Assembly: GCA_041736305.1 (NCBI GenBank)
Contig: JBGSTX010000041.1
Location: forward strand, 1 to 28,312
Reading direction: 5' to 3'
DNA length: 28,312 bases
DNA from: Oligoflexus sp.
GTDB lineage: Bacteria; Bdellovibrionota_B; Oligoflexia; Oligoflexales; Oligoflexaceae
The notes beneath the pieces were generated by a model, which saw only the letters and a program-made list of their open reading frames with translations, did not search any database and was not told where the DNA came from. This document shows, piece after piece, positions 1 through 28,312 of this stretch; the first letter of the stretch is position 1; each line of letters begins with the position of its first letter. Made by a program: the position numbers and the translations under genes.

Positions 1-141
1 AGTATCCCAAGGTGCCTATGTCATTCACCAGTAACGTAGCCCTGTCGCCAGGACTGAGACTAATCAATCAAGAGCTTGGAAATTTGCTTCCTCCTTTCCA
101 AGCCCTACCCATACCCTTCAGGGTTGGGTGGGGTGATTGAC
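1..141 (-). ncRNA. 5' part of a HEARO/omegaRNA-like structured RNA scaffold (OMEGA IscB/IsrB type), truncated by the window edge
   Basis: Minus strand from 141 reads GTCAATCACCCCACCC-AACCCTGAAGGGT-ATGGGTAGGGCTTG...CAAGCTC-TTGATTGATTAGTCTCAG-TCCTGGCGACAGGG-CTACGTTACTGGTGAATGACATAGGCACCTTGGGATACT. This follows the motif order I recognise for omegaRNAs: GTCAA..CCCC..GGGCTTG..CAAGC..TTGA.TAG..CTCAG..CTACGTT..ATAGGCACC. Nested stems are visible at 134-141/63-70, 95-103/74-82, 104-133, and a GCGA-tetraloop hairpin at 38-55. Confidence 0.82.
1..141 (-). mobile_element. End of a putative IS200/IS605-superfamily (IscB/IsrB) element continuing left of the window
   Basis: omegaRNA scaffolds begin at the element boundary (GTCAA, here at 141). 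The nuclease ORF would lie downstream on the minus strand, outside this window, and is not seen. Confidence 0.6.
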
Positions 142-219
142 TGCAGACCTTGAGAAGAGCTACTTTCCTGGGTAGAACCAAAAGATTAACGAAAAGCTCA
201 ACCGAAGCCAGGAGTAAAA

Positions 220-1509
220 ATGCGTATCGACTTTGTCGCACTCATGCTGCTTGCCAGTCTTACCCACGTCGCTTGCAAAGAGGAAAGCAGCAGCGATCCT
301 ATAGCTGATGATACTCACCATCCTTCGGTTCAAACTCCGGTCGAGTCACCGGTAGTAGTACCGGTGGTCGCGCAGTCAAGCGCTCCAGAAGCTGCAACTG
401 AGCAACCTTCTACGACTACGTCGACGGAAACTCAACCTATCCCAGTGTCGCAGCCCGTGCCACTGGATCTTCCAACGGCGGGAGAATCTTCAGTGGTGTC
501 CGGGACCACTCCTGTACCCACTCAGCCAACTACTCCTGGTGATATATCTCTTGCCGAGCAGCCTGTAGCAACTCAGCCTGTAGTAACGCAGCCGGTAGCA
601 ACGCAGCCGGTAGCAACGCAGCCGGTACCAAGCACCCCACTTCCACCAGAAGCCGAATCCTCGTCGACGGCGGCAGAGCCAAGCCCTACGGCTTTGCTCG
701 CAGTTTTCGGTGACAGTATTTCAACCGGTATACTAGCCGATACTCGACTAGGGCGTGGTATAGGTTCACGTGCAGGGGAGATCGTCGCCAAAATGTTTTC
801 TGGCGATGTGACGAGTCGCTTGGAAGCTCAGAGAGCCCTGGCTCGTCCAGAGGTGGCTGCTGTAAGCACGATGGAACCCTACGGTCTGCGAAGCAGCGTT
901 GCGCGTAAAAAGGGACTGAGCGTCGATCAGGTCGACTTCGTGAACCTCGCACAGTTTGGAGCTGTCTCAGGAGAAATTCCACTCATGCTCGACCAGTTAA
1001 AAACAGTCGAAGGTAATCTTGGAAAAAAAGCGGATGTCATCTTCATGATGCTCGGCAGCAACGATTTCTGCAGCGATAGCTCAATTGATGATTTTCGATC
1101 GAGCTACGAGAGCGGACTGGCTTATCTTCTTAAAGAACATCCCGAAGCTCATTACATTCTGACCCCGATTCCCGGCATCGATCAGCTAGCCCCCATTGAC
1201 TATACCTACATTCCAGCCTTTCCCGGAACCTCAGGGGCTATACTTAGCTGCAACACGCTGCACAAAGACTATTGCCCCCGCGTCAACGCACCTGATGCTG
1301 CAGAGCGCCTGCAAAGCATGAACGTCGTGATACTCGAAGCGGCAGAAAAAATGAAGGCACTGGTAGGCGCAGAACGCGTCACGAGTGTAACGAGGCTCAT
1401 AGACTGGCAAATTCAACGAGATCAGCTCTCTTTCGACTGTTTTCATCCCAGTGCAGACGGGCAGAGGGCCTTGGGAGAACTGATCGGCGAAGCCTTACTC
1501 GCTCCCTAA
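220..1509 (+). CDS. SGNH/GDSL hydrolase lipoprotein with long Pro/Thr/Ser-rich N-terminal stalk
   Basis: RBS AGGAG before the ATG; signal peptide with lipobox-like HVAC; block I VFGDSIS, block II AQFGA, block III LGSND, block V DCFHP. Confidence 0.9.
   Translation: MRIDFVALMLLASLTHVACKEESSSDPIADDTHHPSVQTPVESPVVVPVVAQSSAPEAATEQPSTTTSTETQPIPVSQPVPLDLPTAGESSVVSGTTPVPTQPTTPGDISLAEQPVATQPVVTQPVATQPVATQPVPSTPLPPEAESSSTAAEPSPTALLAVFGDSISTGILADTRLGRGIGSRAGEIVAKMFSGDVTSRLEAQRALARPEVAAVSTMEPYGLRSSVARKKGLSVDQVDFVNLAQFGAVSGEIPLMLDQLKTVEGNLGKKADVIFMMLGSNDFCSDSSIDDFRSSYESGLAYLLKEHPEAHYILTPIPGIDQLAPIDYTYIPAFPGTSGAILSCNTLHKDYCPRVNAPDAAERLQSMNVVILEAAEKMKALVGAERVTSVTRLIDWQIQRDQLSFDCFHPSADGQRALGELIGEALLAP
559..633 (+). 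repeat. In-frame 15-bp tandem repeat x5 encoding QPVAT-like units
   Basis: cagcctgtagcaact/cagcctgtagtaacg/cagccggtagcaacg/cagccggtagcaacg/cagccggtaccaagc. Confidence 0.95.
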
Positions 1510-1510
1510 C

Positions 1511-2281
1511 TTAGGCTTTTTTCCTGGCGGCGACCATATAGGATACGCCCCAGGGAATAGGCAGGCCGCTGAGTTGTAACGACCACTCGGCATAGGTAAA
1601 CAAGCGCAAAAAGCCATTGACCCAGCCCGGAAGCGGACGATGATCGGCACCTTCCTCAGCAGACGTACTGACGCGATCACGACCCCAGCGCCAGCGATCG
1701 CGAAGGCTGAGCAAGGCAGCGAAAGGAAAACCCCAGGCTAAGAGATGCGAGCGAAAAACCAGCTCGTAGCCTTCCGCTTCAAGCATTTTTTTCATATCGC
1801 TGGGCAGGAATCGTCGGCCAGCTGCTGTTTGCCGGTCGTGCTGTCTCCAGAGGAAGGGATAGGCCGGCTCGTTCCAGATTAGAATAGATCCAGGACTCTG
1901 CACAGCAGCCAGGGTTCTGAGCGCGAGCGCAGGATCGCTGACGTTCTGGTGATAGAGCACGCAAAGCATAACAGCGATATCGAAGCTGCCTAAATCGAGT
2001 TCACGAAGCTTTTCGATGGCTCCCGGCACGACTTTCAAATCGGGAAAGCGTTCCTCAGCTAGCGAGCGCGCAAGAGCTGAAGGCTCAATTCCAACTACCT
2101 CACCAAAATCTCGCAAGGCCGCAGTACTGCCCCCTGTTCCACAGCCGACATCGATGAGCCGCAGCCGCTCTCGCTGAGGCGCGAACTTCCGGATAAGGGT
2201 CTTAACGGCCTGCAGTCTGGCACGATAATACCAGCCTTTTTCTTCCTGCTCTGCGAGTGCTTGATAGGCAGCAGCTTCCAT
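1511..2281 (-). CDS. Class I SAM-dependent methyltransferase (glycan-cluster type)
   Basis: Motif I LIDVGCGTG, VGIE, FDIAVMLCVLYH; N-terminal E..W.Y.AR and PAY.FLW..HD motifs typical of this subfamily; starts immediately after the epimerase stop. Confidence 0.9.
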   Translation of the reverse strand: MEAAAYQALAEQEEKGWYYRARLQAVKTLIRKFAPQRERLRLIDVGCGTGGSTAALRDFGEVVGIEPSALARSLAEERFPDLKVVPGAIEKLRELDLGSFDIAVMLCVLYHQNVSDPALALRTLAAVQSPGSILIWNEPAYPFLWRQHDRQTAAGRRFLPSDMKKMLEAEGYELVFRSHLLAWGFPFAALLSLRDRWRWGRDRVSTSAEEGADHRPLPGWVNGFLRLFTYAEWSLQLSGLPIPWGVSYMVAARKKA

Positions 2282-3280
2282 TCAGTTAACCCTAGCAGTA
2301 GTGGAAATGTACTCATGGAGGTTGGATCGATAGAAAGCCACGGTCTCGCGGAGCCCTTCCTCGAGACTCACGCGAGGACGCCAGCCGGTGGCTTCCTCGA
2401 ACTCCTTATAGCTTCCGTAGTAGTCGCCTATGTCGATAGACTTTCTTTCCGCAGGGAAAGGGATGGTCTCCAGTTGGAATTTCAGATCGTGGCTGAGAAG
2501 AGTCGCAAACTCTTTGAGGCTATGCGACTGATGATGGCCGAGATTGTAGGTTCGTCCCGAGAGCCGACTGAGAGCCGCCTTCTCCAGGGCATGGACGACG
2601 TCGGTGATATAGTTGAAGTCTCGCAGCTGTTCGCCATCTCCATAAAGCTGTATCGTCTCACCAAGCAAACCTTTTCTCAGAAATATCCCAGCAAAACCCT
2701 TGTCATTACTCATCAGGTCCATACGGGGCCCATAAGTGTTGGTGAGGCGCAACGCGATCGACTGCAGCCCATAGACCTGATGATAGAGCTGGAAATACTG
2801 CTCAGCAGCCCACTTGTGGATGCCGTTGATATCGACCGGCTCGATAGGATGCGCCTCGTCGACTGGAAGATAGCGCGGTTTACCGTATACCTGCCGCGTG
2901 CTAGTGAGAATGAGGCGCGCCTTAGGATTGTGCTTTCGGCAGCTCTCGAGCAGATTGAGGTGACCACGGCAATTGATTTCAAGATCATTGATCGGATGCC
3001 GCATGCTATCGATATGGCTCAATTGCCCGGCCAGGCAGAAGATGAAATCTTGACCCGAGACAAGGTAATCGAGACTGTAGGGTTCACGGATATCAGAATA
3101 GTTAACGTGCACCCGATCTTTTATATCTTCAATGTTGAAAAGTCGGGCTCCATAGTTAGGAATCATCGCATCGATGAGAGTGACTTTAGCTCCAGCTTCG
3201 ACCAGGTGAAGAGCAAGGTTGCTCCCGATAAATCCCAGTCCGCCGGTTATCATAACTTTCGCGTTCTTAAAGTTTTCCAT
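2282..3280 (-). CDS. NAD-dependent epimerase/dehydratase (extended SDR)
   Basis: ITGGLGFIGS Rossmann motif, STRQVYG, NGIHK in place of YxxxK, NTYGPR, RDFNY. Confidence 0.93.
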   Translation of the reverse strand: MENFKNAKVMITGGLGFIGSNLALHLVEAGAKVTLIDAMIPNYGARLFNIEDIKDRVHVNYSDIREPYSLDYLVSGQDFIFCLAGQLSHIDSMRHPINDLEINCRGHLNLLESCRKHNPKARLILTSTRQVYGKPRYLPVDEAHPIEPVDINGIHKWAAEQYFQLYHQVYGLQSIALRLTNTYGPRMDLMSNDKGFAGIFLRKGLLGETIQLYGDGEQLRDFNYITDVVHALEKAALSRLSGRTYNLGHHQSHSLKEFATLLSHDLKFQLETIPFPAERKSIDIGDYYGSYKEFEEATGWRPRVSLEEGLRETVAFYRSNLHEYISTTARVN

Positions 3281-4277
3281 CTGCTTCCTCTCTGTCGAGA
3301 CTAGGGATAGACCTCAGGGGCTCTGGCGACCGATGGCCCGCTGTGTCTAGCGAACCATAGGCGTAGCGCACGACAAACTGCGGCATGCCCGAGTGGTCGA
3401 GAAAGAGGCGTCCGAGGTATTCGCCCACGAGACCAATATTGAGCAATTGAACGCCGGCGAAGAAAGTCATCACCACGAGGATAGTCGGCACCCCTAGAGT
3501 CAGGCCGGGGTTGAAAAATTTATCGATGATGACCAAGATGATCAATGGAATCGTCGCCAGTGCGGTGATGAGGCCAAAAATTGCGGCCAGACGCAGAGGT
3601 CCGATCGAAAAGTTGAGAAACATATTCATCCAAAGACTGACGAGCTTCTTGAATGTATAGCCCGATTGTCCTTCGACCCTCTTCTTATGCTGAACGCTAA
3701 TCTGCGAAATATTTTGGGTAGTACGGAAGATGAGTCCGTCGATGTAGGGAAAAGCCCCATGGTATCGAATCACTTGATCGACGACGAATCTACTCATGAC
3801 CTTGAAACTAGAAAGGTAGATATGCGGAGGCTTCTTCAGCATCACATTAGCGACTCGATCGTTGAAGCGGGAGCCTAGATTTCGGAACCAGTGATGCTGC
3901 TTTTGTTCATAGTACCCATAGACAGTATCGTAGCCTCCCGCCAGACTGTGCTGGTAGAGACGAAGAGCTTCAGAAGGTGGGTTCTGGCCATCGTCGTCGA
4001 GTACAGCCACATAGTGGCCACGGCTCTGGTTGAGCCCCGCGAGCACAGCATTATGCTCGCTGAAGTTGCGCGATAGATGCAGGTAGGTCAGACGCGATGG
4101 AAACGCATCCGCCAAGCCGCGGCAGACTTTCTCAGTAGCATCCTTCGAACCATCGTTGACCAAAATGATTTCAAAATCGATTGCCTTGCAAGCATCGACG
4201 ATGTCCTGGACCACCCCACCGATACTCGAGGCTCCATTATAGACGGGAATGACCAAACTGAGATCAGGACGTTTCAT
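3267..4277 (-). CDS. GT2 glycosyltransferase, ArnC/GtrB-like polyprenyl-phosphate sugar transferase
   Basis: Start chosen at ATG 4277 (MKRPDLSLVIPVYN), overlapping the upstream gene end; VNDGSKD, LSRNF, LDDDGQNPP; two C-terminal TM helices followed by GEYLGR. Confidence 0.92.
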   Translation of the reverse strand: MKRPDLSLVIPVYNGASSIGGVVQDIVDACKAIDFEIILVNDGSKDATEKVCRGLADAFPSRLTYLHLSRNFSEHNAVLAGLNQSRGHYVAVLDDDGQNPPSEALRLYQHSLAGGYDTVYGYYEQKQHHWFRNLGSRFNDRVANVMLKKPPHIYLSSFKVMSRFVVDQVIRYHGAFPYIDGLIFRTTQNISQISVQHKKRVEGQSGYTFKKLVSLWMNMFLNFSIGPLRLAAIFGLITALATIPLIILVIIDKFFNPGLTLGVPTILVVMTFFAGVQLLNIGLVGEYLGRLFLDHSGMPQFVVRYAYGSLDTAGHRSPEPLRSIPSLDREEADGKL

Positions 4278-5379
4278 TAAAGTCAACCTCGTTAAGACTG
4301 GATATGACAGTCGACTGTTCTTCTTCGCTGAGCTCCGGAAAGAGAGGCAGTGAAAGTAGTTCTTCTGCGGCCTTTTCGGCGACAGGCAGATCACCTAAAC
4401 CGTAGCCAAGGTCGGCGTAGGCAGGCATGAGGTGAACCGGACGCGCGTAGTGGATGCCGGTGAGAATACCGCGCTGCGCGAGCTTTTCCTTGAGCAGCTG
4501 GCGTCTGGAGCTCCGGATGGCAAAGATATGGAAAGCATGGGTTCGATCTGGCTTGAGAGTAGGTAAGCGGTAGCGATTCCTATCCAGTTCGGCGAGATAG
4601 CGATGCGCGATGGCGAGACGCTTTTGCATATGACCGGCGAAGTGCTGTAATTTGAAACGCAAAATAGCTGCTTGCATTTCGTCGAGGCGGCTGTTGAAGC
4701 CATCGATCACTGCCTCAGCTTTCTCGTTGAACCCATACATGCGTAGCTTCCGTAAGCGTTCAGCCAGCTCCTCGTGAGGGCTGGTGCAGAGCCCCCCGTC
4801 GCCGAAGGCCCCCAAATTCTTGGTGGGGTAGAAAGAAAAGCAGCCCACCATTCCGAATGTGCCCACTGCCTGCCCTCGGTAATCCGCGCCGAATGATTGG
4901 GCGCAGTCTTCGATCACGGCGATCTTTCTTTCCCTTGCGAAATTGAAGAGCTCTTCTAAATCAACGGCCAAGCCATGGAGGTGAACTGGAATGATCGCTT
5001 TAGTCCGGCTCGTGCAGGCGCGAGGTAACTCCTGCATGTTCATGAGGAGAGTATCTGGCTCGATATCGACTAAAACCGGCCGGGCTCCGCTGATACGAAT
5101 GGCAGCGAGAGTCGGCACGGCGGTATTCGGCACGGTGATGACTTCATCGCCTGGCCCGATTCCGAGCGAGCGGAGAGCGAGGACTAAAGCATCGGTACCC
5201 GAATTTACGCCGATCGCATGAGGGGCACCAATAGCCGCAGCAAACTCGCGTTCGAAGGCCTGAACTTCAGGTCCCAAAATTAATTGTCCGGAATCGAGAA
5301 CTCGTTGTATCGTAGCGAGAATCTCATTGCGGTGCTCATTCCACTGTCGACGGTAGTCAAAAAAGGGAATCACGATCAT
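4264..5379 (-). CDS. DegT/DnrJ/EryC1/StrS PLP-dependent sugar aminotransferase
   Basis: VNSGTDAL, GDEVIT, IEDCAQS, FSFYPTKNLGAFGDGG (catalytic Lys), NSRLDEMQAA. GTG at 5373, with GAGG 7 nt upstream, is a plausible alternative start. Confidence 0.95.
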   Translation of the reverse strand: MIVIPFFDYRRQWNEHRNEILATIQRVLDSGQLILGPEVQAFEREFAAAIGAPHAIGVNSGTDALVLALRSLGIGPGDEVITVPNTAVPTLAAIRISGARPVLVDIEPDTLLMNMQELPRACTSRTKAIIPVHLHGLAVDLEELFNFARERKIAVIEDCAQSFGADYRGQAVGTFGMVGCFSFYPTKNLGAFGDGGLCTSPHEELAERLRKLRMYGFNEKAEAVIDGFNSRLDEMQAAILRFKLQHFAGHMQKRLAIAHRYLAELDRNRYRLPTLKPDRTHAFHIFAIRSSRRQLLKEKLAQRGILTGIHYARPVHLMPAYADLGYGLGDLPVAEKAAEELLSLPLFPELSEEEQSTVISSLNEVDFNETS

Positions 5380-6514
5380 GCCTCATTTCCGAGAGGTGCA
5401 AAAAAATCATCCCTACCTAGCTAGCTTCCTCTCGCTTAGTCTCATTTTCCTCGGCCTAGCTCTGGCTCATTTTGCACTCTGGTTCCTGCTACTCCGCCAA
5501 AGTCCAGATCGGAGCTGGTTCAGTTTGCTCAGTGCTTGGGACGCTGGCTGGTATCTGCGTGTCGCAAGTGAAGGCTACGATGCTGCCAGCTCGGCCTTTT
5601 TACCCCTCTATCCTGCACTCATTCGCGGAACTGCTGCACTCTTTTCTTGGTCGAGCCGCGAAGCCTATCTTGGAATCGGGATCGTCCTTTCCTTTCTCTT
5701 ATTCTTCGGCGCTCTCTACGCCCTCGTGCGCTTAGGAAGCGAAGGGGAAAATGTGCGTGAGTTGCCTCTTTCCAGCAGGCTGCCGACCCTCTGGGGTCTA
5801 ATCCTTTTAATCGCTAGTCCAGCTTCCTATGTTTTTCATACTTTGCATACAGAGTCACTGTTTCTCTTCTCTTCGGTCCTGGCCTTTCTGGCTCTATCAC
5901 GCAATAGGCTCTTCGCAGCGGCAGCCTGGGCTGGAGTCGCCGCTTTAGTGCGGCATCAAGGCGTTTTTCTGGCAATTGGAATAGCCGTCGGATTGGCGAT
6001 AAAAGCCGATGGTCGGTCTCAGAGCTTGCGTCGGTTTGTTAGTTCAGGACTTATTAGTGCTAGCTTTTGGGCTCTTACGCCGCTTTTACATCTATGGCAG
6101 GGAAGGAGTGCTTTTCCAGCATTGGATGCCCACAACGAGAATTGGTTTGTTGCCGACGGTCTCGGGGCTTACTTTAAAACATTCGTGTTCGCTAATCCCA
6201 TCCAAAATCTTCGGCCTGGTAGCATTCTCCACCATCTATTCTTCTTCGCGCTTGTGGCTGGGACTGTGCTTCTCTTACGACGGCGTCGCTGGGCTGAGGG
6301 TACTTACGTGCTTTTGAGTTTAGCGGTACTGCCCATGCAGGGCGAATTGGTCGATTCCTTCCGCTTCGGAGCCGTCCTCTTTCCCCTTTTCTTTTTGGCT
6401 GGCGAGTATGCTCTTAAGCTTCAGGCTAAGTGGCGTTGGCTAGGTCTCTTCTTCTATTTTGCGTTCAATATGCTAGTGGCTTGGCAGTATGGAAATCAAC
6501 GCTGGGCCTACTGA
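5378..6514 (+). CDS. Multi-pass GT-C membrane glycosyltransferase (PIG-V/mannosyltransferase-like)
   Basis: WDAGWY..VA.EGY, AFLPLYP, HTESLF motifs; about 10 hydrophobic segments. Confidence 0.85.
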   Translation: MPHFREVQKNHPYLASFLSLSLIFLGLALAHFALWFLLLRQSPDRSWFSLLSAWDAGWYLRVASEGYDAASSAFLPLYPALIRGTAALFSWSSREAYLGIGIVLSFLLFFGALYALVRLGSEGENVRELPLSSRLPTLWGLILLIASPASYVFHTLHTESLFLFSSVLAFLALSRNRLFAAAAWAGVAALVRHQGVFLAIGIAVGLAIKADGRSQSLRRFVSSGLISASFWALTPLLHLWQGRSAFPALDAHNENWFVADGLGAYFKTFVFANPIQNLRPGSILHHLFFFALVAGTVLLLRRRRWAEGTYVLLSLAVLPMQGELVDSFRFGAVLFPLFFLAGEYALKLQAKWRWLGLFFYFAFNMLVAWQYGNQRWAY

Positions 6515-6527
6515 ATAATTTTGAGGA

Positions 6528-7529
6528 TTAGCCCAGTAAATCAACATATTTGAGAATTGAATGGCAACCTCGCACAACGGCTTCGGATGGTTTTTCGCCG
6601 ATGCGAACATCGAGACAGGTAGCAGCCTCGAGGCAATCGCGAAGAGAGGCCGTATAGGCTCCTCCCCCGCATAGCATCAAGCCGCTGGCTATGAGGTCGG
6701 CCGACAACTCGGGCGCTATTTCTTCAAGGACTTGCTTCACCATATCGACTATCTGCTCTATAGGGCGATGCAAAGCATCTTCAATACCTTCTTGCGAGAC
6801 AGTCACCGACCGCGGAAGGCGCTGCTGGCTATCGAATCCCTGCAGGGTGATAGTCGAGCCCGAGAGGGAGCCTGAGCTAATCATTTCCTTAGCAGCGCGT
6901 GCAGCGCTTAGCGATATCAAAACCCCGTATTTATTGTGGATGCTGGCCACGATCGCCTGGTCCATGCTGCATCCGCCTATGCGCAGCGAACGACCGGCGA
7001 TTATTTTTCGAAGTCCGAAGACGATAGCTTCCGTAACACCGCTACCGACATCGATGAGCATCTGACCAAAAGGCTCATCGATGGGAATGCGATGCCCAAT
7101 AGCTGCTGCCAAGGGTTCTTTGACGACTTTCACCTGCGAGGTGCCGATGGACGAGGCTACTTCGATGAAAGCCCTTTCCTCGATGGGACTCGCGCCGAGA
7201 ATAGATCCCACTATAGCCCGCCGTCGGCCTGAAAAGAATTTCCTGACTCCAGCACGTTTCGCTAATTCACGGAGGAGCAGTGAGGCGAGAAAGGGGCGTT
7301 CGATAACGCCCTCGTGCATGGGCGAGAGCACCTGGATACCTTCGGGAGCCTTGCCCATCATGGCTGCCGCTACACTTCCCACAGCAACTATCTGCGGGCG
7401 ATCGGGAGGGCCCCTAAAGGCGATGTAGGCGGGTTCACTGATTAAAATGCCTTCACTTCGGGAGCAGATAGAGAACTTTGAGGTTCCAAGATCAATGCCT
7501 ATGTCGGATTGGTACATCTTTGCAAACAT
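6528..7529 (-). CDS. mreB: Rod shape-determining actin-like protein, divergent MreB paralog
   Basis: IGIDLGT, EPLAAAIG, IDVGSGVTE, PELSADL, LCGGGA; 333 aa. Confidence 0.88.
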   Translation of the reverse strand: MFAKMYQSDIGIDLGTSKFSICSRSEGILISEPAYIAFRGPPDRPQIVAVGSVAAAMMGKAPEGIQVLSPMHEGVIERPFLASLLLRELAKRAGVRKFFSGRRRAIVGSILGASPIEERAFIEVASSIGTSQVKVVKEPLAAAIGHRIPIDEPFGQMLIDVGSGVTEAIVFGLRKIIAGRSLRIGGCSMDQAIVASIHNKYGVLISLSAARAAKEMISSGSLSGSTITLQGFDSQQRLPRSVTVSQEGIEDALHRPIEQIVDMVKQVLEEIAPELSADLIASGLMLCGGGAYTASLRDCLEAATCLDVRIGEKPSEAVVRGCHSILKYVDLLG

Positions 7530-7624
7530 CGATCTAGCCTCGCACTCTAACTTTTTTGCCTCACTTTCCAGCGTATCGGATCGTCGGTCAGTACTCCAGC
7601 TCGAACTCGGCTCGAAGCAGCCCC

Positions 7625-7731
7625 GACGCTCAAGCTGTGGAGAACTCGGCGTTTAAAATTCTCGCCTAAAGCGCGCTTAAGCCGGTCCACCCTCCAGTGC
7701 GAACGGTAGACGCTCAAGCCGTGGAGAACTC
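7625..7731. repeat. 23-bp direct repeat pair upstream of mreB
   Basis: gacgctcaagctgtggagaactc (7625-7647) and gacgctcaagccgtggagaactc (7709-7731): one mismatch, 84-bp period. Confidence 0.85.
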
Positions 7732-7736
7732 CGATC

Positions 7737-9293
7737 TTACGGCCTTTCGCGTAACACGCGTTTAAGGATCTTACCGGTGGGGCCCTTGGGGAGCTGATCG
7801 AGCAAGCTTACCCCCCGCGGGTACTTGTAAGCGGCCAGCCGCTCCTTGCAATAGGTGAACAGCTCAGCTTCTTCGCAGCTAACACCGGGGCGCAGGACGA
7901 CGAAGGCATGCACCTCCTCCCCAAACTGCTCATGGGCGAGCCCTACGACAGCTGCTTCCATTACCGCGGGATGCGCGTAGAGGTGCTCCTCTATCTCCCG
8001 AGGGTAGATATTGAATCCACCACGAATGATAAGGTCTTTCTTGCGATCGACCAATCGATAGAAGCCATCCTCATCGCGGGTAGCGACATCCCCGCTGCGA
8101 AACCAACCATTGTCCAGAACTTCAGCGGTAGCATCTGGCTTGCGAAAGTAGCCCTTCATCACATTATGACCCTTGATGCAGAGTTCGCCAGGGACACCGT
8201 TTTCCTCGATTACAGCGCCTTCTTCATCGATCAGGCGAAACGAAACACCCCAGATGGGGACTCCCACCGAACCGACTTTTTTGCCCCCACCTAGGGGATT
8301 GCAGGATGCAACAGGTGAGGTTTCCGAGAGACCATAGGCCTCGATCAGATCAACACTGAACTTTTTATCAAAACGCCGCATGACCTCTTCAGGCATCGGG
8401 GCTCCTCCCGCGAGGCAAAGCACGAGAGAGGCGAGGCTTTCCGCTTCGATGCCAGGTAGATTCAAAAGTCCGTAATACATCGTCGGCACACCGGCGAATA
8501 TATTGATTTGAAAGCGTTGAATGAGCTGAGCCGCCTGAATAGGATCAAAGCGTTTCATAAAGGTCAGGGTTCCGCCAGCGAGGAGGGTAGAATTCTGGAG
8601 AACCGTCTGCCCAAAGCTATGGAAGAGCGGCAAAGCCACCAGTGAACGAATTTCTTCGGGCCGCAGATCTTTTTCTCGGGCAAGCGTCAAGAGAAACTGG
8701 GCGTTATAGAAGAGATTGAAATGCGAAAGTTCCGCTCCTTTAGGACGACCGGTGGTTCCCGAGGTATAAAGAATCACCGCGGTATCGTTTGGAGAACTTG
8801 CATAGCTTTCAGTCAGAGCTTGAGCTTCCTGGATCAGCGAGCGCAAGCTATGAACCCGAGTTCCCTGGGGCCCCGTGGCCACCGACGATTCGCTTTCAAG
8901 TCCTTCGATGATCATATGCTCGAGCTTCGGGCATCGATGCCAGGCAAGTAGAGCTTCGCTCTGCAGTTCTTTACAGGTGATGAGAGCAACGGCTTCACTG
9001 TCGCCCAAGTGATAGGCGATTTCATCAGATTTGAGCAGTATGTTGAGCGGGACTACAGGAAGACCGCAGAATTGAGCTGCATAGTAGGCGAGGGTAAAAG
9101 TCGGGATATTGGGCAAAAGCAAAGCGACATGCTGTCCAGGCCTTAGCCCCATATTCTCCAGCGAAGCAGCCAGTCGTGTAACTTGAGACCAAAGTTCACT
9201 ATAGCTGATTTCTTGATCATCAGCGCACAAGGCAATTTTAGCCGGATAGCGGCGGGCCGATTCAGCGAGCATAGTGCAAATATTCAGGCTCAT
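7737..9293 (-). CDS. Long-chain fatty acid-CoA ligase (FadD/LcfA-like)
   Basis: YTSGTTGRPKG AMP-binding motif, YGLSETSP, WFRSGD, DRKKDLIIRGG, PKGPTGKI; start chosen at ATG 9293 with GGGGAG RBS. Confidence 0.95.
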   Translation of the reverse strand: MSLNICTMLAESARRYPAKIALCADDQEISYSELWSQVTRLAASLENMGLRPGQHVALLLPNIPTFTLAYYAAQFCGLPVVPLNILLKSDEIAYHLGDSEAVALITCKELQSEALLAWHRCPKLEHMIIEGLESESSVATGPQGTRVHSLRSLIQEAQALTESYASSPNDTAVILYTSGTTGRPKGAELSHFNLFYNAQFLLTLAREKDLRPEEIRSLVALPLFHSFGQTVLQNSTLLAGGTLTFMKRFDPIQAAQLIQRFQINIFAGVPTMYYGLLNLPGIEAESLASLVLCLAGGAPMPEEVMRRFDKKFSVDLIEAYGLSETSPVASCNPLGGGKKVGSVGVPIWGVSFRLIDEEGAVIEENGVPGELCIKGHNVMKGYFRKPDATAEVLDNGWFRSGDVATRDEDGFYRLVDRKKDLIIRGGFNIYPREIEEHLYAHPAVMEAAVVGLAHEQFGEEVHAFVVLRPGVSCEEAELFTYCKERLAAYKYPRGVSLLDQLPKGPTGKILKRVLRERP

Positions 9294-9466
9294 AGTGCAG
9301 ACTCCCCCTGAGGCGTTGGTGATTTCTCTCATTCCTAAGTGAAGTAGCTCTTACACTAGCAGCTGCGCTGAGGAAGAGGAATGTGCTCAAACACCGGTTT
9401 CTTCGCTTCATACCTTCTTTTATAAGTGAGAGCCAGCCTTAGCTGAGGTATGAATATCAAAGTGAA

Positions 9467-9482
9467 CGGCATAGCTCCTGCA
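9467..9482 (+). promoter_or_regulatory. Candidate sigma54 (-24/-12) promoter
   Basis: cGGcatagctcctGCa gives exact GG-N10-GC spacing, about 43 nt before ATG 9525. Confidence 0.45.
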
Positions 9483-9524
9483 GAGATTAGATTGGGAAGA
9501 GAAAAAATATTCAGGAGGTACGTC

Positions 9525-9761
9525 ATGATTAGCGCTAGTGAAATCAAGGCCCATACGCCAGTTGTTTGTTCGAATAATGGTCAATTTGCTGTTGTCGATC
9601 ACATGGAGGGCAGAGACACGATCAAACTTGCAAAAGATGAAAATGGAGTTCATCATTTCATTCCGCTCAGCTGGGTCACAGCCATCGACGACAAAGTACA
9701 TATCGATCGTCCAGGCGACGAAGCTATGCGTGAATGGTCGACTACACCCTATCAAATGTAA
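9525..9761 (+). CDS. Small DUF2171-like (PRC-barrel-like) protein
   Basis: AGGAGG RBS then MISASEIKAHTPVVCS..GQFAVVDHMEG..IKLAKD..G.HHFIPLSWV..IDDKVH, the pattern I recall for DUF2171. Confidence 0.85.
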   Translation: MISASEIKAHTPVVCSNNGQFAVVDHMEGRDTIKLAKDENGVHHFIPLSWVTAIDDKVHIDRPGDEAMREWSTTPYQM

Positions 9762-9779
9762 TGTAGGCCTGAATTTATT

Positions 9780-9817
9780 GTCACGGGCCTATGCCGACCT
9801 AGTCGGGAGGCCGTGAC
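9780..9817 (+). terminator. Interrupted hairpin downstream of the DUF2171-like gene
   Basis: Stems gtcacgg/ccgtgac, cct/agg and ccgac/gtcgg; weak U-tail. Confidence 0.45.
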
Positions 9818-10000
9818 CTTAAGCCCCATTGGTGTATGCAAAAGAGTATTGAATTGTAGACATATGCCTGCAGTTCTGGACCTCCACTCCCCCTATCCCC
9901 CTTCTCATCTCAAGCTACTTGTATACAGATCCAAGAAAAAAGTTTGCTCCCAACAAATGTAAAGAGTTAAACAGAGGATACTATTTCTTGGGGGACACTC

Positions 10001-10882
10001 ATGGAAACTTCCGTATCTATCAGCTCTAGTCGTGAGCTTGAAGCGTATCGTCATGCCCAACGCCTAGCTTATGACAGTGTCGAGGCCGTAGCTGCGCGTT
10101 TGACGGAAGGCGTTACCGAGCGTCAGGCTGCGCAGTGGGTTCGCGATTATCTGGCCGAGCAGGGGATTAAGTACTATTTCCATGCTCCCTTTGCTTGGTT
10201 CGGTGAAAGAACACAGCTAGCTGTCGATTGGGGCGACGACGATTTTCTGCCGACCGATCTTGCTTTGGAAAAAGGCATGCCAGTCATACTTGATGTGGCT
10301 CCCGTGGTCGACGGTTTTGCCGCTGATGTAGGATATGCTTTTTGCTTCGGACACAATGATCAGCATGAGGCTATGCTAGACGATTTGGAAGCTTACCGGG
10401 AGATGATTCCTCGGATGCTCAAGTCTGGCAGCAACATGCAAGACGTTTACATGGCCATCGATCAAAAAATCCGCGAGCAAGGCTATCTGAGCAGTCACCG
10501 CTCCTATCCGGCTGGCGTAATCGGGCATCGCGTGACGACTCTCTCGCCCGAAGGTATCGATGATGAGGCTCGCGGTGGAGGCTTCGGGATTTCCGCCTAT
10601 CGTTATCTCAAAAATAAAAAGGTGCAGTCGGCGACAGCTCCTGAGCTATCTCCTTATTGGAACGATTCCCATCTCTCTGCTCACGCACCAGAGATAGGAC
10701 TTTGGGCTGTCGAGCCGCATTTTGCTCGCAATGGGATCGGGGTGAAATTCGAGGAGCTTCTCGTGGTGAGCGAAAATGATGTTTACTGGCTCGACGACGC
10801 GCTTCCTCACGTTCAGCGCTGGAAGCGGGGCCAGGCACGAGTCCCTCAAGCCGGTCAGCCGCTGGAAGGTCTTCGCGTCTGA
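10001..10882 (+). CDS. M24 family metallopeptidase (pita-bread fold)
   Basis: Metal ligands in LDVAP, ADVG, GHRV, VEPH, KFEE; FAWFGERT subfamily motif. Confidence 0.88.
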   Translation: METSVSISSSRELEAYRHAQRLAYDSVEAVAARLTEGVTERQAAQWVRDYLAEQGIKYYFHAPFAWFGERTQLAVDWGDDDFLPTDLALEKGMPVILDVAPVVDGFAADVGYAFCFGHNDQHEAMLDDLEAYREMIPRMLKSGSNMQDVYMAIDQKIREQGYLSSHRSYPAGVIGHRVTTLSPEGIDDEARGGGFGISAYRYLKNKKVQSATAPELSPYWNDSHLSAHAPEIGLWAVEPHFARNGIGVKFEELLVVSENDVYWLDDALPHVQRWKRGQARVPQAGQPLEGLRV

Positions 10883-10941
10883 TTTTTTCTAAAAGCATCT
10901 CATAGAGATATTTGGGGTGCACTCTTTTCAGGGGAACATGC

Positions 10942-13350
10942 ATGAAATTGAATATTCGAAGGGCCGCCGTACTGGGCGCTGGAACCATGGGTACACAAAT
11001 AGCAGCGCTGCTGGCTGCTTCTGGAATTACAACTCACTTGCTCGATCTGAGCAGTGAGGGAGAACGATCGAGTCGGGCTCTTGCAGCTATAGCCAATTTA
11101 AAGCAGTTGAAGCCAACACCGCTTTACAATGAAGCCTCGCTGTCCAGACTGATTCCTGGCAATTTCGATGACGATATGAAAGTGCTCGAAGATTGCGATT
11201 GGATCCTCGAAGCTGTGGTCGAGCGGCTGGATATCAAGCAGAGTCTCCATCGCAAGATCGCCCAGTATGCTCGGCCGAACGTACCTGTGACGACCAATAC
11301 TTCAGGTATCAAGTTGGTGGACATCGCTGCAGAGTTCTCGCCAGAGCAGCGGCAAAGATTCTTCGGAACCCACTTCTTCAATCCACCCCGCTACATGAAG
11401 CTCCTCGAAATAATTCCACACCCCGAGACTAATCTCGAACTGCTGAACGCCTTTGAAGCCTGGTCCGAAGAGCGCCTGGGCAAGGGCATCGTTCGAGCGC
11501 GCGATACTGTTAACTTCATCGCCAATCGCATCGGTACTTTCTGCAGCCAATCAGTGCTCAGGGCCATGGACGATCTCGGCCTCAACGTTGAAACGGTCGA
11601 CTCTCTTACCGGTCCCCTGATTGGTCGTCCCAAGTCAGCGACTCTCCGTACCGCCGATGTTGTAGGCCTGGATATTGGTGCAGCCGTGGCCCTAAACAAC
11701 TACGAGAAAGCGCCTGATGATCCCTATCGCGACTGGTTTTTGCCTAAGCCTTGGCTGGCTAATCTGATAGAGCGTGGCCATCTGGGTCAGAAAACAGGCT
11801 CTGTGGGCATCTACAAAAAAGATAAAGATGCGAGCGGCAATACGCTGATCCTAGCCTATCGTCCTGCGACGCAGAGCTATGAGACTCAGAACCCGACTGT
11901 TTTTCCCTGGTCAGAAGAAGCAGCCAAGGAACGAGACCTCGTCAAACGCATTAAACTGATCCTGAAGCACGACGACCCTGGCGCGCAAATGGTCTGGCGC
12001 AACCTGCGCGATATCTTCTCTTATTCCGCCTATCTGGTGCAAGACATCGCCGATGGTTTGGTGCAACCAGTTGATGATGCGATGCGCTGGGGTTACAGCT
12101 GGGCTATGGGGCCTTTCGAGCTTTGGCAAGCTCTGGGCTATGATGAAGTTCTGGCAAGAATGCAGCAGGACAAAGATAAAGATGGCTTGAAAATAGCCTC
12201 CTGGTTGCGCGAAGGTATGGCCTTTTACAGTCCCATGCCGGCCAGCCGCGAATGGCTTGCGGCAGGTGGGCCACGGACGCAGCTTCAGGTGAGTTCGCGT
12301 GGGACGGCTAACCGGGAAATTCCTCAAGCGAGCTATCGCTTCAGTCTGCCGACCTTTGAGAACAAGAGCGATAGCCGTGTAATCATGAGCAATCCAAGCG
12401 CCAGCCTGGTCGATATCGGTGACGGGGTAGCTTGCCTAGCTTTTCACTCGAAGATGAATACTGTCAACACCGATATCAGCTCCCTGATCGAGAAGAGTGT
12501 GGAGAAAGTTGGAAAAGAATTTCAGGCTCTTCTCATCGCTAACGACGCCGCAAACTTCTCCGCTGGAGCCGATATTCGCGACTTTCTCGGTGCTATGGCC
12601 AGCAAGAACTGGGATGTGATTGACCAAGGAGAAATCCGCTTCCAAGGTATACTCTCCCAGCTTAAATTCGCGCCCTTTCCTGTTGTTTCCTGTCCAACGG
12701 GTTTGACCTTGGGCGGCGGTTGTGAAGTGACTCTCCATACCAGCCATCAGATTTTGGCCGCAGAGACCTCTGCGGGCTTGGTAGAAGTAGGCGTCGGTCT
12801 ACTACCCGCTGGCGGCGGAACCAAAGAGCTGGCGATTCGTGCCTATGAGCTGGCAAGCCAAGGCGAAAATGCCGATCCAATGCCCTTCCTACGACGAGCC
12901 TTTCAGCTGATTTTTACGGCCCGCCGCTCAAGCTCTGGATTCGAAGCGGTGGAAATGGGTCTTTATGCGGCAGCAAACACTGATGTCTCTCTCTCCCGCG
13001 AGCATCTCATAGAAAAAGCTAAGAGACAGGCTTTGACTATGGCAGCCAATGGCTTTATCCCAAAAACTCCTCAGAATAAAATTAGGGTTGTGGGGAAGAG
13101 GGGTCTGGCAGTCTTCAAAGACGGTCTCCAGAGCCTCGTTGCTAGCCAGAAGATAAGCGCCTACGACGCCTTTATCGGTGAGCGCATCGCTACTATCTTC
13201 TGCGGTGGAGATGTGCCCGAAGGAACTCTAGTGAGCGAGCAGACATTCTTCGATTTGGAGCGGACTCTCTTCGTCGAACTTTGCCAGCAGCCTCAGACGA
13301 CGGATCGAATTCAGCATATGCTGAAGACTGGAAAGCCCCTCCGTAATTGA
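10942..13350 (+). CDS. fadN: 3-hydroxyacyl-CoA dehydrogenase / enoyl-CoA hydratase fusion (FadN-like)
   Basis: VLGAGTMG, EAVVE, TNTSG, HFFNPPRY, FIANRIG; C-terminal crotonase with FSAGAD, LGGGCE, GLVEVGVGLLPAGGG; ends GKPLRN. Start chosen at ATG 10942. Confidence 0.95.
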   Translation: MKLNIRRAAVLGAGTMGTQIAALLAASGITTHLLDLSSEGERSSRALAAIANLKQLKPTPLYNEASLSRLIPGNFDDDMKVLEDCDWILEAVVERLDIKQSLHRKIAQYARPNVPVTTNTSGIKLVDIAAEFSPEQRQRFFGTHFFNPPRYMKLLEIIPHPETNLELLNAFEAWSEERLGKGIVRARDTVNFIANRIGTFCSQSVLRAMDDLGLNVETVDSLTGPLIGRPKSATLRTADVVGLDIGAAVALNNYEKAPDDPYRDWFLPKPWLANLIERGHLGQKTGSVGIYKKDKDASGNTLILAYRPATQSYETQNPTVFPWSEEAAKERDLVKRIKLILKHDDPGAQMVWRNLRDIFSYSAYLVQDIADGLVQPVDDAMRWGYSWAMGPFELWQALGYDEVLARMQQDKDKDGLKIASWLREGMAFYSPMPASREWLAAGGPRTQLQVSSRGTANREIPQASYRFSLPTFENKSDSRVIMSNPSASLVDIGDGVACLAFHSKMNTVNTDISSLIEKSVEKVGKEFQALLIANDAANFSAGADIRDFLGAMASKNWDVIDQGEIRFQGILSQLKFAPFPVVSCPTGLTLGGGCEVTLHTSHQILAAETSAGLVEVGVGLLPAGGGTKELAIRAYELASQGENADPMPFLRRAFQLIFTARRSSSGFEAVEMGLYAAANTDVSLSREHLIEKAKRQALTMAANGFIPKTPQNKIRVVGKRGLAVFKDGLQSLVASQKISAYDAFIGERIATIFCGGDVPEGTLVSEQTFFDLERTLFVELCQQPQTTDRIQHMLKTGKPLRN

Positions 13351-13364
13351 AAAGAGCTTGAGAC

Positions 13365-13390
13365 CTGGACTGCCCTCGCGGGCAGTCCAG
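13365..13390. terminator. Hairpin between convergent genes, probable bidirectional terminator
   Basis: Perfect 11-bp stem ctggactgccc-tcgc-gggcagtccag. Confidence 0.8.
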
Positions 13391-13409
13391 ATTTCTCTGC
13401 TAGCAAGTG

Positions 13410-14936
13410 CTAGAAGAGATCAAGAGGCTGCTGCAAGTCAAAGAGCGTAAGAGCTGGTAGTTCCGCAAGCTCCCTTTGCCACTCGTATGAAGGCGCAAGC
13501 AGCCCGTCCATATTCAATAGACGATCGCTTGGGGCTTGGTCGCTATCAAGGAAAATGTCGTAAACCTTGGCGTCACTACTGGGCTTATAGGTCCTGAGAG
13601 CGCTAATCGTTTGCCAATTGCGGTCTGCGCTAGGAAGTTGGTCTCCGGGCTTTAAATCTTGAGCCAAAAGCAGACCGCGCCGGCTTACAAATGGATGCAA
13701 ACTCGTCACATCGATTTTCTTATCGCCCAATTTAATCTCGACCATAGAGGTGGGAGGTGGTGTTTCATGCACATAGAGGACTTTCTCAGGTCGCTTGAAC
13801 TTTGGATTCCAAAGCATATGCCCATATTTAAGTGTCGATATTTTCTTGAACGAACCATCAGCCATCTGGACCAGAGTATCCGATCCCCATGAGTCGCCTG
13901 CAGTATTAAGTGTTGGTCCCAGATTCACGTGGATACCTGCTAGACAAGTTTTTCTGCTTCCGTCAGGGCCAGCTACGCTGAGCTCTATCCACTGACTGTT
14001 TCTTGCTACAAAACTAATGCTGCTGAGACCGACATTTTTCGCCAAGAGTCGGGTAGCGCCAGGATAGGGAACTTCCACCGAGCTCTTGGACAGTGTGCCC
14101 GCTGCAAAATTCAAAGGTCCTTCTAGACCTGGTGCTTGCCTGACTGAAGCATCTACTACCACGCCGTTGCCCATGAAGTGAGCTGTAACAGTTTGACCTG
14201 CATCAGTGTCATGGGCCCAGCCTCGGGCTACGCCAGGGCAACTCATGAAAGTAGCAGGCTTTAGAACCTGCTTCGGCTTTCCAGTTGCAGGATCGATGAC
14301 GGGTTTACCGGTACTAGGGTCGATAACATTAACCATCATCGCTGGGGATTGAATACACTGAAAGCCCTGGACTGAACTGTTACCCGAAAAAGCCATAGAG
14401 CAGCTAGGAGTAGGTGGAGGATCTATTTCGACCTTGGCTTTAGCTTCGCCATTTGTTGCATTTTTTAACAATGCAGTATCGACCTTGGAATCAGCTACAA
14501 CGGCGGCATGAGTGATCAAGTAGGGTCTGCTGCTCTTGTTAGTCTCGAATCTGTTGAACCTGATGTAGCTGGTCGAATCCTTCCCTTCAGGGCTGGCATG
14601 GTAGGATTTTGAATAGACCATAATAGTGTTTGGGCTACTACCCCATAATGGATTTGGTTTGGCACTGGGAGTAGTGGCGAGGACCGCGCTTTTTACCGGC
14701 AAGTATGGATCAGGATAAATCGTTGGATTAGGGGCCGACATTAAAGATTGAAAGACGCCAAGCGCATTTATGCTAAGATCGGTAGCCTCTTGGTTCGCAT
14801 TATTTATATCCGAGGATTTGAGCGCCGACTGGGAGCGCAGGCCACTGTATGTACCGATTATAGCCCCTATGCTAGCTATAACGAGAACCAGGCCGATCGC
14901 ACCGAACCCGTCATTTCCCTGTCCATTACTTTGCAT
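13410..14936 (-). CDS. PilX/GspK-like minor pilin with C-terminal Hint (intein/hedgehog-like) domain
   Basis: AGGAG RBS; MQSNGQGNDG|FGAIGLVLVIASIGAIIG class III-like signal lacking Glu5. Hint block A SWGSDTLVQMADGSFKKISTLKYG (Ser349), block B VTSLHPF, AQDLKPGDQL, block F KVYDI, and LNMDGLLA. Confidence 0.8.
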   Translation of the reverse strand: MQSNGQGNDGFGAIGLVLVIASIGAIIGTYSGLRSQSALKSSDINNANQEATDLSINALGVFQSLMSAPNPTIYPDPYLPVKSAVLATTPSAKPNPLWGSSPNTIMVYSKSYHASPEGKDSTSYIRFNRFETNKSSRPYLITHAAVVADSKVDTALLKNATNGEAKAKVEIDPPPTPSCSMAFSGNSSVQGFQCIQSPAMMVNVIDPSTGKPVIDPATGKPKQVLKPATFMSCPGVARGWAHDTDAGQTVTAHFMGNGVVVDASVRQAPGLEGPLNFAAGTLSKSSVEVPYPGATRLLAKNVGLSSISFVARNSQWIELSVAGPDGSRKTCLAGIHVNLGPTLNTAGDSWGSDTLVQMADGSFKKISTLKYGHMLWNPKFKRPEKVLYVHETPPPTSMVEIKLGDKKIDVTSLHPFVSRRGLLLAQDLKPGDQLPSADRNWQTISALRTYKPSSDAKVYDIFLDSDQAPSDRLLNMDGLLAPSYEWQRELAELPALTLFDLQQPLDLF

Positions 14937-15116
14937 ACATTGCTCCTGCTAGACTGCTCACTCTCTAAAGATCCAGATCGGCTCAGTGGGGAGACTCCTT
15001 TATCTCTCTTTCTAAATGTCCGTTTTAATGAGTTTTAATGTCTAAAAGAAACTTGAGATAAAGATGTGGCATGAATCTGACGACAAAGCTTTGACTCGTG
15101 GAATCTCGGGGGTTTT

Positions 15117-15701
15117 GTGAATTATTCGTCAAGGGCAGGTTTCACATTCACAGAAGTTATGGTGAGCATGTTCATTCTCGGGCTCTTAGGGCTAGGAATG
15201 AGCAATATACTCCTCCGTGCCAAGGAAAGTAGCTCAAGAGAAGAATTGCGTAAGAACCAAGAAGATATTCAGCGCGAACTCATACGCCGTCTCAGGCATC
15301 ACTTTGAAAGGCATTCTTCCAAAATTATGCCAGCACCTCACCGACTCACTATGAGTACTCCAAGGGGGGAAGTCATAGTTGAAACCATCTGCGTGGATAA
15401 TAACTTGGATTGGCAGACTGCCGATAATCTTATGAAGAGCTGCGTTAAGTGCAAACCTTCTCAGCATCCTGTTATCCGTATCAAGGAGCCCAATCAAACA
15501 CTGTACTTTCCAGGTCAGCTCCAAAAGGCCGAACTCCCTGCGGCTGTGTCCATTTGCTTCAAAAAAACTTCGGATCCTAATGAAGTCGGTATAGAGGTCG
15601 CGACTCTTATGATCGATCCAATTACGCATCAGGCTAAACGAGTCAATAGCTTTGAAACGTATTTAGTTAAAGACGCAAGTAACTTTACTTTTTACGAGTA
15701 A
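15117..15701 (+). CDS. Prepilin-type N-terminal cleavage/methylation domain protein (minor pilin/pseudopilin)
   Basis: GTG start; SRAG|FTFTEVMVSMFILGLLGL with Glu5; four Cys. Confidence 0.9.
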   Translation: MNYSSRAGFTFTEVMVSMFILGLLGLGMSNILLRAKESSSREELRKNQEDIQRELIRRLRHHFERHSSKIMPAPHRLTMSTPRGEVIVETICVDNNLDWQTADNLMKSCVKCKPSQHPVIRIKEPNQTLYFPGQLQKAELPAAVSICFKKTSDPNEVGIEVATLMIDPITHQAKRVNSFETYLVKDASNFTFYE

Positions 15702-15704
15702 GAA

Positions 15705-16406
15705 ATGAGAAATAGATCAGAGTCCGGATTTTCCTTGATCGAAGTGATCGTCGCTGTTTTGCTGCTAAGTCTCGTGACTTACATGCTGTCTTCGCAGCAA
15801 AAAAGGGTGCAAAAGAACTTCTTCAAGGTGATGAGCCGGGACGCCCATCTGCAGGTCATCGATGTGGTTAAGAGCCGCTCTAAAAAGTCCTTGGGTCAGA
15901 TTCTCTTGATGGCCAATACTAATCCTAATGCGCTCCCTCCGATCTTCAATGCTAAGCTCGATCTTGGGGAAGGCATGCAGCTGCAGTGGGTTGGTCCTCG
16001 TGAGGTCGGTGAGGATTTTTCAGGTGTGCAATATGTCAGCACTCCGGATCCTGCGATCGAAAAAGTTTTGAGGGGGTGCAGGCAGTCTAAGACGTTCAAG
16101 GAGGTTTGGACTGGCGCCGAGCTGGTGAATCGGCGGGCTTCTCCTCGTCTGATTTTCTGCTCGCAGCTGCTTCTACCACCGGGAAATACCTCGCCGAGCG
16201 CGAGCAACATATCGCATTCCAAAGCAGGTTTTTTAGCTCTCGATGTGAATTTCACAAGGACTATAGATGGCGCAGCTATACCTCTTTCCCAGTTCGGCAG
16301 CGGCGGCACGCTGGCTACTGTTACATGGACTCTCGTCTGGAGTTATGAAAAAAGCAAGAATGAAGTGCAGCAGTATAGAAAAGGCATTTTTCATATTGTT
16401 CCTTAA
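15705..16406 (+). CDS. Prepilin-type N-terminal cleavage/methylation domain protein (minor pilin/pseudopilin)
   Basis: SESG|FSLIEVIVAVLLLSLV with Glu5; starts 3 nt after the previous stop. Confidence 0.9.
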   Translation: MRNRSESGFSLIEVIVAVLLLSLVTYMLSSQQKRVQKNFFKVMSRDAHLQVIDVVKSRSKKSLGQILLMANTNPNALPPIFNAKLDLGEGMQLQWVGPREVGEDFSGVQYVSTPDPAIEKVLRGCRQSKTFKEVWTGAELVNRRASPRLIFCSQLLLPPGNTSPSASNISHSKAGFLALDVNFTRTIDGAAIPLSQFGSGGTLATVTWTLVWSYEKSKNEVQQYRKGIFHIVP

Positions 16407-16790
16407 GCTAAGCAGCCGCTAATTCCCCCTTTCGGCTTTCCTCATGTAGATCCACTGCACCTTTCCTCAATCCCAACTGAGTTGCGGTCCAACACTTTGT
16501 TCTCAAGAGCACCAGGATCGGTCACTACAACTGTAAGCAATAGATTCTAAGCGTATTTTATTGCAAATTTGGATATTTATCAAAAATGTCGATTTATAAT
16601 CCGAATATTTTGCCGAGAGTCAACCAGATAGCAGCTCGAGCTAGCCGTGAGCTAAGCGAAAGCTGGGTGCTTCTTGAATCTGTACAGTTTGCTCACTTCC
16701 TGCTAGGTTTTTAGTACTCAATTTTTCATTTAGCTCTAGCGCTCCATTAGAGTAAGCGCCCCTTCGATATCTTTTCGGGAGAATAAGGCC

Positions 16791-17261
16791 ATGGTAAGCA
16801 TCAAGATCAACGGTCAGAGCAAGGAGGTCAAAGGACCTAGCGATATGCCACTGCTCTGGGCCCTAAGGGAAGAACTCGGCATGACCGGTACGAAATTCGG
16901 CTGCGGAATCTCTGCCTGCGGAGCATGCACCGTGCATGTCAATGGTGAAGCCGTCAAGTCCTGTGTTCGGCCGCTCAACTCCCTCAACGGACAGGAAGTC
17001 AAGACCATCGAAGGAATCGGTTCCGACGGTGCTCTGCACCCAGTCCAGCAGGCCTGGCTAGACGAAAACGTATCTCAATGCGGTTACTGCCAACCCGGAC
17101 AGATTATGGCCGCCGTGGCCCTACTGAATAAGAAGACTAATCCCAGCGATACAGAAATAGACGAAGCGATGTCGAGCAACCTCTGCCGCTGTGGGACTTA
17201 CCCGCGTATCCGCAAGGCGGTCAAGCGCGCAGCCTCGGTCATGCAGGGAGCTGGCAAATGA
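16791..17261 (+). CDS. iorA: (2Fe-2S)-binding small subunit, isoquinoline 1-oxidoreductase alpha-like
   Basis: [17 protein letters not shown] and [20 protein letters not shown] overlap with the next gene. Confidence 0.95.
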
Positions 17262-19849
17262 TAGAATCCAATTCCTTTAATCGTCGACAGTTTATGATTA
17301 GCGCTACTCTGCTTGCGGGGGGGCTCGTTGTTGGCTGCCGCACCACGCGGGGTTCTGGGGTTTATGATGCCAACGCAGATGGAAAGCCCGTTTTCACTCC
17401 GAACGCGTGGGTTCATATCAAAGCCGATGGCCAGGTGATCTTGATCCTCGATCGGGTAGAAATGGGTCAGGGGACGATGACTGCCCACGCGACTATCATT
17501 GCTGAGGAACTTGGGGTAAATGCCCAGCTGGTTAAAGTAGAGTTTGCACCTCCAGGTGCAGCCTATATCAACCCTCTGCTGGGTGGACAGATCACGGGAG
17601 CGAGTTCGAGTACTCCAAGCAGCTGGCAACCTCTGCGCCTAGCAGGAGCCGCGGCACGAGAGATGCTTACCGAAGGGGGAGCCCAGAAGCTGGGAGTTCC
17701 GCTAGCGGAATGCATTTGCGAAGGGGGTTCCATCGTTCATAAGCCAAGTGGCAAATCAGTGGGATTTGGAGCTATCGCTGCATTTACAGCTGAGAATATC
17801 AAAGTTCCCGACCGCCCTCAGGTCAAAGATTTTTCAACCTTTCGACAGCTGGGTAAATCGGTCAAACGACTCGACTCGAAGGCTAAGGTACTTGGCCAGG
17901 CTACCTACGGTATTGATATGAAGCTAGCGGATATGCTTGTCGCAGTAATTGTGCGAGCGCCGGCACAGGGGGCACGTATCCTGAGTTTTGACGACAGCAA
18001 GGCGAAAGCCTACTGGGCCGCCGAGCAAGCAGAAGGCTTTGTTATCCCGACCTCTCGAGGCGTCGCTGTCGTTAGCTCGAACTATTGGTTAGCTAAATCT
18101 GCAGCTTCTCGTATCGAAGCCCGCTTTTCGGAGGGCGAAGCGCCAACCTTTGACGGTGATCTCGCAGCTCTCGCCCGTGCTCGTGGGGTCGATCGGGATG
18201 CGGGACCCATGTTGGTCGTCGATAGAATCGGTGATGCAGCCGCAGCTCACGCAGCCGCAGGCCGTTCGATAGAAGCCAGCTACGAACTTCCTTTCCTACC
18301 TCATCAGACGCTGGAACCCCAGAACTGTACGGCTCACTTCAAAAATGGTCGTCTGGAAATCTGGGCACCCTGCCAAGCAGCGGGCAATGCTTTGAGCGCC
18401 GCGGCGAGGGCTACGGGTCTCAAAGAAGAGGACATTACTTTCCATACTACCTATATCGGTGGAGGATTTGGTCGCCGCTTGGCTGTAGATTACGTACACG
18501 AAGCTGCGGAAATAGCCAAAGCCCTGAGTAAACCGGTAAAAGTGATGTGGACCCGCGAGGACGATACGCGGCACGATTACTATCGACCTGGTATGCTGCA
18601 CGTGATGAAGGCCAGCTTGAACAGTGACAAGAAGATCGCCTCCTGGTCCCAACGCATAGTCGGCCAGTCGATCCTCGCCGCATTTGGTAAGCCGATTCCC
18701 TTAGGACCTCTACCGCAGCGTGGACTGGGGAGTGATGAGGGAGCCAAAGATCAAGTAGCAGTCACACCGCCCGGAGTTCCTAGCCTCGATAATTTTGTAA
18801 TCGAAGGTGCCGAAAAAATTCCCTATGAAATGGGCGCGCGCCTTGTGCAGTACCGCGCGCTTGAGACGGGCGTTAAGGTAGGTTTCTGGCGTTCAGTCGG
18901 GCACTCGCACACGGGCTTTGCGATCGAAAGTTTTATGAATGAGCTGGCGATTGCCGCGGATATCGATGCGCTACAGTTTCGTCGGCGCCTCTTGACTGGC
19001 AAGTCTCGCGAGCTTGCCGTCCTAGAAAAGGCTGCGGCAATGGCCAACTGGGGAACCGAGCCCGCCAAGCCTAGCCAGGGTACTCGCACGCTTGGCATTG
19101 CCATGCACTGCTGCTTCAGTTCCTACTGCGCGCAAGTCGTACAGATACTGCTCGTTGGAAACACGGTAACAGTTGAAAAAGTCTGGTGTGCGATCGATGT
19201 GGGTTTCGCGCTGAATCCCGACATCATCGTTGCCCAGTCGGAAGGTTCAATTATTTACGGACTCAGTGCAGCTCTGAAGCAAAACATTACGATGAAGAAT
19301 GGCGCCGTCGAACAATCGAATTTCAATAACTGCCCGATTCTGCGGTACAATGAATCGCCTGAGATTTTTGTAAGTCTGGTAGGTAGTACCGACAGCACAG
19401 TGCCACCAACAGGCGTCGGTGAAGTCGCGGTTCCAGCTTTAGCTCCTGCTCTTTGCCATGCAATATTCCGTGCGTCGGGCAAGATCTACCGGAAAATGCC
19501 CATCCCTCTTGCAACGGGTAAGGTACGAGCTAGCAATACGGCTGGAGTGGGAACAGGAGCAGGATCCACAGTTGACCCCGAGTTGCGGCAAGCAGCTCAG
19601 GATGCAATTGACAGTAACTGTGGTCCTTGCCACAACGCTCCCGCTGAAGAAGGTGGGATCAGTAATGTTGGTGATCTGAACGCGTTGGAAAAAAGTAGGG
19701 GTACCCGCCGGCGTTACAAAATGATCGTCGGGCAGTCGATGCCACCACCTACAGAGGAAAACGGTCAATTCATTTCGCCCATATCTGCCCAAGATAAATC
19801 GGCCATCTTCAAGTGGATTGATGCAGTGGCTAAGGCTAGAGGAGAATAA
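17258..19849 (+). CDS. iorB: Xanthine dehydrogenase-family molybdopterin-binding subunit (IorB-like) with Tat signal and C-terminal c-type cytochrome
   Basis: NRRQFM twin-arginine leader, [31 protein letters not shown]; Gly-rich linker, then CGPCH...SMPP...IFKWI. Confidence 0.93.
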
Positions 19850-19864
19850 GCTCTCGCGCTTCGT

Positions 19865-19889
19865 CCGCCGAGCTGTCTAAGCTCGGCGG
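19865..19889. terminator. Hairpin between convergent genes
   Basis: Perfect 10-bp stem ccgccgagct-gtcta-agctcggcgg. Confidence 0.75.
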
Positions 19890-19891
19890 CT

Positions 19892-21163
19892 TCATACCCC
19901 CGTGAGACTATATTTCCGGCGCTTGGCATCGATAGTAGAGCGTGGGAGGTTGAGGCCTTTGGCTGCTTGTCCGATCGACTGGTGACGGTTCAAGGCGTTG
20001 GCGATAATAGCTTTTTCGAATTCGCCAACGAGTTCTTCAAAATCTCGGTCTTCATCTGCCGCCTGGTTAAAATCCATTCCTCCTTCCTGTTTGAGCTCGC
20101 GCCGCACGCCGTCGATGGGCTTAGCAAGCGGCTCCAAATCTCGAAAATTAGGGAAATTATCGGCACTCAAATCCAGTCCATCCAGTTCGCAGGTCAAAAG
20201 CCAGGCTTGTAGGCTTTTGAAAAGTTGCCTGATATTGCCTGACCAGTAAAATCCTCTTAGCTTGGCGACCAGTAAATCAAAATCTCGGCTCGATAATAAA
20301 ATATCGCGACTCGAAAGAAACAGAGCTAGCAGGGGAGGGATGTCCTCTCTGCGTTCGCGCAGCGGTGGTATGTAGAGGTCCAGTCCCATCATGCGCGTGC
20401 GAATATCCAGCAAAAATCTGCCTTCGCGGACTTCTAGATCCAAATCCTTAGTAGATGCCGCTAGAAGCTGGAACTGGCTCCGATGCGTTTTGGTCTCACC
20501 GAGGCGATTGTAGCTCCCATCATTAAGGACTCTGAGTAGCTTTTGCTGCACAGGGATAGAAAGGTTCTGAATTTCATCGAGGAAAAGAATGCCGCCGTTT
20601 GCCTCACCTATATAACCCGTCGTCGAATCATCAGCCCCGGTAAAGGCACCTTTCCGGTGCCCGAAGAGGAGTGACTCCGACAGATTCCCTGTGATCGTCG
20701 CGCAGTTGACCGCCACAAAAGGAACTTTGCTGCCGTCTTCGCAACGCATCCTATGGATAAGTTTAGCGACTTCTTCTTTGCCTGTGCCGGTTTCGCCGGT
20801 TATTACGCATGAAGCGTGCTTTTTAGCTACGAGTCGCGCGAGCCGATGAGCCCGATCCCCAAGTACTATTCCATACGGATAAGCAGCAGCAAAGTCTTGC
20901 CAGTGTCCGCTAGGAGACTTTACTTTCGTGGATTTGTTAGCTTCGCTGACCAGCAGTTTTCTCTCACTGGCCAGTTTGAACGCGATGACAATCTCATCAG
21001 ATTTAGAAAGAGGTTTGCGAATGAAATGATGAGCACCGACCGCTAAGGCAGCGTTGACGATCTCTGACCTCGGATCGCTAGACGTGGCCACGATCGTTAG
21101 AGTGGGCTGTTGTTCCTTTGCCGCTTTGATCACCATGAGGCCATCGGGAGTTTCAAGAGTCAT
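19892..21163 (-). CDS. Sigma54-dependent NtrC-family enhancer-binding protein with partial receiver domain
   Basis: GETGTGKE, ESLLFGHRKGAFTGA, FLDEI, WSGNIRQL, C-terminal Fis-type HTH. The N-terminus holds only the second half of a REC domain (DGL..., IVATS, FIRKP). Confidence 0.9.
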   Translation of the reverse strand: MTLETPDGLMVIKAAKEQQPTLTIVATSSDPRSEIVNAALAVGAHHFIRKPLSKSDEIVIAFKLASERKLLVSEANKSTKVKSPSGHWQDFAAAYPYGIVLGDRAHRLARLVAKKHASCVITGETGTGKEEVAKLIHRMRCEDGSKVPFVAVNCATITGNLSESLLFGHRKGAFTGADDSTTGYIGEANGGILFLDEIQNLSIPVQQKLLRVLNDGSYNRLGETKTHRSQFQLLAASTKDLDLEVREGRFLLDIRTRMMGLDLYIPPLRERREDIPPLLALFLSSRDILLSSRDFDLLVAKLRGFYWSGNIRQLFKSLQAWLLTCELDGLDLSADNFPNFRDLEPLAKPIDGVRRELKQEGGMDFNQAADEDRDFEELVGEFEKAIIANALNRHQSIGQAAKGLNLPRSTIDAKRRKYSLTGV

Positions 21164-21229
21164 CGGTTCGGCGCCCTGCCTCGATGTTTTTGAATCCTAC
21201 TTGGCAGACTAAAAAAGGTGGATCCTGAG

Positions 21230-22186
21230 ATGCAAAAAGCTCTTTACAACGTTCTTCTTCTCGCGAGTCTGCTCGCCTCCTGCGGTGAATCTCAAAGCGA
21301 TAGTCTGCCGAAGTTTACCCTCGGCCTGTCTTTGGTCGATACCACACGCGGACACGAAGATCTCACACGCTTTGCGGTTGAAATGACCAATCAGCGCATC
21401 AAAGATAAACTCGGCCTCAGCGAGTACTTTGCGAGAATTCCGCAAGGAGAGAATGGCGGACGGAGCTCTTTGCCTATGGTCAAGGGATCCTTTGATACAG
21501 ACTGGGCCGTGACGCTGGTGAGGTCTAAGCGCTCGGGGGAGGCCCTTATAAACTTCTACGGCGTGGGCTGGGTCAACAGCGGTACCGAGTGGCAGAATTT
21601 CCCTTGGCTGCAGTCGCTGCATTTTCTCAGAGATCGCGATGCTGCTGATCAGGTCTATGGTCTCGAAGAGAGTCTCGAAAGCGGCCGTGAGAAGATTTCG
21701 AAGGCGTTTCAACAGAGTATAGTGAGCAGCGGCAAGCGCGATGTATCTCATTACTGGCTCGGACACACCTTGCACATCGTTCAGGATTCCTTCTCAAAGG
21801 CTCACACGGTGCGAAGTCCTGATTTTAAGTCGATTCTTAACATTTGTACTTTTGGCGAGAAAACGTCGGCAGCTGCTTGCCAGCATCCAGAGCCTCTGTC
21901 TTTTGAAGGAGAGCATCCTGTGACTGGTGCTCTCTTTGATGACGACCGGGTCTGGGTTCCTGATGATGACGCCTGTGATGGGCCCACTGAGAGGGACTGG
22001 TCCTGCCTCAAGCCCGAGGCCAAAAAAGCCGCCGCAGTCAGTGCGGGCCTACTTTTTCTCTACGCGCAGCTGGTCGGTAATGGACAGGTGGCACCAAAAT
22101 CCGACGGTTTCGAGGAGATAGAGTCGTTTATGCTGAGAGAAGACCTGTGGCAGGGTGGTCATTTTAAAGGTGCGTGGGAACATTAA
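21230..22186 (+). CDS. Lipoprotein with Zn-dependent phospholipase C/P1-nuclease/Het-C-like helical metal-binding motifs
   Basis: Lipobox LLASC; HEDLT, SLHFL, WLGHTLHIVQDSFSKAH. Start chosen at ATG 21230 (ORF track uses GTG 21218). Confidence 0.65.
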   Translation: MQKALYNVLLLASLLASCGESQSDSLPKFTLGLSLVDTTRGHEDLTRFAVEMTNQRIKDKLGLSEYFARIPQGENGGRSSLPMVKGSFDTDWAVTLVRSKRSGEALINFYGVGWVNSGTEWQNFPWLQSLHFLRDRDAADQVYGLEESLESGREKISKAFQQSIVSSGKRDVSHYWLGHTLHIVQDSFSKAHTVRSPDFKSILNICTFGEKTSAAACQHPEPLSFEGEHPVTGALFDDDRVWVPDDDACDGPTERDWSCLKPEAKKAAAVSAGLLFLYAQLVGNGQVAPKSDGFEEIESFMLREDLWQGGHFKGAWEH

Positions 22187-22196
22187 GGGAGCGTCT

Positions 22197-22886
22197 ATGA
22201 AAAAGGTAGTTTGGGGAATATTAGGAGCAGTCTCAGTTTTGCTGCTCTGTCTCCAAGAAGAGGACCGTATCTCTGAAAGTCGCGATCTCATGAGCAGACT
22301 TGATAAGAAAGCTGATGAAGTAAAGGTGGTGCTGGGAAAAGTCAGCGAGCCAGGAAGCAAGACTCTCGAGCCCGAGGAGTACTGGCTGCAGTATGCCAAC
22401 GATTCTTCGAGCTACGGTGTCGAATTTGAAGAGTCGGGACCACGGATTTTTCTCAATAGTTCACAGAATGTGCTGAAAAAGGCGATCAAAAGCCTTGAAG
22501 ATCGGAGTTCTCTGCTCGATTTGCTGAACCAGCCTTTAAATCATCAGGCTATTCTTCAGCACTACGGGTCCTTGCCTAAGGATTTCCACTTCGTCGAAGA
22601 AGCAAGTCGCGTGAAGATGCTCAATCTGCTCATTGCTGGGCTAGAGATTACACAGGGCGATCACACCGAAACGCTACAGACGGTGGACAGTATTCTCAAG
22701 ATCCAGCCGAGTACAGTCGCGAATGAAGGTTTGGCCAAGTCAATAGCGGGCGACCAGTTGAGGCTCCTAGCTGCTCTGCACAAATACGCTCCCGTCCACT
22801 ATCAATCAGTCGCAAGCGAGCTGAAGCGCGAAGAAAGTCAGAGCAAGATAATCGCCTACTTCGAAACGAGTCTAGTTCAGGACTGA
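22197..22886 (+). CDS. Hypothetical exported or membrane-anchored, probably helical protein
   Basis: AAGGGA RBS and MKKVVWGILGAVSVLLLCL leader; 10 nt after the upstream stop. Confidence 0.75.
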   Translation: MKKVVWGILGAVSVLLLCLQEEDRISESRDLMSRLDKKADEVKVVLGKVSEPGSKTLEPEEYWLQYANDSSSYGVEFEESGPRIFLNSSQNVLKKAIKSLEDRSSLLDLLNQPLNHQAILQHYGSLPKDFHFVEEASRVKMLNLLIAGLEITQGDHTETLQTVDSILKIQPSTVANEGLAKSIAGDQLRLLAALHKYAPVHYQSVASELKREESQSKIIAYFETSLVQD

Positions 22887-22947
22887 GGCTTCTATCAGCC
22901 CTGCCTCCCGGGCCTCCTCGTAGCTGCTTGAGCGAGGAGTAGCCCGC

Positions 22948-24168
22948 TCAGCGAGGGTCGTACCACCGCGCTACCTGCGGAGCCTCTTCATAAGCGATTG
23001 AGCGGTAGGCGGCATCGATCAGACTCTGCCCCCGCACATTTAAAGCAATGCCCTGACCAGCTTGGTTCATTGTATAGCCGAAAGACATTTTAGCCCGTGG
23101 ATCAGCGAAGCCTACCGAGCCCCCATTACCTGTATGACCAAAGGCATCTTCACTCATGATGAGGCTATCGTTCGCTCCAGCTATATCGTGTCGATTATCA
23201 ATCGCTTTGGCAAATCCGAGCGCAAAGCGCGAGTGTACCTGCAGAGTCGCGTCTAATCCTGCGACGACGACAGCTCCCATCGTTTCTAGCGAGGATCGTG
23301 GCACGAGACGTACCCCATTGAAGGAGCCATCCAAAGCTAGAGGTCGATACATGCCGGCCAGCCCTCTGGCGTTAGTAATACCATTCGCAGCCGGGATTTC
23401 AGCCGCATGAACCTCAGGTTTATCGATGGCGCCAGGCAAGATCAGACCGCCTGAATTTCTTGCAATCATCCCTGGAATCGAATGCTCATCGGTGAAGGCC
23501 ATGCGGACAAAAGTCGAAGGAATCTCTGCAGATTTTTTAGCCGGCAAGAGATGAGCGACTCTACTCTCTAGCTCGGCAGGTAGACCTATCCAGAAATCCA
23601 GACCCAGAGGCTCGGCCACCTCTTCACGAAAAAATCTGCCTATGGTCTTGCCCGTTACGCGCCTCACAAGTTCGCCTACAAGGTGACCGAAGGTGAGAGC
23701 GTGATAGCCGTGACGGGTTCCTGGTTCCCAGAGGGGCTTTTGAGCTGCAAGACTGTCGACGACAGCCGACCAATCACAGTAACCATTCTCCGGCATCGGT
23801 TCACGCAGCGAGGCAAGGCCGGCCTGATGCGAAAGGAGCATTTTGAGGGTGATGTGCTCTTTCCCCTGCACCGCAAACTCTGGCCAATAAAGGGAAACAG
23901 GAGCATGGAGATTGAGATCACCTCGCCCAGCGAGCATGTGTGCGCACAAAGCCACGGCCCCTTTGGTGCTCGACCAGACGACGCTGATAGTATCGCGTTC
24001 CCAAGGACGGTCGATTGCAGGATCGGCCAGTCCACCCCAGAGGTCGACCACTGTTTCACCCCTGAAAGTTAGAGAAACCGAAGCACCTACCTCACCATGC
24101 TTAGTAAAATTATCTTGAAAAGCCTCAGCCACTTTCTGAAACTTTGGATCGCAGTACCCCTGTATCAT
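22948..24168 (-). CDS. Serine hydrolase, beta-lactamase-like family VIII esterase
   Basis: VDLWGG, WSSTKG (SxxK), LLSHQAGL, GYHALTFG, FGHTGNGGS; no signal peptide; ATG 24168 with GGAGG RBS. Confidence 0.92.
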   Translation of the reverse strand: MIQGYCDPKFQKVAEAFQDNFTKHGEVGASVSLTFRGETVVDLWGGLADPAIDRPWERDTISVVWSSTKGAVALCAHMLAGRGDLNLHAPVSLYWPEFAVQGKEHITLKMLLSHQAGLASLREPMPENGYCDWSAVVDSLAAQKPLWEPGTRHGYHALTFGHLVGELVRRVTGKTIGRFFREEVAEPLGLDFWIGLPAELESRVAHLLPAKKSAEIPSTFVRMAFTDEHSIPGMIARNSGGLILPGAIDKPEVHAAEIPAANGITNARGLAGMYRPLALDGSFNGVRLVPRSSLETMGAVVVAGLDATLQVHSRFALGFAKAIDNRHDIAGANDSLIMSEDAFGHTGNGGSVGFADPRAKMSFGYTMNQAGQGIALNVRGQSLIDAAYRSIAYEEAPQVARWYDPR

Positions 24169-24380
24169 GCTGGCCCCCTCCCGGTGATTTTGGAACTTTC
24201 TCCGACCATTCATGGGAGCTTATACGACTATGCTTGGCTGAGCGGCAAGGCGCTTCCTGTATGGTGCGCCGGGCTGCAGCTGGTCCGTCCGCTGGTTTTT
24301 GCTTTTGGACGCGCCTGACTTTGGTTATGCTGCGCGGACGAGTTTTAGATGAAAATAATCAATCAAGGAGAGGCGGACGC

Positions 24381-25535
24381 ATGATCAACTTTAAGCTATC
24401 GGAGCAGCAAGAGGCCCTTCGGGAGACGGCGCGGAAGTTTGCACGGCAGGAAATGATGCCAAGTGCTGCTCGCTACGACCAGACTATGGAGTATCCGAAA
24501 GAGATTATCGATAAGGCGCACAGCTTAGGATTGCTGAACGTCTGTCTGCCAGAAGACCTGGGGGGAATGGGTCTGCCGGCTGTCGATCAAATCATCATAG
24601 GCGAAGAATTGGCCTATGGCTGTACTGGTATGTCGACGGCTATGGGGGCCAACGATCTTAGTCTCGGGCCACTTTTGATCGCGGGAAATGCAGCGCAAAA
24701 AGAAGAGTTTGCGCGCCCGATGGTCGACAAACCCCTCATGGCAGCCTACTGCGTGACCGAGCCAGGTGCTGGTAGCGATGTTCAGGCGTTGCGAACCACG
24801 GTTCGAAGAGACGGTGACAACTACATCATGAACGGCGAAAAGATGTGGATCACCAACGCCTCAAAGGCTTCTTGGTATTATGTGCTGACAACTTTGGACC
24901 CCAAGCTCGGCTTCAAAGCGATGTGTGCCTTTGCCATTCCAGCCAATCTTCCCGGTATTCAAGTTGGCAAAAAAGAAATCAACATGGGGCAACGCTGCTC
25001 GGATACCCGCGGCATTACCTTCAAAGATGTCAAAGTTCCTAAGAAATATCTTTTAGGCAAAGAAGGCGACGGTTTCAAGATTGCGATGAAGGCCTTTGAT
25101 ATGGCGCGTCCTGGGACTGCCACCGCTGCCGTCGGACTCGCTCAATGCGCCTTTGACCACGCTGTACGCTATTCCCAGGAACGCCAGACTTTCGGCAAAC
25201 CAATCGCCTCCCATCAGGGCGTAGCTTTCATGCTTGCGGACATGGCTCAGGAGATCGAAGCCGCCCGTCTACTTGTCTATAAATCGGCCTTTCTGCACGA
25301 TCAAGGCGAGCGCAATACAAAGGCTGCTTCGATGGCGAAATGTTTTGCTGGTGATACAGCTGTTCGCACAGCAGTCAATGCCTTGCAGATTTTTGGGGGT
25401 TACGGCTACAGTACCGAGTATCCGATGGAGAAACTCTACCGTGACGCGAAGATTTTCCAAATTTATGAAGGTGCCAATCAGATTCAACGTCTGATTATCT
25501 CGCGTCACGTCTTAGATGAGAATGCGATCGGCTGA
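24381..25535 (+). CDS. Acyl-CoA dehydrogenase (medium-chain-like)
   Basis: YCVTEPGAGSDV, NGEKMWITN, RQTFGKPI, QIFGGYGY, IYEGANQIQR; AAGGAG RBS, start 24381. Confidence 0.96.
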   Translation: MINFKLSEQQEALRETARKFARQEMMPSAARYDQTMEYPKEIIDKAHSLGLLNVCLPEDLGGMGLPAVDQIIIGEELAYGCTGMSTAMGANDLSLGPLLIAGNAAQKEEFARPMVDKPLMAAYCVTEPGAGSDVQALRTTVRRDGDNYIMNGEKMWITNASKASWYYVLTTLDPKLGFKAMCAFAIPANLPGIQVGKKEINMGQRCSDTRGITFKDVKVPKKYLLGKEGDGFKIAMKAFDMARPGTATAAVGLAQCAFDHAVRYSQERQTFGKPIASHQGVAFMLADMAQEIEAARLLVYKSAFLHDQGERNTKAASMAKCFAGDTAVRTAVNALQIFGGYGYSTEYPMEKLYRDAKIFQIYEGANQIQRLIISRHVLDENAIG

Positions 25536-25566
25536 TCCTTAAAAAAACCCATGAGGAGGCAAGGCT

Positions 25567-26406
25567 ATGGCAGAAGCGAATGTAGGTGCAGGCAGTAGCA
25601 GTGGCAGTGAGAATCGGGGGCAGAATATCGTCACGATCCAGCGGGGCTCGACTTTTGAGATAATTCTCAATCGTCCTGACAAGCGGAATGCGATATCACT
25701 CGAGCTCTGGCATGAGTTGGATCAGGTCATCACCCAAGTGCAGAGAACCAAGGGTGTTCGTTGCGTCCTGCTTCGGGGCGAAGGCAAAGCCTTCTCAACC
25801 GGGGCGGACGTCACGACGTTCATGGCGCTCAAAGAGCTCTATGGCGAGCAGTGGGTGCACAAGGGCCGCATCATAGCCGGCTCCGTGCAGGCAGTAGTCA
25901 ACCGCCTCGAGCGGATTGAACTGCCGACGATCGCTCTGCTGCATGGGCATTGCCTGGGAATGGGACTCGAGCTGGCCATGGCCTGTGATTTTAGGATAGG
26001 GACCGACGAGCTCAAGCTAGGTCTGCCTGAGACGCGCCTTGGTCTGATTCCGGACGTTGGTGGGACGACTCGCCTTACGCGTCTCCTCGGTGTCACGCGC
26101 GCCAAGGAAATGATACTCACCGGTCGCAGCATCAGTGCGTCGACGGCTCTCAACTATGGTTTGATCAGCGAGATGGTTTCTGTCGAAGACCTCCTTAAGA
26201 CGGGAGATCGTTGGGCTCATGAACTGAGTCAGGCGGCGCCGCTGGCGGTAGGCCTAGCGAAACGCGTTATCGATGGGATGAGCGATCTTGATCGCGGATT
26301 TGATCTAGAGGGCTGGGCGCAAAGCCAACTCTATGCGACAGCAGACTTTCATGAAGCTCTGCAGAGTTTTGCTGAAAAGCGGGCACCGGTGTTTAAAGGG
26401 CTTTAA
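25567..26406 (+). CDS. Enoyl-CoA hydratase/isomerase (crotonase) family protein
   Basis: LNRPDKRNA, FSTGAD, GMGLEL and LPETRLG (both catalytic Glu present); GAGGAGG RBS. Confidence 0.94.
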   Translation: MAEANVGAGSSSGSENRGQNIVTIQRGSTFEIILNRPDKRNAISLELWHELDQVITQVQRTKGVRCVLLRGEGKAFSTGADVTTFMALKELYGEQWVHKGRIIAGSVQAVVNRLERIELPTIALLHGHCLGMGLELAMACDFRIGTDELKLGLPETRLGLIPDVGGTTRLTRLLGVTRAKEMILTGRSISASTALNYGLISEMVSVEDLLKTGDRWAHELSQAAPLAVGLAKRVIDGMSDLDRGFDLEGWAQSQLYATADFHEALQSFAEKRAPVFKGL

Positions 26407-26414
26407 TCTTTGCT

Positions 26415-26439
26415 AAGAGGGAGCTCGCAGCTTCCTCTT
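26415..26439. terminator. Hairpin after the crotonase gene, between convergent genes
   Basis: aagagggagct-cgc-agcttcctctt, an 11-bp stem with one G-U pair. Confidence 0.55.
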
Positions 26440-26476
26440 GCACATTAAAAAACGACTCAAGACCATCCTGCTGGGC

Positions 26477-27070
26477 TTAGCGGTCTGATCTGGCTAGTTG
26501 CTCTGTACAAAGAAATATCTCAAAGCTGCCATCGAATGTGCTTTTCTCCGCATCTAAAAATTCAGCTTTTACGGTACCCGAAATCTTTTCAGCAGTGACT
26601 GCTTGAATAACAATCTCCCAAGCCTTCAAGTCTGTCTCCTCTGCTCCATACATTTGAACAGCCGCAGAATTTAAGTCCGCTGTAGAAGCATTAAAGGTGC
26701 CTACTTTTTTGGGAACGGTGATTTCAAGGATTTTTTCAGAATTCCCGGCTACGGTCGCAGGACCGATGAGCTTAGAATAATTCATGCAACCGACCTGCTG
26801 GCCCGATGCAAGCAAGGCATTGATTATAGGCGTCGTGTCAGCCCCTAGAATCGCAGCACTCCCGCTCACTAGCTTCCAGCGCTGCCCTTTCCACGTCCCT
26901 TTCAGTGAGCCCTGAGCCCCTACGGGAGAGACTTGGTCATCGAGTAACTCGAAGTCCGGTATATCTTCAGACGGATCAGACCTCGTTTTTACCGATTTAC
27001 AGGACACTTGCCCCAGCAGCACTGAGCTGAGGAGAAAAAAGACTTTAGTCCGTGATGAAAAAGCTGACAT
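26477..27070 (-). CDS. Hypothetical lipoprotein, probably beta-rich
   Basis: MSAFSSRTKVFFLLSSVLLGQVSC leader; alternating beta patterns with C-terminal ISGTVKAEF..FDGSFEIFLC; start chosen at ATG 27070. Confidence 0.75.
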   Translation of the reverse strand: MSAFSSRTKVFFLLSSVLLGQVSCKSVKTRSDPSEDIPDFELLDDQVSPVGAQGSLKGTWKGQRWKLVSGSAAILGADTTPIINALLASGQQVGCMNYSKLIGPATVAGNSEKILEITVPKKVGTFNASTADLNSAAVQMYGAEETDLKAWEIVIQAVTAEKISGTVKAEFLDAEKSTFDGSFEIFLCTEQLARSDR

Positions 27071-27473
27071 CTTTTCTCTCTCCTGCATAGGGACAGTTTT
27101 AGCTTTGGATGCTCGCGCTCTGCTCAAGTTTCGTATGCTCCTCAAGCTCATCCGCTCGTGGAAACACATGCCAGTAATTCATCCAATGAATATTTCTTAA
27201 TCTTAGATTCTATCTCAAGAAACTGAATGTGGAAATTATTGTCCCAAGATCGTTAATCCGAAACTTTCGTATCCTATATCTGCCTCGAGGAACTGGGATT
27301 GCGGACTAGAGTTTTGCACAGAGGGGTCTAAGTCCGCGGAATATATAGCCACCGCAATAAGTGCGTCAATAAAGTTGATTTAAATAGCACATAATAGTAA
27401 ACCATATTGGCGCTCCGAAACTGTAGAGCACAAGCTAGCTGGGCGCGATTAGAGAAAAGGAAGGAAGTTTTTC

Positions 27474-28046
27474 ATGAACCACAATGCCGAAATTATTCTC
27501 GAAAAGGGCTTTGCGAAGCCAGCCTCCAGCAGCCACTCAATGCCCTCACCCCTGTTCAATCCTCGTCAGAAACTTATCCCTAATCTCAGCCCCAGGTTGA
27601 TCGAGCTTCCTGAAGCTTTCGAGGCTTATAGTGAACTCAAGTTTATGCAAGCAGGATCTGTGCGGGATAGCTGGCTATTGAAGAATTATCAGATCGACGG
27701 CAATAAGATTTCGAGTCGCTTCGATCGCAAGTACCATAGTGCCCTCAAGGCATCACCCTCGCATGTTGTGCCGACTACATTTGCAGCTGTCGCGCAGCAT
27801 CTGGCCTTTATCTACGGCAGCGAACTCTTCGGCTTCGATCATCAGCGAGAAGAGCGCATTAAGCTATGGCCTACGGAGTTTCAGAATCAGCAGCGTAATC
27901 TCATCGCCGAAGAGGAAGATCTCATCGTCGAACTCACCGTAAATTACATCCAGCATCTTCGCAGCAATATGTATATGGCCGAGGCCGTCGCTAGCGTCAA
28001 TCAAGATGCCACTATGACAATGAAATGCGTAGTTTATACGATCTAA
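27474..28046 (+). CDS. Hypothetical protein, possible hotdog-fold thioesterase/dehydratase
   Basis: AGGAAGGAAG RBS; PSH followed by a long helix and four to five beta-like segments. The fold call is tentative. Confidence 0.6.
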   Translation: MNHNAEIILEKGFAKPASSSHSMPSPLFNPRQKLIPNLSPRLIELPEAFEAYSELKFMQAGSVRDSWLLKNYQIDGNKISSRFDRKYHSALKASPSHVVPTTFAAVAQHLAFIYGSELFGFDHQREERIKLWPTEFQNQQRNLIAEEEDLIVELTVNYIQHLRSNMYMAEAVASVNQDATMTMKCVVYTI

Positions 28047-28312
28047 GGAAGAAGATTCATGCTTAACGAAATGCTCTTTGTATATTCCGTAGCTATGGCG
28101 CTGATCATGCAGTTTGCCTACAATCATCGGGGCCAAAAGTATCGCAGCAAAAAGAACGATCAAATCGAAAGCTCGCTTTCCTTTCGAATTTTCTATCTGC
28201 TCTTGCGCGTCACTTACGTTCCCGTGCTCTATTTCGCTCTCTTTCAAGGGAAGTTTACCTTTGCGCCTTCATCCTCGCTGCTCATCACGGGCCTCATTAT
28301 TAGCTTCTTAGG

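Follow-up and report, generated by a model that had tools for sequence, protein, structure and literature searches.

Scaffold RNAs encoded by a transposon or locus, in which a short neighbouring guide programmes a RuvC(-HNH) nuclease, include the TnpB omegaRNA (reRNA) and the crRNA:tracrRNA of Cas9. For TnpB, the RNA and the 3' end of the gene overlap and the guide is at the 3' side, and the guides of Cas9 come from an array, whereas the omegaRNA described here would use a single flank at its 5' side. Work by Altae-Tran et al. in 2021 reportedly gave a guide length of ~16 nt and described stand-alone omegaRNAs.

The HEARO RNA or omegaRNA, the IscB nuclease, ISC elements and their PATE-like derivatives are all already in print. 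As described by Kapitonov et al. 2016 (PMC4810608), ISC elements are non-autonomous members of the IS605 superfamily that are mobilised in trans by Y1 transposases. According to the preprint by Meers et al. (10.1101/2023.03.14.532601), a HEARO-like region lies at the right end of the transposon, TnpA excises the elements, and a nuclease guided by the flank cuts the empty donor site, after which recombination restores the element. The preprint also states that iscB is rarely found next to tnpA and that many IscB elements are transcribed by read-through, and the legend of its Extended Data Fig. 2e refers to protein-less, PATE-like minimal derivatives of IS200/IS605. The omegaRNA end is called 'LE' in one review, which is a matter of orientation convention only.

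The window analysed here is a stretch of 28,312 nucleotides that makes up the whole of contig C214 in the Oligoflexus sp. assembly G000 (392 contigs, 5.02 Mb). The evidence supports its first bases, read from 141 to 1 on the minus strand, as a HEARO/IscB omegaRNA 5' scaffold. The parts follow the same order as in the HEARO RNA (RF02033) and the OgeuIscB omegaRNA, namely a closing helix with a three-way junction, a pseudoknot strand, a GNRA hairpin, CUACGUU and a long-range helix, but the window contains only model positions 1-107. The uncut paralogues in C219 and C254 are located directly upstream of, and co-oriented with, an IscB ORF and have a variable 5' flank at the position of the guide, as in known HEARO/IscB loci. 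At 377 and 394 aa, the proteins encoded by these ORFs do not reach the length of OgeuIscB (495-496 aa). Like other ISC or IS200/IS605 elements, those in this genome are multi-copy and contain no transposase gene, with Y1 genes elsewhere in the genome; they also have a sharp end with the predicted guide outside, a short conserved motif next to the six other ends available and an empty site in a related strain. Copies of ~400 nt that carry both transposon ends and no protein gene (C59, C194 and those of a second family, B) resemble the PATE-like derivatives. They keep a complete omegaRNA that scores above the gathering threshold, a feature not found for published PATEs in the covered part of the Meers et al. 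text.

Identity and structure of the scaffold

An earlier note, made from the sequence alone, had proposed an omegaRNA (HEARO) scaffold at this edge, and all the motifs that it named lie on the minus strand where it placed them (Table 1). The strands GTCAATCA and TGATTGAT close a three-way junction with two hairpins in between, and the GNRA hairpin, CTACGTT and ATAGGCACCTTGGGA are all present. Base 1 of the window is the start of the contig, so that the left flank of the scaffold is absent from it, and with it the 3' half of the RNA that contains the pseudoknot partner and the protein-binding parts.

Table 1. Features of the omegaRNA scaffold and its flank at the start of the window
Feature	Positions	Strand	Basis
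5' half of the IscB omegaRNA (HEARO) scaffold; 3' half past contig start	1..141	-	Rfam RF02033 match; read 141 to 1
5' strand of closing helix P1, GTCAATCA, the first bases of the element	134..141	-	CM alignment; start common to 12/12 copies
3' strand of P1, TGATTGAT, pairs with GTCAATCA	63..70	-	CM alignment; pair count
First hairpin of the three-way junction (a): three CCC/GGG helices, UGAA loop	103..132	-	CM alignment; folds; pair count
Second hairpin of the three-way junction (b): CTTGGAAA / TTTCCAAG	75..102	-	CM alignment; MFE and centroid folds; pair count
Pseudoknot 5' strand per HEARO model; partner in the missing 3' half	56..60	-	CM structure line; partner present in full-length paralogues
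Hairpin with GCGA (GNRA) tetraloop	38..55	-	CM alignment; two compensatory pair changes among copies
CTACGTT	33..39	-	Sequence
5' strand of long-range helix after CUAC; partner past contig start	25..35	-	CM alignments of window and full-length paralogues
ATAGGCACCTTGGGA	5..19	-	Sequence
5' strand of next hairpin (GC, then CCUUGGGAU); loop and 3' strand past contig start	4..15	-	CM alignment; continuation in C310, C59 and L039
Predicted guide flank, about 16-20 nt directly 5' of the scaffold	142..~160/161	-	Known IscB omegaRNA layout (Meers et al., 10.1101/2023.03.14.532601)
TTGAC, at the very end of the transposon; putative transposon-encoded motif	137..141	+	Boundary in 12 copies; X3 empty site

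Positions 1-107 of the 211 positions of the HEARO model aligned to window 141..1 with 40.9 bits and E=3.4e-7, with the 3' cut flagged (E-value mode, 400-nt search), whereas no other Rfam family matched the stretch better than E=4 in the same mode. The covariance-model check suggested in the earlier note thus gave a significant match. The score is lower than the HEARO gathering score of 83 bits because half of the RNA is missing, the match breaking off at the window edge where the contig starts, and an Rfam scan of the whole window at gathering scores returned no match. Near-identical paralogues that are uncut (C59) or cut later (C310) pass the gathering score.

The fragment has a minimum free energy of -52.7 kcal/mol (z=-2.96) and folds better than 199 of 200 dinucleotide shuffles, in agreement with the folding claimed for it. 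Hairpin b and the two inner helices of hairpin a are found in both the MFE and the centroid fold. The centroid fold also contains the full GNRA hairpin and six P1 pairs, the latter with the register off by one base (element positions 2-7 with 73-78, versus 1-8 with 72-79 in Rfam).

The helices are kept across the A-type copies, as the copies of the window type are called here. A pair count was made for the four helices of the window fragment in 11 A-type copies, which represent nine distinct sequences, and standard pairs were found in 285/288 pair cells. Six of the eight P1 pairs are invariant; pair 6/74 varies, and 8/72 is set one base out of register. In the GNRA hairpin, two pairs are changed on both sides and still paired: 89/102 from U-G to A-U in C254, and 91/100 from C-G to U-A in C219. 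GNRA loops are located at the same place in relatives, with the sequences GAAA and GCAA. When 13 diverse 5' halves were aligned by MAFFT without guidance, RNAalifold returned no more than P1 and one stem of 3 pairs (nine pairs in total), a poor recovery that is due to the alignment not being structural.

Two short ORFs lie over the stretch: an open-ended one of 45 aa on the plus strand (3..140) and one of 57 aa on the minus strand (68..241). ORF-based annotation pipelines miss the omegaRNA stretch, as had been anticipated.

Copies of the scaffold and the break in the assembly

The proposed BLASTN copy-number check, carried out with the 141 nt against G000, yielded 12 A-type copies. The identical 141-mer forms the start of three contigs (C214, C265 and C19), two others (C26 and C2) end inside it, and three (C310, C88 and C295) end slightly further in. 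Uncut internal copies are present in C59, C219 and C254, and C216 contains an internal copy whose sequence diverges from the scaffold after the first ~136 nt. All 12 copies begin sharply at GTCAA(T/C)CACC, and the preceding 60 nt are unrelated in each. When the second type is included, GTCAA/GTAAA marks the start of 12/12 A-type and 7/7 B-type copies, and what precedes it is unrelated among them.

The HEARO scores of the uncut copies are 134.8 (C219), 125 (C59) and 116.4 bits (C254). Paralogues that are 96-99% identical to the window over the 141 nt score 100-125 bits (C310, C59); one of them, C310, is 99.3% identical, is cut later than the window and reaches 100.6 bits. C219 and C254 are more distant, with 91-92% scaffold identity. 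The scores of the cut copies track what remains of the RNA (C265 and C19 40.9, C88 56 and C295 38.4 bits), and C216 gives 29.6 bits with no match at gathering. The first difference between C310 and the window would set its end: the two differ at element position 74, and C310 reaches position 215, which is 74+141.

These contig ends would fit a de Bruijn break at a repeat with k=141. The cut in the RNA at base 1 is very probably technical, the contig having been broken by the assembler within a multi-copy element. Contigs of public sequencing runs extend the picture beyond the break. In run X1, labelled as a hot springs metagenome, 0.87 of the sampled words of window 1-1200 were present; runs X2, X4 and X5 contained little or nothing of the stretch. 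A 166-nt contig of X1 (depth 59.7) contains window 1-67 without mismatch and extends leftwards past the window edge by 99 nt; depth over the unique flank is 5.3-7.7, and the C216-type branch forms a separate contig with 3 mismatches. These collapsed contigs of the metagenome run suggest that the window copy extends as far as the last position of the HEARO model or further. The X1 depths suggest roughly 8-11 near-identical copies, summed contig depth being a rough guide.

The close A-type right-hand junctions number only two, an IscB-type one in C341 and a mini-type one in C194, versus eight cut left-hand junctions, and a search of G000 for the contig with the other end of the window copy found none. 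The smallest contig of G000 is 1663 nt.

The partner nuclease

In C219 and C254, an ORF on the same strand starts about 40 nt past the HEARO match and encodes proteins of 377 and 394 aa, respectively, that are 78% identical. Both begin with MVYVLSK(T/S)GKPLMPT, the corresponding segment in L039, a 2339-nt contig of another MAG, being GKQLMPT. The Pfam RRXRR domain is matched with 1.8e-55 in C219 and 4.8e-54 in C254, and HNH with 2.5e-5 and 4e-5. The C254 protein, the only ORF searched against solved structures, matches IscB structures such as 7utn and 7xht at about 1e-49 (best 5e-50). Its residues line up with what we take to be the RuvC and HNH motif points of 11hr.

Judged from its sequence, the partner nuclease of the A-type RNA (IscB-1) is an IscB and not an IsrB, because HNH is present. 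The earlier note had left the choice between the two; the IscB part stands, since the partner ORFs contain HNH, and the IsrB part falls. A covariance-model match, an IscB ORF and related copies of the scaffold, whose joint absence the note had named as counting against its reading, were each found.

Searches of the assembly by tblastn and with Pfam RRXRR yielded only two IscB-1 genes, those in C219 and C254, and both belong to the more distant copies. The first 24 nt of the scaffold have a match in one other species-representative genome only, that of L039. The L039 scaffold is identical to the window in 138/141 positions (98%) and scores 120.2 bits; behind the omegaRNA lies an IscB ORF with RRXRR (6.7e-56) and HNH, which is open at the contig end, and the tail of a second IscB is located upstream. 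The last 146 nt of C341 belong to an A-type far end that is 94.6% identical to L039 and takes in the final codons of IscB. It carries the tail of a third IscB-1, and therefore at least one IscB-1 body is unassembled in G000. The scaffold 41-mer and 24-mer had no match in the metagenome contigs (JGI) that were scanned.

Protein-less mini-elements and a second family

C59 contains a protein-less mini-element of ~408 nt, composed of a full omegaRNA, a terminator-like hairpin and a segment of ~110 nt, with no ORF. Its omegaRNA starts 7 nt past the stop codon of a co-oriented upstream gene, and the next host gene follows the far end. The ~110-nt far-end segment is also present in C254, directly behind the stop codon of IscB. 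C194 contains a second, partial copy of the mini-element, covering positions 127-408 (96.8% identity). The earlier note had offered an iscB-bearing and an omegaRNA-only element as alternatives, and the genome contains both for this scaffold type (C219 and C254, and C59 and C194, respectively). All six far ends available (C59, C194, C254, C182, C341 and L039) are flanked by NTAAA on the RNA-sense strand, with similarity stopping right after it.

The B family comprises two complete mini-elements of ~407 nt in C342 and C371 (113.9 and 103.6 bits), 5' parts in C79, C80, C143, C65, C12 and C363, and 3' parts joined to the family's own far end in C179, C178 and C68. It thus has two complete and three partial mini-elements, and both families together have seven. 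The right-hand ends in G000 are of the IscB type in eight cases and of the mini type in seven. Mini-sized spacings between HEARO and a far end are also present in the relative G009.

The nuclease of the B family is a second, divergent IscB (IscB-2), represented in G000 by C109, which starts inside a 241-aa C-terminal fragment with matches to HNH (3.2e-12), TbaIscB (1e-12) and HfmIscB (6e-10). The IscB-2 type (64-77% identical) is found behind B-like omegaRNAs in six relatives, whereas A-type RNAs are found with IscB-1. The far end of C109 is common to four contig ends (C217, C255, C30 and C31). This family was considered as the missing far end of the window subfamily and was ruled out because IscB-2 pairs with B-like RNAs and IscB-1 with A-type RNAs. 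The apparent disproportion of two IscB genes to about 20 omegaRNAs is partly an assembly artefact, as C341 carries a third IscB-1 tail and C109 a second kind of IscB.

Over whole genomes, Rfam HEARO gave 14 matches in G000, and none of the 20 relatives searched had as many. Matches were found in 9 of the 21 genomes searched, G000 included; 8 of the 12 other genomes of the genus had 1-8 each, and none was found in eight genomes from other families of the order or in 14 control genomes. The RNA is of a known kind, in a lineage where it seems little sampled.

Element boundary, predicted guide and empty site

The element ends at 141|142, where the top strand of G000 reads TTGAC|TGCAG. A relative that is about 95% identical in the flank is present in run X3. 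Its record 16 (1121 nt) matches window 140-587 and continues into 671 nt that are unlike the scaffold, with the top strand at the joint reading TTTAC|TGCAG (...TTT, then AC, then window 142). The related strain thus has the locus without the element, joined at the boundary within two bases (140-142). On the RNA-sense strand, the empty site consists of the guide match followed by GTAAA, in agreement with the NTAAA at the other ends. From the six far ends and this one empty site, the target/TAM would appear to be TTTAN on the top strand, or NTAAA on the RNA-sense strand. Host DNA left of the insertion is represented by a loose end of 30 nt at the empty site, for which G000 and 13 other genomes of the genus contained no match with up to 3 mismatches.

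A unique, variable flank before a sharp scaffold start is what is expected of a transposon end whose flank serves as guide. For 19 copies (12 A-type and seven of the second type), the 20-nt predicted guide flank was found at full length nowhere in the genome except at the locus it came from, and the window 20-mer is present in the X3 empty site. A search of the genome for a second target of the window guide found nothing beyond chance, the best perfect match being 14 nt (E=0.11). The guide of C143 has a 17-nt perfect match in C29, without the two scaffold-proximal bases.

Scans of window 1-600 for a sigma-70-like promoter and a terminator found none. The neighbouring ORF (220-1509), whose orthologues in the genus are only 36-41% identical, is divergent from the omegaRNA, so that this copy, unlike those in C59 and L039, lacks an upstream gene from which read-through could come. 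None of the public runs with the stretch is on record as RNA. The Y1 transposase family PF01797 has four matches in G000; three, in C337, C300 and C53, are clearly over the cut-off and reach the contig end or stop a few bases short of it, and the fourth is degraded. None of these Y1 fragments is linked to the element ends described here.

Interpretation of the window copy

Window 141..1 very probably encodes the 5' half of a genuine IscB omegaRNA, which marks one end of an IS200/IS605-type (ISC) element that lies to the left and was cut by the assembly, with 142-~160 as its guide. This assignment is supported by the identity of the RNA, its 12 copies with a sharp boundary, the IscB genes that accompany RNAs of this type, the mini-elements and the empty site of the related strain. 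It is scarcely credible that the stretch is a chance resemblance or another element, such as a protein-coding fragment or an unrelated structured repeat. Short ORFs do overlap it and its score in the window is lower than gathering, but the HEARO E-value, which no other family approaches, the paralogues that pass gathering, the linkage to IscB and the compensatory base changes have already refuted such a reading. A dead, truncated relic, in which only the first ~140 nt of the scaffold would be left with unrelated DNA to the left, is very unlikely. C216 provides a precedent, as it keeps about 136 nt and diverges close to where C214 starts. However, window 1-67 occurs in X1 only in the contig that runs 99 nt further left, separate from the mismatched C216-type branch, and the three contigs on the same 141-mer, together with the end of C310 at 74+141, fit an assembler break.

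Within the assignment to a cut ISC element, the evidence is about evenly balanced between an iscB-bearing copy and a mini-element. A full element of about 1.7 kb, with an iscB of the IscB-1 type directly after the omegaRNA and a body lost as near-identical copies collapsed, is a serious possibility just short of an even chance. The nearest outside relative of the window scaffold (L039, 138/141) has IscB next to it, the far end in C341 shows at least one unassembled IscB-1 body, and with a smallest contig of 1663 nt the assembly may have lost a collapsed repeat body, either through the length limit or in binning; yet the only two IscB-1 genes in the assembly are on distant copies (91-92%), and the close A-type right junctions are divided between one IscB-type (C341) and one mini-type (C194). 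To the same degree, the window copy may be a protein-less, PATE-like mini-element of ~408 nt, composed of the omegaRNA, the terminator-like hairpin and the other end, for which IscB and TnpA would come from elsewhere. Such an element exists in C59 (HEARO 125 bits), where it shares its far end with the IscB-bearing C254, and a second copy exists in C194; the mini-elements of family B and the mini-sized spacings in G009 add to this, and a collapsed body of 408 nt would be smaller than the contig minimum. Against the mini-element, the window scaffold is slightly nearer to the IscB-linked L039 than to C59 (136/141), and only one A-type mini right junction (C194) is available versus eight cut left junctions.

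By analogy with the described elements, the transcription, binding, cleavage and TAM of the window element can be predicted. The RNA would be transcribed from the flank into the element, and its scaffold would bind an IscB-1-type nuclease, produced from the gene directly downstream or, in the case of a mini-element, from another copy in trans. A Y1 transposase would excise the element, the rejoined empty site (guide match and GTAAA, RNA-sense) would be cut, and repair of the break from a sister copy still holding the element would keep it in place. The X3-type empty site would be the natural target of the window RNA.

A further idea concerns the seven mini-elements as a group, which keep complete omegaRNAs above the gathering threshold, each with a predicted guide of its own, and may be selected to borrow IscB in trans, with few nucleases serving about twenty guides. 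They would then be hyperparasites that enjoy 'homing' protection at no nuclease cost to themselves, and the window copy could be one of the guides. This is a speculative and rather unlikely proposal; if true, it would represent a natural one-nuclease/many-guides state, part-way to a CRISPR-like arrangement. A description of omegaRNA-only mini-elements used in trans was not found in the passages of the literature that the search covered, and no priority is claimed.

Implications

The findings leave knowledge of the IscB/HEARO family unchanged. They add a little-sampled, compact omegaRNA/IscB-1 pair (377-394 aa) and a second IscB family in one genome. The natural empty site predicts a guide and a TAM, and the omegaRNA-only mini-elements are a possible test set for IscB serving guides in trans. 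The element also explains the contig end at this locus and roughly 20 other contigs that end in the same two repeat families. Other contig-end families in the assembly, namely F4 and F5 (seven ends each) and a family of 23 ends, belong to other, unrelated insertion sequences.

Second omegaRNA subfamily and second IscB

Besides the A-type scaffold, which is paired with IscB-1, the genome assembly of the window (G000) contains a second HEARO/omegaRNA subfamily (B), whose first bases are GTCAACTACC. Many of the subfamily B copies are interrupted by contig ends, and two complete protein-less mini-elements of ~407 nt each are present. A second, divergent IscB (IscB-2) is represented in G000 by its C-terminal 241 aa on contig C109, in which the HNH domain was detected at 3.2e-12. 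The N-terminal part and the omegaRNA are absent from this assembled contig. The far end of the C109 IscB, i.e., the transposon end opposite the scaffold, is common to four contig ends (C217, C255, C30 and C31), and IscB of the C109 type is located behind B-like omegaRNAs in six relatives.

The flank directly 5' of the omegaRNA scaffold on C143 (guide) has a 17-nt perfect match within G000 (E=0.002). The match does not include the two scaffold-adjacent bases; the matched site on C29 is therefore probably not a target of the C143 guide.

Elements in relatives

In G009, a relative in the genus, the distance from HEARO to the far-end match is only ~365-490 nt, and further species of the genus therefore seem to have mini-elements too. 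A 2339-nt contig of another Oligoflexus MAG (L039) carries a single host gene between two IscB-1 elements. The reading frame of this gene crosses the boundary of the omegaRNA scaffold and takes in its initial bases, and both ends of the contig lie inside IscB.

Apparent A-type relic, solo far ends and Y1 transposase fragments

An A-type scaffold copy on C216 (29.6 bits) loses similarity past ~136 nt and looks like a dead relic. Solo A-type far-end pieces are found in G000 with no adjoining omegaRNA. Fragments of Y1 (IS200-type) transposase are candidate helpers for the IscB elements, but have no link to the IscB element ends in G000. Three of these fragments (C337, C300 and C53) belong to one repeat family, each reaching a contig end or stopping no more than a few bases short of it, and the fourth (C165) is degraded, with 5 stops.

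Coordinates of the elements and repeats
Feature	Contig	Position
Subfamily B copy	C342	16528-16766
Subfamily B copy	C371	29319-29557
Subfamily B copies	C12, C65, C143, C79, C80, C363, C179, C178, C68	
IscB-2, C-terminal part (L060)	C109	2-724
C143 guide flank	C143	234-253
Match to C143 guide	C29	7829-7845
HEARO to far end, G009	C8	14578-15069
HEARO to far end, G009	C32	13063-13428
Host gene, other MAG	L039 (1-2339)	1748..1023
A-type scaffold copy (L012)	C216	1309-1449
Solo A-type far end	C182	27104-27220
Solo A-type far end	C84	11289-11331
Solo A-type far end	C83	10674-10784
Y1 fragment	C337	2942-3130
Y1 fragment	C300	8-112
Y1 fragment	C53	11289-11372
Y1 fragment	C165	10755-10937
Further insertion sequence, 7+7 ends	e.g., C147, C204 / C107, C243	
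Further insertion sequence, 23 ends	e.g., C122, C362, C374	

Other repeats

Two further insertion-sequence families with inverted-repeat-like termini interrupt many G000 contigs and are unrelated to the omegaRNA of the window. Within the window, a PVATQ-like repeat run is located at 560-640, inside the open reading frame 220-1509. Summed contig depth is higher at this position in two sequencing runs (X1, 10.2 vs 5.3 nearby; X3, 56.9 vs 8.3), as expected of a repeat common to other genes or organisms.

Follow-up and report, generated by a model that had tools for sequence, protein, structure and literature searches.

A conserved three-gene minor-pilin-type module of Oligoflexus with a Hint domain at the C-terminus of its pilin-like large subunit

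It is the minor pilins that determine tip function in type IV filaments. The locus described here raises the question of what a Hint domain may be doing at the end of a pilin-like protein that is encoded beside two prepilins. The window, meaning the whole stretch of DNA analysed, is 28,312 nucleotides long (GCA_041736305.1, JBGSTX010000041.1:1-28312), and its host belongs to the genus Oligoflexus (Bdellovibrionota). The initial annotation had described two prepilin genes transcribed divergently from a larger gene across 180 bp; the three ORFs are real and their coordinates confirm both the trio and the spacer. Below, a slash in a motif marks a processing junction. The features of the locus are:

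13410..14936, minus strand: gene for a 508-aa modular protein that lacks Glu5, is predicted to be pilin-like and ends in a Hint domain (ORF call; AGGAG 6 nt 5′ of the ATG)
14937..15116, no strand: divergent intergenic spacer of 180 bp (ORF calls)
15117..15701, plus strand: gene for a 194-aa Glu5 prepilin, G/FTFTE (GTG start; Pfam and TIGRFAM matches; four invariant Cys)
15705..16406, plus strand: gene for a 233-aa Glu5 prepilin, G/FSLIE (Pfam and TIGRFAM matches; PilV-like by language-model look-alike; C-terminal RKGxxHIVP strand kept)
13365..13390, no strand: terminator-like hairpin with an 11-bp stem, between the large gene and a convergent fadB-like gene

A sigma-70-like site was looked for in the 180-bp spacer and not found.

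Chance occurrence of the trio is excluded, since the 508-aa protein has full-length homologues (51-58% identity, in 10 of 10 further hits) and orthologous loci share the same arrangement. All nine loci with an orthologue of this protein have the three genes adjacent, which is the co-occurrence that had been anticipated; these loci come from six distinct other genomes, including O. tunisiensis Shr3, and the genomes behind this count and the Hint counts below are related and not independent. A single-protein query found none of the relatives' loci, while an alignment query found them. The genes flanking the trio vary from genome to genome. Public records label the proteins just 'hypothetical' or 'Hint domain-containing', and a homologue search with a 53-sequence profile returned close orthologues only, all unnamed or 'hypothetical'. 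The trio is a self-contained minor-pilin-type module of Oligoflexus, conserved as a unit.

Both small proteins had been called Glu5 prepilins, and the family matches agree. Their N-termini are MNYSSRAG/FTFTE (194 aa) and MRNRSESG/FSLIE (233 aa), they score 26.9 and 27.1 bits with Pfam N_methyl (cut-off 21.2) and 20.3 and 20.6 bits with TIGR02532 (cut-off 16.3), and Glu5 is invariant among the orthologues of each. The large protein needs closer description, and the parts that precede its Hint domain are:

14907..14936, minus strand: putative class III leader MQSNGQGNDG, aa 1-10, Gly-1 followed by F11 (from the sequence; it would be processed by prepilin peptidase)
14418..14936, minus strand: predicted pilin module, aa 1-173 (58-residue alpha-1 helix, aa 9-66, and antiparallel sheet; conserved PxIYPxPY and W98)
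13914..14417, minus strand: predicted Ig/PKD-like beta-sandwich, aa 174-341 (structure match Z up to 7.7, generic Ig-like; a PPPxPxC linker leads in)

The N-terminus, MQSNGQGNDG/FGAIGLVLVIASIGAIIG, has the short Gly-ending leader and following hydrophobic stretch of a class III signal, and position +5 (MQSNGQGNDG/FGAIG) is Gly, not Glu. Neither PF07963 (N_methyl) nor TIGR02532 matches the large protein. Orthologues have RESG/FST here and keep Gly-1 and the hydrophobic helix. The leader of the Oligoflexus protein itself has no basic residue; that of the orthologues (RESG/F) does.

AF2 models of the N-terminal parts (pLDDT 82.9 and 80.8) place an alpha-1 helix at about aa 9-67, packed on a sheet. 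When the aa 1-175 model was compared with 48,161 chains using VIA-align, the top five matches were all pilins (Z 7.6-6.4) and only 8 chains reached Z>=5, Z values below 8 lying in the range that the tool terms 'middling'. The best match was 7o5y_B (Z 7.6, rmsd 3.5, 106 aligned), followed by 6qvf_A (Z 6.9), XcpV (6.8), EpsI (6.7) and GspI (6.4). A Foldseek search of PDB gave nothing at E<=0.001 for the aa 1-175 model, and for the aa 1-348 model it gave no pilin, the matches being cadherin/Ig tandems only, with TM up to 0.22. In the ESM Atlas the best score for aa 1-348 was 0.83; PilX_N occurs on 19% of the rank-12 cluster, a lead at most. From its conserved G/F N-terminus and its best structural matches, the large protein, which lacks Glu5, is predicted to be pilin-like with a GspI-like core; the initial annotation had likewise seen a pilin-type subunit without Glu5.

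The more specific identification as PilX or GspK was not supported. At E<=0.01 none of 53 relatives of the large protein matches any pilin Pfam family, PilX_N included; the model shows one helix and lacks the alpha-domain that GspK has inserted in its pilin sheet; and GspI-type pilins reach Z 6.4-6.8, XcpX (GspK) just 3.9. What likens the protein to GspK/PilX is thus no more than its place in the set, being non-Glu5 and the biggest member. PilX_N had no match anywhere in the genome itself, while a control search gave matches in two genomes. In the region of the Ig-like domain, Cys179, Cys194, Cys233 and Cys331 are invariant among 12 orthologues, which would fit a periplasmic or extracellular location.

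The remainder of the protein contains the following:

13467..13892, minus strand: Hint (BIL-like) domain, aa 349-490, assigned from Pfam and profile matches
13890..13895, minus strand: predicted autoprocessing junction Asp348/Ser349, Ser349 being Hint +1 (alignment)
13695..13706, minus strand: Hint block B, T411-S-L-H414 (TxxH; alignment)
13413..13466, minus strand: 18-residue tail beyond Hint, no C-extein or toxin (ORF; family tail lengths)

Taken singly, the sequence scores below the Pfam cut-offs for both Vint (24.5 bits at aa 352-416, cut-off 27) and PT-HINT (18.1 bits, cut-off 27.7). Profiles reach further. Against solved Hint domains a 33-sequence profile matched 6tmm (E 1.9e-13) and 2lwy, a 'bacterial intein-like domain' (2.7e-13), with inteins at 1e-7 and Shh at E 2.9e-4; a 53-sequence profile matched 2lwy at E 4.5e-14. 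Of the 53 relatives, 44 match Vint at E<=0.01, 32 match PT-HINT and 11 match PF01079 (three scores 17.6-19.6 bits, cut-off 29.7), and 3 of 10 relatives scanned exceed the Vint cut-off. Twelve orthologues (41-58% identity) all keep S349, T411 and H414, and the mean pairwise identity of the Hint domain is 0.66, vs 0.68 and 0.70 for the other modules of the large protein. As judged from these alignments, the C-terminal domain belongs to the Hint superfamily and has its catalytic residues intact. Its presence was thus called correctly (profile E ~1e-13, nucleophile and TxxH), while its span, at ~349-490, is slightly longer than the 349-483 first proposed.

The wider family shows how this domain varies. 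Among the 145 rows that hold the +1 column, the junction is G/CF in 125 and D/SW in 20; block B has His in 159/160 rows, with Thr in 143/160 and Ser in 16/160. Before a conserved Gln the family has GD (G in 133/160 and D in 135/160 rows), vs PS at 482-483 in the Oligoflexus large protein. The D/SW clade has co-varying changes, namely F>W, N460>D and GD>PS at 482-483. With Ser in place of Cys and these accompanying changes, altered or lost chemistry is possible in this clade. Hint is always C-terminal in the family, and the tail past it has a median of 15 aa (range 4-67, n=142). An intein would be inserted in a host protein and end in His-Asn before a nucleophilic first residue of a C-extein; here PS takes that place and 18 residues follow. 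Because there is no His-Asn and there are only 18 trailing residues, cleavage or transfer at the N-terminal junction is the sole Hint chemistry left.

Of 131 lineage genomes, all of the class to which Oligoflexus belongs, 93 carry this Hint type. Many carriers have a pilin-like non-Glu5 N-terminus; 17/160 are lipoprotein-like and 32/160 otherwise hydrophobic. The Oligoflexus genome itself holds four Hint ORFs. Three of them start with a pilin-like N-terminus and have a Glu5 prepilin gene no more than 3 kb away; the fourth (C96) carries a Sec-type signal, and no prepilin gene is close to it. The idea that the module is interchangeable fits these paralogous modules. Two of the paralogous loci have an accessory gene of 313/315 aa, which has no counterpart at the Oligoflexus trio locus and belongs to no Pfam family. 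In a sample of relatives, a Glu5 prepilin lies within 3 kb of 16/41 Hint ORFs (the other 25/41 have none that counts by the strict definition). Going by the density of 18 detections per 5.02 Mb, about 1/41 would have one, so that the enrichment is ~16-fold.

Assembly of the three proteins into a trimer had been expected, and such a heterotrimer is predicted. Its score is 0.75 vs 0.15 for the best of three controls, and since these controls lacked pilin helices the score may be inflated by generic helix bundling. A mark of this kind is attained by 58/80 solved complexes and by 2/110 mismatched pairs. Between runs, 89% or more of the contacts recur, and partner pLDDT is at least 82. The contacts of lowest predicted error involve, in the 233-aa pilin, its C-terminal strand (aa 225-232) and, in the large subunit, aa 50-64 and 109-112. 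The structure predictor may remember solved complexes of the GspIJK type.

If the trio forms part of a filament, the machinery must be sought elsewhere. Pfam matches in the genome number one for Peptidase_A24 (contig C62), eight for T2SSE, four for T2SSF and three for Secretin, and all are on other contigs; the contig that bears the trio (C214) has no match to any of these four families, in line with the first description of a neighborhood free of ATPase, platform and secretin genes. A search for the PilY1 family matched nothing, in the genome or in its control. Since the T2SS cluster on contig C313 already possesses its own pseudopilins, a T4aP is, on gene content, more likely than a T2SS to be the filament served by the trio.

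The reading that we favor, with somewhat more confidence than doubt, is that the trio is a tip or priming set, its machinery encoded elsewhere, in which the large subunit loses its Hint tail. The two Glu5 prepilins and the large non-Glu5 pilin would make contact by way of both the helices at their N-termini and their globular heads, giving the complex that primes or tips a type IV filament; motor, platform, secretin and prepilin peptidase for this filament would be supplied from elsewhere in the genome. In the large subunit the GspI-like pilin core would be followed by the Ig-like domain and, last, by Hint. Once the protein is exported, Hint would perform an N-to-O acyl shift at Asp348/Ser349, with Thr411 and His414 assisting, and the ester would be resolved, most simply by water. 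A Hint tail of ~160 residues would be shed, and the mature subunit would then end at the Ig-like domain. Processing by prepilin peptidase, incorporation in the pilus, position at the tip and cleavage are all steps that we infer; a Hint domain at the C-terminus of a pilin-like, putative tip subunit suggests maturation by self-cutting. In a variant of this scheme, the ester (a thioester in the G/CF relatives) would be taken by a specific nucleophile, making Hint a Hedgehog-like transferase that couples the C-terminal end of the tip subunit to lipid, to a component of the cell wall or to some molecule on a target surface; we consider this quite unlikely. The initial annotation's proposal of coupling to lipid, surface or prey is speculative in the same way.

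Other explanations differ in whether Hint is active and in whether the large protein is a pilin at all. In this Ser-type clade, Hint might be retained uncleaved and catalytically silent, either displayed at the pilin's end, where it would serve in binding or adhesion, or acting as a periplasmic plug. Ser is a regular Hint nucleophile, as in inteins, and this speaks for an active domain, as do the three invariant catalytic residues among 12 divergent orthologues and the conservation of the domain at the level of the rest of the protein. A silent module would, however, agree with the minority D/SW junction, with the co-varying changes at three further positions and with the sub-threshold Vint score of the single sequence, and modular pilins with binding modules are common (PMC8179133, in the part available). 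We rate retention as unlikely. It is also conceivable, and in our estimate very doubtful, that the large protein is no filament subunit and reaches the envelope by a signal anchor or by Sec secretion, its tail being self-cleaving and the pilin genes mere neighbors; the same Hint tail is also found on lipoproteins and other secreted proteins. The lipoprotein-like and otherwise hydrophobic carriers fit this, and so do the Sec-type fourth ORF, the missing pilin Pfam match and the 25 sampled Hint ORFs without a close prepilin. Against these stand the pilins that head the structural matches of aa 1-175, the conserved Gly-1 and hydrophobic helix, the heterotrimer predicted with a score above those of its controls, the enrichment of adjacent prepilins, and a trio that is kept in all orthologous loci despite differing surroundings.

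A pretoxin HINT cassette as in polymorphic toxins, releasing a C-terminal effector, was considered on account of the weak PT-HINT matches here and among relatives. Only 18 residues follow Hint, tails are similarly short across the family, and no toxin or immunity gene is found in the three-gene module; lacking C-terminal cargo, this reading was dropped as extremely improbable.

Were the favored scheme of a tip set with a self-cutting large subunit true, Hint tails would add self-cleavage or covalent transfer to what pili do, and this bacterial Hint type would gain a biological setting. If instead transfer takes place, retractile type IV filaments would bear a 'chemical harpoon', and would do so widely across Oligoflexia and Bdellovibrionota. 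The matter extends beyond one locus, to three such modules in the Oligoflexus genome and to the 93 lineage genomes counted above. It is directly testable, since the type strain O. tunisiensis Shr3 bears an orthologous module. The pilin-Hint combination has not been described for pili in the literature searched, and the initial annotation knew of no characterised system of this kind; the Hint type itself is probably the C-type BIL reported earlier in Bdellovibrio.

Known systems resemble the module in part. Like the trio, GspI-GspJ-GspK of T2SS and PilV-PilW-PilX of T4aP combine Glu5 minor pilins with one large non-Glu5 subunit, and the heterotrimer predicted here, if it forms, would be shared with GspIJK/PilVWX. 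The core of the large protein is like GspI, XcpV and EpsI (Z 6.4-6.8). Unlike those sets, the trio has only three genes and lies apart from the machinery, and its large subunit has an Ig-like domain and Hint in place of the alpha-domain and PilX_N of GspK and PilX.

The peptidase S74 module is a self-cleaving intramolecular chaperone. A pilin fused to such a module (IPR030392) is listed in the available part of PMC8179133 (Raynaud et al. 2021), which treats type IV pilins of modular build (S. sanguinis PilB/PilC, CofB) that likewise have a small pilin module with C-terminal grafted modules and a proposed tip location. The words Hint and intein are absent from its main text, and Dataset S1 (264 architectures) may list a pilin-Hint protein. 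Having no N_methyl signature, the pilin module found here would escape a survey that rests on InterPro.

Bacterial intein-like (BIL) domains, of A-, B- and C-type, share the Hint fold family and occur in variable secreted bacterial proteins; 2lwy (A-type) and 6tmm are the best solved matches of the large-protein Hint. A C-type BIL was reportedly described in Bdellovibrio (Dori-Bachash et al. 2009), of the same phylum as Oligoflexus, and the present Hint type is probably this C-type BIL. A conserved N-terminal companion domain exists alongside this Hint type and might correspond to the 'PPS-1' domain of the C-type BILs, which is mentioned in the accessible part of PMC9185962. Splicing is possible for A-type BILs, whose last two residues are His-Asn (PMC7765530, accessible part), whereas this Hint type has GD (or PS in the D/SW clade) at that place and no C-extein.

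Hedgehog proteins offer the remaining comparison. Hog-Hint combines a G/CF junction with a sterol or adduct recognition region; the Oligoflexus clade has D/SW, no sterol-recognition region and a short tail, and its G/CF relatives are equally short-tailed. The Hedgehog junction, G/CF, is nevertheless that of the family, in Pfam the family matches Vint and Hint best, and Shh itself is matched by the profile, as given above. In Hedgehog, too, a C-terminal Hint domain acts only on the junction N-terminal to it, as would be the case at Asp348/Ser349.

The cassette described by the initial annotation, in which a pilin-like subunit with a Hint domain is encoded beside two prepilins, is real and largely as described. 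ORF calling places the three genes exactly where they had been reported.

13410-14936, minus strand, Hint-pilin gene, 508 aa
15117-15701, plus strand, prepilin gene, 194 aa, GTG start
15705-16406, plus strand, prepilin gene, 233 aa

The divergent genes are separated by a 180-bp spacer, and the trio has housekeeping flanks (a FadB-like enzyme, a 2Fe-2S plus molybdopterin oxidoreductase and a sigma-54 activator). A perfect hairpin with an 11-bp stem (13365-13390), likely a bidirectional terminator, separates the convergent fadB-like and Hint-pilin genes. The source genome is a 5.02-Mb draft of 92.7% completeness, of which the window is one entire 28,312-bp contig (C214), from a genus placed in Oligoflexia, phylum Bdellovibrionota. 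The 508-aa protein has orthologues in Oligoflexus tunisiensis Shr3 and Oligoflexus MAGs, and public records label such proteins 'hypothetical protein' or 'Hint domain-containing protein [Oligoflexus sp.]'.

Both small proteins are prepilins as had been claimed, scoring 26.9 and 27.1 bits with Pfam N_methyl (cut-off 21.2) and exceeding the TIGR02532 cut-off; Glu5 is invariant in each alignment (8 sequences each). The closest language-model cluster of the 233-aa protein is 'PilV family', of Bdellovibrionota origin (score 0.96, 183 shared features).

The large protein begins MQSNGQGNDG|FGAIGLVLVIASIGAIIG, with Gly rather than Glu at +5 as first noted, and its orthologues begin RESG|FSTMGLVIIVAG. 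Its proposed PilX/GspK-like identity did not hold: no pilin family in Pfam or NCBIfam recognises the sequence, 0/53 relatives match pilin families at E<=0.01, and it does not belong to the GspK/PilX family. AlphaFold2 models of aa 1-348 (pLDDT 82.9, pTM 0.66, 20 sequences) and aa 1-175 (pLDDT 80.8, 18 sequences) both show one 58-residue helix (aa 9-66/67) packed against an antiparallel sheet, with a beta-sandwich after it. Foldseek, one of the checks originally proposed, found no pilin with either model. When the aa 1-175 model was compared by VIA-align with 48,161 representative chains, all five top chains were pilins: Streptococcus sanguinis minor pilin PilA (7o5y_B; Z 7.6, rmsd 3.5, 106 aligned), a Thermus competence pilin (6qvf_A, Z 6.9), XcpV (5bw0_B, Z 6.8), EpsI (2ret_A, Z 6.7) and GspI (3ci0_I, Z 6.4). 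Only 8 of the 48,161 chains reach Z>=5, and the GspK homologue XcpX scores 3.9. Since the Z values of these pilins fall in the range that the tool terms 'middling', we assign aa 1-175 with moderate confidence to a predicted pilin fold like that of small GspI-type pilins. Residues 174-341 have many Ig/PKD-like sandwich matches (Z up to 7.7), and Cys179, 194, 233 and 331 are invariant in 12 orthologues. In the consensus of the family alignment, conserved PxxYPxPY and PPxPxC motifs mark the pilin and linker region, and Cys-type relatives have a Cys-rich linker (C..C...C...C) directly ahead of the G|CF junction.

Complex prediction was run on the mature portions of the three proteins, each with a separate alignment (8/8/20 rows; 7/8/19 in the job). 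The trio scored 0.75 (runs 0.75, 0.76, 0.75) versus 0.15 for the best of three controls; the mark used is reached by 58/80 solved complexes and 2/110 mismatched pairs. At least 89% of contacts are shared between runs, and partner pLDDT is at least 82. Outside the helices, the contacts predicted most confidently are those between residues 225-232 of the 233-aa pilin, its conserved C-terminal strand, and two segments of the large subunit, aa 50-64 and 109-112. Because the controls were non-pilin proteins, the alignments were our own and GspIJK-type complexes have already been solved, the prediction shows likeness to complexes of that type, not binding.

The C-terminal part behaves as the Hint domain that had been recognised from the sequence alone: its profile matches 6tmm (1.9e-13), 2lwy ('bacterial intein-like domain', 2.7e-13), 8w20 (2.3e-10), RecA mini-inteins (~1e-7) and Sonic hedgehog (2.9e-4), and a 53-sequence profile matches 2lwy at E 4.5e-14. 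The window protein alone is sub-threshold in Pfam for both Vint (24.5, cut-off 27) and PT-HINT (18.1, cut-off 27.7). At E<=0.01, 44/53 pilin-like carriers match Vint and 32/53 PT-HINT, and some exceed the Vint cut-off (P0033, 34.8 bits; P0052, 30.7; P0023, 28.0). Among 1.84 billion cluster representatives scanned, 481 proteins reach E<=0.001, 66 reach E<=1e-10 and 4 reach E<=1e-30; almost all of the 481 align over aa ~349-492 alone.

In an HMM alignment of the domain (160 rows, from 159/160 proteins), the block B His is kept in 159/160 rows and the Thr position is Thr in 143 rows, Ser in 16 and Asn in one. At the junction, 125 rows have G|C then F, 20 have D|S then W, and 15 lack the column. 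The tail past the last conserved Gln is short (median 15 aa, range 4-67, n=142), so the domain is always terminal. At the intein His-Asn position, placed against block G by intein motifs, family members carry Gly-Asp and the clade of the window Pro-Ser. With that pair replaced and the domain terminal, the architecture as read from sequence rules out splicing and C-terminal cleavage; the possible remaining chemistry would be an acyl shift at the N-terminal junction, with hydrolysis or transfer to follow. Within aa 349-508 (13413-13892, minus strand), the window's clade differs from the family by C>S at 349, F>W at 350, N>D at 460 and GD>PS at 482-483; these changes co-vary in the active-site region and each is fixed in the clade.

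Co-occurrence of the three proteins is borne out in 9/9 orthologue-bearing loci, in which the Hint-pilin gene adjoins both prepilin orthologues (L005, L006, L023, L024, L025, L029, L030, L031, L032). Since L030 repeats L024, L031 repeats L023, the pilins of L029 are identical to those of L005, and L032 lies on the same contig as G067:C782, these represent six distinct other genomes. The genes around the trio are not the same in the window and in genome G072, and the G071/G063 pair differs from both. A more distant locus, L028 (G049:C67, 5446-8771), holds a 30%-identical Hint-pilin relative; next to it lie two pilin-like genes that lack Glu5 and have Ser and Asn at +5.

A Hint HMM finds four ORFs in the source genome. 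Those on contigs C214 (the window), C174 and C1 encode proteins whose N-terminus combines a Gly with a hydrophobic stretch and lacks Glu5, and each lies within 3 kb of a strict Glu5 prepilin; the fourth (C96:25835-26737, minus strand, 300 aa) carries a Sec-type signal and is not near any prepilin gene. The two paralogous modules (L026, C174:3667-7655; L027, C1:2419-6509) have G|CF junctions, and each includes an extra gene (313/315 aa; copies 23% identical, E 2e-10) with no known Pfam family and no counterpart in the window. An HMM of the N-terminal 345 columns of 53 carriers recognises all three Hint-tailed pilin-like proteins (E 5e-56, 8e-53, 2e-41), one of them being itself a row of the alignment and another perhaps represented there by a close relative. 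Three Hint-less clusters of a non-Glu5 pilin-like protein with Glu5 prepilins also occur (C46:2042-4570, C95:1551-4330, C159:12739-16647; large subunits of 279, 407 and 521 aa). The same HMM does not recognise their non-Glu5 proteins; pilin-Ig-Hint is therefore, by these profile matches, one family.

For a wider count, 40 places were hand-picked from ~130 listed, roughly by E-value, leaving out window orthologues, own-genome places, places near contig starts and frames with stops. At least one strict Glu5 prepilin ORF lies within 3 kb of 16/41 Hint ORFs (>=150 aa; one 88-aa fragment dropped), versus ~1/41 expected from the detector's density in the source genome (18 detections in 5.02 Mb, ~4 spurious-looking by eye). 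This shows enrichment and is not a statistical test, since the sampled genomes are related. At E<=1e-8 the Hint profile is found in 93/131 genomes and 42/55 genera of the phylum-level set, a single genome holding as many as 10 copies. One locus, L037 (G030:C125, 6002-10253), carries three tandem Hint-tailed ORFs on one strand, two near-identical (660 and 666 aa) and the third truncated at the contig end.

The annotation had seen no ATPase, platform or secretin gene nearby, and in the source genome all matches to Peptidase_A24 (one, C62), T2SSE (eight), T2SSF (four, in two genes on C10 and C313) and Secretin (three) indeed lie off C214. Because C10 has a pilB/pilT/pilC-like row and C23 a PilA-like prepilin (174 aa), while the T2SS row of C313 includes its own pseudopilins, the type IVa pilus is the likelier host filament. 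We infer every step from processing onward: the three proteins would enter the inner membrane, be matured by prepilin peptidase and form a priming or tip complex in which the large subunit, lacking Glu5, would be uppermost and display its Ig-like domain, its Hint tail then cutting itself off at D348|S349. Taken whole, this sequence of events is somewhat better than an even bet.

Other readings carry less weight. D348, S349, W350, T411 and H414 are invariant in 12 orthologues (41-58% identity to the window protein), and mean pairwise identity is 0.66 for the Hint domain, with values of 0.68 (pilin) and 0.70 (Ig) for the other modules; that the Hint module is retained but silent is unlikely. Hedgehog-like transfer of the large subunit's C-terminus to a nucleophile other than water, the boldest of the readings, is slightly less likely again. 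By N-terminus, the 160 carriers comprise 60 pilin-like without Glu5, 6 with Glu5, 17 lipoprotein-like, 32 otherwise hydrophobic, 41 with no visible signal or fragmentary and 4 without a start codon. They include TadE-like pseudopilin N-termini (P0084, by Pfam TadE; P0088, P0101, P0132) and true N_methyl prepilins (P0152, with collagen repeats; P0094), so several classes of type IV filament subunit bear Hint tails. That the large protein is a non-filament envelope protein is the least probable of these readings.

Judged by its profile matches, the Hint domain belongs to the HINT superfamily. An intein is rejected by the Gly-Asp or Pro-Ser at the His-Asn position, a PT-HINT cassette by the terminal placement with its short tail, and a Hog domain in the strict sense is likewise rejected. 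It is probably the C-type BIL reported from Bdellovibrio, a type for which PMC9185962 mentions a 'PPS-1' domain. We found no publication linking Hint/intein domains to type IV pilins, in agreement with the annotation, which knew of no characterised pilin-Hint system; Dataset S1 of PMC8179133 could list such an architecture. In mode of working the trio would resemble a GspIJK or PilVWX set and the 'modular pilins' of Raynaud et al. 2021 (PMC8179133). The pilin-Hint trio is a variant of already known kinds and is itself new.
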